In this document: piece after piece, positions 1-64,000 of the stretch
Layout: each line of letters starts with the position of its first letter
How positions within the stretch are numbered: the first letter of the stretch is position 1
Assembly (NCBI GenBank): GCA_050305975.1
Contig: JBNLGI010000188.1
Span: 186-64,185, forward strand
Reading direction: 5' to 3'
Length of the DNA stretch: 64,000 nucleotides
DNA from: Sedimenticolaceae bacterium
Lineage (GTDB): Bacteria > Pseudomonadota > Gammaproteobacteria > Chromatiales > Chromatiaceae
Made by a program: the position numbers and the translations under genes
Notes under the pieces: generated by a model
Database searches by the model: none
What the model saw: only the letters and a program-made list of their open reading frames with translations
What the model was told of the DNA's origin: nothing

Positions 1-288
1 CCCGGGTGGCGCGTACCGCCGGTCCCTTGCGCGAATTGAGAATGCGAAACTGGATGCCCCCCCGGTCGGCGCCCTGTGCCATGATACCGCCAAGGGCGTC
101 GATCTCCTTCACCAGATGGCCTTGCCGATGCCGCCGATGGCCGGATTGCAGCTCATCTGCCCCAGGGTTTCGATGTTGTGGCTCAGCAGCAGCGTGCGCG
201 CGCCCATGCGCGCCGCCGCCAGGGCGGCTTCGGTGCCGGCATGGCCGCCACCTACCACGATGACATCAAAGTCGACTTCAAAAAACAT
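1..288 (-). CDS. mnmG: 5' part of tRNA U34 modification enzyme MnmG (GidA); runs off the left edge; apparent 1-bp frameshift at about 120
   Basis: [29 protein letters not shown]...[12 protein letters not shown], then after a frame change [39 protein letters not shown], the canonical GidA N-terminus. Confidence 0.95.
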
Positions 289-371
289 AATGGACGTCTG
301 GTGTAAGGGTCTCAAACAGCGGCTAGTTTAGCCGATATGAGGTGCCGGGGTCAGGCTGGAGAACGCTCAGT

Positions 372-1289
372 ATGCACACAGAATTGATGCGAATCATCGA
401 TACCGCCGGGGAGATTCTGCTCGGCAAGAACCGGGTCATCAAACTCTCGATCGCCTGCCTGCTGGCCCGTGGCCATCTGCTGATCGAGGATCTGCCCGGT
501 GTCGGCAAGACCACCCTGGCCCACACCCTGGCCCATCTGCTGGGCCTGCACTATCAGCGTATCCAGTTCACCAGCGACCTGCTCCCCTCCGACATCATCG
601 GCGTCTCCATCTTCCAGCAGGAGGAGCAGCGCTTCCAGTTTCACCCCGGCCCGCTCTTCGCCCAGCTGGTGCTGGCCGATGAGATCAACCGCGCCACCCC
701 CAAGGCGCAGAGCGCCCTGCTCGAGGCCATGGAGGAGCGCCAGGTGACCGCCGACGGCGTCACCCACGGCCTGCCGCAGCCGTTTTTCGTCATCGCCACC
801 CAGAATCCCCTGCATCAGATAGGCACCTTTCCGCTGCCCGAGTCTCAGCTCGACCGCTTTCTCATGCGCATCCATATCGGCTATCCGGAACGCGGCGCCG
901 AACGCAGTTTGCTCGCCGGCGAGGATCGGCGGACCATGCTCCAGCGCCTGCCGGCGGCGTTGACGCCGGAGCAGCTGAACCGGCTCCAGCAGCAGGTGAA
1001 CACCATCCACGTGGCCGACGCCTTGCTCGACTACTGTCAGGACATTCTCGAGCATACCCGCCACTCTCCCGACTACCAGCACGGCCTCTCGCCCCGGGCG
1101 GGACTCGCCATCCTGCAGAGCGCCAAGGCCTGGGCCCTGATCGAGGGACGCCCCCAGGTGCTGCCGGAAGACCTGCAGGCCATCCTTCCCTCCACCGTCG
1201 GCCATCGCCTGCAGCCGGCCGGCGAGATCGTCGGAGAGGGCGGAGGCGGCCTGGTCGAGCGCCTGCTCGAGGCGGTCCCGATCCCCTGA
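372..1289 (+). CDS. MoxR-family AAA+ ATPase
   Basis: GHLLIEDLPGVGKT Walker A, RIQFTSDLLPSD, LADEINRA Walker B, ATQNP, PLPESQLDRF; GGAG upstream of ATG 372. Confidence 0.93.
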   Translation: MHTELMRIIDTAGEILLGKNRVIKLSIACLLARGHLLIEDLPGVGKTTLAHTLAHLLGLHYQRIQFTSDLLPSDIIGVSIFQQEEQRFQFHPGPLFAQLVLADEINRATPKAQSALLEAMEERQVTADGVTHGLPQPFFVIATQNPLHQIGTFPLPESQLDRFLMRIHIGYPERGAERSLLAGEDRRTMLQRLPAALTPEQLNRLQQQVNTIHVADALLDYCQDILEHTRHSPDYQHGLSPRAGLAILQSAKAWALIEGRPQVLPEDLQAILPSTVGHRLQPAGEIVGEGGGGLVERLLEAVPIP

Positions 1290-1291
1290 CC

Positions 1292-2251
1292 ATGGCGGCC
1301 CTCACCCTCCCCGCACGTCTGCTGCGCTTTCGTCGTCGCGCCTTCAGCGACGGTCATGGTGGCGTGGCGATCCGACCACGCAGTATCTATATCATTCCGA
1401 CCCGTCAGGGCCTGCTGCTGGTCCTGGTGTTGATGCTGATGCTGGCCGGGTCGATCAACTATGGCAGCAATCTGGGCCATCTGGTCACCTTTCTGCTGGC
1501 CGGCGTCTGGCTTTCCGCCATCCTGCACACCTGGCGCAATTTGTTGGGCGTCAGCCTGCGCGCCGCCCAGGTGGCGCCGGTTTTCGCTGGTCAGGATGCC
1601 GTGTTTCAGATCCGCATCAGCAATCCCTCCCGCCTCGATCGTTTCGGTCTCACCCTGAGGCGAGAGCAGATCCGGGGCCAATCGACCGATCTGCCGGCTT
1701 CCGAAACACGGCTGTTACAGCTACCGCTACCCACGCAACGCCGCGGTCTGCTCAGACTGCCGGAGGTCACCCTGCAGACGGTCTACCCGCTGGGCCTGTT
1801 CCGCGCCTGGAGCTATGCCGAGCTCGACCTCAGCTGTCTGGTCTATCCGCAACCAGCTGTGACCGGCTCGCCACCGGTCGAGGCCAGTTATACGGCCAGT
1901 GACGACGGTGACCGTGGCGTCGGCGCAGACGACTTCGTCGGACTGCGTGGTTACCGCCTGGGAGACTCGCCCCGCCACATCGACTGGAAGGCCTTGGCCC
2001 GTCACCGCGGCCTGCTCAGCAAGCAGTTCGGCGGTGACCGCACCGAACGCATCGAACTCGATTGGGATCTGCTGCCGCCGGTGGATACAGAGCAGCGACT
2101 GAGTCTGATGTGCCGTTTCATCCTGCAGGCCGAAGGGGAGTCGCACTCCTACAGTCTGCGTCTACCGGGTGTCGTCATCGAACCTGGGCAGGGCGAGCAG
2201 CACAAGCATCGCTGTCTGGCTGCCCTTGCACTATACGGGGGAGCGGGGTGA
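1292..2251 (+). CDS. DUF58 domain membrane protein
   Basis: Two N-terminal TM segments, YPLGLFRAW and DFVGLRGYRLGDSPRHIDWKA motifs; typical position after moxR. Confidence 0.88.
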   Translation: MAALTLPARLLRFRRRAFSDGHGGVAIRPRSIYIIPTRQGLLLVLVLMLMLAGSINYGSNLGHLVTFLLAGVWLSAILHTWRNLLGVSLRAAQVAPVFAGQDAVFQIRISNPSRLDRFGLTLRREQIRGQSTDLPASETRLLQLPLPTQRRGLLRLPEVTLQTVYPLGLFRAWSYAELDLSCLVYPQPAVTGSPPVEASYTASDDGDRGVGADDFVGLRGYRLGDSPRHIDWKALARHRGLLSKQFGGDRTERIELDWDLLPPVDTEQRLSLMCRFILQAEGESHSYSLRLPGVVIEPGQGEQHKHRCLAALALYGGAG

Positions 2252-4239
2252 GAGCGACCACCGACCAGTCCCTCACTCCCGGTCTGCAGCTACAGCTCTA
2301 TCTGCTCACCGGCCTGGTACTGCTGCCGCATGTGACTCATCTGCCACTCGTGGTCGGCCTGTTTCTGTTTGCCGCCCTCGGCTGGCGTCTGGCCAGCCTG
2401 CGCCTGCCCAAGCTTCAGCCCGGCCGCTGGCTGCTGGCGCTGGTGACCTTCATCACCGTAGTGCTGATCTACAGCCAACATCAGACCCTGCTCGGTCGGG
2501 ATGCCGGCGTCTCCCTGCTTACTGCAATGCTGGTCTTGAAAACCCTCGAGGTGAGAAAGCGGCGGGATCTCACGGTCACCGTCTATATCGCCTATTTCGT
2601 CATCGTCACCCAGTTTCTTTTCAACCAGTCATTTGTCCTGCTTCTCTATCTGCTCACGATACTTGTCGGCCACACCGCGCTGCTGTTGGCGATTCACCGT
2701 GTCACTCCGGCCAGACAGGTTCTCGAACCCTATCGCAGAACCTTCTGGATCTGTCTGCAGTCACTGCCCATCGCGCTGATTCTGTTTGTGCTGTTTCCAC
2801 GATTGACCCAACCCCTGTGGCATGTCGGTCTCGACTCCAGTGCCCGCACCGGTCTCAGTGAGCGGGTCAGCCCGGGTACCATCAGCCGCTTGATCCAATC
2901 CTCGGAGGTAGCCTTCCGCGTCAGCTTCAAAGATCAGGTCCCCCCACGGGAGAATCGATACTGGCGCGCGCTGGTGATGTGGGACACAGACGGCTACAGC
3001 TGGTTCACGCGCCGGGAACAGCCTCTGGAGCTTGGCGATCAGGGACTGGTATCCGGCGACATTCCGATTGCCTATCGGGTCTTCCTCGAGCCCCATCATC
3101 AACGTTGGCTCTATGCTCTGGATATGCCCGCCAATCGTACCGGCAGCGCCACATTGACCGAGGACTTTCTGCTTCGCGCCACCGGGCCCGTCACCCAGGC
3201 AATTCAGTACGAAGCACTCTCCTATATCGACTACCATATTCAATCCTCTCCTCCATCACAGTTGCAGCGAGCACTGCAGCTGGGCGAGAACGTAACGCCA
3301 CAGCAGCGCAAACTGGTCGCGTCATGGCGCAGGGGGGGAGCGGATGCTCAGACCATAGTGCAACGCGCACTCGACTACTTTCGCGAGCAACCCTTTGTAT
3401 ACACCCTCAATCCACCCACCTATCTCGACAATCCAGTGGAGCAGTTCCTGTTCGAATCCCGGGAGGGATTCTGCGAACACTATGCCTCAGCCTTTACCCA
3501 GTTGATGCGTCTGGCCGGTGTCCCGGCCCGCATGGTGATCGGTTACCAGGGAGGCGAATACAATCGCCTCGGTAATTACTACACCATGAGAAACTATGAC
3601 GCTCATGCCTGGAGCGAGGTCTGGCTGGAACAGCGGGGTTGGGTGCGCGTCGATCCCACGGCGGCGGTGGCTCCCGAGCGTGTACGCAGCGCGATTCAAC
3701 CCGGCCTGGGATCGATCGGTGAACCCGTCCGTTTCGTGCGCAGTGGGGAGGACTGGGTCGGTTCGGCACTCGACAACGTCGCCATGTTGCTCGATGCCGC
3801 GGAGATCAATTGGCGGATGTGGGTGCTCGGGTACAGTCGTGACCAGCAATTCAGCCTGATGCGGGAGTTCGGTCTCGACTTCCTGTTCGGAGGAGGCTGG
3901 ACCGCCATCACTCTCGGACTGGTTTTCGGTGTATTGGGGTTGATCGGACTGCGTCTGCTGAAACAGGGAGAGACGAAAGCCGCACCGGTGCTGCGTCGTT
4001 ATCAGCTTTTCTGTCAACGCATGGCCGCTATCGGACTGTCGCGCACACCGCATGAGGGACCTCTCGACTACTCGAGACGCGTCTGCAAACTGCGTCCCGA
4101 TCTGGCGCCGCAGATACGCGAGATCACCCGTCTCTACATCGGTCTGCGCTATGGCGCGCGGCAGAGCGCTTCGCAGTGGCGGGTCTTTTCAGAAAGGGTC
4201 AAGCGGTTTCGACCCCGCCGACTCAGTCGTGCAGGATAG
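2248..4239 (+). CDS. Transglutaminase-like membrane protein (TgpA-like, DUF3488 + TGase domain)
   Basis: Multi-TM N-terminus, GFCEHYASAF catalytic Cys, DAHAWSEVW, GWVRVDPT; GTG start overlaps the DUF58 stop (GTGA). Confidence 0.9.
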   Translation: MRATTDQSLTPGLQLQLYLLTGLVLLPHVTHLPLVVGLFLFAALGWRLASLRLPKLQPGRWLLALVTFITVVLIYSQHQTLLGRDAGVSLLTAMLVLKTLEVRKRRDLTVTVYIAYFVIVTQFLFNQSFVLLLYLLTILVGHTALLLAIHRVTPARQVLEPYRRTFWICLQSLPIALILFVLFPRLTQPLWHVGLDSSARTGLSERVSPGTISRLIQSSEVAFRVSFKDQVPPRENRYWRALVMWDTDGYSWFTRREQPLELGDQGLVSGDIPIAYRVFLEPHHQRWLYALDMPANRTGSATLTEDFLLRATGPVTQAIQYEALSYIDYHIQSSPPSQLQRALQLGENVTPQQRKLVASWRRGGADAQTIVQRALDYFREQPFVYTLNPPTYLDNPVEQFLFESREGFCEHYASAFTQLMRLAGVPARMVIGYQGGEYNRLGNYYTMRNYDAHAWSEVWLEQRGWVRVDPTAAVAPERVRSAIQPGLGSIGEPVRFVRSGEDWVGSALDNVAMLLDAAEINWRMWVLGYSRDQQFSLMREFGLDFLFGGGWTAITLGLVFGVLGLIGLRLLKQGETKAAPVLRRYQLFCQRMAAIGLSRTPHEGPLDYSRRVCKLRPDLAPQIREITRLYIGLRYGARQSASQWRVFSERVKRFRPRRLSRAG

Positions 4240-4459
4240 CGTAGAGTCTGTCCTTCAACAGCAGACGACGCTTTTTCAGCTCTTCCATATGAAAATCGGC
4301 GATCGGCGTGTTCACCTCTTCCAGACTGCGAATGTGCGCATCGAGCCAGTCGTATTCGTCCATCAGGTTATGGAAAACCTGGTTGCTCTCGCGCAACTCG
4401 GCAATCCTTTCGGCATACTCCGGAAATTCGTGCAGCAGATCGTGAGATTCACCCAGCAT
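4223..4459 (-). CDS. YdcH/DUF465 family small protein
   Basis: MLGESHDLLHEFPEY...LKKRRLLLKDRLY; AAGGAGG RBS. Confidence 0.85.
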   Translation of the reverse strand: MLGESHDLLHEFPEYAERIAELRESNQVFHNLMDEYDWLDAHIRSLEEVNTPIADFHMEELKKRRLLLKDRLYAILHD

Positions 4460-4546
4460 GTCGGCCTCCTTCGTTCTGTTTTGCCTATTCCAACACATAA
4501 CGGCCTGACTTCGCCACGGCTGCAATGTGCCGGATCAAGGTTTTGT

Positions 4547-5893
4547 CTATTTGCCAATACAGAAGGTGGCGAAGATGCGCCCCAGCAGATCGTCCGCGCT
4601 GAATTCGCCGGTGATCTCCGACAGGGCCTGCTGAGCCAGCCGCAGGTCCTCCGCCAACAGCTCCCCGGCCCGCTGCAGTTCCAACGCTGCATGACCCTGA
4701 TCCATATACTCCAGAGATCGCTGCAGTGCGTCCAGGTGTCGGCGTCGGGCGATGAACTCCCCCTCACCCGGGGCATGATAGCCGACGCACTCTTTCAGAT
4801 GCTCGATCAGCAGTTGCAGGCCTAGACCCTCACGAGCAGCGATCGATACCTCCACACCCGCTTCGGTTTCCAGCAATTCCGGCGCTCGACCGCTCAGATC
4901 GATCTTGTTACGGACCAGTGTCAGGGGAACCTTCGGCGGGAGACTACTTCTGTCGAGCGTCAGGTGGGACGGATCGGACTGGTCATCGAATACCCAGAGG
5001 ATGCGGTCGGCCTGCTCGATCTGCGCCCGGGCGCGGCGGATACCCTCCATCTCCACCGGATCGTCACTCTCTCTCAGCCCCGCGGTATCGACGATATGCA
5101 ATGGCAAACCGTCGATGGTGATGCGCTCACGCAGGATATCGCGGGTGGTGCCGGGCACCTCGGTCACGATCGCCGACTCGTAGCCGGCCAGTGCGTTGAG
5201 CAGGCTCGATTTTCCCGCATTGGGCCGTCCGGCGATGACCAGGGTCATACCGTCCCTGAGCAGCCTCCCGGTATGCGCGCTCTGAAGCAGATGTCGGGTC
5301 TGGTCGATGATGGCGAGTAAGTCAGCACTCACTTTGCCATCGCTGAGAAAATCGATCTCCTCTTCCGGAAAGTCGATTGCCGACTCCACATAGAGGCGCA
5401 ACTGGATCAACCGCTCCACCAGCTGATCGACGGCTCTCGAGAACTGTCCCTGCAAGGTGCGGCTAGCCAGGCGGGCGGCGGCGGCAGACTCGGCGTCGAT
5501 CAGATCGGCCACTGCCTCAGCCTGTACCAGGTCGATTTTGTTGTTCAGGAAAGCGCGTTGACTGAACTCACCGGGCTGTGCCAGGCGCGCACCCAGTTGC
5601 AGGCAGCGCTGCAACAGCAGGTCCATGACAATCGGTCCGCCGTGACCCTGCAGCTCCAGCACATTCTCGCCGGTGAAAGAGTGGGGGGCAGGAAAAAACA
5701 GCGCGATACCTTCATCGATGACTTCTCCGGTCTTATCTCTGAAGGCGCAGTATCGGGCCATGCGCGGGGACGGCAGGGCACCGATGACGGCCTCTGCGAT
5801 AGCGTCAATCTTGGGACCGCTGACGCGTACGATACCGACACCGCCACGACCGGGCGGTGTCGCGATGGCGGCGATGGTGTCAGCTGACGGCAT
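4547..5893 (-). CDS. mnmE: tRNA modification GTPase MnmE (TrmE)
   Basis: [45 protein letters not shown]-terminal FCIGK. Confidence 0.98.
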
Positions 5894-5911
5894 CGCGACG
5901 CCGGAAGCTCG

Positions 5912-7567
5912 TCAGCCGGCCATCCTCTCGATCTTGCGCGTGATATACCACTGCTGAACGATGGAAACGATGTTGTTGACCACCCAGTAGAGCACCAGAC
6001 CCGCCGGAAAAAAGGCGAAGAAAACGGTGAAGACGAAGGGCAACGACATCATGATCTTGGCCTGCATCGGATCGGGCGGCGCCGGATTCAACTTCTGCTG
6101 CACGAACATGGAGACACCCATGATCAGGGGCAGGATGAAATAGGGGTCCTTGTCGGAGAGGCTCTCGATCCAGAGGATCCAGGGCGCCTGGCGCATCTCG
6201 ACGGTCTCCAGCAGCACCCAGTAGAGGGCGATGAAGACCGGGATCTGTACCAGGATCGGCAGGCAGCCGCCAAGCGGATTGATCTTCTCCTTCTTGTACA
6301 TCTCCATCATGGCCTGATTCAGCCGCTGCTTGTCATCGCCGTAACGGTCACGCAGGGCCTGCAGCCGCGGCGTCATCTTGCGCATGTTGGCCATCGACTT
6401 GTAGCTGGTCTCGGAGAGCTTGTAGAAGGCCGCCTTGATCATCAAGGTCAGAATGATGATCGACCAGCCCCAGTTACCGACGAAATCGTGGATGGTCTCG
6501 AGCAGCCAGAAGATCGGCTTGGCGATCACCGTCAGCCAGCCGTAGTCGACGGTCAGCTCGAGCCCTTCGGCGATGGTCTCCAGTTTGTCCTGCAGTTTGG
6601 GACCGATGTAGAGCTGCCTGGAGAGCGACTTCTGTTCGCCGGGGGCTACGGTGATGGTGGGAGAGTAGCTGCCGAGGAGGTATTTCCCACCGGCCAAGGC
6701 ATTGGTGTAGTAGTGCTCCACCTGTTCCTTCGGCGGAATCCAGGCACTGAGGAAATAGTGCTGGATCATCGCCAGCCAACCCCGATCCGTATCGATGTTG
6801 AGGCTCTTCTTGGCCATCTCCTCGAAATCGATCTTGTCGTACTTGTCGGTGGGGTTGTAGATCACACCGCCGGTGTAGGTGTAGGTGGTAAAGCCGGACG
6901 ACTTGCTCGCCGGTTCGGTGCGCTGCAATTGTCCGTAGTCTCGAGCCGCCCAATTGGCGCTGGACTGGTTGTCTATCTCATGACGTACATCGAGCAGATA
7001 GCTGCCGCGGCGCAACCGGATATGTTTGGTGACGGTTACACCGTCATCGCTCTTCCACACCAGGGGGATGTCGATCGTATCCGCCCCGTCGGCTAGGGTG
7101 TAGTGGGTCTTTTCAGCCGTGAACCGGGCTTCATGGGAAGGTGCCTTGCTCTTATCGCTGCCGATCAGGCCGGACTGGGCGATATAGATGTTCGGAGCAT
7201 CGGGAGTGAGCAGTTCGACCTTCCTGCCCGGTTGATCAAGCGAGACGGGGTAGTCCAGCAGAAAAGCGCTGAGTACGGTACCGCCCTGAGTGGAGATCTC
7301 CAGTCTGAGCAGATCGGTCTCCACGGTAACGCGATCCGCCTTCGCGGTTACGCTCTGTGTCACGCCCTGCGGGATTTCGCTAGAGACAGCGGGCACTTCA
7401 GCATTGACATCGGCATTCGGCACCCCGGCCGCCAGGTTTTCGGGGGGGGTCTGAGACACCTCGCTGGTGCTCTTGGCCGGCGCGACGTAATCCTGTTGCC
7501 AGGCTTGGTAGATCATCAGCCCCAGAAAGGCCAGAGTGAAGAAGAGAATCAGTCGTAGGTTATCCAT
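5912..7567 (-). CDS. yidC: Membrane protein insertase YidC
   Basis: MDNLRLIL start, LELTVDYGWL, GNWGWSII, KINPLGGCLPILVQIPVF, PAGLVLYWVVNN. Confidence 0.97.
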   Translation of the reverse strand: MDNLRLILFFTLAFLGLMIYQAWQQDYVAPAKSTSEVSQTPPENLAAGVPNADVNAEVPAVSSEIPQGVTQSVTAKADRVTVETDLLRLEISTQGGTVLSAFLLDYPVSLDQPGRKVELLTPDAPNIYIAQSGLIGSDKSKAPSHEARFTAEKTHYTLADGADTIDIPLVWKSDDGVTVTKHIRLRRGSYLLDVRHEIDNQSSANWAARDYGQLQRTEPASKSSGFTTYTYTGGVIYNPTDKYDKIDFEEMAKKSLNIDTDRGWLAMIQHYFLSAWIPPKEQVEHYYTNALAGGKYLLGSYSPTITVAPGEQKSLSRQLYIGPKLQDKLETIAEGLELTVDYGWLTVIAKPIFWLLETIHDFVGNWGWSIIILTLMIKAAFYKLSETSYKSMANMRKMTPRLQALRDRYGDDKQRLNQAMMEMYKKEKINPLGGCLPILVQIPVFIALYWVLLETVEMRQAPWILWIESLSDKDPYFILPLIMGVSMFVQQKLNPAPPDPMQAKIMMSLPFVFTVFFAFFPAGLVLYWVVNNIVSIVQQWYITRKIERMAG

Positions 7568-7796
7568 GTAACTGCTTTTTCGTAGGTTCGGGTACAGGAT
7601 CCACACCGCCCTCGTGCCAGGGATGGCAATGCGAGAGACGACGCATCGAGAGCCAAAGCCCCCGTAGAGCTCCGTGCTTCTCGACCGCTTCGACGGCGTA
7701 GGCGGAGCAACTCGGATAGAAACGGCAATGCTGGCCAACGAAGGGGCTCAGTATTGTCTGATAGGCCTTGATCAGAAAGATCACTAGAGTACGCAT
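7560..7796 (-). CDS. yidD: Membrane protein insertion efficiency factor YidD
   Basis: CRFYPSCSAYA...CHPWHEGGVDPVP; lies between rnpA and yidC. Confidence 0.95.
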   Translation of the reverse strand: MRTLVIFLIKAYQTILSPFVGQHCRFYPSCSAYAVEAVEKHGALRGLWLSMRRLSHCHPWHEGGVDPVPEPTKKQLHG

Positions 7797-8149
7797 CGTT
7801 CAGCCACTCTCAGCCAATGTTGATGCAACGACTCAAAGCAGCCGTTGTTATCGGTCCGGCCGATACCGCGCCGGGTGACCACCACCAGATCAAGACCCAC
7901 GAGATGCTGCTGGTGTTTTCGGAAACTCTCACGAATCACTCGCTTGATCCGATTGCGATCGACGGCACGGCGGGTGTTCTTTTTGGATACAGCCAAACCC
8001 AATCTTGCATGGCGCAAACCATTGTGCCTTGCGAGCACCAGGAAAATGTCATCGACGGACCTTGCACCATCGCTAAAAACCCGACGGTACTCGTCGGGTT
8101 TCACTAACCTTAGTTCCCGGGGAAATCTGGCCCCCGTCTCGTTGGGCAA
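7784..8149 (-). CDS. rnpA: RNase P protein component
   Basis: FPRELRL, ARLGLAVSKK, AVDRNRIKRVIRESFR (RNR motif). Confidence 0.96.
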   Translation of the reverse strand: MPNETGARFPRELRLVKPDEYRRVFSDGARSVDDIFLVLARHNGLRHARLGLAVSKKNTRRAVDRNRIKRVIRESFRKHQQHLVGLDLVVVTRRGIGRTDNNGCFESLHQHWLRVAERCVL

Positions 8150-8158
8150 GCCCGTCGA

Positions 8159-8293
8159 TCAGAGCGCCAGCCGTGCACGGCCCTTGGCGCGTCGCGCCTT
8201 GAGTACTTTACGACCGTTACGGGTGGCCATACGGGCACGAAAACCGTGAGTACGCGCTCTTTTCAGATTGCTGGGTTGAAACGTTCTTTTCAT
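8159..8293 (-). CDS. rpmH: 50S ribosomal protein L34 (not in the ORF track)
   Basis: Manual translation [44 protein letters not shown] (44 aa). Confidence 0.98.
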
Positions 8294-8431
8294 AACTGTC
8301 TACCGGTAGATCTAATTCGGCAAATCCGTTGGGATTCACGTCGAAAAAAAGAGGCGTAGAGTAGTCGCTATGGCCATCGCCTGTCAATAGAGTACTGCCT
8401 ATCAAAACCCCTCGCCCAATCGCTCGGAAAC

Positions 8432-8440
8432 TGTGGATAA
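8432..8440. promoter_or_regulatory. DnaA box in the rpmH-dnaA promoter region (autoregulation)
   Basis: Perfect TGTGGATAA (reverse complement TTATCCACA). Confidence 0.85.
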
Positions 8441-8562
8441 CCTGTCTCCGCGGGAGTAGACTTGTCGGTCCCACACCCTATCGGGTGCCTCCAGTCTTCG
8501 CTGTCGCATCTGACAGCAGAACGATCGAACACCAGACATACAGGTCAGCTAGGAGAGAAGTT

Positions 8563-9894
8563 TTGGATCTTTGGCAACGCTGTGCGGAACAACTGGAACA
8601 GGAACTGCCGGCCCAGCAGTTCAACACCTGGATACGTCCGCTGCAGGTTGTCGAAGAACCTCAGGAGCTCAAACTGCTGGCGCCAAACCGTTTCGTTCTG
8701 GATTGGGTGAAAAACCACTATCTGGAGACTATCCAGAACCTACTGCTCAATCTCTGTCCCGAGCGCTCTCCGCAGGTCAGGGTGGAAATCGGCAGCCGTA
8801 AAAAACCACAACCGATGCATAAACCGGAAGCCACTCCCAGCCTCTTTGCAGGGGCGGAACGCCAGGCGCCGATTGAGAGTAACCTGAATCCCAGTTTTGT
8901 CTTCGATACCTTCGTCGAGGGCAAATCGAACCAACTGGCTCGTGCCGCTTCGATGCAGATCGGCGCGAATCCCGGCAAGGCCTACAACCCGCTCTTCATC
9001 TATGGCGGCGTCGGTCTCGGCAAGACCCATCTCATGCATGCGGTCGGCAACATGATGCTGAAGAAGAATCCCCAGGCACGTGTGGTCTATCTTCACTCGG
9101 AGCGTTTCGTAGCCGAGATGGTCAAGGCACTGCAGCACAATACCATCGAGCAGTTCAAGAAGAAGTACCGATCGGTCAACGCACTGCTGATCGACGATAT
9201 CCAATTCTTCGCCGGCAAGGAACGCTCGCAGGAGGAGTTCTTCCATACCTTCAACGCGCTGTTCGAATCGCAACAGCAGATCATCCTCTCCAGCGATCGC
9301 TTCCCAAAAGAGGTGTCGGGTCTTGAGGAGCGACTTAAATCACGATTCGGCTGGGGTCTGACCGTGGCTATAGAACCACCGGACCTGGAAACACGAGTCG
9401 CCATCCTGCAGAGCAAGGCGTTACAACTGAATGCGGAGCTGCCCAGCGAAGTCGCCTTTTTCATGGGCAAGCGCATTCGTTCAAATATTCGTGAATTGGA
9501 GGGAGCCTTACGCCGGGTCATCGCCAACGCCACCTTCACCGGGAAGGAGATCAATCTCGATTTCGCAAAGAACGCGCTGCGCGACATGATCGCCGCCCAC
9601 GACAAGCAGGTCACGATCGAGAATATACAGAAAACGGTCGCCGAGTATTTTCAAATTCGCACATCCGACCTGATCTCCGCCAAACGCAGCCGCTCCATCG
9701 CACGACCGCGTCAGATCGCCATGACTCTGGCCAAGGAACTGACGAACCACAGTCTACCTGAAATTGGCAATGCCTTCGGCGGACGCGACCATACCACGGT
9801 TATCCATGCGACAAGAAAGGTGAAGGAACTGCGCGACAGCGACGCTCGCATCGCCGAGGATTATTCGAACCTGTTGAGAACACTCAGCAGTTGA
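8563..9894 (+). CDS. dnaA: Replication initiator DnaA (probable TTG start)
   Basis: [41 protein letters not shown]; AGGAGA 6 nt before in-frame TTG at 8563. Confidence 0.98.
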
Positions 9895-10120
9895 TGTGGA
9901 TAAATTGTAGAGAAAATCAGTTAATATCCAGCTGTCGATCTGTCCACAGACGATCAACAGGATGCTGGCAACCGGACAAGCATACAACTCACAGTTTAAT
10001 ATGCTTAAAAATGCAATAAAAACAAAGAGATAAGTAAAAATCTACTGATTTAGACTGCCAGTAATAATAACAATAGGTATATTTCTTAAACAGAATTTAT
10101 AAGAAGGCCGAGTGGATAAC
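9895..10120. other. Probable chromosomal origin oriC (dnaA-dnaN intergenic)
   Basis: AT-rich; DnaA boxes TGTGGATAA (9895-9903) and AGTGGATAA (10111-10119); weaker boxes at 9906-9914 and 9940-9948; NAN trio run CAG TAA TAA TAA CAA TAG (10059-10076). Confidence 0.78.
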
Positions 10121-11221
10121 ATGAAGATAGTCACCGATAGGGAAAACTTGCTCGAACCGCTCCAACAGATTGCCGGAGTCGTGGAGAGACGTCAGACCTT
10201 GCCGATTCTCGCCAACATACTTATCAATGCCGGCAGCAAAGGATTGCATATGACAGCTACAGACTTGGAGGTAGAACTAAAGACACAAGCAAGTGCCACC
10301 TGCGAAGGAGAGGTCGATTTCACTGTCCCCGCAAGGAAGCTGCTCGACATCACCAAGGCATTGCCTGAAGGAGCAGTCATCAATCTGGAAATCAACGGTG
10401 ATAAGGCCAAGCTGCAGTCAGGACGCAGTCGATTCACACTTGGAGTCCTTCCTGCGCAGGACTATCCCGTCATAGAGCCGACCCCAAGCAACGAGGTGCT
10501 TACCGTCAATGAGGCACTTTTCAAGAGGCTGATCGAAAAGACTCAGTTTGCCATGGCTCAGCAGGATGTTCGGTACTACCTCAACGGTATGCTGCTGGAG
10601 ATCAGCAAAGGGGATATCAGAACGGTCGCCACAGATGGCCATCGACTCGCAATGAGCCAGTCCAATGGAGCAGTCAACAATCAGATCGATCTCCAGGTCA
10701 TCCTTCCAAGAAAGGCGGTAATAGAATTGGGACGTCTGCTAAAGGACCGGGACGAAGAGATCAAGCTGGAGCTCAGCAACAGTTACATCAAAGTGCTGCT
10801 CGAGGGTGCGGTATTCACCTCTAAACTGATCGACGGACGGTTCCCGGAATATCAACGTGTCATGCCTTCCGGATCCGACAAAGAGGTCGAAGCGGATAAA
10901 AGCAGTCTCAGACAGTCCCTGAGTAGAGCTTCAATTCTGTCGAATGAAAAATACCGAGGCATACGCTTCAGTCTGCAAACCAACCTGCTACAACTGCAGG
11001 CTCACAACCCGGAGCAGGAGGAGGCAGAGGAGGAGCTGGAGATCAATTACCAGGGCGATGAACTCAAAATCGGCTTCAATGTCGGTTATTTGATTGATGC
11101 CATATCGGCTATTGAAGAAAACGAAGTAATCATCGAGCTCAAGGACTCCAACAGCAGTGCTCTCATGTACGGCAAAGGAAACGAAGAGAGTAAATATGTC
11201 ATCATGCCAATGCGCATATAG
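10121..11221 (+). CDS. dnaN: DNA polymerase III beta clamp
   Basis: VERRQTLPILANIL, ATDLEVE, QDVRYYLNG, ATDGHRLA, SKLIDGRFPEY, YVIMPMRI. Confidence 0.98.
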   Translation: MKIVTDRENLLEPLQQIAGVVERRQTLPILANILINAGSKGLHMTATDLEVELKTQASATCEGEVDFTVPARKLLDITKALPEGAVINLEINGDKAKLQSGRSRFTLGVLPAQDYPVIEPTPSNEVLTVNEALFKRLIEKTQFAMAQQDVRYYLNGMLLEISKGDIRTVATDGHRLAMSQSNGAVNNQIDLQVILPRKAVIELGRLLKDRDEEIKLELSNSYIKVLLEGAVFTSKLIDGRFPEYQRVMPSGSDKEVEADKSSLRQSLSRASILSNEKYRGIRFSLQTNLLQLQAHNPEQEEAEEELEINYQGDELKIGFNVGYLIDAISAIEENEVIIELKDSNSSALMYGKGNEESKYVIMPMRI

Positions 11222-11235
11222 ACTGTCATAAGACT

Positions 11236-11277
11236 AAAGGGCCGGTGTGGGAGTGACCCCTCATCGGCCTTTTTTTA
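11236..11277 (+). terminator. Intrinsic terminator-like hairpin between dnaN and recF
   Basis: AAAGGGCCGGTG...CATCGGCCTTTTTTT, stem followed by a T run. Confidence 0.55.
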
Positions 11278-11287
11278 TCGCAACAAC

Positions 11288-12373
11288 GTGTTCTTAAAAT
11301 CCCTACAAATCAGCCAACTCAGAAATATCACGCACGCCGATCTCTCTTTCGACACAACCATCAATCTGGTTGTCGGTGATAACGGCGCAGGCAAGACCTC
11401 ATTGCTAGAGGCCATCTATCTGCTCGGACGCGCTAAGAGCTTTAGAACCGGTCACATCAAAAGTCCAGTACAAATGGGTAAGGAGCACCTTTCACTATTT
11501 GGACAAGTAGAAGACGAAAGTTTATTGCCAATAAGACTCGGACTGAAAAGAAGTGGTAGAGAGACACAAGTAAAGATCAATGGAGAGACGGCCAGCAAAC
11601 TCTCTACACTGGCTACAACTCTACCACTCGCATTGGTCACACCACTATCACATCGTTTACTGGACGAAGGTCCAGATCACAGGCGACGCATACTCAACTG
11701 GGGAGTGTTCCACGTGGAACACTTTTATAAAACAGCAGTAGGAAACTACGCAAGGACACTCGTTCAAAGAAACAATGCACTGCGATCAAAGTCACCCGAT
11801 CTCACTGTATGGAACAAGGCTCTAGCAGAACATGCAACCATTGTCAGTGAACTGCAGACTGGGTACTTTGAAAAATGGATTCATGAGTTGATGACTCTAA
11901 GTAAGCGAATCCAGTTTCTTAAGAGTCTACAGATCAACTTCAATAGAGGGTGGAAGCAAGGAGAGGACCTGTACTATCTCCTGAAAGAGAGGGAAGCCTA
12001 TGACATAGAACGGGGCTTTACATCAATAGGCCCGCAGAGGGCAGACCTGGTATTCAAAGTTGATGGTGTTGAGACGAGGCAGGTGCTTTCAAGAGGTCAG
12101 CAAAAGGTACTCATCATCATCACAATGCTCGCTCAAGCTGCAGTACTTGAGAAGGCTAGAGGCAAAAAGCCCATATTTCTGCTTGATGACTTGGAGTCAG
12201 AGCTCGACAAACACTCTCTAAATAGTGTCTGTACCATGCTTCGCGAGCAAGGGAGCCAGGTTTTCATTACCTCGTTAAATCCTGATCAGATTATTTCGCA
12301 GGATTGGGCGGGTGAGATTTCGATGTTCCACGTGGAACATGGAGCTTTTGCTGAGAGGGCGACACTTTGCTGA
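11288..12373 (+). CDS. recF: DNA replication/repair protein RecF
   Basis: GDNGAGKTSLLEAI Walker A, GPQRADL, LSRGQQK, FLLDDLESELD; position between dnaN and gyrB. Confidence 0.95.
   Translation: MFLKSLQISQLRNITHADLSFDTTINLVVGDNGAGKTSLLEAIYLLGRAKSFRTGHIKSPVQMGKEHLSLFGQVEDESLLPIRLGLKRSGRETQVKINGETASKLSTLATTLPLALVTPLSHRLLDEGPDHRRRILNWGVFHVEHFYKTAVGNYARTLVQRNNALRSKSPDLTVWNKALAEHATIVSELQTGYFEKWIHELMTLSKRIQFLKSLQINFNRGWKQGEDLYYLLKEREAYDIERGFTSIGPQRADLVFKVDGVETRQVLSRGQQKVLIIITMLAQAAVLEKARGKKPIFLLDDLESELDKHSLNSVCTMLREQGSQVFITSLNPDQIISQDWAGEISMFHVEHGAFAERATLC
11706..11721. promoter_or_regulatory. parS centromere site 1 (inside recF)
   Basis: Perfect 16-bp palindrome TGTTCCACGTGGAACA matching the parS consensus. 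Confidence 0.88.
12324..12339. promoter_or_regulatory. parS centromere site 2 (inside the recF 3' end)
   Basis: Second identical TGTTCCACGTGGAACA. Confidence 0.88.
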
Positions 12374-12448
12374 TCAGTGAAATCAGTTCGTCTGCTAATG
12401 GCCTGACGCGCTATAATGGTCTGTCTATTCAAGCCAGGTCGATCCTAA

Positions 12449-14866
<2,418 letters not shown>

Positions 14867-14966
14867 GTGTTGATGGGTTTATGAGGGTGCAGGCAAACCA
14901 GCTTTATCTAACTAACTGATTTATAGTGTTTTTATTAAAGTTAGTAAGCACTCACACACGCATGAC

Positions 14967-15698
14967 TCATAACTCATCCACTTTGGTGGATTGCAGAGCA
15001 TCCACTGTCGATTCGATCCAGGCTTCGGCGCGAGCGTTGATTTCGCTGGCATCCAGACCTTGTGTCTCGATCAGTGGGCCAATGACCACATCGATGGTTC
15101 CCGGGTATTTTCGCAGATCTCGCCTTCTCCAGAAGACACCGGCATTGTGTGCCACCGGCAACACCGGTGCCGAGGTCTTCTCCGCCAGAATGGCGCCGCC
15201 TATGCCGTAACGTTTGCGGGTTCCCGGCGCGACGCGTGTGCCTTCAGGGAAGACGATGATTTTGCAGCCGCTATTGATACGCTCTGTACCCTGTTCGATG
15301 ATCTGGTCGATGGCCTTGCGTCCCAACTTCCGATTGATCGCGATCGGTTTGTAGTACCACATGATCCATCCAAAGATCGGTACGTAGAGGAGCTCGCGTT
15401 TGAGGACCCAGGACTTGCGCCCGGGAATCAGACTGACCAGGGCGATGGTCTCCCAGGCAGACTGATGCTTTGCGAAGACGATGCAGCTCCCATCGGGAAT
15501 ATTCTCCGCCCCCTGCAAACGGTAGTTGAGCCCGCAGATGGTGGAGAGGCCCCAAAGATTGATGCGACTCCAGAAACTGTCGATCAGTGGCAGTTTGCTC
15601 TCGGGTACGGCCCAGCCGATGAGGCTGCCTATGCCGGCCACCAACACGGTGGTTATCACGAGGTAGAGAAAATATAGCGACGATCTGAGCAATATCAT
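14967..15698 (-). CDS. plsC: 1-acyl-sn-glycerol-3-phosphate acyltransferase (PlsC family)
   Basis: KHQSAWET, LKREL, FPEGTR, PVAHNAG. Confidence 0.88.
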   Translation of the reverse strand: MILLRSSLYFLYLVITTVLVAGIGSLIGWAVPESKLPLIDSFWSRINLWGLSTICGLNYRLQGAENIPDGSCIVFAKHQSAWETIALVSLIPGRKSWVLKRELLYVPIFGWIMWYYKPIAINRKLGRKAIDQIIEQGTERINSGCKIIVFPEGTRVAPGTRKRYGIGGAILAEKTSAPVLPVAHNAGVFWRRRDLRKYPGTIDVVIGPLIETQGLDASEINARAEAWIESTVDALQSTKVDEL

Positions 15699-16249
15699 GC
15701 CGTTACTCCGTTCTCAATGAGCAACATCTCTATCGCACTCGCCAAGTCATCATAAACTGTTATCTGTGCCATCTCGTTCTCATGTTCCTTGAGCGTGCGT
15801 TCACCCTTGCCGGTACGCACGAGAATGGGTCGGGCATCCACCGCCACGGCAGCCTGCAGATCCCGGTAGGAGTCGCCTATCACCGGAACCTCCTTGAGCG
15901 GTTGACCGGTGCGCCGGGCGATCTCCAGATAGAGACCCGGTTTGGGCTTGCGGCAGTCGCACCCATCGTCGGGACCGTGGGGACAGAACAGGATGGCCTC
16001 GATGGAGCCGCCCCGATGCTGAATCTCGGAAAGCATCTTCTGATGGATGGCATGCAGGGTCTCTATGCTAAACAGTCCGCGTGCGATACCCGACTGATTG
16101 GTGGCGACGAAGATGTGAAAACCCGCGCGGCTAAGACGCGCGATGGCGTTCAGGCTGCCCTCGATGGGTATCCACTCCTCCGGCGACTTGATGTAGCTAT
16201 CGGAATCCTGATTGATGACGCCATCCCTGTCGAGTATGACGATTTTCAT
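15695..16249 (-). CDS. gmhB: D-glycero-D-manno-heptose 1,7-bisphosphate phosphatase
   Basis: LDRDGVIN HAD motif, TNQSGIARG, CPHGPDDGCDCRKPKPG. Confidence 0.93.
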   Translation of the reverse strand: MKIVILDRDGVINQDSDSYIKSPEEWIPIEGSLNAIARLSRAGFHIFVATNQSGIARGLFSIETLHAIHQKMLSEIQHRGGSIEAILFCPHGPDDGCDCRKPKPGLYLEIARRTGQPLKEVPVIGDSYRDLQAAVAVDARPILVRTGKGERTLKEHENEMAQITVYDDLASAIEMLLIENGVTA

Positions 16250-16261
16250 TGTTGTATGCGC

Positions 16262-16600
16262 TTACTCACCATCTACACCGCGAAATTCAGAGACTCTGAT
16301 GCGTCCGTTGATCATTCTGGAGGAACGGGCATCGAGTTTCGCCATCTTCTCCCAGAAAGCCTGTTTGAGATCGAAATCCTGCGCTATGGCGGTGCCGATG
16401 AGCAGGATAAAGAGATCGGCGACCTCTTCGGCGAGTTCCGACTTGGGCTTTCCTTTAGTGACGCAGGAGGAGATTTCACCCAGCTCTTCCGCCATCAGGG
16501 CGACGCGATAGGTCATCTCTTCGCCACCCGTCTCACTGAAACGGTGTTTGTCGTGGAAGGCCTGGACGGCCGCCAGCATGTCGGTATAGCTGTCGCTCAT
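16262..16600 (-). CDS. Small MazG-like all-alpha NTP pyrophosphohydrolase
   Basis: LMAEELGEI...LAEEVADL (EExxE...ExxD metal motif). Confidence 0.82.
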   Translation of the reverse strand: MSDSYTDMLAAVQAFHDKHRFSETGGEEMTYRVALMAEELGEISSCVTKGKPKSELAEEVADLFILLIGTAIAQDFDLKQAFWEKMAKLDARSSRMINGRIRVSEFRGVDGE

Positions 16601-18681
16601 GCCGGACTCTCCTGCAGCAGGGAGATATCGGCGACGCTGAGGAACTGATTCTCGAGCTGTGACAGCAGCGCCAGACGGTTGAGACGCAGGTTTTCGTCAT
16701 CGGTCATCACCATCACCTGGTCGAAGAAGTCGTCGACTGGCTGCTTCAAGCTGGCGAGTATGCGCAAGCCCTCCGCATACTCCCCGCGGTCGAACAGGGG
16801 CTGTGCCTGCGGAGTCAGCTCGTCCAGTTTGGCCAGCAGATCCCGCTCCGCCTGATCTTGAAACAGGGAGGCATCGGCGCGCATCGGCAGGGGCTCGGAG
16901 TTCTTCTTCAGAATATTGCGGATACGCTTGTTGGCAGCGGCGAGACTGATGGCCTCCGGCAGCTGGCGGAACGCGCTCATGGCGCGGATGCGAAGGTCGA
17001 AATCGGCAATGGTTTCCGGGGTGACTTCGGCGACGGCCTGAAACAGATCGACGCCGTAACCCTCTTCGAGGTAGATGCCCTTGAGTCGTTCCAGCATGAA
17101 GGTATAGACCGCTTCGGCCACATCCGTCTCGTTCAAGCGATCGACCATGGTGTCGGTGACAGCTTCTAGCAGGCCGCGGAGATAGAGTGTAAGTGAGTGC
17201 TCACGTATGATGCGCAGTGCACCGAGTGCCGCACGTCGCAGCGCGAAGGGGTCTTTATCTCCGGTCGGACGTTGACCGATGCCGAAGATACCGACCAGGG
17301 TATCGAGCTTTTCGGCCAGCGAAATGGCGATACCGGTGCGGGTCTGCGGCAGGCGGTCGCCGGAAAAGCGGGGCATGTAGAACTCGTCCATCGCTTCCGC
17401 CAGCTCCGGCTCTTCGCCATCGCGTTGAGCCTGATAACGGCCCATCACCCCCTGCATTTCAGGGAATTCGAAGACCATGTCGGTCATCAGATCGCAGCGG
17501 CTGAGCAGGCCAGCCCGATGGGCCAGATCGGGATCACCGCCGATCTCGATGGCGATCAGCTCGGCCAGCTTGGCGACCCGTTCTGATTTGTCGTACATGG
17601 AGCCGAGCTTGTTCTGGAACACGACACTCTTCAAGGACTCCAGATGGTCTTCCAGGCGATGCTTGCCGTCCTGCTCCCAGAAGAACATGGCATCGGCGAG
17701 ACGCGGCCGGATGACCCGCTGGTTGCCCTCCTGGATCAGCTCGGGCTGCGGGCTGTCGATGTTGGCGATGGTGATGAAGTGGTTCATCAATCGCCCGTTG
17801 GAGTCGAACAGCGGGAAGTACTTCTGGTTGCCCTTCATGGTGGCGACCAGCGCCTCCTGTGGAACCTCGAGGAAACGCGCCTCGAAACTGGCGCTGATCG
17901 GGACCGGCCACTCATTGAGGGCGGTGACCTCGTCGAGCAACTCCTCGTCCAGGTCGGGATGGCCGCCGAGCGAAGCGGCGCTCTGCTCGACCGCCTGGCG
18001 GATCTTCTGTTTGCGTGTCTCGAAACTGGCGATGACACGACCCATGTCCTCGAGCACGGAAGCGTAGTCATCGGGATCGAACAGGGTAATGGCGGAGGGA
18101 TGATGGAAGCGGTGACCGTAGGTCTGACGGTCTGCCTTGGCATCCAGCAGGGTGCAGTCGACCACCTGCTCACCGTGCAGGAACAGCAACCAGTGGACAG
18201 GACGTACGAACTGAGCCTCGGAGGCACCCCAGCGCATGCGCTTCGGGATCGGCAGCCGGTTCAAGGCCTGCTCAGCGATGGCGGGGAGCAGTTGGGAGGC
18301 GGGCTGACCGGCTTCGTCCATCTGATAGGCGAGCCAGGCGCCCTTGTCGGTCTCCAGTTTCGCGAGCTGATCGACCGTGGTGCCGCAGGAACGGGCGAAG
18401 CCCTCGGCCGCCTTGGTCGGCTTTCCATCCTTGTCGAAAGCGGCCTGTAGAGCGGGTCCACGGCGCTCGATCTGACGATCGGGCTGTCTGCTCATGCAGT
18501 CCTGGATGCGCAGGGCGAGACGGCGCGGTGTGGCGAAGCTCTCCACCGTGCCGTGTTCGAGACCGGCCTGCTCGAGGCCGGCGAGGAAGTGTTCAGTGAG
18601 AGATTCGGAGAGCTGCTTGAGGGCCTTGGGCGGGAGCTCTTCAGTGCCGAGTTCGAACAGCAGGGTGGCGCGTTCAGTCAT
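16597..18681 (-). CDS. glyS: Glycyl-tRNA synthetase beta subunit
   Basis: [48 protein letters not shown]. Confidence 0.98.
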
Positions 18682-19612
18682 GGTTCACCTCCTGCGGGTT
18701 CTTCAGCATCGGAAATCCCAGCTTCTCGCGGGCATCGTAGTAGGCCTGGGCCACGGCGCGGGCCAGGGCCCTCACTCGCAGGATGTAGCCTTGCCGCTCG
18801 GTGACCGAGATGGCGTGGCGGGCGTCCAGCAGATTGAAGGTGTGGGAGGCCTTCAACACCTGCTCGTAAGCGGGCAGGGGCAGGCCCGCTTCGATCAGCC
18901 GATTCGAGTCCTTTTCGCACTGGTCGAAAAGGCTGAAGAGAAAAGGCACATCGGCGTGTTCGAAGTTGTAGGCCGACTGTTCCACCTCGTTCTGATGGAA
19001 GACGTCACCGTAAGTGACCGGCCCCTGCGGACCCTGGGTCCAGACCAGGTCGAAGACGCTCTCTACGCCTTGCAGGTACATGGCGATACGCTCCAGACCG
19101 TAAGTGATCTCCCCGGTGACCGGACGGCAGTCGAGACCGCCGACCTGTTGAAAATAGGTGAACTGGGTAACCTCCATGCCGTTGAGCCAGACCTCCCAGC
19201 CGAGACCCCAGGCACCCAGGGTAGGTGACTCCCAGTTGTCCTCCACAAATCTGATGTCGTGCAGCTTGAGGTCGAGACCGAGCTCCTCCAGCGAACCGAG
19301 GTAGAGCTGTTGAATATCCTTCGGTGACGGTTTGAGCACCACCTGATACTGATAATAGTGCTGCAATCGGTTGGGATTCTCGCCGTAGCGGCCGTCGGTG
19401 GGCCGACGCGAGGGCTGTACATAGGCCGCATTCCAGGGCTCGGGGCCGATGGAGCGCAGGAAGGTGGCGGTGTGGAAGGTCCCGGCGCCCATCTCCATGT
19501 CATAGGGTTGCAGGATGACGCAGCCCTTCCGGGCCCAATACTCCTGCAGCTTGAAGATGAGTTGCTGAAAGGTCAGCTTGTCGTTGGCTGGCTCTGATGA
19601 AGCTCGATTCAC
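18674..19612 (-). CDS. glyQ: Glycyl-tRNA synthetase alpha subunit
   Basis: [48 protein letters not shown]. Confidence 0.98.
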
Positions 19613-19954
19613 AGCGAGATCCCGCTAATTGTAAAGAAAATCGCGACAGTATAACGGTGCGCAGTGGGGTTGGCTAACCTGGAGCGGCCGGAGATCTGGA
19701 ACACCGGTTCATTGATTCATGGCACGCAGGGGTACCTGTGCAGGGGTTTACTCCTGTGGTTGGCAGTCGATGTCGAGGTGCCATGCCCTGTTCGGCTTGT
19801 GATCCTGTGGCTGCCGTCGCCCGCGGGATGGGGATATTCTCTTCCTCAATGACGGGTGTCTGCGGGGATGGCTTGGCGTATAATGGCGGACTGATCCATC
19901 CACAGCAGATTCCCCCTAGCGAGACCAGCCATTTCCGGCGGTCATTTAATTTGT

Positions 19955-20998
19955 ATGAGCAGACAACGCAAAGCAGCGGCACTGATCTCCGGGGGATTGG
20001 ACTCCCTGCTGGCGGCACGGGTGATGCAGGAACAGGGCATCCATGTCGAGGGCATCAACTTCTACACCGGATTCTGTGTCGAGGGCCATACCCACGCCAT
20101 CCGCAAGAAAGACCGTAAAAAGGAGAAGCGCAACAACGCACTCTGGGTGGCGGAGCAACTGGGGATCAAGCTTCATATCATCGACATCGTCGAAGACTAC
20201 AAACAGGTGGTGATGAACCCCAAGCACGGCTACGGGGCCAACCTCAATCCCTGTCTCGATTGCAAGATTTTCATGGTCGGCAAGGCATTGGAGTGGATCC
20301 GTGCCAAAGGTTTCGACTTCATCATCACCGGCGAGGTGATGGGACAGCGCCCGATGTCCCAGCGCAAGGCGACCCTGCCCATCGTGGCCGGTGAATCGGG
20401 CGCGGAGGATCTGCTGCTGCGTCCGCTCTGTGCCAGAAACCTGCCCGAGACGCTGCCCGAGCGGGAGGGCTGGGTCGATCGCGGGAAACTCTACGACTTC
20501 TCGGGCCGCAGTCGAAAACCACAGATGGCGCTGGCGGCAAAATTCGGCTTCGAGGACTATGCCCAGCCGGCGGGTGGCTGCTGCTTTCTCACCGACCCGC
20601 AGTACTCGGTGAAGCTTGCCGACCTGTGGCAGGCGCGTGGGGACAAGCAGTATGAAATGGACGACATCATGCTGTTGAAGGTGGGTCGTCATCTGCGCCC
20701 CGCGCCCCACTACAAGCTGATCATCTCGCGTGAGGAGGGTGAGGGGAATTTCCTGCGCGGCTATCGCCATCAGTATCCCCATATGAGCACGCTCAGCCAC
20801 CCCGGTCCCCTGGCCCTGATCGACGGCCGCATCGACGAGCAGGAGCTGCAACAGGCGGCAAGGCTGGTGGCCCGCTACAGCCAGGGCCGAGACGCCGAAG
20901 AGGTGGTGGTCGAGTTCATCGCGCCGGGTGAAGCGCCACGCGAACTGCGAGTAAAACCCCTGCAGCCGCATGAGATACCGGCCGAGTGGGTATTGTGA
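19955..20998 (+). CDS. PP-loop ThiI/MnmA-like putative tRNA thiolase with C-terminal DUF814/NFACT-R-like region
   Basis: ALISGGLDS PP-loop, NPCLDCKI, TGEVMGQRPMSQ, PAGGCC; no recognisable THUMP domain. Confidence 0.75.
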   Translation: MSRQRKAAALISGGLDSLLAARVMQEQGIHVEGINFYTGFCVEGHTHAIRKKDRKKEKRNNALWVAEQLGIKLHIIDIVEDYKQVVMNPKHGYGANLNPCLDCKIFMVGKALEWIRAKGFDFIITGEVMGQRPMSQRKATLPIVAGESGAEDLLLRPLCARNLPETLPEREGWVDRGKLYDFSGRSRKPQMALAAKFGFEDYAQPAGGCCFLTDPQYSVKLADLWQARGDKQYEMDDIMLLKVGRHLRPAPHYKLIISREEGEGNFLRGYRHQYPHMSTLSHPGPLALIDGRIDEQELQQAARLVARYSQGRDAEEVVVEFIAPGEAPRELRVKPLQPHEIPAEWVL

Positions 20999-21234
20999 AA
21001 CGCCAGGTCATCGACTGTCGCAGACTGCTCTGCCCGATGCCGGTGATACGGGTGCAGACGGCCGTGGAGGAGCTTCCCGAGGGGACCGAGGTGGAAGCGG
21101 TCTGCACCGATCCGGGCGCCCTGACCGATATCCCCGCCTGGTCGAGAATCAATGGCCACCGGGTGGTTGAGACACGCAGTGATGGGGGAGAGTATGTCGT
21201 CGTGGTCGAAGTCGGCCCCAGGAGTGGTTCATGA
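20995..21234 (+). CDS. tusA: TusA-family sulfur carrier
   Basis: IDCRRLLCPMPV (CPxP), TDPGALTDIPAW; GTG overlaps the upstream stop. Confidence 0.85.
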   Translation: MKRQVIDCRRLLCPMPVIRVQTAVEELPEGTEVEAVCTDPGALTDIPAWSRINGHRVVETRSDGGEYVVVVEVGPRSGS

Positions 21235-22382
21235 ATCCTCAGGCTGAAGCCAGGGATCGGCGTTATCGAATCAGTCGCCAATCGGCGGTGGTGGGCGCGG
21301 CGGTCAACTCTGTGCTGGCGCTGTCCAAGGTTCTCTTCGGCTGGTTGGGACAGTCCCAGTCGCTGGTGGCCGACGGCATCCACTCCCTTTCAGATCTGCT
21401 GACTGACGCCCTGGTATTCTTTGCCGCCCGTCATGCCAGGGAGGAGCCCGACGCGGATCACCCCTACGGTCATGGTCGTTTTGAGACCGTCGGCACTCTT
21501 GTGTTGGGCGGAATTCTCATCGCGATCGGGTTCGGCATCATCTGGGATGCGGGCGAGCGACTGTTCGCGCCGGAGCAGCTGAAGCAGCCTGCTGTCTTCA
21601 CGCTCTATATCGCGGCCTTTTCGATTTTCGCCAACGAAGGACTCTTCTTCTACACCCGCCATCTGGCGAACAAGATCAATTCCGATCTGCTGCGCGCGAA
21701 TGCCTGGCACCATCGCAGTGACTCGGTCTCGTCGGTGGTGGTGTTGGTAGGTATTGGCGGTACCCTGGTCGGTCTCCCCTATCTGGATGCCATTGCCGCC
21801 GTGCTGGTCGGTGTGATGGTGGTGCAGATCGGTTGGAACCTGGGGTGGGGTGCGATGCAGGAGCTGGCCGATGCCGGCCTTGAGGAGGAACACCTCGACA
21901 AGATCCGCGAGGTGATCACCAATGTTTCCGGAGTCAACAGTGTCCACATGTTGCGCACGCGGCGTCTGGGTGGCCATGCGTTGGCGGATGTGCATGTCCA
22001 GGTCGATCCCTGGCTGAGTGTCTCCGAAGGGCATCGGATTGCGGAGGTGGTGCAGTACGGACTGATCGATCAGGTCGAAGTGCTGGAGGACGTCACCGTC
22101 CATATCGATCCCGAAGACGATGAGGAGGGCCCCTCCTGCGCCGGCTTGCCATTGCGGCAGAAGGCCCAGGCCATGCTCGACGAGCTCTGGTCCCACATCG
22201 CCTGTTATGAGGATCGACGTCGCCTGGTGCTCCACTACCTCTCGGGTCGGATCGATGTCGATCTCTATCTGCCGCTGGTCTGTTATCAGTCGAAGACAGA
22301 TGCCGATGAACTGCAACATGCCTTTCAAAGGGCACTTGACGGCTCGGAGACCTTTCGTTGTGTGCGGATCTGGTTTGGTTAG
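21231..22382 (+). CDS. Cation diffusion facilitator (FieF-like) with C-terminal extension
   Basis: ADGIHSLSD, HPYGHGRFE, NAWHHRSD, HIDP; ATGA overlap with tusA. Confidence 0.9.
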   Translation: MNPQAEARDRRYRISRQSAVVGAAVNSVLALSKVLFGWLGQSQSLVADGIHSLSDLLTDALVFFAARHAREEPDADHPYGHGRFETVGTLVLGGILIAIGFGIIWDAGERLFAPEQLKQPAVFTLYIAAFSIFANEGLFFYTRHLANKINSDLLRANAWHHRSDSVSSVVVLVGIGGTLVGLPYLDAIAAVLVGVMVVQIGWNLGWGAMQELADAGLEEEHLDKIREVITNVSGVNSVHMLRTRRLGGHALADVHVQVDPWLSVSEGHRIAEVVQYGLIDQVEVLEDVTVHIDPEDDEEGPSCAGLPLRQKAQAMLDELWSHIACYEDRRRLVLHYLSGRIDVDLYLPLVCYQSKTDADELQHAFQRALDGSETFRCVRIWFG

Positions 22383-22429
22383 CACTATTTTAGTGCGTCG
22401 TGCATGGTCATGAGCCCCATTATGGTGCA
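22381..22429. promoter_or_regulatory. Tandem NtrC enhancer sites for glnA
   Basis: AGCACTATTTTAGTGCG (22381-22397) and AGCCCCATTATGGTGCA (22413-22429), 32 bp apart, match TGCAC-N7-GTGCA. Confidence 0.82.
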
Positions 22430-22613
22430 TGGAGTTTTGGCCTTGAACGACAGGGTGGCAGAGAGCTTGCGGAGTGACTATCTTTCTCGCTTGGAAAAGA
22501 GCCCGTTTTCGTCTCGCTTGCAGTGACTAACTTATTATTTTTTAGGTTGAATTTATTTTCTCTGGGGCCGTTGTAGACGAACGGCTTAAAGCAGAGAGAG
22601 AATGCCTTTTTCG

Positions 22614-22629
22614 TGGCATGAAACATGCA
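22614..22629 (+). promoter_or_regulatory. sigma54 promoter of glnA
   Basis: TGGCATGAAACATGCA with GG-N10-GC spacing. Confidence 0.82.
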
Positions 22630-22733
22630 ACCATGCGTTTTTCAAAGCGTCTGGTATAGTTTTCCGGTCGCCAAAGCTAATGAGTGGCTGACTTAGGTTC
22701 AGCATTGAATAACCCAAAAAACTGGAGATGACG

Positions 22734-24140
22734 ATGGCCTTGAAAGCCCTGAAGATGATCAAAGACAACGATGTGAAATTTGTCGATCTGCGTTTCACCG
22801 ACACTCGTGGCAAGGAGCAGCACGTGACGCTGCCCACCAGCCAGGTCGACGAAGACTTTTTCACCGACGGTAAAATGTTCGACGGTTCATCCATCGCCGG
22901 CTGGAAAGGCATCAACGAGTCCGACATGATCCTGATGCCCGAGGACGACTCCTCGGTCATGGATCCCTTCTCCGACGAGAACACCCTCATCATCCGCTGC
23001 GATATCCTGGAGCCCACCACCATGCAGGGCTATGAGCGCGATCCCCGCTCCCTGGCCAAGCGCGCCGAGGCCTATCTCGCCTCTACCGGCATCGCAGACA
23101 CCGCCTACTTCGGTCCCGAGCCCGAGTTCTTCGTGCTGGACGACGTACGTTGGAGCGTGGACATGAGCGGCTCCATGGTCAAGGTCGACTCCGAAGAGGC
23201 CGATTGGAACTCTGAGCGCGTCTACGAAGACGGCAACATCGGTCACCGTCCCGGCGTCAAGGGCGGCTACTTCCCGGTTCCCCCGGTCGACTCCCTGCAC
23301 GACCTGCGCGGCGCCATGTGCCTGGCCATGGAAGAGATGGGCGTGGAGACCGAGGTGCACCACCACGAGGTGGCCACCGCCGGACAGTGCGAAATCGGCA
23401 CCAAGTTCAACACGCTGGTGAAACGCGCCGACTGGGTTCAGATCCAGAAGTACTGCACCTGGAACGTGGCTCACGCCTATGGCAAGACCGCCACCTTTAT
23501 GCCCAAGCCACTGGTGGGCGACAACGGTTCCGGCATGCACGTGCATCAGTCACTGGCCAAGGGCGGCGAGAATATCTTCGCCGGCGACCTGTACGGTGGC
23601 CTCTCCGAGACCGCCCTCTACTACATCGGCGGCATCATCAAGCACGCCCGTGCCCTGAACGCCTTCACCAACGCTTCCACCAACTCCTACAAGCGTCTGG
23701 TGCCCGGCTTCGAGGCTCCGGTCATGTTGGCCTACTCCGCCCGTAACCGTTCCGCCTCCATCCGTATCCCGTGGGTTTCCAGCCCGAAGGGCCGTCGTAT
23801 CGAGGTGCGTTTCCCCGATCCGACCGCCAACCCCTACCTGGCCTTCGCCGCCATGATGATGGCTGGTCTGGACGGTATCCAGAACAAGATCCACCCGGGC
23901 GACGCCATGGACAAGGACCTCTATGATCTGCCGGCCGAAGAGGCTGCCAACATCCCCACCGTCTGCCACAGCCTCGACATGGCGCTGGATGCACTGGATG
24001 CGGACCGCGGCTTCCTCACCGCCGGTGGCGTCTTCACCGACGATCTGATCGATGGCTACATCGCGCTGAAGATGGAAGAGGTCACCACCATGCGCATGAC
24101 CACCCATCCGGTCGAGTTCGACATGTACTACAGCCTCTGA
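22734..24140 (+). CDS. glnA: Glutamine synthetase type I
   Basis: [28 protein letters not shown]...NGSGMH, KDLYDLP adenylylation site; GGAG RBS. Confidence 0.99.
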
Positions 24141-24170
24141 TCGGCTCGTCTCCGGGCTGACCACGCAGCA

Positions 24171-24202
24171 GGCGCCCTTCTATATGGAGGGCGCTTTTTT
24201 TT
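24171..24202 (+). terminator. Intrinsic terminator after glnA
   Basis: GGCGCCCTTC-TATAT-GGAGGGCGC followed by T8. Confidence 0.85.
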
Positions 24203-24253
24203 GCGAACTGAATCGCTTGTTTCTTTGTCACCGCATGGTCTATGCTTGGCTGC

Positions 24254-24778
24254 ATGCGTAACGTCATCATCCTGCTGATCTTTTTTGTCTCCCTGCCCCT
24301 GTTTGCGAGGGATGTCTACAAATGGACCAACGCCGAAGGCGTGGTGATCTATTCGGACACTTATCGCGAAGGGGCGGAACGCATTCGAGTCAGGGACAGC
24401 AAGTCAGCGTCCTCCAAACCAAGCAGCGAGGGCGGACAGACACAGTCAGCCGGGCAGGCTGCCGATGCCGGCGCCGTCAGCTATGAGAGCCTGGAGATCG
24501 TGCAGCCTGAAAATGATGCCACCGTGCGCAGCAACGAAGGCACGATCGCCGTGGGCCTGGCCTTGTCGCCGGGGCTTGCGGAAGGCCATTCGATCAAGGT
24601 TCTGGTCGACGGCAGTGAAATGCCGGGCGAAGTGAAGGGCACTCAATTCTCGCTCAGTAATCTCAACCGGGGTACCCATAGCCTCGAGACCCGGGTGGTT
24701 GATGCGGACGGCAATGTGATGATCACCTCCAATCGCATCAATTTTCACCTGCGACAAGCTTCCATCAATACCCCCTGA
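24254..24778 (+). CDS. DUF4124-domain exported protein
   Basis: Signal peptide, VYKWTNAEGVVIYSD, C-terminal Ig-like region (NLNRGTHSL). Confidence 0.78.
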   Translation: MRNVIILLIFFVSLPLFARDVYKWTNAEGVVIYSDTYREGAERIRVRDSKSASSKPSSEGGQTQSAGQAADAGAVSYESLEIVQPENDATVRSNEGTIAVGLALSPGLAEGHSIKVLVDGSEMPGEVKGTQFSLSNLNRGTHSLETRVVDADGNVMITSNRINFHLRQASINTP

Positions 24779-24786
24779 CAGGAAGG

Positions 24787-24803
24787 CGCACTATAATAGT
24801 GCA
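24787..24803. promoter_or_regulatory. NtrC site upstream of ntrB
   Basis: CGCACTATAATAGTGCA, near-perfect NtrC palindrome. Confidence 0.75.
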
Positions 24804-24980
24804 GGCGTGCTGTGGTCGTCTGTACATGTGCGCTGGTGTCTTCTCCGGTATCCCCAGGCGATAGCCACAGATTCAGCCATAACAAACTGTTTATCCTGGT
24901 TTTTGCCTGCTGCCTTTTAGAGATGCAGGTCATGCTCGATTTCTGTGCCGTTTGGTTCGTTTTTTGCTTATCAAGTCGTC

Positions 24981-26049
24981 ATGAAACCAGAACTCAAAAA
25001 AAGCAATCTCGAAAAACAGGTTCTGGAGAACTTAAGTACAGCGATCCTGCTGTTTGATCGGGATTTCCGCCTTCTCTACCTCAACTCCTCAGCCGAGATG
25101 CTGTTCGCTGTGAGCGCACGCAAGGCCATCGGTTTGCCGGTAATGGAGATGATCCGTTGTCCCGATAGCCTGTTGGTGTCCAATCTGACCCAATCCCTGG
25201 AGAGCGGTCAGCCCTTCACGGAGCGGGAGCATCAACTGACGCTGCCCGATGGGCGTGAGATCACCGTGGACTGTACGGTGATCCCGCTGCGATCCGGCTA
25301 TCGGGTGAATGAACTCCTGGTGGAGATCCAGCAGGTCGACAGACAGTTGCGGATCACCCGGGAAGAACAGATTCTGGCGCGCAATGAGGCGACGCGGGCT
25401 CTGGTTCGTGGTCTGGCCCATGAAATCAAGAACCCTCTGGGTGGCTTGCGCGGCGCGGCGCAACTGTTGGAGCGCGAACTGGAGGACGAATCGCTGACCG
25501 AGTACACCCAGATCATTATCGAGGAGGCGGATCGGCTGCAGAATCTGGTCAACAACATGCTGGGTCCGAACCGTGTGCCGGAGATGAAACCGGTCAACAT
25601 CCATCAGATCCTGGAAAGGGTCTGCAACCTGGTGAAGGCGGAAACCGGTCTGGGACTGACCATCAACAAGGATTACGATCCGAGTATTCCGCAGATCACC
25701 GGCGACAGCGATCAATTGATCCAGTCGTTTCTCAATATTTTGCGCAATGCCGTCCGCGCAGCGGGGACCAAAGGCGTGCTCGGGATTACGACCCGGGTAC
25801 TGCGCCAGTTCACTATCGGCAATATCCTGCATCGCCTGGTGATCTCGGTGGAGATCGAGGACAACGGGCCCGGCATACCGAAAGAGCTGCAGGAACGGAT
25901 CTTTTTTCCCATGGTCACCGGGAGTAACGGCATGGGGCTGGGGCTGTCCATTTCACAGACCCTGATCAATCGACACCAGGGCTTGATCGAGTTCACCAGC
26001 AAGCCCGGACAAACCGTATTTCGCGTATTACTTCCTTTGGAGCAAGTTG

Positions 26050-26057
<8 letters not shown>
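24981..26057 (+). CDS. glnL: Nitrogen regulation histidine kinase NtrB
   Basis: PAS domain, GLAHEIKNPLGGLRGAAQLL H-box, DYDPSIP, DNGPGIP. Confidence 0.96.
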
Positions 26058-27459
<1,402 letters not shown>

Positions 27460-27597
27460 AAGCGCCAGGCAGGATTCACGACGCCGTGAGCCAGGTCATG
27501 GCAGAGAGGGAAACCCCCTTCAACCAGGGGTTGCAGGACTTGCCTGGTAGCGGCAGCGGGTTATCATGCTCGCCCAAGTTTTACAGCAGGTGCACCC

Positions 27598-27996
27598 ATG
27601 GACTCCACCACCATCGAGCTGCCCGGCAGCGAAATCGAATCGATCAGCCTGGAGAACGGCAAGCTCGTCATCCGTTTCTCCCGCGCCTATATCATCAAGA
27701 CCTTGAGCGGTTCAGTCGAGCGTACCCGCTGGTGGCAGGCCGGTGCGCTGATTTTCGATGATGCCGAGGTCGAGGGCGAGCTGCCCGCTGCACCCTGCAT
27801 CTGCGATGGCGGCGATGTGGGAGAGAACATCTACACCTATCGGGACATGATCCCGGTACCGCTGGAGAGCAAGGGTCGTGCCCACTGCAGCCTGAAGATC
27901 CGGGACCGGGTCGAGCCTTTCCAGGCGTATGCCGCCGGCGTGCGATTGGCGATGGAGGATCGTCCCCACTACATCGAGCATATCCGACCGGAGTGA
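27598..27996 (+). CDS. Hypothetical protein (132 aa)
   Basis: Host-like codon usage, AGGT RBS-like site, fills the gap after ntrC; no recognised motif. Confidence 0.7.
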   Translation: MDSTTIELPGSEIESISLENGKLVIRFSRAYIIKTLSGSVERTRWWQAGALIFDDAEVEGELPAAPCICDGGDVGENIYTYRDMIPVPLESKGRAHCSLKIRDRVEPFQAYAAGVRLAMEDRPHYIEHIRPE

Positions 27997-28144
27997 GACG
28001 CTTAGGGATGCGTGGGGCGAATCTGACGGGCTCAGATCGGCCGCTGCCGCATGTCCCGGAGCGCACTCCGGCGGTGTCGAGAGATTATCGTCACGGATAT
28101 CTTCCCACGCCGATGCCCAGCGGGACGGTCCCTCTCGGGTGAGA

Positions 28145-28804
28145 TCAGCCGGAGGCCAGTCGGTGTGCTGCGCGGGTGGTCTCCGGCAACTTGTAGCGGG
28201 TCGTCGCCGCCAACACATAGTTCACCGCGGTCGGCAGCGAGATGCGATGGCCGATGGAGACATAGATCGGCTTCACGCCGGCACGGGTGCGCAGCACCGC
28301 ACCGATCTCCTCTCCCTTGTCGAGCAACGGCACCCAGCCCCCCTTCTCCTCCGGCACCCGGCCATGGGTGCCGATCAATCGCGTCTTGCCGACCCCGATA
28401 GTGGGCGTGTCCGTCAACAGTCCGAGGTGGCAGGCCAGGCCGAAGCGCCTGGGATGGGCCAGACCCTGGCCGTCGCACAAGACCAGTTCAGGTGGTTGCG
28501 CGAGTCGCTCGAGGGCCTCGAGAATTGCGGGTATTTCGCGAAAGGAGAGCAGTCCGGGCACGTAGGGGAAACCGGTGGGCAGGCGGGCGATGGTCTGCTC
28601 AAGGGGTGCGAGGGATGGAAAGTCGAGCACGGCGACCGCCGCGCGGGTGACCTTGCCGGCCTCCTCGAAGCCCACATCCACACCGGCGATGCGCGAAGGC
28701 GTAACGAATCGATCTTCCCGTATCACCCGATCGCGCAGGCGCTGCTGTAGCGCAATCGCCTCAGCGGGCGTCAGATCCCATGGGTGGTCTAAATCCTCAC
28801 ACAT
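28145..28804 (-). CDS. nfi: Endonuclease V
   Basis: [46 protein letters not shown]. Confidence 0.95.
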
Positions 28805-29060
28805 TGAACTGCCAGGTCTATTGGTTTACCTCATTGTAGCGTCCCGGTGGAAACATCACGCATGCCGGATGCACGTGGTCTACATCAATAAAAGCATGAA
28901 TGACGGAGCAATGTAGTTGCAATCTTGGGTGATCGGTTTAAGCTTCGGGAAGTTCTGACGCTATAGGAATTTACAGGCGCCCCATCGGGGGGTTGACCGG
29001 CCCCGGGCAGGAGATCGCGGGTCGGGGCCGATTCAGTCATACGAGAGAAGTCTTCAAGTT

Positions 29061-29819
29061 ATGTCAGTCGAGCTATTCAACAACGGCAGCCACATCTGTG
29101 TTGCCTTCAGGGATCTGGTCAACGGAGAGGCTGTCCAGGCAAATCAGTTTCTGATCTACGACCATCAGCACGCGGCGCTGATCGACCCGGGCGGAGAGTT
29201 GACCTATTCGCGGTTGTTCATGGCCATCAGTGACTATATGAATGTCAAGAAGCTCGACTACGTGGTGGCCTCGCATCAGGATCCGGATATCGTCGCCTCG
29301 GTCAACAAGTGGCTGGTGGGCACGGACTGTAAAGTGGTGGTGCCCGCCCTGTGGGAACGTTTCATCCCCCACTTCACCCGTCCCGGCCGCCTGGTGGATC
29401 GGGTGGTGCCGATTCCGGATGAAGGGACCAACCTGGAGTTGGGCAATATCCGCCTGATGGCGCTACCGGCCCATTTCCTCCACGCCGAGGGTAATTTCCA
29501 GTTTTACGATCCGATCAGTCGCATCCTCTTTTCAGGCGACCTGGGCGCCAACCTGCCACCGGGCGATCTCAACAAACCGGCCAAGAGCATCGGGGAGCTG
29601 ATGCCCTATATGGAAGGTTTTCACAAGCGCTACATGAACTCCAACAAGGTCTGCCGGCTCTGGGCCAACATGGTGCGTCAGCTCGACATCGATATGATCG
29701 TGCCCCAGCACGGTCGTGCCTTTATCGGCCGCAAGGCGGTGACCGAGTTCATCAACTGGATCGAAGGTCTGCAGTGCGGCGTCGATCTGGTGACCCAGGA
29801 CAACTACCGACTGCCCTAA
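29061..29819 (+). CDS. Metallo-beta-lactamase-fold oxygen-binding di-iron protein (ODP-like)
   Basis: VQANQFLI, IDPGG, SHQDPDI, PAHFLH, FSGDLG, VPQHG. Confidence 0.82.
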   Translation: MSVELFNNGSHICVAFRDLVNGEAVQANQFLIYDHQHAALIDPGGELTYSRLFMAISDYMNVKKLDYVVASHQDPDIVASVNKWLVGTDCKVVVPALWERFIPHFTRPGRLVDRVVPIPDEGTNLELGNIRLMALPAHFLHAEGNFQFYDPISRILFSGDLGANLPPGDLNKPAKSIGELMPYMEGFHKRYMNSNKVCRLWANMVRQLDIDMIVPQHGRAFIGRKAVTEFINWIEGLQCGVDLVTQDNYRLP

Positions 29820-29847
29820 GCCCGCAGCCGTCGTAAGCCCAAAGCCG

Positions 29848-30831
29848 TCAGCCGGCGTCGCTCTGCGCGCGCGCCTGCTGACGGTCGGCGGCCAACTCCC
29901 CGATCCAGAAGCCCAGGTTCTTTTCCAGGAACTCCGTCACCGGCATGTAGTGGGAGCCGTCACAGGAGAAGGTCAATCCCAGCATGCCGTTCATGATGTT
30001 GATCGAGGCACTGCGCAGATAGATGGTCTCATCGGCAAAGCGTAGCGCCTTGAACTCCTCCAACACCTCGCGGATCTGCGTCGTAGTGACCTTGGCCCTC
30101 GCCGGATAGGGGTAGAGAGGGTAGGCCAACACGATATCGGGATTGATGATCTCCTCCACGCCATGGATGCGGTAGCTGTAGGGGTCCTCCATGAGCCAGA
30201 ATGAGCAGCGGCCGCTGGAGTAGTGGAGCTTGCAGTGGAAGATGCCGTGATCCGACATCAGGGAGAGAATGGTCTCGTGCACCGAGTCGATGTTCTCATC
30301 CAGGCGGCTGGGTATACGCTGTTGCATGAACAGGGTGCCGCGCACCGCCGGATCGCCCTTGAACTGCTGCCAGTGGGGTTTGCGCTCGAAGCCGGCGATG
30401 TCGCCGACCAGCTTGTCGAGTGAGAAATCGGCGGCGATGAAACCCAGCAGCTCATCCCCGCACCGCACCGCCTGCAGAGCGGTGACGCACTCGCGGTCGC
30501 TGAACTGACTGTGGTAGACCGAGGAGAGCATGATGCCCTTGAAAGGCAGGTTGTTCTTGAGATAGGGGCGCTTGGAGAGATCCCTCCCCCGCCAGCTCTT
30601 GTCCGCTCGTCCCGCTTGAACCAGGGAGGAGATCTCCTGGCCATCCAGATCCCAGGCGTAGAGAAATTCGCACTTGGGAATGCTATCGATGTGGTCGAGC
30701 AACACCTGGTCGAGCCTGTCGGCGTTTTCCCAGGCGGCGACGCAATTTTCGGCCAGCTGTGAAAGCGGATCTCCGATTTCGCTGGCGAGGGCGTCTTTTT
30801 TATTCAGGATGATCTGTTGCAGTGCTGTCAT
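29848..30831 (-). CDS. Soluble Cache/PDC-like sensor domain protein
   Basis: YAWDLDGQEIS...GRDLSKRPY...SSVY...LGFIAADF Cache-like pattern; no TM segment or recognisable output domain. Confidence 0.65.
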   Translation of the reverse strand: MTALQQIILNKKDALASEIGDPLSQLAENCVAAWENADRLDQVLLDHIDSIPKCEFLYAWDLDGQEISSLVQAGRADKSWRGRDLSKRPYLKNNLPFKGIMLSSVYHSQFSDRECVTALQAVRCGDELLGFIAADFSLDKLVGDIAGFERKPHWQQFKGDPAVRGTLFMQQRIPSRLDENIDSVHETILSLMSDHGIFHCKLHYSSGRCSFWLMEDPYSYRIHGVEEIINPDIVLAYPLYPYPARAKVTTTQIREVLEEFKALRFADETIYLRSASINIMNGMLGLTFSCDGSHYMPVTEFLEKNLGFWIGELAADRQQARAQSDAG

Positions 30832-30977
30832 GAGTACCTCGAATCCGAGGTGGGATTATAACCCGACAGCGCCGGGTCGATGCGATCGGTCCGGTGGCAG
30901 TGAGAAGCTTCAGGCATTTGCGTGTACAATGCCGAGCTTGCCAATCGAGACGGTTAATGCCGAGGACAGAGTAGACT

Positions 30978-32048
30978 GTGACCAGATTGAAGAACGATCG
31001 ACTGCTGAAAGCCCTGTTACGTGAACCCGTGGACGTCACTCCGGTGTGGATGATGCGGCAGGCCGGGCGTTACCTGCCCGAGTATCGCGCCACCCGCGCC
31101 AAGGCGGGCAGTTTCATGGATCTCTGCCGTAGCCCCGAGCTGGCCTGTGAAGTGACCATCCAGCCTCTCGATCGTTATCCTCTGGATGCGGCGATCCTCT
31201 TCTCCGATATCCTGACGGTACCCGACGCCATGGGTCTGGGCCTCTATTTTACCGAAGGTGAGGGTCCCCACTTCGAACGCCCGGTGCAGGATGCCGCCGC
31301 CGTTCAGGCCCTCGGCCAGCCCGATATGGAACAGGACCTGGGGTATGTCATGGACGCGGTGCGCACCATCCGCCGCGAGCTCGACGGTCGGGTGCCGCTG
31401 ATCGGTTTCAGCGGTAGCCCCTGGACCCTGGCCACCTACATGGTCGAGGGCGGCGGCACCAAGAACTTCTCCAAGGTCAAGGGCATGATGTTCGACCGTC
31501 CGCAGCTGATGCACCAGCTGCTGGACAAGGTCAGCGAGACGGTGACCACCTATCTGAATGCGCAGATCGCCGCCGGCGCTCAGGCGGTGATGATCTTCGA
31601 TACCTGGGGCGGCGTGCTCACGCCACAGCACTACCAGGCCTTCTCCCTCGACTATATGCAGCGAATCGTCGATGGCCTAACCCGGGAGGCCGAGGGGCGT
31701 CGGGTCCCGGTGATCCTCTTCACCAAGGGCGGTGGTCTCTGGCTCGAGCAGATGGCCGACACCGGCTGCGATGCTCTCGGCATCGATTGGACTCTGAACC
31801 TGGCCGATGCCCGGGCGCGGGTCGGAGGCCGGGTGGCGCTGCAGGGGAATCTCGACCCCTGCACCCTCTACGCCTCTCCGGAACGTATTCGCGAGGAGGT
31901 GGCCCAGGTGCTGGCCAGCTATGGCCAGGGCAGTGGCCATGTCTTCAATCTGGGTCACGGGATTCATCCCGAGATCGATCCTGAACGCGCCGGCGTCTTC
32001 GTCGATGCGGTACACGAGCTGAGCCGGGCTTATCACGAAGGATCGTAA
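30978..32048 (+). CDS. hemE: Uroporphyrinogen decarboxylase
   Basis: [42 protein letters not shown]. Confidence 0.98.
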
Positions 32049-32059
32049 AAAAGATAGAT

Positions 32060-32220
32060 CGCAAAGGCCGCTAAGAAGCGCGGAGACCGCAAAGGAAGTT
32101 ATCCTCTCTACTCCTGATTCAGCTTTGGTCAAAAAGTAGAGAGGAGTCGAACGCGGTTCCAAGCGGCGGACCATCCCATAATAATCTTGGCGTTCATTGC
32201 GCTTCATGGCGTGCTTTGCG
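32060..32220. repeat. Nested inverted-repeat element with 9-bp-periodic arms
   Basis: Left arm CGCAAAGGC-CGCTAAGAA-GCGCGGAGAC-CGCAAAGGA is complementary to right arm 32185-32220; internal perfect 11-bp IR TCCTCTCTACT/AGTAGAGAGGA. Confidence 0.7.
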
Positions 32221-32257
32221 TTATGCTTTCCGAACTCATTCCCTGGGAGCGCTGTGT

Positions 32258-33145
32258 ATGAAAATCACTCTCCTCGGCCTCGGACTGATGGGGCGGCCGA
32301 TCGCACTGCGCCTGGTCCACTGCGGTCACGACGTGGTGGCCTGGAACCGTTCGCCGGAGCCGTTGGAGCGAGCCGCCGAAGCGGGGCTGAGCACCGAGGC
32401 GGACTTGGCCCGGGCGGTGGAACAGAGCGAGGTGATCATCCTCACCCTGAGTGATGCGACAGCGATCGAGAGCGTGCTCTTCGATCCCGCCCTAGTGCCA
32501 CTGCTGCAGGGCAAGACCCTGCTGCAGATGGGCACCATCGCCCCCAACGAGAGCCGCGCCATCGCCAAGCGTGTGTCGGAAGCGGGAGCCGAATATCTCG
32601 AGGCGCCGGTGCTCGGCAGCATTCCCGAAGCCCGCTCCGGTCAGTTGATCGTGATGGCCGCAGGCGCGGAACCGGCCTACCAGCATTGCTTGCTGATGCT
32701 GCGCTGTCTCGGCAAGGATGTGGAGCTGATAGGGTCCGTCGGCCAGGCCGCGGCCATGAAGCTGGCGATGAACCAATTGATCGCCGCGCTCACCGCCGGA
32801 TTCTCCCAAAGCCTGGGACTGATCCGCGCCGAGGGCGTGGATGTGGATCAGTTCATGGGGCTGTTGCGCGAGAGTGCGCTCTATGCGCCCACCTTCGATA
32901 AAAAGCTGCAGAAATTCATCGAGCACGACTACAGCCATCCCAACTTTCCCCTCAAACACCTGATCAAGGACCTCGGCCTGTTCAAGCAGGTGGCCGAGGA
33001 TTCGGGTATCGATGCGGCGATATCCGACGCCATGCTTTCGGTGTTTCTGAAAGGCCAGCAGGCGGGCTACGGGGATGAGGACTACTCATCGCTCTACGAA
33101 GCGATCAATCCGGGTTTCGATGCGGAGACCGACACCGGATGTTGA
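32258..33145 (+). CDS. NAD(P)-dependent beta-hydroxyacid dehydrogenase family protein
   Basis: LGLGLMG Rossmann motif, WNRS, EAPVLGS, AMKLAMN, FPLKHLIKD. Confidence 0.88.
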   Translation: MKITLLGLGLMGRPIALRLVHCGHDVVAWNRSPEPLERAAEAGLSTEADLARAVEQSEVIILTLSDATAIESVLFDPALVPLLQGKTLLQMGTIAPNESRAIAKRVSEAGAEYLEAPVLGSIPEARSGQLIVMAAGAEPAYQHCLLMLRCLGKDVELIGSVGQAAAMKLAMNQLIAALTAGFSQSLGLIRAEGVDVDQFMGLLRESALYAPTFDKKLQKFIEHDYSHPNFPLKHLIKDLGLFKQVAEDSGIDAAISDAMLSVFLKGQQAGYGDEDYSSLYEAINPGFDAETDTGC

Positions 33146-33148
33146 GTT

Positions 33149-33173
33149 TGCGCGGGGCGCGGCGCCCCGCGCC
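33149..33173. terminator. GC hairpin between convergent dehydrogenase and microprotein 1
   Basis: GCGCGGGGCG-CGG-CGCCCCGCGC. Confidence 0.6.
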
Positions 33174-33180
33174 GTGTAGG

Positions 33181-33261
33181 CTAACTCACGAGCAAGGCGA
33201 CGACGATGCCGAGAACGAGTAGGCCTAGGGAGCCGAGAATGGCTTTGTCACTGCCTAACAT
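33181..33261 (-). CDS. 26-aa hydrophobic microprotein 1 (MLGSDKAILGSLGLLVLGIVVALLVS)
   Basis: AAGGAGG 6 nt upstream; single TM helix; paralogue at 33860-33943. Confidence 0.75.
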   Translation of the reverse strand: MLGSDKAILGSLGLLVLGIVVALLVS

Positions 33262-33476
33262 GGTTGACCTCCTTCGATGACGTTTGCCGTTGAAAAAACC
33301 CAATGCGGTGTTGGGTACGGGATGGTGAACCAGGGTCCACCAGTTACAGTTGAGACATGATGTCATCCCAGAGGTTTTCAACTTTTTTACTGAAAAATAC
33401 AGGGTTTTTTACTCAATCCGCAGCTATCTGTCAGTGGACTTGCAGGTATGAAAACGACTGTGCGCAAGGCTTTCTC

Positions 33477-33794
33477 ATGAAACTGAACGATCCTTTCGGG
33501 CGTCTGGAGACGCGACATCAAAAGGGTTATGAATCGATGCGGGAGGCCCTTCGTCAGGGAGGCATCACCACACCGGAAGCGGCCCGGGAGGTGATGCGAC
33601 AGGCCGAACGACGGGCAGTGAGCCTGATAGCGATCAGCGTGGCGGTACTGCTGATAACGTCGCTCCTGTTGCCGAAGATGGCGCCGTTGGCGCTGGGACT
33701 GGGGCTGTTTCTGCTGGTCTGGGTCGCGACCTCGACCCTGAATGGCCGGCGCTACATCAAGCGCTATATCGAAGAGGAACTCAAAACGCCATGA
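33477..33794 (+). CDS. Hypothetical membrane protein (105 aa, two TM helices)
   Basis: MKLNDPFGRLETRHQKGYESMR...; two hydrophobic segments; host-like codon usage. Confidence 0.72.
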   Translation: MKLNDPFGRLETRHQKGYESMREALRQGGITTPEAAREVMRQAERRAVSLIAISVAVLLITSLLLPKMAPLALGLGLFLLVWVATSTLNGRRYIKRYIEEELKTP

Positions 33795-33829
33795 TGGCGG
33801 CGTGTGGCGCTTGAGCGATGGGAGTGTCT

Positions 33830-33853
33830 CGGGGCGGGATCTCTCCCGCCCCG
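33830..33853. terminator. GC hairpin between convergent membrane gene and microprotein 2
   Basis: CGGGGCGGGA-TCTC-TCCCGCCCCG. Confidence 0.6.
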
Positions 33854-33859
33854 GCTGAA

Positions 33860-33943
33860 TCATCCGATAAGCGCTATAGAGACGACGATACCGATGATGA
33901 GAATGGCGAAAGCGCCGAGCAGAGCCTTATCACTTCCAAGCAT
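33860..33943 (-). CDS. 27-aa hydrophobic microprotein 2 (MLGSDKALLGAFAILIIGIVVSIALIG)
   Basis: GGAGG 8 nt upstream; paralogue of microprotein 1. Confidence 0.75.
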   Translation of the reverse strand: MLGSDKALLGAFAILIIGIVVSIALIG

Positions 33944-34279
33944 GGTCTGGTCCTCCAAATGACGTACTGTTTGACAAGGAACCATCCGATACCGCTGAGG
34001 GGCATAGGATGATTTTATGACTGCGCTCAAGAATGTAATGAATCGGCGGCGGCGTTTAACTGACATCGGTCAATAAACCACGATTATTTTAGGGGTAATG
34101 TGGCGGCCATCGTGTGCTGAAAGCGGCTACGATGCTGAGCAACAAGCCTTACCTCGTCTTTGAAAGGCGCAGGAAAGGTTTCGAATTCCCGGCTCGATGG
34201 CTGCCCTTTCAGCGCGATTTCGTGTTAAAAAGAGCCCTCAATCGACAGGGGACGAGAGATCCCCGTTCAGGGGTCAAAC

Positions 34280-34960
34280 ATGCGTCTGTTCACCAGCGAA
34301 CTGCCCGGCCGGCACGAACGCCACCTGCTCAGAAAGCAGGACAATCCACTCTTTCCCGAAGCCCAGAGAACCATCAGTCAGAGTGAGTTGACCGAGGCCC
34401 AGCGTCTCGATCACGAGGAGTTGGAGGCCTATATCCGGGACCTGCGCAAACTGGTCGGCGAGGCCGTTGCGCTGGGACCTCATGAACAGAGCGACGTCAT
34501 CCTCGAGCTCAAGGAACGACTCGACCAGGCCTATGAAACCGCCTGTCGCCTGGCGGACGACCAGAGCCCCAACAAGGAGGCGATCCGCAAACTGGTGGCG
34601 GTGATCATGCGCGCGGTTTGGCAAGGGGCCGGCAACGACACCCTGGCGCATCAGGAGCTGGAGCAGGAAGAGGCCGCCCGCGCGGCCCACTACGAGCTGC
34701 TGGAAACCCCGCTGGTGGCCGACCTGCTCGACCCCGAATCGCTGATTCAGGCCGATGATCTGCTGGCGGTGCTGTTGAGCGCGGAGCGGGAGGGGTTCGA
34801 GGCGGCCGTCACCCTGTTCGATCCGGGTCAGCTCAGAGCGCTGTGCGAACAGGGCGCGACGTTGAAACGGGACGGCGAGGCGCTTGATGCCCTGCCCGGC
34901 GCCCGCGAACGGCTGGCTGAGCTGGAGCAGCTGCTCTCCTCGCTCGGCGGCAACGCCTGA
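34280..34960 (+). CDS. Hypothetical alpha-helical protein (226 aa)
   Basis: Host-like codon usage, acidic helical composition; no recognised family. Confidence 0.75.
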   Translation: MRLFTSELPGRHERHLLRKQDNPLFPEAQRTISQSELTEAQRLDHEELEAYIRDLRKLVGEAVALGPHEQSDVILELKERLDQAYETACRLADDQSPNKEAIRKLVAVIMRAVWQGAGNDTLAHQELEQEEAARAAHYELLETPLVADLLDPESLIQADDLLAVLLSAEREGFEAAVTLFDPGQLRALCEQGATLKRDGEALDALPGARERLAELEQLLSSLGGNA

Positions 34961-34980
34961 GGATTGTTCCCCGCCGCGGT

Positions 34981-35442
34981 CTATTGCCGACCAAAGTGGG
35001 CGGCGATCGCCTCGGCGCACTCGCCGTTTGCGGCGTCGAACGCCACCGGCGCCCCTTGGGGGGAGATGCAGCTGATGGTCAGCAGGCGATCTTCGGTAAT
35101 GCCCACCACTCGCATCACCCGCATCGGATTGGCGCTGTAGCTGAGGTCGATCACCGCCAGCTGATGCTCACCGCGCCGTTCGTAGCGGCCGCTCGCCATG
35201 GCGTGGCTGATGCGCTCCCGGGGCGGAATGTTATTGCGGTCATAGGCCTGTTGCAGGCTGGCCTCCGCCGCCTGGCGGGTCTCCTCCACGAGCTGCTGCA
35301 GATAGCCCTGATCGAACGAGGTGTCGCTCAGGCCCGCAGCCGGCTGTTCGCTGACCTTGACGTTGGAAGGCCCCAGATCGATATCGCAGGCAGTCAGCAG
35401 CAGCAGGCTCGAACAGAGAAGAATGGGCAGAGATTTCATCAT
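34981..35442 (-). CDS. Hypothetical lipoprotein
   Basis: Lipobox LLLTAC after a short hydrophobic signal. Confidence 0.7.
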   Translation of the reverse strand: MMKSLPILLCSSLLLLTACDIDLGPSNVKVSEQPAAGLSDTSFDQGYLQQLVEETRQAAEASLQQAYDRNNIPPRERISHAMASGRYERRGEHQLAVIDLSYSANPMRVMRVVGITEDRLLTISCISPQGAPVAFDAANGECAEAIAAHFGRQ

Positions 35443-35494
35443 GGCCCGACATTCTACAGGGATAGCTCAGTGGTGCCAGCAGCGAAGCGATTTT

Positions 35495-35529
35495 GTAGCC
35501 CGGATTCCGCTAGGCTGCATCCGGGCTAC
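35495..35529. repeat. GTAG-type REP-like palindrome
   Basis: GTAGCCCGGAT-TCCGCTAGGCTGC-ATCCGGGCTAC, perfect 11-bp stem with GTAG feet. Confidence 0.7.
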
Positions 35530-35584
35530 GAGGTGGAGTGTGGCGCCGGGTCCTGCTCACACTGCTCGCTATCGGTTCCGTCCA

Positions 35585-38407
35585 TCAACCGGTATTTCTC
35601 AAGCCGGCGGAGATGGCGTTGATGGAGCGCAGCAGAGGCGTCAGCCAGAGCTCCCGCATCTCCCCGCTCAGCTCGGGATCGCGATAGCGTCGCAGCAGCC
35701 CGAGCTGGATGTGGTTGAGGGGATCCAGATAGGCATCGCGCCGGCTCAGGGACTGCTTCAGAACCGGGGTCTCGTCCAACAGGTCGTCGATCTGGGCGAT
35801 CTCCAGGATCTGCCTGCGGGTACGTCGGTATTCGCGGCGGATCTCTTCGAAGATCAGCTTGCGGGTCTCAGCGTCGGTGCAGAGCCTCGCATAGGCTTCG
35901 GCGATGGACATGTCCGACTTGAACAGGGCCATCTGGGTATTGCTCAACAGGGCGCGGAAGAAGGGCCACTCACGATACATCTTCTGCAGCTGCTTGAGGC
36001 GTCCCTTGCCCTGTCTGCGCCAGCCTTCCAGCGCCGCGCCGATGCCGTACCAGCCGGGCAGGGTCTGGCGCGCCTGGGCCCAGCCGAAGACCCAGGCGAT
36101 GGCCCGCACCGATGATTTCGAGCGGTTGCCCTTGGTGCGGTGGGAGGGGCGCGAGCCGATGTTCAACTGGCCAATCTCGCTGACCGGGGTCGATGCGTAG
36201 AAGTAGTCGAGGAAGCCCGGCGTCTGCTCGGTGAGGCGTCGGAAGTGGACCTCGCTCAGTTCCGCCATCTCCTGCATGGCGCTGACGAAGGCCTGCTGGT
36301 CGTCCTGAACGTCGCGCACCACCCCCTGGCTGGCCTTGAACAGGCCGGTGATGCCCATGGTCAGTTCGTAGATGGCGGTCTCCCGGTTGCTGTATTTGTT
36401 CGACAGCACCTCGCCCTGTTCGGTGATCTTGATCTCCCCCTTCACGGTGTTGGCCGGTTGCGCCAGGATCGAGGCGTGGGTGGGTCCGCCGCCGCGGCCG
36501 ACGGTGCCGCCGCGACCGTGAAACAGGCGGCAGCGGATACCCTGGGCCTCGGCCAGGGTGATGATCCGCTTCTGGGTCTGGTAGAGATGCCAGGCGGAGG
36601 CCATGATGCCGCCGTCCTTGGCCGAGTCGGAGTAGCCGAGCATCACCTCCTGATGGTTGTTGGAGGCCTCCAGCAGTGATTTGTAGCAGGGGCTGGAGAA
36701 GAGCGCGGCGAGGATCGACTCGCTGCGTCGCAGGTCGTCGATGGTCTCGAACAGGGGGGAGATCTCGAGCTGGCAGAACCAGCCGGTCTCGCTGCGACCG
36801 AGCAGACCGCTGAGGCTGCCGAGGAAGGCCACCTCCATGATGTGGCTGGCCTGATGGGTCATGGAGATGACGTACTGGCCGATGGCGCGGGGACTGATCT
36901 CGCGTTGGGCTTCGGCGATGAGGTCGAACACCGCCAGCACCTGGCGTGTTTGCTCTGACAGGCTCTCGCGCTGCAGTGGTTGCTCCGGGCCCTGGCTGAT
37001 CAGCCGCTCGAGCAGCGACAGCTGTTCCGCCTCGTCGAGCACGGTGTAGTCCTCGGCGGCTCCGCTCTGCTGCAGGATCTCGCTGACGGCGGCGGAGTGG
37101 ACCCCCGACTCCTGACGCACATCGAGTCGCGTCAGGTAGAAGCCGAAGGTCTCGGTCAGGTGGATCAGGTCGAGCAGACTGCCCGTGGCCGCCGCCTCGT
37201 CACCATGGCTGCGCAGGGAGGCGGAGATCAGCTTCAGATCGCGCAGGAAGGCCTGCTCGTCGCCATAGGCACCCTGGGTGTCCCCGGGCTGCTGTCCGTC
37301 GATAGCGGCTTCGGCGAGCGCCAGGTTGAGCTTGAGGCGCTGGCGCATGATGAAGAGCTTGCGCCGATAGGGTTCGTCCTCGAAGCGGCGGGGGTTGTCG
37401 CAGAGGAGTGACTCGCAGAGCCGGTTGTCGCGTTCGAGGCTTTCGCGAAAAGCCCAGTTCGGGTTGCAGAAACGGTAGGAGAAGGTGAGTTCGGAGATCA
37501 GCTCATCGACCCGGCGGACATACTCGGAGAGGATGGTCTGCTGCGACATGCGCAGGGCCAGACGTGTGACCTCGGGGGTGACGAACGGATTGCCGTCCCG
37601 GTCGCCGCCGATCCAGGAGCCGAAATGGAGGAAGGCGGGCAGCTGCACCCCGTGATAGTCGGGGTGGTCGCCGTAGATGCGCCGGATACCGGCATCGAGG
37701 CGTCGGTAGACCTGCGGCACGGCCTCGAACAGGCTGCGTTTGAAGTAGTGCAGGCCGAGCCGGATCTCGTTGCGCACCTCGGGCTTCACCGCCCTCACCT
37801 CCTCGGTCTTCCACAGGGTCTGGATCTGGGTCTTCAGCTCGCGCACCGTGTTTTCGTACTGGTTGAGGCTGCGCTTTGGCGCGTCGAGCATCTCGCTGGT
37901 GACGAAGATGCGGCGCAGCAGATTCATGACCACCAGCCGCTTCGACTCCGTGGGGTGGGCGGTGAAGACCGGGATGTAGGCGGCATCGTCGAGCAGGTCC
38001 TGCAGCTGCTGCGGATCGATATGACGCTGGCGGAAGCCGCGCAGGGTGTGGTCGAAGGAGCCCTCCCACAGCTCGCCGCCCTTGCCGGCGATGCGTCGGC
38101 GCTGGCGGTGGAGGTAGGCCTCCTCGGCGATGTTGACCAGCATGAAGTAGATGCTGAACGCCCTCACCACATCGCCCAGGGTTTCCGGCTGCAGCGATTC
38201 GATCAGCCGATCGAGCCGCTCGCTCAATCCCGGGTCGGGGCGATCGGCCAGTTTGAGGTAACCCCGTCGCAGCCGCTCGACGATGGTGAAGGCCTTCTCC
38301 CCCACCTGTTCGCGCAGGACTTCGCCGAGCAGGGTGCCGAAGAGACGCACGCGAGCGCGTAGCTCCTTGTCGTGTTTGACGCAGGCTTTGGTGAAGCTGT
38401 CGCTCAT
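35585..38407 (-). CDS. ppc: Phosphoenolpyruvate carboxylase
   Basis: VFTAHPTE, SWIGGDRDGNP, QEVMLGYSDSAKDGG, FHGRGGTVGRGGGP, C-terminal GLRNTG. Confidence 0.97.
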   Translation of the reverse strand: MSDSFTKACVKHDKELRARVRLFGTLLGEVLREQVGEKAFTIVERLRRGYLKLADRPDPGLSERLDRLIESLQPETLGDVVRAFSIYFMLVNIAEEAYLHRQRRRIAGKGGELWEGSFDHTLRGFRQRHIDPQQLQDLLDDAAYIPVFTAHPTESKRLVVMNLLRRIFVTSEMLDAPKRSLNQYENTVRELKTQIQTLWKTEEVRAVKPEVRNEIRLGLHYFKRSLFEAVPQVYRRLDAGIRRIYGDHPDYHGVQLPAFLHFGSWIGGDRDGNPFVTPEVTRLALRMSQQTILSEYVRRVDELISELTFSYRFCNPNWAFRESLERDNRLCESLLCDNPRRFEDEPYRRKLFIMRQRLKLNLALAEAAIDGQQPGDTQGAYGDEQAFLRDLKLISASLRSHGDEAAATGSLLDLIHLTETFGFYLTRLDVRQESGVHSAAVSEILQQSGAAEDYTVLDEAEQLSLLERLISQGPEQPLQRESLSEQTRQVLAVFDLIAEAQREISPRAIGQYVISMTHQASHIMEVAFLGSLSGLLGRSETGWFCQLEISPLFETIDDLRRSESILAALFSSPCYKSLLEASNNHQEVMLGYSDSAKDGGIMASAWHLYQTQKRIITLAEAQGIRCRLFHGRGGTVGRGGGPTHASILAQPANTVKGEIKITEQGEVLSNKYSNRETAIYELTMGITGLFKASQGVVRDVQDDQQAFVSAMQEMAELSEVHFRRLTEQTPGFLDYFYASTPVSEIGQLNIGSRPSHRTKGNRSKSSVRAIAWVFGWAQARQTLPGWYGIGAALEGWRRQGKGRLKQLQKMYREWPFFRALLSNTQMALFKSDMSIAEAYARLCTDAETRKLIFEEIRREYRRTRRQILEIAQIDDLLDETPVLKQSLSRRDAYLDPLNHIQLGLLRRYRDPELSGEMRELWLTPLLRSINAISAGLRNTG

Positions 38408-39005
38408 GGGTAGGTCCCGATGGTTGTCATTCTTGGTATCCTTTGTGACCCGTGCATGCCAGGTTTGGCTCCAATCGCCTTTGTATGCCCCGTGACAAGG
38501 TCCTGCACTGGTTGTTGTATTCCGGTCGTAAACAGCACGAAGCGCCGCCGATCCGTACACAGAGCCTTTCAGGTAATGCCTTTGGCGTCAATTTGCGATG
38601 CTGTCTGACCCGACCCACATCTTTGTGATCAGATCCTGGACCAGTCGGGTGTGTTTCGCCAGTTCATCTCGAGCGTTCCGCTTCAAGCATTCGGATAGAC
38701 CCCAACCCCGGGTTGGTAAGCGGTGACTGTGGCCTCCTGGATAGTGGACTAGGCGTATGTGTCGGAAGTGCTGAATTTAGAGGTTGGCAGTGGCACCGGT
38801 ACTCGAGCTATGGCTCGACACGTCACAAATCGCCTATCACGGAGCACCCCGATGGATACCGCAGGGTATGGGGTTGCAGGGAATACCGCTCGAATCCGAA
38901 GCGACGGATTTCTTGACACTTTTTTGGGCGGCGTGCCTTTGGATTCTGTGTGGTCAACACCAACGATGTTGTTATATATACAAAAATTCCAAAAAACCTA
39001 GGCTT

Positions 39006-39021
39006 TGGTATGGTTTTTGCT
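39006..39021 (+). promoter_or_regulatory. sigma54 promoter of the PEP-CTERM-like gene
   Basis: TGGTATGGTTTTTGCT, GG-N10-GC. Confidence 0.68.
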
Positions 39022-39107
39022 TTTAATCCTTGGTCCAAATAGGGTTTCATCGAGCGATCGGCTCACCGGACATTATTACTCAACATTCAGACAGGAACAC
39101 CGTAGCA

Positions 39108-39761
39108 ATGAAGCGCAGTAACTTATGGAGATTGAAGTCGCTATTACTCCTTATTGGGGTTCTGATAACAGCCCAGTCGGCAAACGCAACACCGTTGGTC
39201 TATACGTTCGAGGGGACACTGACGGCGTTCAGATCTTACAACGGAAATTATGATATCAACGACTTTGGCTTGGTAGTCGGTCGGTCCCACCTGGCTTACA
39301 GTTTTTTGATCGACTTTGACGTTGCCAGCTCCCGCCCGGGAACGTTCTATACAGAGCTGCTGAGCGGCTCTCTCATCAACGGCGACCTTGATTATCAGTA
39401 TGGTGACTTCTATCAGTATGGGTCCAGTCACCTGTTCAATGGCGTCGGCAACGGAGTGATCAGCAATTCCCCCGAGCGAGTTAAAATTTCCACCACCAGC
39501 AATGTCACGCCGGATTGGCGCGTTGAGGACTGGGTGGTCGGCCAGAGCTTCCGCTCTCAGGATCTGGGATGTTTTTCCGGTTGGGTGGGTGGCTGCGCCG
39601 TCTACGCATTTGGCGACGTCACGCTCACCGATATTACGAACCTGACGGTTGACGAGCCCCAGGCATGGCTGTTGCTCGGCTTCGGTCTGCTCTTTCTGGG
39701 CCTGGCGGGGGGGGTACGGGAATACCGTCGGGACGACAGAAACAAGATTCTTGGCGTATAA
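39108..39761 (+). CDS. Exported protein with PEP-CTERM-like sorting signal (VDEP variant)
   Basis: Signal peptide ending ANA-T; C-terminal VDEPQAWLLLGFGLLFLGLA...RR; lower GC than flanks. Confidence 0.72.
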   Translation: MKRSNLWRLKSLLLLIGVLITAQSANATPLVYTFEGTLTAFRSYNGNYDINDFGLVVGRSHLAYSFLIDFDVASSRPGTFYTELLSGSLINGDLDYQYGDFYQYGSSHLFNGVGNGVISNSPERVKISTTSNVTPDWRVEDWVVGQSFRSQDLGCFSGWVGGCAVYAFGDVTLTDITNLTVDEPQAWLLLGFGLLFLGLAGGVREYRRDDRNKILGV

Positions 39762-39870
39762 GTCGATTCTCTATATAGCGCCCGTGTATACGACACGGGC
39801 CAAGCGGTGTTTCGGCAGCCAGGGTTATCGGAATCTGCCGCATGAATGACGGTATTCCTGTGGCAAAAGG

Positions 39871-42800
39871 TTACACCAAAACCAGCTCGATGCCGTCCTT
39901 CAGTACCTGGTCGATGAAGCGCTGCTGCCACTGTTCCCCCTGCAGGCGGCGGATGGTCTCCACCACGATGTACTCCGGCTTCAGGCCGGTGTCGTCGGTG
40001 TAGCGGCTGAGGCCCTGCTGGCAGGCGGGGCAGGAGGTCAGCAGTTTGATCTCGGGGCGTTGGCCCTGGTTGGCGGCGGTGAGGTCGGCGATGCCCCGAT
40101 CGAGCTCCTCGTGCTTGCGGAAGCGCAGCTGGTTGGCGATGTCGGGACGGCTGGTGCCGAGGGTGCCCGCCTCGCCGCAACAGCGATCGCTGAGCAGTAC
40201 GCTCTTGCCGGTGATCTGGCGCACCACCTGCAGCGGGTTGTACTGCTTGATCGGGGTGTGGCAGGGGTCGTGATAGAGGTACTCGGTAGCCTGGCTGCCG
40301 TCGAGAGCCACCCCCTTCTCCAGCATGTACTCGTGGATGTCGAGCAGCCGGCAGCCGGGGAAGATCTTGCCGAACTCGTACTGCAGCAGCTGGTCCATGC
40401 AGGTGCCGCAGGAGACCAGCACGGTCTTGATGTCCATGTAGTTGAGGGTGTTGGCGATGCGGTGGAAGAGCACCCGGTTCTCGGTGGTGATCTGCCGCCC
40501 GCGGGCATGCAGGCCGGCGGCGGTCTGCGGATAACCGCAGCAGAGATAGCCGGGGGGCAGTACCGTCTCTGCCCCCAGCTCGGTGAGCATGGCCAGGGTG
40601 GCCAGTCCGATTTCGCTGTAGAGGCGCTCCGAGCCGCAGCCGGGGAAGTAGAAGACCGCGTCGCTCTCCTCGCTGACCTTGCGCGGGTTGCGCAGGATCG
40701 GCACCGATTTGGTGTCCTGCAGGTTGAGGGCGTCGCGCAGGGTCCTGGCCGGCGGCGCCACCCGGATCGGCTTCTGCACCATCTCCACCACCAGTGATTT
40801 CGCCTTGGGAGTACCGGTGGTGGAATGGGGAGGCCGCTCCTTCGGCTTCACCAGACCGGCCTTGCCGGCCAGGCTGTAGCCCAGGTTGAGTCCCTTGAAG
40901 CCCCACACCGCCATCCCCTTGCGCAGCCAGCGGATGGTGGTCGGGTTGGTGACGTTGAGAAAGGCCATGGCGGCGGCGGTGCCCAGGTTGCGCCGCTTCT
41001 TGCCGCGGTCGACCAGGATCTTGCGCATGAGTGCGGTGACGTCGCCGAAGTCGATGTTGACCGGACAGGGATTCTCGCACTTGTGGCAGACGGTGCAGTG
41101 GTCGGCCACGTCGTTCATCTCGGCGAAGTGGGCCAGGGAGACGCCGCGCCGGGTCTGCTCCTCATAGAGGAAGGCCTCGATGATGAGGCCGGTGGCGAGG
41201 ATCTTGTTACGCGGCGAGTAGAGCAGGTTGGCCCGCGGCACGTGGGTCATGCAGACCGGCTTGCACTTGCCGCAGCGCAGGCAGTGTTTGATCTCGTCGT
41301 TGAGGGTGCCGAGTTCCGACTCCTCGAGGATGATGGCCTCCTGCTCCAGCAGGCGCAGCGAGGGGGTGTAGGCGCGCTCCAGGTCGGCGCCGGCCAGCAG
41401 TTTGCCCCGGTTGAACCAGCCCTGGGGATCCACCTTCCGCTTGTAGTCGGCGAAGGCGCTGAGCTTGTCCGCATCCATGTACTGCAGCTTGGTCAGACCG
41501 ATGCCGTGCTCGCCGGAGATGGCGCCATCGAGGCTGAGGGCCAGGGCCATCACCCGGTCGACGATGCGGTCGGCCTGACGCAGCATGGCGTAGTTGTCGG
41601 AATGCACCGGAATGTTGGTGTGGACGTTGCCGTCGCCGGCGTGCATATGCAGGGCGACGAAGAGGCGCGCGTCGCGCAGCCGGGCGTGGATCTCGCGCAT
41701 GGCATGGCGCAGGCTGCGCACCTCCTGACCGGGGAAGATCTCGTCCAGGCGGGAGGCGACCTCGCGGCGGTAGGAGACCAGCAGATCGCGCCGCAGCAGC
41801 AGGTCGAGCAGGCGGTCATGCGGTTGAATCTGCGCCTGGATCTCCTCTGGCAGCAAATCGAGGTGATCCCTGGCCGGTTCCTCGATTCGCTCCAGCAGGC
41901 TTTGCCAGCGCACCCGGGCTCGGCTCACCGCCTCGCGGGCCAGATCGAGCTTGGCCTGCAGGATGGAGCGGTTCTCGTCGCTGGCTTCGAAGTCGTCGTC
42001 GGGTTTGCGCAGGGAGTGGTCGCCCGCCAGGTAGGCCAGCACCTCGTCGGCGATGGCGATCTTGTTGGCGATCGACTCCTCGATGTTGATGCGCTCGATA
42101 CCGCGGCTGTACTCGGCCAGCCGGTCGAGGGGGATGACCACGTCCTCGTTGATCTTGAAGGCGTTGGTGTGGGCCGAGATGGCGGCGGTGCGCGCGCGGT
42201 CGAGCCAGAAGTTGCGCCGCGCCTCGGGGCTGCTGGCGATGAAGGCCTCGCCCTCGCGGGCCTGGGTCATACGCACCACCTCGGCGGCGGCGGTCTCCAG
42301 CAGCAGCGCGTTCTCGCTGGCGATATCGGCCAGCAGCACCATCTTCGGCCGGTCGCTGCGCGGCGCCTTGGTGGAGTACTTGACCGCCTTGAGGTAGCGC
42401 TCGTCCAGATGCTCGAGGCCGGCCAGCAGCACCTCGTCGTGCCCGTCGAGATACTCCTTGAGTTCGACGATGGCGGGTACCGCCTTGCCGATGTCGGTGC
42501 CGAAAAACTCCAGACAGAGGGTGCGTACCTGACTCGGCATGCGGTGCAGCACGAAGCGGGCGGAGGTGATCAGACCATCGCAGCCCTCCTTCTGCACGCC
42601 CGGCAGGCCGGAGAGGAACTTGTCGGTGACGTCCTTGCCCAGCCCCAGCTTGCGGAAGGCGCTGCCGGGCATGCGCAGGATCTCGGGGTCGCCCAGCCGG
42701 GTCTTGCCGTCGCTCTGGTAGCGGCTGACGCGGAAGCTGACCTCCGCCTGGTCGTGGATCTTGCCCAGGTTGTGGTTGAGGCGTTCCACCTCCAGCCATT

Positions 42801-43728
42801 CGCCCTGGGCGGTGACCATGCGCCAACTGGCCAGGTTGTCCAGGGTGGTGCCCCAGAGCACCGCCTTCTTGCCGCCGGCGTTCATGGCAATGTTGCCGCC
42901 GATGGTGGAGGCGTCCTGGGAGGTGGGATCGACGGCGAAGGCCAGGCCTGCCGCCTCGGCGCGCTCGGATACGCGACGGGTGACCACGCCGGCGCCGGTA
43001 TGCACGGTGGGCACCCGGCCCTCGACGCCGGGCAGTTCGATCTCCTCCACCGGGCCGACCCGATCGAGCTTCTCGGTGTTGAGCACCGCTGTGTGGGGAT
43101 CGAGGGGCACCGCGCTGCCGGTGTAGCCGGTGCCGCCGCCGCGGGGGATCAGGGTCAGGCCCGACTCGATACAGGCCTTGACGATGGGCGCAATCTCCGC
43201 CTCGCTGTCGGGGGTGATGACCACGAAGGGGATCTCCACGCGCCAGTCGGTGGCGTCGGTGGCGTGGGAGACACGGGCGATGCCGCTGAAGTCCACGTTG
43301 TCGGCACGGGTCAGGCCGATCAGGTTGCGTCTGGTGCGCCGGCGCAGTTCCAGCAGTTCGTCGAAGCGGCGTTCGAAGCTGGTGACCGCGGCGCGCGCCG
43401 CCGCCAGCAGCTGCAGTGCCTGCTGGTTGCCGTTGGCCCTCAGTTCGAACTGGTCGAGGCGGTGTTTGAGGGCGTCGACCAGGGCCTTGCGCCGCTCCTC
43501 GTTGTTGAGCAGATCGTCCTGCAGATAGGGGTTGCGGGTGATGACCCACATGTCGCCCAGCACCTCGAACAGCATGCGGGCCGAGCGACCGGTGCGGCGG
43601 GTGCCGCGCAGGTCCTCGATCAGGTCCCACATCGCCTTGCCCAGGAACCGGATGACGATCTCCCGGTCAGAGAAGGAGGTGTAGTTATAGGGGATCTCGC
43701 GAATACGCGGGGTGGAATCTGTGTTCAT
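39871..43728 (-). CDS. Large FAD-linked oxidoreductase with 4Fe-4S and CCG domains (DUF3683/DUF3400 type)
   Basis: [60 protein letters not shown] motifs. Confidence 0.9.
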
Positions 43729-43871
43729 GCAAGGTGACAGTCGTGAGCGGGCCTGACGTTCCGGCCGGAAGAAACAGGCGGGGTATTGTAGCTCAATTGA
43801 TCTCGCGGCTTAATGCCAAAATGCAAATTATCGATGACGAATATCAGCGTCATTTCGCAAGGGAGAAGAGA

Positions 43872-44333
43872 ATGTCCGAGAAAAGAGTTCTGAGCCTGGG
43901 TCTGGCGGGTGCCGTACTCTTGAGCGGTATTGCATCACACCCCGTGTCTGCCGGTGAACTGGAGCGCACGCTGGATTATCGTCAGGGGGTGATGAACGTC
44001 TTCAGCTGGAACATGAAGGCCATGAGCGCCATGATGAAAGGCGAAATGCCGTACGACGCCAAAGCCTTCGCTCGACATGCGGATGATCTGGCGACCGCGG
44101 CCTCACTCGATCTGCTGGCGGGTTTTCCGGAGGACTCGGACAAGGGCGAAACCGATGCCCTGCCCGATATCTGGCTCGACTTCGAGGGTTTCACCCAGAA
44201 GCTCGACGAACTACGCGCGGCCAGCCGGAAACTCAGGGAGGTCGCCAGCAGCGGTGACAAGGCGGAGATGGGTGAGGCCCTGGGCAAGACCGGGAAGACC
44301 TGTAAAGGGTGTCACGACAGCTTCAAGGAGTGA
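43872..44333 (+). CDS. Cytochrome c' (class II cytochrome c)
   Basis: Signal peptide, YRQGVM, ALPDIW, C-terminal CKGCH. Confidence 0.9.
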   Translation: MSEKRVLSLGLAGAVLLSGIASHPVSAGELERTLDYRQGVMNVFSWNMKAMSAMMKGEMPYDAKAFARHADDLATAASLDLLAGFPEDSDKGETDALPDIWLDFEGFTQKLDELRAASRKLREVASSGDKAEMGEALGKTGKTCKGCHDSFKE

Positions 44334-44345
44334 GCCGCCAGCCGC

Positions 44346-44669
44346 TCAGGGAAAGGCCTGACCGGTCTCCTCTTCGCCGAGGATCTGTTCGATGGTGCAG
44401 GCGATTTCGTAACCACCATCGGACGTGGGGGTGCTGCGCAGCACGCTGGCGGTAGCCGACAACGGCGGTGTGATGGGATTCGCCGGTACGATATAGACCA
44501 GCAGCCGTGTCCCCGGGTTGATATCCTGGGGAGCCAGCAGCAACAGACCGGAAGCACTGAGATTCTTGACGATGCCATCGGCCATCTCCTCCGCGCCCTG
44601 GATGCGGAACTGGGCCGGGCAGTCAATGCCCATACGGTGGAAATCTCGCTTCTCGGCATACTCATTCAT
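44346..44669 (-). CDS. Stand-alone PilZ domain protein
   Basis: KRDFHR (RxxxR) and NLSASG (D/NxSxxG) c-di-GMP motifs. Confidence 0.85.
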   Translation of the reverse strand: MNEYAEKRDFHRMGIDCPAQFRIQGAEEMADGIVKNLSASGLLLLAPQDINPGTRLLVYIVPANPITPPLSATASVLRSTPTSDGGYEIACTIEQILGEEETGQAFP

Positions 44670-44871
44670 TCGCACTCTCCCGTGACTGTCGGCGTCGAGT
44701 TCCGCTGAGGATACTGTGTTCTAATGTAGCAGGAAGTGCATAGGCACACAGCGTGAAAGTGGAGGGAAAAAGGCGTTTTTTTCCTGGATTTCCAGCTGTG
44801 GTTTATGCTTGAAGTGTGAATCTCTTTAGCACACCCACGGTGTGCGATTCCGACTCGATGAGGAGTGACTC

Positions 44872-45339
44872 ATGTACAGACTCCCAGGCTTGATCGTTCT
44901 GGCTTTCGTCATGCTGACTCAGATTGCCAGTGGGGAAGAGATCTACCGCTCCGTGGATGAACAGGGTAATGTCACCTTCACCGACACGCCGCCCGCCGGG
45001 GGTGAGGTCGAGCGTGTGGAACTGCCTCCCAGCCCTTCGGAACAGAGCCGGCAGGCAGCTGAACGGCGCAATCAGGAAATCATGAAAGCGGCCGAGCAGG
45101 CGGATCGTAAGCGCCTACAGGAAAGAGAACAGAAGCAGGCTGGTGTGAAGGCGGCTGAACAGCAGCTGCAGGAAGCGCAGGCGCGTCTGGCCGAGGCCAA
45201 GGAGATCAAGGACGAGGACCGCCAGAACCTGGCCGGCGGCAAGCGAAGAATACAACCGGAGTATTTCGAGCGGGTCAAGCAGGCCGAATTGGAGGTCGAA
45301 AAGGCACGCAAGGCGCTGCGGGAGGCACGTGGCTACTAG
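44872..45339 (+). CDS. DUF4124-domain exported protein
   Basis: Signal peptide, IYRSVDEQGNVTFTDTP, C-terminal coiled coil; GAGGAG RBS. Confidence 0.8.
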   Translation: MYRLPGLIVLAFVMLTQIASGEEIYRSVDEQGNVTFTDTPPAGGEVERVELPPSPSEQSRQAAERRNQEIMKAAEQADRKRLQEREQKQAGVKAAEQQLQEAQARLAEAKEIKDEDRQNLAGGKRRIQPEYFERVKQAELEVEKARKALREARGY

Positions 45340-45417
45340 CAGCGTTTTCATGCAGTGGAGGCCGAGCTACGCCAGAGCCCCCGGTGTCCGGTTAAACTGG
45401 AGCGGCAATAGCGTCTG

Positions 45418-46737
45418 ATGCAGATCTATCTGGTTGGCGGCGCCATCCGCGACAAGCTCTTGGGACGGCCGGTGAAGGAGCGGGACTACCTGGTGACCGG
45501 CGCCAGCGTGGAGCAGATGCTGGCGCTGGGCTACCGGCAGGTCGGCCGCGACTTCCCGGTCTTTCTGCATCCGCAGACTCATGAGGAGTACGCCCTGGCC
45601 AGGACGCGCAGAGCGGGTATCGCATCGGGGCGCCCCCATGCCGATCCCGCGGTATCCCTGGAGCAGGATCTGGCGCGCCGGGACCTGACCATCAATGCCA
45701 TTGCCGAGTCCTCCCGCGGCGAGCTTATCGACCCCTTCGGCGGCGTGGAGGACCTGAAACGCCGGGTCTTGCGCCATGTCTCACCGGCTTTTGCCGAGGA
45801 TCCTGTCCGGGTCTTGCGGGTGGCTCGCTTGATGGCCCGTTATGCCGATCTGGGATTCAGCGTCGCTGAGGAGACCCTGTCACTGATGCAGCAGTTGGTC
45901 GATGAGGGGCGCCTCGACCGGTTGGTGCCGGAGCGGCTGTGGCAGGAGCTGATCGGTGCACTGGGCACCGCTAACCCCAAACCCTTCTTCGAGACCTTGC
46001 GCCGGTGCGGCGCCCTGGCCCGGATCCTGCCCGAGATCGATGCCCTGTTCGGTGTGCCGCAGCCGACCCATTGGCACCCGGAGGTCGATTGCGGAGTGCA
46101 TACCCTGATGGCGCTGGGTGTGGCCTGCGAACTGAGCGAATCCCTGGAGGTGCGTTTCGCCACCCTCACCCATGACCTGGGCAAGGCCAATACCCCCGCG
46201 CACATTCTGCCGAGCCACTATGGACATGAGGAGCGGGGCACACGCCGAATCGATCGATTGTGCCGGCGGCTCAAGGTGCCGAACCGGTTTCGCGAGCTGG
46301 CCCTGAGCTGCGCCCGTTATCACGGTTACACCCACAGGCTCTACACGCTGCGGGCGAAAACGGTGATCAAGTTGCTGATGGGACTGGATGCCTTCCGCCG
46401 ACCGCAGCGGCTGCGGCAGTTTCTGTTGGTGTGTGAGGCCGACTACCGGGGGCGGCAGGGTTTTCATGCCCGCGCCTATCCCCAGGCCGACGACCTCTGG
46501 CGCCTGTATGAGGCTGCGCGCGGGGTCAGTCTGGGCGACGCGGCGGCGGCCGACAGCGGTTGGTTGCGGGGACAGGCGATTCAGCGTGCGCGGCTGCGTC
46601 GTGTCGCCGCCGCGCTGGCGGAGCTGGCGGTCCGCTCCGGATCAGCCGCTGAGACGGTCGAAGATGCGGAAACCGGCGACATAGGTGCCGATGGCGGAGC
46701 CCAGGGTGCTGAGAAAGAAGATCAGCAGGGTGCGTGA
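45418..46737 (+). CDS. cca: Class II tRNA nucleotidyltransferase with HD domain (Cca-like; atypical loop)
   Basis: [43 protein letters not shown], HDLGK. Confidence 0.9.
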   Translation: [439 protein letters not shown]

Positions 46738-47838
46738 GACCCGGTTGCGCCACCAGCCGAGAAGCCGGGTGGTGTCGTTGCGCAGCCGGCCGAAGTCGGC
46801 CACGGTCGGCTTGCGCAGGAAGATCTCGGCCGCGGCGGTCACCATGCCGGCTCCGACCGTCGGATTCAGCGAGGTGATGGGGGCGGCCAGAAAGGCGGTC
46901 AACACGGTCAAGGGGTGGGCCGCAGCCAGTAGCGCGCCAAGGGCGGAGAGACCGCCGTTGATCACCACCCAGTCGAACACCAGTTCCCAGCCGAGACCGG
47001 GATTGCGGCGAAAACCGATGACGAAGCCGGTCAGCACCAGGGCCACGATGAGCCAGGGGATCAGTTTGGGCCAGCGGCTGGGACGCGGCAGGCGGTCGAG
47101 CTGTTCGATCACCTCGCCGGGGGTTCCCGTTGGGCTCTCCAGGTAACGGGCGATGCCGTTGAGATGGCCGGCGCCGACCACCGCCAACAGATTTTCATGA
47201 CCTTGCTGCTCGATCTCCTGCAGCAGGCGGGAGGCCATGTAGCGGTCGCGTTCGTCGATCAGGGGCAGGTAGAGATCCTGGCGGTCTTCGGCGAATTCGG
47301 CAAAGGTGGTCTCCAGGATATCGCCCTCCTTGAGGTGCTCGATCTCCGCTTCCGAGACCTCTTCGCGGGAGACGATGGCGCCGATCAGTCCGGCAAACAG
47401 ACCAAACCGTTTCCACCAGGCCAGGTTACCGGCGACCCGTTTCAAGGTGACGCTGATCTCGCGATCGATCAGCAGCAGGGGGCGGTGGGACTCCTGAGCG
47501 AGCCTTATCGCCTCGCGCTGCTCGGCGCCCGGTTCGATGCCGAACTGCTCGGCCAGACGCTGTTGATAGGCGCCCAGGGCCAGGCTGGCCATGACCATCA
47601 GCACGCGCCGCTCGCGGACCACCTTGAGCAGATCCATTCTCGCCAGGTCGTCCGGATTGAGCAGGGCGTTGTAGCGGCTGGGGCAGAGCTCGACGGCGAC
47701 GGCATCGTAGTCACCGCTCTCGAGCAGGTGTTTGACCTGCTCCGCGCTGGCGCGGGAGACATGGGCGGTACCCAGCAGGGTGATGCGGCTCTCGCCGATG
47801 CGGATCTCGCGCTGGGGTTCCTGGGCTGGTTGAGGCAT
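46642..47838 (-). CDS. TraB/PrgY (pheromone shutdown-like) family membrane protein
   Basis: LLGTAHVS, VAVELC, IDERDRYM, VVGAGHL, C-terminal TM region. Confidence 0.88.
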   Translation of the reverse strand: MPQPAQEPQREIRIGESRITLLGTAHVSRASAEQVKHLLESGDYDAVAVELCPSRYNALLNPDDLARMDLLKVVRERRVLMVMASLALGAYQQRLAEQFGIEPGAEQREAIRLAQESHRPLLLIDREISVTLKRVAGNLAWWKRFGLFAGLIGAIVSREEVSEAEIEHLKEGDILETTFAEFAEDRQDLYLPLIDERDRYMASRLLQEIEQQGHENLLAVVGAGHLNGIARYLESPTGTPGEVIEQLDRLPRPSRWPKLIPWLIVALVLTGFVIGFRRNPGLGWELVFDWVVINGGLSALGALLAAAHPLTVLTAFLAAPITSLNPTVGAGMVTAAAEIFLRKPTVADFGRLRNDTTRLLGWWRNRVSRTLLIFFLSTLGSAIGTYVAGFRIFDRLSG

Positions 47839-48085
47839 TTCTTCAGATGTCTGGTCGTTATTGAAGGCTGTGCATTCTATCAGCCTATGCCGGAAAAATG
47901 CCGGGAAACCGCCGGGGTTTGTGAAAATCTTCTGAAAATCAACCAGGCTGCGGGGCGTCTCGGTTACACTATGGGGGATTGAATACCGGCAGTTGTCGGA
48001 TGTAATGACCACGTGGCTGTCGTCCCCGGGTCCCGGGCCTCGAGACAGATGGCAGGCCACAACCTAACCAGGAACTTAGGTATAG

Positions 48086-48694
48086 ATGAACAAAGATATC
48101 GTTTGGCACAATGCCACCGTCACCCGCGAGCGTCGGGAGAAGCAGAACAAACATCGGGCCAAGCTGCTCTGGTTCACCGGTCTCTCCGGATCGGGAAAAT
48201 CCACCCTGGCGCACGCCTTGGAGGAGGAGCTGCATCAGCGGGGTTGCCGAACCTATGTCTTCGACGGGGACAATGTGCGCCACGGCCTCTGCCGCGACCT
48301 CGGATTTACGGTCGAGGACCGGACCGAGAATATCCGTCGTATCGGCGAGATGGCCAAGTTGTTTGTCGATGCCGGGGTGATTGCGCTGACCGCCTTCATT
48401 TCGCCCATACGTGAGGACCGGGAACGGGCGCGGGGCCTCTTTCCCCATGGCGACTTCATCGAGGTCTACGTGAAGTGCTCCCTCGAAGCCTGCGAAGCGC
48501 GGGATGTCAAAGGGCTCTACAAAAAAGCGCGTGCCGGCGAGATACCCCATTTCACCGGGATCTCGTCACCCTACGAACCACCGTCGAATCCGGAGATCAC
48601 CATCGATACGGAAGCCCGGGAGGTGGAGGCGTGTGTGACCGAAATGATCGGGATCCTGGAAGAGCGGGGCGTGATTCCGACCAATGTGGTATAG
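48086..48694 (+). CDS. cysC: Adenylyl-sulfate kinase
   Basis: [48 protein letters not shown]. Confidence 0.96.
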
Positions 48695-48816
48695 GACACC
48701 GACGTATCGCCCGTATGGGTCGTGTTCGATCTTTCGCGAGGCCGCCTGAATTCGCCAGCGGGTGGAGCGCCATTACATATCGATGGATACCGGGCAATCA
48801 GCTTGAGGAGAAAGAA

Positions 48817-49221
48817 GTGATCACTCGTTTTCTTGTCGGATTTCTATTGATCTTCCTGCTATCAGGTTGTCAGACCCTGAGTGAGCGCAAGCAGGCCGAC
48901 GCCCTGCAGGAGGTGTTGCGAAATTACGGCGGCGTCGTACGCTGGGGTTCGCTCGATCAGCTGCGCCGTTTCAAGCGGCCAGAGACCGAGACCAGGAGCG
49001 AGCCGGTACCGGAGGCCTCCGCGCAGATTCGCGTCACTCACTACGAAGTGGTTCAGGGGCCCGCCATGGTCGACGGCGACAAAGCGATTCAAACAGCGCT
49101 GATCCAATATGTCTTCGTCGATTCGCAGGTGGTCAAGGAGGTGGTGGATCAGCAGACCTGGGAGTACGACGCGGAGCAGGAGAGCTGGTACCTGATCAGT
49201 CCCCTTCCAAGCCTTAAATAG
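48817..49221 (+). CDS. Hypothetical lipoprotein
   Basis: GAGGAG RBS, GTG start, lipobox LLSGC. Confidence 0.75.
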   Translation: MITRFLVGFLLIFLLSGCQTLSERKQADALQEVLRNYGGVVRWGSLDQLRRFKRPETETRSEPVPEASAQIRVTHYEVVQGPAMVDGDKAIQTALIQYVFVDSQVVKEVVDQQTWEYDAEQESWYLISPLPSLK

Positions 49222-49232
49222 GAGGGCTTGCC

Positions 49233-50276
49233 ATGGACGACAAACACCAGCTGCTGACTCCGGCCGTCCGCCTGCTCCTCTCGCTTGCGGCCTTTGTCGT
49301 CATCGTGGCCGGAATGCGGGCGGCGGAAGCGCTGCTGGTACCCTTCCTGCTCTCGCTGTTCATCGCGGTCATCGCCGCCGCACCGCTGTTCTATCTCAAA
49401 CAGAAAGGCGTCCCGGGCGGGGTCGCCATGCTGATCGTCATCGCCATGATCGTCGTCATCGGGCTGCTGATCGGCTGGATGATCGGCGGTTCGCTGCACG
49501 ACTTCACCGTCAACCTGCCGAAGTACCAGGAGCGGCTGTCGGGTCAAAGCGTCAGGTTGGTTGAGTGGCTGCGCGGTCTGGGCCTGCAGCTCGATCAAGA
49601 GGCGATCAAGACGATCATCGACCCCGGTAAGGCGATGGCCATGGCGGGACAGGTGATCAGCGGTCTCGGCAATGTGCTGGCACAGGCGGTGCTGATCCTG
49701 ATTACCGTGATCTTCATGTTGATGGAGGCCTCGGCCTTCCAGAACAAACTGCATGCCATCGCGGACGATCCCGAGGCCTCCGTGGAGCGGGTGGAGGCGA
49801 TCACCTCCAGCATCAAGCGCTATATGACGATCAAGACCAGCACCAGTCTGCTGACCGGTGTTCTGATCAGTCTCTGGCTATGGGTGCTGGGCGTGGACTA
49901 TCCCGTGCTCTGGGGTGTGGTCGCCTTCCTCTTCAACTACGTGCCCAATATCGGCTCGATCATCGCCGCCGTGCCGGCGGTGCTGCTGGCGCTGGTGCAG
50001 GCGGACGTCTCGACCGCCGTCTGGACCGCGGTCGGTTACCTGGTGATGAACAATCTGGTCGGCAACATGATCGAACCCCGCTTCATGGGTTCGGGGCTAG
50101 GCCTGTCGCCCCTGGTGGTCTTCATTTCGTTGGTGTTCTGGGGGTGGATCCTGGGGCCGGTGGGGATGTTTCTCTCCGTCCCTCTGACCATGACGTTGAA
50201 GATCTTCCTCGACAGCTATGAAGCAAGCCGTCGCATCGGGCTGCTGTTGGGAGGCAGTGTACAGAAGTTGGAATAG
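49233..50276 (+). CDS. AI-2E family transporter (TqsA-like)
   Basis: Multi-TM; FNYVPNIGS, EPRFMG, FWGWILGPVGMFLSVP. Confidence 0.9.
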   Translation: MDDKHQLLTPAVRLLLSLAAFVVIVAGMRAAEALLVPFLLSLFIAVIAAAPLFYLKQKGVPGGVAMLIVIAMIVVIGLLIGWMIGGSLHDFTVNLPKYQERLSGQSVRLVEWLRGLGLQLDQEAIKTIIDPGKAMAMAGQVISGLGNVLAQAVLILITVIFMLMEASAFQNKLHAIADDPEASVERVEAITSSIKRYMTIKTSTSLLTGVLISLWLWVLGVDYPVLWGVVAFLFNYVPNIGSIIAAVPAVLLALVQADVSTAVWTAVGYLVMNNLVGNMIEPRFMGSGLGLSPLVVFISLVFWGWILGPVGMFLSVPLTMTLKIFLDSYEASRRIGLLLGGSVQKLE

Positions 50277-50548
50277 TTTCGCCTGATTGCTTCACCCAGC
50301 AGCTTGTGAAAGCAACTTGCCCGGCGCTTCGTGACGTTTTGTTGTTTACGAACTGTCGGAAAAGTTAACAAGTCTTTTATGCTGTCAAATAGTCCAAGAA
50401 TGAAGGACATACCACACACTTGCCTCGCGTCATATCTTCCTTAGCCTTTGAATCCGCTTGTCTGGCCTGTCGGCTTACCTTACAGCGAGTATTCACAATG
50501 AAATACCTTGATAGAGTAAGTTGGTGAAACCTGCTGGAATTTTAATTC

Positions 50549-50564
50549 TGGTATATAAAATGCC
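50549..50564 (+). promoter_or_regulatory. sigma54 promoter with upstream TGTCGG-N5-TTACA-like boxes
   Basis: TGGTATATAAAATGCC (GG-N10-GC); TGTCGGCTTACCTTACA at 50468-50484 and TGTCGGAAAAGTTAACA at 50354-50370. Confidence 0.65.
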
Positions 50565-50666
50565 ATTGCTATTCTGCATCTTTGAAAATGTTTAGACCAA
50601 GGAGGTGAGTTTTAATATTTGATTACTTTTTGCCACAAATGTACGAAATCAAACAAGGAGCGTGTG

Positions 50667-51269
50667 ATGAAAAAATTGATATCACTTCTCGTGTTGTGCC
50701 TTGGGTTTCTATCGGCTTCTCATGCAGGATTGGTGACAAAAGGGGCTACCTGGAGCACCTCAATTGGAGGTAATGGCCATACGTATTATTTGGTGGAGTT
50801 TCCGTATTACAGCTGGGATGACGCAACAAACGATCTATTCGCAACCGTTGGCCCAGGGTATCACTTGGCAACGATCACAAGCCAGGATGAGCAGGACTTC
50901 TTGCTAGACCATCTCCTTTACAGCTCCAGCCCCAACGTTGACTATTTTGGTGAGTACTGGCTAGGAGGCTATCAATTTCCAGTAAATACTCCCGGCAAAT
51001 ACGATAACTGGGTATGGGTGACAGGCGAGGCATGGAGCTACACCAACTGGTTACCGTTTGAGCCTAATGACCAGGGCGGTCCAGGCTTAGAGCAGCACCT
51101 TGGAATCAAGTATTTCCCAAGCTATTCCGGATGGAATGATGAAGGCTACTACGAGAATATCCAAGGATACATCGTGGAAAGTGTTCCTGAGCCATCCAGC
51201 TTCATTCTCATGGCTGCAGGCTTGGCTGGGCTTGGTGTTGCCAGCCGGAAGCGGCACAAACAGAACTAA
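50667..51269 (+). CDS. C-type-lectin-like domain protein with PEP-CTERM sorting signal
   Basis: NGHTYYLV, HLATITSQDE, YWLGG, WVWVTGEAWSYTNW, EPND, WND; VPEPSSFILMAAGLAGLGVASRKR. Confidence 0.88.
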   Translation: MKKLISLLVLCLGFLSASHAGLVTKGATWSTSIGGNGHTYYLVEFPYYSWDDATNDLFATVGPGYHLATITSQDEQDFLLDHLLYSSSPNVDYFGEYWLGGYQFPVNTPGKYDNWVWVTGEAWSYTNWLPFEPNDQGGPGLEQHLGIKYFPSYSGWNDEGYYENIQGYIVESVPEPSSFILMAAGLAGLGVASRKRHKQN

Positions 51270-51290
51270 CGACATAAAGCTGTTTGCACT

Positions 51291-51314
51291 AACCCCGCTA
51301 ACAGCGGGGTTTGT
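51291..51314 (+). terminator. Terminator after the lectin-like gene
   Basis: AACCCCGCT-AAC-AGCGGGGTT followed by TGT. Confidence 0.65.
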
Positions 51315-51742
51315 CGTTTGGGTGATGAGCGTATGGCAGCTATCTGTACATCGGAATCCGGAATCTTTCCCTGAATAAGAACTGCGGTGACTTTCGGGGT
51401 TTGATGCACTTCTCAATCTCCCTGCTGGCGTATTAGAGCCGTCCATAAAGGTGCGGCATATCAGCATGGAGATTGTTCACGATGAAACGGTTTTTGCGGA
51501 CAATTTCTATCTCGCGTTGAGATGATGGTGTTGTAGTTGGGTGATAGGGGCGTGGTATTAGCGGAAGAGTTCGAGCTGATTCGTGCCTCTGAGCCTTGCG
51601 TCCGCTTGATGAGGGATTCAAAAGTGGCTGTTGCGTGCCGGACTGACGATGCAATCACGTCTAATGGCGCTCACCCCAGCTTGCAGGTGATGACGGCAGT
51701 AACCGGAATCATCACTAAAGATGAGCCAGAACTTTTGTCCAT

Positions 51743-53002
51743 TTAACTGTGCAAAAGGGATTCGGCCCGTGCAATCTTCTCTTCCGCCTTGTCGAGTATC
51801 TTGAGGCTGAGTTTTGGGGTGAGTTCGCCGATATCGAACTTCTTCAGCGCAGGCACCTGATCCAGCGTCGGCAGGTGGGCCATCTCCGGTTTGCCGATGA
51901 AGGTATGCAGCTGGGCGATGATGACCAGGTCAGCGTAGTCCGCCTTGCCTTCATGGACGCGCAGCCAATGCTCCGCCTCTTCGGCTACCTGGATCAGGTC
52001 TTCGATAAATCCCCAGTTGCGCAGAATGGCGCTGCCGATACGGCCGCGCATGTCCGTCATCACCTGTTCGAGCTTCTCGTCGTCGTTGGCCACTTCGGGG
52101 AAACGCTCGGCATAACTGAGGATGGCCACATTTCCGATATCGTGCAGCAATCCGGCCAACAGCGCATGCTCCGGATTGAATTCGCCGGTGATCTTGGCCA
52201 GTACATAGCTGACTGCGCTCACCTTGACGCTGTGTTCCCACAGCTTCCGCATGTGCTGTTTCAATACCGAAGAGCGGGTTTTGAAAAGCTCCCGCAGGGC
52301 AAAGGTCAGCACCAGCTTGTGGGTGGTGTCCGCTCCGAGGCGGATGATCGCGGCGGCGCAGGAGTCGACGGGGGTGACCCCGGCATAGAGGGGGCTGTTG
52401 GCGGCGCGGATCAGTTTGGCGGTGATCACCGGATCGGTCTGGATGACATTGGCCAGTTTTCGTGCGTTGGTGTTCTCGTCGCGCATGGCGCGGCCGAGCC
52501 GCACGGCCACGTCAGGCAGGCTGGGCAGAATCAGCTGGTCCTGCTCCAGATCCTGCAGCAGCGCGTGGGAGAGATTGTTCTCCGTCGCGGTCTGGTCGTA
52601 TGGACCGGACTCTGGAGGCAACTCGGTGGCGGTAATGCCTTCAGCATCGCCGCCCATGAGTCCGTTCAGAAGATCACCGTCGATCATCAGGTAGTCGACC
52701 GTGGTGATCGCTTCCACGGTGTAGCGACGTGGAATCAGATTGGCGACAGGCGAGTTGAACTGCGAAGTGCTGTTGTCGATCTCGGTCACCCTGCCATCGG
52801 TCGAGGTGAGGCGCAGGCGTCCCTCCAGCAGATAGAGACTGAAGCGGGCGGTATCCCCCTCCTGGATCAGGGTCGTACCCTTGCCGGCGGAGTGGATCTG
52901 CAGTGAGCGGGCCAGCAGCTCTCGCTGAACATCGTCGAGCCGGTCGAGCGGCTGATAGGTCTTCAATGTCTCCGGCGTGGGATGCCTATACTGTTCGTTC
53001 AT
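51743..53002 (-). CDS. cNMP-binding + HDOD domain protein
   Basis: N-terminal cNMP-like (LIQEGD...LLEGRL, PRRYTV); LPSLPDVA, DPVITAKLIRAANSP, AGLLHDIG; AAGGAGG RBS. Confidence 0.85.
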   Translation of the reverse strand: MNEQYRHPTPETLKTYQPLDRLDDVQRELLARSLQIHSAGKGTTLIQEGDTARFSLYLLEGRLRLTSTDGRVTEIDNSTSQFNSPVANLIPRRYTVEAITTVDYLMIDGDLLNGLMGGDAEGITATELPPESGPYDQTATENNLSHALLQDLEQDQLILPSLPDVAVRLGRAMRDENTNARKLANVIQTDPVITAKLIRAANSPLYAGVTPVDSCAAAIIRLGADTTHKLVLTFALRELFKTRSSVLKQHMRKLWEHSVKVSAVSYVLAKITGEFNPEHALLAGLLHDIGNVAILSYAERFPEVANDDEKLEQVMTDMRGRIGSAILRNWGFIEDLIQVAEEAEHWLRVHEGKADYADLVIIAQLHTFIGKPEMAHLPTLDQVPALKKFDIGELTPKLSLKILDKAEEKIARAESLLHS

Positions 53003-53018
53003 AGTGCACCTCCTTTCC

Positions 53019-53987
53019 TCAGCAGCCGCAACGTACCGGCGCGGGTTGATGCAACTGCAGGGTGCCGACCAGGCGGTCGACTCTCGCAAGTTGATGTCGC
53101 TGCAGATAGTCCTTTATCCCCTGGTTGATTTTTTTGCACACCAGCGGGTCGTAGAATAGCGCGGTTCCGATGCCGACTGCGCTGGCGCCTGCAATAATGA
53201 ACTCTAGCGCATCCTCCGCCGAGGTGATGCCGCCCTGGCCGATGATCGGGATGTCATGCTCGCGGCAGACCTGATAGACCTGATGCACCTTGAGCAGGGC
53301 GACCGGCTTGATGGCGGGTCCGGAGAGACCGCCCTGGTTGTTGCCGATTATCGGCACCCGGCTTTCAATGTCGATGGCCATGCCCATCAAGGTGTTGATG
53401 ACCGAAAAGGCGTCGCTGCCGGCCTCGATGCAGCCGCGGGCGTTGGCGGCGATGTCGGTCTGGTTGGGCGAGAGCTTGGTGATCAGCGGCTTGCGCGTGG
53501 CTTTGCGGCAGGCCTCGACCACCCGGGCCGACATGGCGGGATCGTTGCCGAAGGCGACGCCGCCCTCCTTCACGTTGGGACAGGAGATGTTGATCTCGAT
53601 GGCGTCGATGGGGGAGTCGTCGAAGCGGCGGGTGACCTCGTAATACTCTTCGACCGTAGAGCCCGAGACATTGGCGATGAAGCGGGTCTCGCTGAAATCG
53701 AGGGTCGGCAGGATGTCGTTGACCACCTTGTCGACACCGGGATTCTGCAGGCCAATGGCATTGAGCATGCCGTCCGGTGTTTCGTAGACCCGGTGCGGGC
53801 GGTTGCCCAGGCGCGGTTCCAGGGTGGTACCCTTGAGACAGACGGCACCGGTATCGCGATTGCTGAAGCCGTTGACCCGTGTGTACTCTTCGCCGAAACC
53901 GACACAACCGGAGAGGAGTACGATTGGGGTGTTGAACGACATACCGCAAAATTCGGTACGCAGTGGGGACGGGGTGCTGCTGCTCAT
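53019..53987 (-). CDS. pyrD: Dihydroorotate dehydrogenase, family 1 (1B-like) catalytic subunit
   Basis: MLNAIGLQNPG, EINISCPN catalytic Cys, KLSPN, INTL, GGLSGPAIKP; no N-terminal membrane domain. Confidence 0.9.
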   Translation of the reverse strand: MSSSTPSPLRTEFCGMSFNTPIVLLSGCVGFGEEYTRVNGFSNRDTGAVCLKGTTLEPRLGNRPHRVYETPDGMLNAIGLQNPGVDKVVNDILPTLDFSETRFIANVSGSTVEEYYEVTRRFDDSPIDAIEINISCPNVKEGGVAFGNDPAMSARVVEACRKATRKPLITKLSPNQTDIAANARGCIEAGSDAFSVINTLMGMAIDIESRVPIIGNNQGGLSGPAIKPVALLKVHQVYQVCREHDIPIIGQGGITSAEDALEFIIAGASAVGIGTALFYDPLVCKKINQGIKDYLQRHQLARVDRLVGTLQLHQPAPVRCGC

Positions 53988-54022
53988 GAACTTATCGTTT
54001 TTCTCCAGTCAGGGTTGAGGGG

Positions 54023-54496
54023 ATGTTTCACGTCGTACTCTACGAACCGGAGATCCCGCCCAATACGGGAAACATCATACGCCTATGCGCCAATAGTGGC
54101 AGCAAATTGCATCTGATTCACCCCCTCGGATTCCAATTGGACGACAAACGGCTGCGCCGGGCCGGGCTCGACTATCACGAGTGGGCCGAGGTCTCGGAAC
54201 ACCTCTCGCTGGAGGCGTTCGAGAAAGCCGTCAAGCCGCCGCGGTTGTTTGCCTGTTCGACGCGGGGGCGTCGCTGCTATACGGAGGTCGACTATCGGCC
54301 GGGAGATGCGCTGTTGTTCGGGCCGGAGACGCGGGGGCTGCCGCAAGCGCTACTCGAGCGGCTGCCGGCGGAGCACCGTTTGCGCATACCCATGCTGCCG
54401 AACAGCCGCAGTCTCAATCTGTCGAACGCCGCCGCTCTGATGGTCTACGAGGCCTGGCGGCAGCAGGGATTCGCCGGCGCGGCTGCAGGCCTCTGA
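54023..54496 (+). CDS. trmL: tRNA (cytidine/uridine-34 2'-O)-methyltransferase TrmL
   Basis: [32 protein letters not shown]. Confidence 0.95.
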
Positions 54497-54508
54497 GCGG
54501 ACAGGTCG

Positions 54509-55513
54509 TCAGAGCCCCTCCGGCTTCTGGCTGCGTTCGAGCAGGTTGTGCACCGCCGTTTCCGGTGGGAGCGCTTCATAGAGTACGGCATGAACCTGTT
54601 CCGAGATCGGCATCTCCACGCCGTGGCGCTGGGACAGCTTATAGACCTCCTGCGCCGTGTGGACGCCCTCCACCTCCTGGCCGATACGCTGTCTCGCCTG
54701 TTCGATGGAGAGGCCCTCGGCCAGCGCCAATCCCATGCGGCGGTTGCGCGACTGATTGTCGGTGCAGGTGAGTACCAGGTCGCCGAGGCCGGCCAGGCCC
54801 ATGAAGGTCTCCTGCCTGCCGCCCAGCTCGATTCCCAGACGCATGATCTCGGTCAGGCCCCGGGTGATCAGCGCGGCCCGGGTGTTGGCGCCGAAGCCGA
54901 GGCCATCGGCGATACCGGCGGCGATGGCCAGCACGTTCTTGCTCGCGCCCCCCACCTGCACGCCGATCAGGTCGTCGCTGGTGTAGGCGCGGAACCAGGG
55001 GGAGTGCAGCAGTTCGGCCATGCGAGTGGCGTGGCGTTGAGTGGAGGCGGCGACCGTGATGGCGGTGGGCAGTCCACGGGCCACCTCACCGGCGAAGGTG
55101 GGGCCGGAAATGACGGCGAGATCCCGCTGCGGCAGGAGTTCGCTCGCCACCTCGGAGAGCAGCCGCTGGCTGCCGGGCTCGAAGCCCTTGGTGGCCCAGG
55201 TGATGCCGGGGCGGTCGCTGATGAGGGGGGCGAGCTGCCCGCAGACGGCGCGAAAGGCGTGACTGGGAACCACGATCAGGACTTCGTCGGCATCCTTCAG
55301 GGCGCGACCGAGATCGGCCTCGGGACGGACGTTGTCGGGTAGCGGGACCCCGGGCAGAAACGTCTTGTTTTCCCGATCCCGGTTCAGCGCCTCGATCTCG
55401 GCCTCCAGGTGGCCCCAGAGGCGGACGTCTAGCCCGTTCTTTCCCAGCAGGATCGCGAGGGCGGTACCCCAGGAACCGGTGCCGAGTACCGCGATGGAGT
55501 CTTTTCCCGCCAC
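54509..55513 (-). CDS. gpsA: Glycerol-3-phosphate dehydrogenase NAD(P)+
   Basis: GTGSWGTALA, SGPTFA, KNVLAIAAG, GLGDLVLTCTDNQSRN. Confidence 0.97.
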   Translation of the reverse strand: MAGKDSIAVLGTGSWGTALAILLGKNGLDVRLWGHLEAEIEALNRDRENKTFLPGVPLPDNVRPEADLGRALKDADEVLIVVPSHAFRAVCGQLAPLISDRPGITWATKGFEPGSQRLLSEVASELLPQRDLAVISGPTFAGEVARGLPTAITVAASTQRHATRMAELLHSPWFRAYTSDDLIGVQVGGASKNVLAIAAGIADGLGFGANTRAALITRGLTEIMRLGIELGGRQETFMGLAGLGDLVLTCTDNQSRNRRMGLALAEGLSIEQARQRIGQEVEGVHTAQEVYKLSQRHGVEMPISEQVHAVLYEALPPETAVHNLLERSQKPEGL

Positions 55514-55992
55514 TAGTGCTTGGCTTCGGTTGCGCTTTCAGCCTGTTGCTTGGCGAGCTGCTGCTGATGCTGTGCGTAGAGGGCGTCGAAGTTGACCGGC
55601 TGCAGCACCATCTGAGGGAAGCTGCCTTTCATGATCAGGTCGGAGAGGACCTCGCGCACATAGGGGAAGAGCTGGCTCGGGCAGTAGGCGCCCAGCAACG
55701 GCCCCCGTTCCTGGTCGTTGAAACCGCTGATGGTGAAGATTCCGGCCTGTTTGGCTTCCGCCAGGTAGGCGGTCTCTTCTCCCAAGGTGGTGGTGACGGT
55801 CACCGTGAGACAGACTTCGTAGACGCCTTCGCCGAGCGTCTGCACTTCGGTGTTGAGATTGACCTTGGTGTCGGGTTTCCACTCTTGCTGGAAGACGGCG
55901 GGGGTTTTCGGCGTCTCGAAAGAGACGTCCTTGAGATAGACCCGTTGCAGGGCGAATTCGCGATTGGGTGCGTCTGGCTTTGTTTCTGTCAT
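55513..55992 (-). CDS. secB: Protein-export chaperone SecB
   Basis: LQRVYLKDVSFETP, QAGIF, CPSQLFPY, PVNFDALY. Confidence 0.96.
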   Translation of the reverse strand: MTETKPDAPNREFALQRVYLKDVSFETPKTPAVFQQEWKPDTKVNLNTEVQTLGEGVYEVCLTVTVTTTLGEETAYLAEAKQAGIFTISGFNDQERGPLLGAYCPSQLFPYVREVLSDLIMKGSFPQMVLQPVNFDALYAQHQQQLAKQQAESATEAKH

Positions 55993-56012
55993 GGTGGTTC
56001 CTTGGGGCGTGA

Positions 56013-56432
56013 CTATTTCTTGCGGGTGACCGGCAGGTTGGCGCTCTGCCAGGCCAGGATGCCGCCTTTGAGGTTGTAGACCTGTTCGAAGCCCGCCTTG
56101 CGGAGCTGGTGACAGGCGCTGGAGGACTGAGCGCCGGAGCGACAACTGACGATGATGGGTTTGTCCTTGTGTTTGTTCAGGGTGTTGATCTGATTGGCGA
56201 AGCCGTTGCTGGGGATGCTGATGGCGTTGATGATGTGACCCTTGTGAAAGTCGGCGGAGGGACGCACATCGATCACCACGGCCTGCTGATGATTAATCAG
56301 GTCGGTGGCCGCCTGCGGGTCGACGCTGCCTTTGTCGACCTGTATCAGTGTGAAGATCAGATAACCGGCGACCAGCACGAAGGCGGTCACGAGGATCCAG
56401 TGGTTCATCGTGAATTCGATGAGTTGTTGCAT
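56013..56432 (-). CDS. Membrane-anchored rhodanese (YibN-like)
   Basis: N-terminal TM, IDVR, GHI, CRSGAQS, LKGGILAW. Confidence 0.9.
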   Translation of the reverse strand: MQQLIEFTMNHWILVTAFVLVAGYLIFTLIQVDKGSVDPQAATDLINHQQAVVIDVRPSADFHKGHIINAISIPSNGFANQINTLNKHKDKPIIVSCRSGAQSSSACHQLRKAGFEQVYNLKGGILAWQSANLPVTRKK

Positions 56433-56595
56433 TCGGGGCCTCTTGAGAAGGGTGATTTTCAGCAGGGGGAGAGTGTATACCAGGAGGCAGGGTGGGTTAA
56501 GGGGCGATCGGAATCTCTGGAGGGGACTTGTAAAAACGGGCGGCCGGTGGCTGTACTCCTACAACCGGCCCGAGGGGATCGTTAGCGGCTGAGCG

Positions 56596-56955
56596 TCAGG
56601 CGTGGGTGCAGAACACCTCGCGCATCATGCCGATTAGTTTGAGCGTGCGGAAATCGCTGACCCGATAGAAGACCCGGTTGGCATCCTTGCGGGAGGCGAG
56701 AATGCCTTTATCGCGCAGAATGGCCAGATGCTGCGAAATGTTGCTCTGGGAGGTGCCCACCTGCTCGACGATCTCCTGCACGCTGACCTCCTGGGCGCCC
56801 AGGGTGCACAGAATCTTCAGTCTCAAGGGGTGAGACATGGCCTTGAGCGACCTGGATGCGCGATCGACGTCGTCGTCGCTGGCGAACAGATTGTCCATCC
56901 CTTCGGTGTCGTCCAGGGTCAGAGGTTGGGTGCTCTTGCCGAATTTGTTTTCCAT
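56596..56955 (-). CDS. ArsR-family regulator of SqrR/BigR type (start could be 56898)
   Basis: KAMSHPLRLKILC, SQSNISQHL HTH, C-terminal EVFC (two-Cys pattern). Confidence 0.85.
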   Translation of the reverse strand: MENKFGKSTQPLTLDDTEGMDNLFASDDDVDRASRSLKAMSHPLRLKILCTLGAQEVSVQEIVEQVGTSQSNISQHLAILRDKGILASRKDANRVFYRVSDFRTLKLIGMMREVFCTHA

Positions 56956-57120
56956 AAACGCAGCCTTTTACTAGTAACTAATACAATAATACGCTGTATT
57001 ATGGGCGGATGAGAACCCTTTTTTTTGCTTGGGTTTTCCTGAACATTTTTTGCGGTTTCCCTGTCTATCACGGGGGTGGATTGTCTGGTCTGGGCTGGGG
57101 ATTGGTGATTTAATGCGATT

Positions 57121-57134
57121 TTGATCCAGATCAA
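57121..57134. promoter_or_regulatory. FNR/ANR-type box
   Basis: Perfect TTGAT-CCAG-ATCAA in the arsR/gpmI divergent region. Confidence 0.68.
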
Positions 57135-57186
57135 TATTTTTTCGTGCCATTTTCGCCTTTTTTGAGTTGTAGAGCAGAGACCTGAC

Positions 57187-58740
57187 ATGACCGATAGACC
57201 CAAGCCGGTCGTCCTGATCATTCTGGATGGCTGGGGTTACAGCGAGGACCCGGATGCCAACGCCATCGCCATTGCCCGCACCCCGGTCTGGGATCGCCTC
57301 TGGCGCGAGTATCCCCATAGTCTGATCAACACTTCGGGCGCCGCCGTCGGGCTGCCTGGGGGGCAGATGGGCAATTCGGAAGTCGGTCATCTCAACCTGG
57401 GCGCCGGACGGGTCGTCTACCAGGAGTTCACCCGGGTCAGCCGTTCCATCCGTACCGGCTCGTTCTTCACCAACGAAACCCTCACCGAGGCGGTGGACAA
57501 GGCGGTGGCCAAGGGCAAGGCGGTGCATCTGCTCGGCCTGCTCTCGCCAGGCGGCGTACACAGCCACGAGGAGCACATCCACGCGATGGTGAAACTGGCG
57601 GTGGAGCGGGGAGCGGAGAAGGTCTACGTGCACGCCTTCCTGGACGGTCGTGACACCCCGCCAAAGAGCGCCGAGCCCTCTTTCGTGGCGCTCAACGAAC
57701 TGTTTGACGAGCTGGGTCGGGGTCGTATCGCCACCCTCGTGGGTCGCTATTACGCCATGGACCGGGATCATCGTTGGGAACGCACCCAGCTGGCCTATGA
57801 TCTGCTGGTCGATGCCAAGGCCGAACATCGGGTGACGAGCGCCTGCAAGGGACTCCAGGCAGCTTACGATCGCGGCGAGACCGACGAATTCGTGGCGCCC
57901 ACCGTGGTGGTCCCCGAAGGGGAGCAGCCGGTGACCATCGAGGACGGCGATGTCCTCTTCTTTCTCAACTACCGGGCCGATCGCGCCCGTCAACTGACCA
58001 GCGCCTTCGTCGAGGAGGACTTCGACGGCTTCGAGCGCGCCCGTCGTCCCAAGCTCGGCGAATTCGTCAGCCTGACCCGCTATCACAAACGGTTCGACAT
58101 TCCGGTGGCCTTCCCGCCGGAAAAGCTGAGCAATGGTTTCGGCGAATACATCTCGCATCAGGGGCTGAGACAGCTGCGGTTGGCGGAGACGGAGAAGTAC
58201 GCCCATGTCACCTTCTTCTTCAACGGTGGGCGCGAGACCCCATTCGAGGGCGAGGACCGGATTCTGGTGCCGTCGCCCAAGGTGGCGACCTACGATCTGA
58301 AGCCGGAGATGAGCGCCGAGGAGGTGACCGATCACCTGGTGGAGGCGATCGAGGGCGGTAAGTACGACACCATCATCTGCAACTATGCCAACAGCGACAT
58401 GGTGGGACACACCGGCAAGCTGGATGCCGCCATCCATGCGGTGGAGACCCTCGACCACTGTCTGGGCCGGGTCATGAAGTCGATCCACCTGGCCGGCGGC
58501 GAAATGCTGATCACCGCCGACCACGGCAATTCGGAGCAGATGGAGGATCATGCCAACCATCAACCCCACACCGCACACACGGTGAACCCGGTGCCGCTGA
58601 TCTACGTGGGGCGGCATGCCGAGCTGGAGGAGGGCGGCGCCCTGTGCGATATCGCCCCCACCCTGCTGCGTATCATGGGACTGGAGGCGCCGACCGAGAT
58701 GCAGGGCCGGCCACTGATCCGATTTGTGGGGGACGCCTGA
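57187..58740 (+). CDS. gpmI: 2,3-bisphosphoglycerate-independent phosphoglycerate mutase
   Basis: [46 protein letters not shown]. Confidence 0.98.
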
Positions 58741-58743
58741 TCC

Positions 58744-59985
58744 ATGTATCTGTGGCGGTGCCTGGCGGCGCTGTTGCTGACAGCCTGCCTGCTTTCCCCG
58801 GGGCTGGCTGCCGACGATGAGGAGCTGGAGGCGAAGACCCGTCAGCTGGAGCAGGTCAAGAGCCGTATCGAGTCATTGAACCAGGCCCTGCGCTCCACCG
58901 AGAGCCAGCGTGACGAGCAGAACCGTGCGTTGCAGGAGACGGAGCAGAAGGTCGGCCTCATCGCCCGCCGCATCCGGGTGACCGATCTGAGCCTGCAGCG
59001 CCAGCAGCGCCAGCTGGCGGAACTGGAGGCGGATCGGGCCGATGCCCGCCTGAAACTCGACAGCCACCGCTCCTCCCTCGAACAGCAGATCCGGGCCGCC
59101 TATGCCATGGGTCGGCAGGAGAAGGTGAAAATCCTACTGAATCAAGAAGATCCCGCCGTAGTCAGCCGGGTCATGGTGTATTACGATTATTTCAATGCGG
59201 CGCGACTCTCGCAGATGGAGCGGATTGAGGAGAGTCTCCACGAGCTGAACCGGATCGAGCATGAGATCGCCCGGGAGGAGCAGCGTCTGCAGCAGCTGCA
59301 GGAGAAGAACAACAACGAGCGTTTGCAGCTGGAGACGGCCAAGCGGGGGAGGATGGAGATCGTTGCCAAACTCAACCTCCGGTTGAAGGATCAGGGCCAG
59401 GAGTTGAGTGAACTGAAGGATGACGAGAACCAGCTCTCATCGCTGATCTCAAACATCCAGCAGGCACTCTCCGATCTGCCCCTGGATCCCGCCGCTCACG
59501 ATCCGTTCCGCAGCCGAAAAGGCAAGCTGCCCTGGCCCGCAAATGGCAGCCTGGCCGCCAGCTTCGGCAGCCGGCGGGAGGTGGGGAAGCTGACCTGGGA
59601 CGGGGTCATGATCGCGGCACCGGAGGGGCGAGAAGTACACGCCATCCATCACGGCCGGGTGGCTTTCGCCGATTGGTTGCGCGGCTTCGGTCTGCTGTTG
59701 ATCATCGATCACGGCGATGGCTACATGAGTCTCTACGGACATAATCAGAGTCTGTTCAAAGAGACCGGTGAATGGGTCGAACCGGGAGAGGTGGTGGCAC
59801 AGGTCGGCAGCAGTGGCGGTCGCACCCAGTCCGGCATCTATTTCGGCATCAGGCATAATGGTGAGCCGCAGAATCCGATGCTGTGGTGCAAGCGAACAAA
59901 AGGCCGCACGATTACCGATCGGGAGCGTCCATATGGCCAAGCGTCCGCCGCGCTCCAACGAGCCTCCGGCGACGGCCAGGGGTGA
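58744..59985 (+). CDS. envC: Murein hydrolase activator EnvC (coiled coil + degenerate M23)
   Basis: Signal peptide, coiled coil, KGKLPWP, WDGVMI, ADWLRGFG, DHGDGYMSLYGHNQ. Confidence 0.88.
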   Translation: MYLWRCLAALLLTACLLSPGLAADDEELEAKTRQLEQVKSRIESLNQALRSTESQRDEQNRALQETEQKVGLIARRIRVTDLSLQRQQRQLAELEADRADARLKLDSHRSSLEQQIRAAYAMGRQEKVKILLNQEDPAVVSRVMVYYDYFNAARLSQMERIEESLHELNRIEHEIAREEQRLQQLQEKNNNERLQLETAKRGRMEIVAKLNLRLKDQGQELSELKDDENQLSSLISNIQQALSDLPLDPAAHDPFRSRKGKLPWPANGSLAASFGSRREVGKLTWDGVMIAAPEGREVHAIHHGRVAFADWLRGFGLLLIIDHGDGYMSLYGHNQSLFKETGEWVEPGEVVAQVGSSGGRTQSGIYFGIRHNGEPQNPMLWCKRTKGRTITDRERPYGQASAALQRASGDGQG

Positions 59986-60052
59986 GGGAACGAAGCCCTG
60001 AAGCGTGTTGAGCGTGATTGCCGCATCGGCGGCGAATTGACAGGAAAACCTA

Positions 60053-61375
60053 ATGAAGCATGCAGTTGAGAGAATACGCCGGAATGCCGGCCTGATACTC
60101 CTGGCGAGCCTGATGCTGGCGCCGGCCATGGCGTCGGCCCAGGCCGAGGAGCCCCCCGAGCCGCTGCCGCTGGAGCAGTTGCGGACCTTTGCCGACATTT
60201 TCGGCCGCATCAAGGCCAACTATGTGGAGCCGGTTGAGGACAAAGTGCTGCTGGAGAACGCCATACGCGGCATGGTCTCCGGCCTCGATCCCCATTCCAA
60301 CTATCTCGACGCCGAAGACTACAAGGACCTGCAGGTCGGGACCAAAGGGGAGTTCGGCGGGCTCGGCATCGAGGTCGGCATGGAGGATGGCTTCGTCAAG
60401 GTGATCGCGCCGATCGACGATACGCCGGCGCAGCGCGCGGGCGTGCAGAGCGGTGATCTCATCGTCAGGCTCGACGACACCCCGGTCAAGGGCCTGTCGC
60501 TGAGTGACGCGGTCAAGCTGATGCGCGGCAAGCCGGGCACCAGTATCGAGCTCACCATCATCCGCAAGGGCGAGGAGAAGCCGCTGAAGATCATGGTGGT
60601 GCGCGACACCATCAAGGTGGCCAGCGTCAAGGGACGGTTGCTGGACAAGCACTACGCCTATCTGCGCATCTCCCAGTTTCAGTCCCACACCACCAGCGAT
60701 CTGCTGAAGACCCTGAAGCGCCTTGAGAAGGAGGCGGGAGAGGAGCTGCACGGCATGATTCTCGACCTGCGCAATAATCCGGGAGGGGTCCTCAACGCGG
60801 CGGTCTCGGTCAGCGACGCCTTTCTTCAGTCGGGTCTGATCGTCTATACCCAGGGGCGTGAGAGCGACTCCCAGCTCCGCTTCGAAGCGGCGCCCGACGA
60901 TGTGCTCAACGGGGCGCCCATCGTGGTGCTGGTGAACGAAGGCTCCGCCTCCGCTTCGGAGATCGTCGCCGGCGCCCTGCAGGATCAGAAACGGGCGGTG
61001 ATCATGGGCACCCGGACCTTCGGCAAGGGCTCGGTGCAGACCATTATCCCGATCAGCGACACGGCGGCGGTGAAACTGACCACGGCCCGCTACTACACCC
61101 CCTCCGGACGTTCGATTCAGGCCGAGGGCATCAAGCCCGATATCGAGCTGGAGGAGGTCAAGGTCTCCAAGGTCGAAAGCGACGGCGTGAAGCCCATCAA
61201 GGAGGCCGATCTCTCCGGCCATCTGGAGAACGGAAAAGCGAAGGATTCGGCGACCGATGCGAAAGGCGCCGATTCAGAGAATGAGTCTCTGGCCGATAAG
61301 GACTATCAACTGGGCGAGGCTCTGAATCTGCTCAAGGGGCTGGCCATCCTGGGCGCGCGGGCGAAGGCGGAATGA
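60053..61375 (+). CDS. ctpA: Carboxy-terminal processing protease, S41 family
   Basis: LDPHS, GGLGIEV PDZ, LDLRNNPGG, SASASEIVAGALQD, FGKGSVQ. Confidence 0.93.
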   Translation: MKHAVERIRRNAGLILLASLMLAPAMASAQAEEPPEPLPLEQLRTFADIFGRIKANYVEPVEDKVLLENAIRGMVSGLDPHSNYLDAEDYKDLQVGTKGEFGGLGIEVGMEDGFVKVIAPIDDTPAQRAGVQSGDLIVRLDDTPVKGLSLSDAVKLMRGKPGTSIELTIIRKGEEKPLKIMVVRDTIKVASVKGRLLDKHYAYLRISQFQSHTTSDLLKTLKRLEKEAGEELHGMILDLRNNPGGVLNAAVSVSDAFLQSGLIVYTQGRESDSQLRFEAAPDDVLNGAPIVVLVNEGSASASEIVAGALQDQKRAVIMGTRTFGKGSVQTIIPISDTAAVKLTTARYYTPSGRSIQAEGIKPDIELEEVKVSKVESDGVKPIKEADLSGHLENGKAKDSATDAKGADSENESLADKDYQLGEALNLLKGLAILGARAKAE

Positions 61376-61389
61376 GCATGAGGGTATAG

Positions 61390-62196
61390 ATGCGACAAAA
61401 GGGGCTGCTGGCCGGACTGCTGATCACGTTACTGCTGACACCCTGGTGGTGTGCGGCCGAAACGGCAGCTGCCGGCGAAGCGCCTGTTCGCATCGCCCTG
61501 ATCATCGACGACATGGGCAACCGCAAGGCTGCCGGGGAGCAGGCCCTGGCGCTGCCGGGAAATATCACCTACTCCTTTCTGCCGCACACCCCCTACGCCC
61601 ACAAGCAGGCAATCCGCGCGCATGAGCTGAAGCGCGAGATCATGCTGCATCTGCCGATGGAGTCCGCTCTCGGCAATCCGCTGGGTGCCGGTGCGCTGAC
61701 CCAGTCGATGCCGAGAGAGGAGTTCCTGGCCGTGCTCAAACGCGATCTCGATTCCCTCCCCTACGTCGCCGGCGTGAATAACCACATGGGGAGCCTGCTG
61801 ACGCGGGATCCGACCGCGATGCGCTGGCTGATGGGCAGCCTGCGGGAGGCGGATCTCTTCTTCGTCGACAGCCGTACCACGGATGCCACCGTGGCGGAGC
61901 GGGTGGCGCAGGAGCATCTGGTCGCTTCCGCTCGACGCCACGTATTTCTCGACTACATTCAGGAGAGAGAGATCGTGCGTGAGCAGCTGGCAGCCCTGGT
62001 TGCCACGGCGCGACGGGAAGGCAGCGCCATCGGCATCGGCCACCCCCATCCGGAGACCCTGGCGGTACTGATGGAAGAGCTGCCCAAACTGCAGGCCGAG
62101 GGTATCGAACTGGTGCCCGTGTCGGCCCTTACCAACCCGGGGAGAGCATTATGGCACGCGTCCTCGTCCCTCTTGCCCAAGGCTGTGAAGAACTAG
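61390..62196 (+). CDS. Divergent polysaccharide deacetylase (YibQ-like)
   Basis: IIDDMG, LHLPME, NNHMGS, FVDSRT, AIGIGHP. Confidence 0.9.
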   Translation: MRQKGLLAGLLITLLLTPWWCAAETAAAGEAPVRIALIIDDMGNRKAAGEQALALPGNITYSFLPHTPYAHKQAIRAHELKREIMLHLPMESALGNPLGAGALTQSMPREEFLAVLKRDLDSLPYVAGVNNHMGSLLTRDPTAMRWLMGSLREADLFFVDSRTTDATVAERVAQEHLVASARRHVFLDYIQEREIVREQLAALVATARREGSAIGIGHPHPETLAVLMEELPKLQAEGIELVPVSALTNPGRALWHASSSLLPKAVKN

Positions 62197-62699
62197 AAGC
62201 CGTCACCATCACCGATCTGCTGACCCGTGGCGGCATCGAAGTGGTCACGGCCGGGCTCGATGACCATCCCGTGAAGGCCTCGCGTGGTATGACCCTGGTG
62301 CCTGACACCACCCTAGATGCGGTGATGGAACAGGAGTTTGACATGATGGTGCTTCCGGGCGGCCTGCCCGGGGCCGATCATCTGAACGATGACCCGCGAA
62401 TACACAGACTGCTCAAACGTCTCAATTCAGAGGGGCGCTACATGGCTGCCATCTGCGCCGCGCCCAAAGTCCTGGCGACGGCAGGCCTGCTCGATGGACG
62501 CAAGGCGACCAGCTACCCGGGGGCGTTGGCGGGTATGGACCTGCCGCGGGTGAGTCTGCAGCTCGACGGCGTGGTCAGGGATGACAAGGTGGTTACCTCG
62601 CGCGGACCGGGTACGGCGATGGATTTCGCCCTGGAGCTGGTGGAGCTTCTGGCCGGCAAGACAAAGCGGGAGGAGGTCGAGAAGGGGCTGGTGCGCTGA
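62151..62699 (+). CDS. yajL: DJ-1/YajL family protein
   Basis: GCEELEAVT, LPGG, AAICAAP nucleophile Cys, TSRGPGTA. Confidence 0.88.
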   Translation: MARVLVPLAQGCEELEAVTITDLLTRGGIEVVTAGLDDHPVKASRGMTLVPDTTLDAVMEQEFDMMVLPGGLPGADHLNDDPRIHRLLKRLNSEGRYMAAICAAPKVLATAGLLDGRKATSYPGALAGMDLPRVSLQLDGVVRDDKVVTSRGPGTAMDFALELVELLAGKTKREEVEKGLVR

Positions 62700-62752
62700 A
62701 TCTGCGATTTCTGTGATCGGGTGTGGATCCGAATAGTCCGATGGGCCGGGAG

Positions 62753-64000
62753 TCAGTTTGATGCATCCCGGCCTTCGTCGGTTGACTGTTGCGAGATTGA
62801 TAGCATTACCATCTCCCGATGTTCGGGGACCAGAGTGTCAAGCAGTTTGCTCAGCCGCTGGGTGTCCATCGCGTCGCAGGCTTCTGACATTTGGTCGAGG
62901 GTGTCATTGAGCCAGGACCAGTCAACCTCGCGGTGGCGAGCTAGAAGGACCTTTTCGTGGGCTGTTTTTTCCAGCTGTTCCTGCTCATGGAACAGCTCTT
63001 CATAGAGCTTCTCGCCGGGGCGTAGACCGATGTACTTTATGGCGATGTCCTCTCCCGGTGTACGTCCGGAGAGCCGGATCATCTGTTCCGCCAGGTAGCT
63101 GATCTTGATCGGTTCTCCCATATCGAGTACGAAGATCTCTCCTCCCTTGCCGAGTACCACCGTTTGCATGATGAGTTGGCACGCCTCGGGGATGGTCATG
63201 AAGTAGCGCTCTATGCGCGGATCGGTAACGGTAACCGGACCCCCGGCCTCGATCTGCTGGCGGAACAGGGGAATGACACTGCCGGCTGAGCCGAGAACGT
63301 TACCGAACCTGACGGTGATGAACCGGGTCTTCGAGTGGGTGTTGAGATTCTGACAGAAGATTTCGGCGGCACGCTTGCTTGCACCCATCACATTGGCCGG
63401 ATTGACTGCCTTATCAGTGGAGACAAGGACGAAATCCTCGCAGCCGTGACGGTCCGCAGTATGGGCCAGTGTGCGTGTGCCCAGTACATTGTTGCGCAGG
63501 GCCTGCCTCAACTGGGGTTCGAGCATGGGAACGTGCTTATAGGCTGCAGCGTGGAAGACCACCTCCGGTTGATGATATTCGAACACGGTGTCGACGAAAG
63601 GTTGATCCGTCACATCACCGAGATGGCAAGTGAGGTCCAGGTCCGGAAAGCTGCGTTGCAGCTCCATTTGTATGGTGTAGAGATTGAGCTCACTGTTTTC
63701 AATGATAACGAGGCTCTGAGGCTTGAGGCGAGAGACTTGTCGGCAAAGTTCAGAGCCGATGGAACCGCCTCCGCCGGAGATCAAAATACGCTTGTGGGAC
63801 AGGCGTCGTGATATCTCTGGCCAGTCGAGTGAGACGGGTTCACGACCAAGCAGGTCATCGATCGAGACCTCGCGCAATTCATTGATGTGGACGTTGCCCG
63901 TCATCAGGTCACTGAGTTGGGGGACGGTGCGATAGGGTACGCCAGCCATATCGCAATAGGCGACGATCTGGCGGAACTGAGTGGGCTTGGCAGAGGGAAT
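62753..64000 (-). CDS. 3' part of a nucleoside-diphosphate sugar 4,6-dehydratase (PglF/CapD/WbpM family); 5' end beyond the window
   Basis: DLLGR, GGGGSIGSE, FHAAAYKHVP, STDKAVNP, VRFGNVLGS, RPGEKLYEEL. Confidence 0.93.
   Translation of the reverse strand: MPSAKPTQFRQIVAYCDMAGVPYRTVPQLSDLMTGNVHINELREVSIDDLLGREPVSLDWPEISRRLSHKRILISGGGGSIGSELCRQVSRLKPQSLVIIENSELNLYTIQMELQRSFPDLDLTCHLGDVTDQPFVDTVFEYHQPEVVFHAAAYKHVPMLEPQLRQALRNNVLGTRTLAHTADRHGCEDFVLVSTDKAVNPANVMGASKRAAEIFCQNLNTHSKTRFITVRFGNVLGSAGSVIPLFRQQIEAGGPVTVTDPRIERYFMTIPEACQLIMQTVVLGKGGEIFVLDMGEPIKISYLAEQMIRLSGRTPGEDIAIKYIGLRPGEKLYEELFHEQEQLEKTAHEKVLLARHREVDWSWLNDTLDQMSEACDAMDTQRLSKLLDTLVPEHREMVMLSISQQSTDEGRDASN

Follow-up and report, generated by a model that had tools for sequence, protein, structure and literature searches.

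The window analyzed here is a stretch of 64,000 nucleotides of DNA from a Sedimenticolaceae bacterium, and all positions given below refer to it. It contains two very small open reading frames on the minus strand, denoted sORF1 and sORF2, which are located between a dehydrogenase gene and the gene for a 226-amino-acid protein and are separated from each other by a gene on the opposite strand. In the comparative analysis, sORF2 belongs to the A-type and sORF1 to the B-type of one family of microprotein genes. The elements of the locus, in order along the window, are the following.

32258..33145, plus strand: gene of an NAD-binding dehydrogenase of the 3-hydroxyisobutyrate/tartronate-semialdehyde reductase type, which forms one border of the insert discussed below
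about 33150..33173, minus strand: GC-rich hairpin after the sORF1 stop codon, between sORF1 and the convergent dehydrogenase gene (sequence reading)
33181..33261, minus strand: sORF1, the B-type paralogue, 26 amino acids (ORF listing)
33268..33274, minus strand: Shine-Dalgarno (SD) motif AAGGAGG of sORF1 (sequence reading)
33283-33277, minus strand: ACGTCAT upstream of the SD motif of sORF1 (sequence reading)
33477..33794, plus strand: gene of a 105-amino-acid protein with two transmembrane helices and of no known family, divergent from sORF1 and convergent with sORF2
33830..33853, minus strand: GC-rich hairpin with a 10-bp stem directly after the sORF2 stop codon (sequence reading)
33860..33943, minus strand: sORF2, the A-type microprotein gene, 27 amino acids (ORF listing, orthologues and coding signature)
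33951..33956, minus strand: SD motif GGAGGA of sORF2, 7 nt before the ATG (sequence reading)
33965-33959, minus strand: ACGTCAT upstream of the SD motif of sORF2 (sequence reading)
34280..34960, plus strand: gene of a 226-amino-acid protein of no known family, conserved from about 34370 onward, which forms the other border of the insert

The sequence-only reading from which this analysis started had described two minus-strand frames of 26 and 27 amino acids, each with a strong SD motif, an ACGTCAT just in front of it and a GC-rich hairpin downstream, as well as a frame for a 105-amino-acid protein with two transmembrane helices between them on the opposite strand, and all of these elements were located by their coordinates. 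A recount of the peptide alignment also reproduced its figure of 14 identical residues among 26 (54%), and in the LGSDKA head the same five of six codons were found to differ synonymously (TTA/CTT, GGC/GGA, GAC/GAT, AAA/AAG and GCC/GCT), AGT being common to both genes. The observation goes well beyond what chance would produce. In the 3.98-Mb genome, the family profile matches exactly these two places, with E-values of 2e-13 and 7e-12, and a six-frame motif scan of the 3.98-Mb assembly (60.8% G+C) returned only these two copies.

Both SD motifs are ideally spaced from their start codons, and the signals around the frames are conserved to different degrees. GGAGGAC is a near-invariant SD motif among the A-type loci, AGGAGG or GGAGG is kept in the B-type loci, and the GTCA within the ACGTCAT of sORF2 is conserved throughout the genus. 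The hairpin after sORF2 has no U-tract and is common to sORF2 and the convergent 105-amino-acid gene; stems of 10-14 bp after the stop codon are also present in the A-type loci from other species that were folded.

The peptides of 26-27 amino acids consist of a polar head of seven residues (MLGSDKA in sORF2) followed by one hydrophobic helix that extends to the last residue. With a best 15-residue hydropathy window of 3.2, they fall among the hydrophobic proteins of fewer than 60 amino acids with one transmembrane helix. In the head, M1 and A7 never vary across the family and G3 and S4 hardly do, with D, E or N at position 5 and K, Q, N or R at position 6; the helix contains an invariant G10 and G18, has S or A at position 22 and ends in G or S. 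The conservation of the seven-residue head suggests that it makes a specific contact. The small residues are arranged in i, i+4 ladders at positions 3-7-11 (G3-A7-A11) and 18-22-26 (G18-S22-G26), in addition to G10, and such ladders would suit a tight packing of helix against helix. The N-terminus is probably in the cytoplasm, because charged residues are found only at this end of the peptide.

Protein-level selection on the small frames

The comparative set comprised 62 distinct loci with 60 distinct coding sequences, which encode 54 distinct peptides, and the profile used for searching was built from five and later from 22 sequences. It should be noted that the genomes behind all comparative counts are related, and that the counts are not independent. 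All 60 distinct coding sequences have a length of 26 or 27 codons, with no frameshift and no internal stop codon, and they differ in length solely by one complete codon close to the C-terminal end. Averaged over columns, the entropy amounts to 0.74, 0.18 and 1.43 bits for the first, second and third codon positions, respectively, and pooled pN/pS is 0.31. The SD motif, the ATG and the stop codon are conserved in the 60 distinct sequences, but the in-frame stretch upstream of the ATG is not, the open frames ranging from 27 to 105 amino acids.

Purifying selection at the protein level had been claimed from the two copies in the window, and dN/dS had been named as a check of the claim and a lack of homologues with a preserved frame as part of what would speak against it. 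The claim is borne out by the codon-position periodicity and by a median dN/dS of 0.23 over 487 pairs, and homologues that preserve the frame were found in 44 of the 45 genomes of the genus. Periodic variation, low dN/dS and the conservation of SD motif and ATG next to a variable upstream stretch imply that it is the protein that is being maintained. The comparison, which is one of substitution patterns, shows that sORF1 and sORF2 are real protein-coding genes, and that they are old, unannotated paralogues under protein-level purifying selection.

The sORFs are omitted by gene callers, and this would be expected if they were conserved small RNAs, or promoter or terminator debris in which a frame happens to be open. 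However, neither the three-base periodicity nor a dN/dS well below 1 nor changes in length by whole codons would follow from such an origin, and the same is true for the conservation of SD motif, ATG and stop codon in 60 distinct sequences. In addition, there is no match in Rfam. A reading of the sORFs as RNA only is thus very unlikely, to the point that its probability is close to nil.

Distribution and history of the locus

Strong matches to the family profile, the best with E-values of about 1e-14, were obtained for 44 of the 45 genomes of Candidatus Thiodiazotropha, in many cases two matches on one strand at a distance of 0.7-2 kb. A profile search across the Sedimenticolaceae recovered 43 of 44 genomes of the genus and gave one weak match among 335 other genomes. 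Candidatus Thiodiazotropha comprises sulfur-oxidising symbionts of lucinid clams that have also been recovered from Spartina roots. A scan with a degenerate pattern covered 185,579 species, each represented by a single genome, and found frames of 26-27 amino acids with an SD motif solely in records of Thiodiazotropha/Sedimenticolaceae, with the exception of three doubtful outliers; about ten other matches are inside long open reading frames of unrelated taxa and are due to chance. The three remote look-alikes (L100, L130 and L139) are in unrelated contexts and are not preceded by the promoter box described below, and their homology is uncertain. The sequence-only reading had recommended a search for homologues across genomes and metagenomes, and apart from the genomes of the genus, this search yielded three further pair loci only, among 241 million metagenome contigs. 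On these comparisons, the family is shown to be essentially confined to Candidatus Thiodiazotropha (Sedimenticolaceae).

The earlier statement that no family could be recognised also stands: the sORFs have no match in Pfam, NCBIfam, PADLOC, PDB sequences or Rfam, in the case of Pfam/NCBIfam and the PDB chains at E-values up to 10. An exact look-up among about 15 billion collected proteins did not find the two peptides of the window or three others of the genus; two of the three remote look-alikes are present in it, without a name. A search of the literature on small proteins of Thiodiazotropha found nothing. The microprotein family is new as a family, and small single-helix membrane proteins as a class are already known.

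The surroundings of the sORFs follow a fixed synteny, in which hemE, the NAD-dependent dehydrogenase gene, the insert, the 226-amino-acid gene and, further on, ppc succeed one another. Orthologues of the A-type gene are found at the same position, divergent from the 226-amino-acid gene, in 44 of the 45 genomes of the genus. Sister genera have the dehydrogenase gene and the 226-amino-acid gene co-oriented, 45-125 bp apart and without an sORF between them, and in genome G063, the sole member of the genus without sORFs, a gap of 450 bp holds only an inverted repeat. The adjacency of the flanking genes in the sister genera and the empty gap of G063 show, from gene order, that the sORFs are part of a genus-specific insert of about 1 kb between the dehydrogenase and the 226-amino-acid genes.

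The content of this insert differs between species. In a survey of 45 loci, oriented such that the sORFs read rightward, the order 226-amino-acid gene (reading left), A-type gene, hemerythrin gene (left) and dehydrogenase gene (left) was found in 12 complete and 7 truncated loci, and the same order with a B copy after the hemerythrin gene was found in five loci. In eight complete loci, plus partial ones, the hemerythrin gene is replaced by the 105-amino-acid gene, always together with a B copy. Thus, A is the universal copy, B is an optional paralogue that occurs in a subset of species, and the middle gene in most species encodes a hemerythrin (Pfam PF01814). The 105-amino-acid gene is found only in the clade of the window (12 of the loci searched), and in a protein atlas its product is assigned to unnamed clusters only, with all scores under 0.9.

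In all 16 pairs, the A and B genes have a DNA identity of 60-72% with synonymous differences. Co-evolution or gene conversion of the two copies within a genome was considered and rejected, because A and B are no more alike within than between genomes (identity of the head 0.80 versus 0.77, and of the helix 0.52 versus 0.53). Judged by this divergence, the duplication of A and B is old and has not been followed by recent gene conversion.

A predicted FNR-type promoter

Three further elements are located upstream of the two genes.

33376..33381, minus strand: TTGAAA, a -35-like motif upstream of sORF1, conserved in the B-type copies and assigned by consensus only
34032..34037, minus strand: TACATT, the predicted -10 hexamer (TAnnnT) of sORF2, which starts 30 nt from the centre of the box
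34060..34073, minus strand: TTGAC-CGAT-GTCAG, an FNR/Anr/Dnr-type box with 9 of the 10 half-site positions of TTGAT-N4-ATCAA

An alignment of the A-type upstream regions contains a near-invariant TTGAY-N4-RTCAG, with fixed half-sites, a variable N4 and diverged surroundings. Neither this box nor the restriction of the family to one genus had been noticed in the sequence-only reading. Of 39 A-type loci, 38 have the box, 121-152 nt upstream of the ATG. Two of the 23 loci that had first been sorted as B-type on the basis of their SD motif carry it as well, and both of these are in the A position beside the 226-amino-acid gene; none of the true B-type loci has an FNR box. Of 40 distinct loci, 38 have a TAnnnT motif that starts exactly 30 nt downstream of the box centre, no insertion or deletion has altered this spacing in the genus, and the side that faces the 226-amino-acid gene has no conserved equivalent of the -10 hexamer.

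In the class II geometry of FNR-dependent activation, the centre of the box is at -41.5 and the -10 hexamer at -12 to -7. For sORF2, the start of transcription is predicted near 34025, which would result in a 5' UTR of about 82 nt and would put the box centre at about -41.5 relative to the predicted start. In silico, the predicted A-type promoter thus fits the geometry of class II FNR/Anr/Dnr-dependent promoters. A sigma-70-like site proposed by a simple scan (ATTACA-16-TAAAAT) was rejected; it is not conserved, and its first hexamer more plausibly represents the FNR-type -10.

The same motif is frequent elsewhere in this genome, with 106 occurrences versus about 27 expected from composition. 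Among the genes checked, it precedes nirS, a c-type cytochrome gene, two hemerythrin genes, a nirE-like methylase gene, NnrS and cydA, and it is also found in front of a Crp/Fnr regulator gene next to the nir genes and of two COX3-like (NorE-type) genes. Several of these boxes have a TAnnnT at 28-33 nt from their centre. At least 10 proteins of the Crp/Fnr family are encoded in the genome, and one of them has an FNR-type N-terminal cysteine cluster. The hemerythrin gene of the insert has a box of its own, which matches at 9-10 of 10 positions and is located about 76 nt before the start codon in 25 of 25 distinct loci; an FNR box was not found in the upstream region of the 105-amino-acid gene. 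These patterns make the link of the A-type gene to an FNR-type low-oxygen regulon a well-supported prediction. We infer that the A-type gene and the hemerythrin gene may form a convergent low-oxygen gene pair, and that B may be a differently regulated copy.

Possible roles and relation to known systems

The explanation that best accounts for the observations as a whole, to which we assign about an even chance, would be a real microprotein family with an FNR-type promoter of the A-type gene and a role as an accessory or regulatory component. The A-type gene would be switched on under oxygen limitation or under denitrifying/NO conditions, and the B-type copy would provide a differently regulated dose. 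The microprotein would insert with its N-terminus in the cytoplasm and would pack via the small-residue faces of its helix. As to the mechanism, a tentative proposal, somewhat short of even odds, is that the peptide packs against a larger membrane protein that is used at low oxygen, and that it stabilises or tunes this protein. CydX/CydH, CcoM, CydP, AcrZ and MgtS act in this manner.

Several specific partners and functions were considered and rejected. The microprotein is not a subunit of cytochrome bd, because it has no sequence match to such subunits and no linkage to a cyd operon and is present without cydA. The complete one-contig genome G004 contains two microprotein genes and no cydA, there are many genera with cydA but without the microprotein, no family model matches it, and cydA is on another contig in the genome of the window. 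A role as substitute for CcoQ was rejected, as the cbb3 operon of this genome already contains a CcoQ-like frame between ccoO and ccoP. A link to nitrogen fixation was discarded on the finding that nifH is present in only 27 of the 45 genomes of the genus, and one to nirS-dependent denitrification on two genomes, G063 with nirS and without an sORF, and G008 with an sORF and without nirS. Finally, the arrangement of the locus, with a hairpin and a convergent gene instead of a co-oriented one behind each sORF, excludes a role as leader peptide or attenuator.

An alternative is a self-associating, type-I-toxin-like peptide that would oligomerise, depolarise or permeabilise the inner membrane and slow growth when oxygen runs out, and that would be held in check by an RNA. 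A short, almost wholly hydrophobic peptide with a zipper-like G18-S22-G26 face would be well suited for this, two or three copies per genome and a narrow taxonomic range are also typical of the Ibs, Ldr and Zor families, and control by a stress regulator has a precedent in TisB and DinQ, for which it is known. However, the locus is fixed throughout the genus and not scattered. The distance from the stop codon to the convergent gene is about 60 nt and is filled by the hairpin, so that an antisense RNA gene would not fit there, and the free variation of third codon positions leaves no conserved antisense promoter within the coding sequence. Rfam yielded no antitoxin-like RNA family, and neither a conserved motif on the opposite strand nor an Rfam match indicated an antisense RNA at the locus. 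The SD motif is strong and not consistently sequestered, its predicted probability of being unpaired having a median of 0.5 and a range of 0 to 0.77 across 40 loci. A toxin of this kind appears unlikely. Because of the fixed synteny, the FNR-type activator promoter, the missing room and signal for an antisense RNA and the SD motif that is not consistently sequestered, the analysis leans toward a single-helix subunit or regulator.

The neighbouring genes have been considered as functional partners as well. The microprotein could form a unit with the hemerythrin and could couple this FNR-driven protein to the membrane, or to a complex of the respiratory chain, so as to deliver, buffer or sense oxygen. 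With a cytoplasmic head of only seven residues, it would offer little surface to a soluble protein, and the clade of the window has retained the microproteins with no hemerythrin at the locus, the nearest homologue of the module hemerythrin in this clade being 46% identical, encoded elsewhere and devoid of a box. Nevertheless, the A-type gene and the hemerythrin gene are convergent neighbours in most species, both with FNR boxes. Among five genomes tested, the module-type hemerythrin was present in both of the two that have the microprotein and in none of the three that lack it, a co-occurrence that may reflect one shared insertion event. Furthermore, one hemerythrin, which may or may not be that of the module, is among the 100 most transcribed genes of the symbiont in three hosts (PMC13137333). 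A hemerythrin unit has, in our judgment, a distinctly low probability. The same low probability is given to the broader proposal that a genus-specific oxygen-limitation module, in which FNR-driven microprotein and hemerythrin act together, arose at the base of Candidatus Thiodiazotropha; if true, this would be an innovation linked to life at the oxic-sulfidic interface, on plant roots as well as inside the gills of clams, and the microprotein could have arisen de novo. A partnership with the intervening 105-amino-acid protein with its two transmembrane helices, which had been suggested by the sequence-only reading, does not hold as a general feature, since that gene occurs only in the clade of the window and a hemerythrin gene takes its place in most species. 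In the loci read, the B-type gene and the 105-amino-acid gene are divergent neighbours and the latter never occurs without B; however, co-occurrence in one lineage amounts to about one event, the A-type and some B-type copies exist without the 105-amino-acid gene, and its upstream region has no FNR box, which leaves such a partnership only a slim chance.

Returning to the preferred reading of an accessory or regulatory microprotein, its value will be moderate until expression and a partner have been shown, and otherwise it would be one more family of small proteins. Nevertheless, annotation routinely overlooks membrane proteins of small size, none of the records checked for this symbiont genus includes the present family, and the genus comprises ecologically important, uncultured symbionts. 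The predicted link to low oxygen is a concrete hypothesis that can be tested cheaply in metatranscriptomes and proteomes of lucinid gills. If a partner is found, the microprotein could be a lineage-specific component in the way the symbiont handles its oxygen-sulfide balance.

Known small membrane proteins provide several points of comparison. The type I toxins Ibs, TisB and Ldr/Fst are very short hydrophobic peptides that occur in several copies per genome and have a narrow range. The microprotein shares with them its very small size, its hydrophobicity, its multiple copies and its narrow taxonomic range, but differs in its genus-wide fixed locus, in that no antisense RNA gene is evident, and, as far as can be predicted, in its activator-type promoter and an SD motif that is not consistently hidden.

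AcrZ, KdpF, MgtS and MgrB, which are small membrane proteins, each bind to a transporter or a sensor and adjust its activity. They resemble the microprotein in size, in their single helix and in being encoded by stand-alone or stress-regulated genes, and they act through helix packing with a larger protein, as is proposed here for the microprotein. However, their sequences are unrelated, and the microprotein ends with its helix and has no tail. CcoQ and CcoM, small single-pass subunits of the cbb3 oxidase, which is a respiratory complex of microaerobic conditions, are likewise small and cross the membrane once, but the microprotein has neither a sequence match to them nor a linkage to their genes.

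Small single-helix subunits are also known from cytochrome bd, namely CydX, CydH/YnhF of E. coli and, in the Burkholderiales, CydP (for the latter, PMC9104464). The microprotein differs from these in that there is no sequence match and that no cyd operon contains its gene or lies close to it. Nevertheless, CydX, CydH and CydP, with 29-40 residues, have in common with it the one helix and a control by low oxygen of the FNR/Anr type, which for the microprotein is a prediction of the present analysis, and CydP, in particular, is like it restricted to one lineage and had long been unannotated.

Gene content at and away from the microprotein locus

In most species, the slot between sORF1 and sORF2, the B-type and A-type microprotein genes, is occupied by a gene for a 144-aa hemerythrin (PF01814), with a near-perfect FNR box (a predicted promoter site) about 76 nt upstream of its start and equivalents in 25 distinct loci. 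At the locus of the window's clade, the hemerythrin gene is replaced by the 105-aa two-TM gene, which has no FNR box. The 226-aa protein encoded beside sORF2 (window 34280-34960) is conserved in 64 of the 83 genera sampled in the family, and searches of Pfam and NCBIfam returned no match to it. Because its alignments span about 192-195 residues, the true start of the gene is probably near 34370.

In the sole genus member devoid of the sORFs (genome G063), the locus is a gap of 450 bp. This gap contains a long inverted repeat, in which AAAAACCGCAGTTG... pairs with ...CAACTGCGGTTTTT; the repeat may represent a REP-like or small mobile element. Some genomes contain an additional microprotein copy apart from the main locus. 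One such copy lies in a region with few genes, and an ORF for a putative small heat-shock protein begins about 600 nt downstream of it.

L093:6346-6780, minus strand: hemerythrin gene of the sORF locus
L071:956-1408: gap with the inverted repeat in G063
L117:6523-6603: additional microprotein copy

Leader elements

The GTCA motif, part of the ACGTCAT of the sequence-only reading, is kept genus-wide in A-type leaders, 4-8 nt before the SD. The predicted sORF1 leader contains a terminator-like hairpin followed by TTTTTT, about 25 nt upstream of the SD. This hairpin could act as an attenuator, or the resemblance could be coincidental; a comparable weak stem and T-run are present in the closest relatives (L114, L144), and none was seen in the other clade.

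Window 33959-33965 and 33277-33283: ACGTCAT with the GTCA motif, upstream of the SD
Window 33298-33316, T-run to 33291, minus strand: sORF1 leader hairpin

FNR/Dnr-type boxes elsewhere in the genome

A perfect palindromic box lies 52 nt upstream of a 517-aa ORF, the N-terminus of which we take to resemble phosphoglycerate mutase. Across the window's genome, TTGAY-N4-RTCAR boxes cluster upstream of denitrification and NO-response genes (nirS, nirE-like, NnrS, NorE-like, hemerythrins and one Crp/Fnr regulator) and also upstream of cydA.

Window 57121-57134: palindromic box TTGATCCAGATCAA
Contigs C170, C208, C16, C172 and C244 (loci L145-L153): TTGAY-N4-RTCAR boxes

Jointly, the TTGAY-N4-RTCAR boxes outline a putative FNR/Dnr-type regulon in this symbiont.
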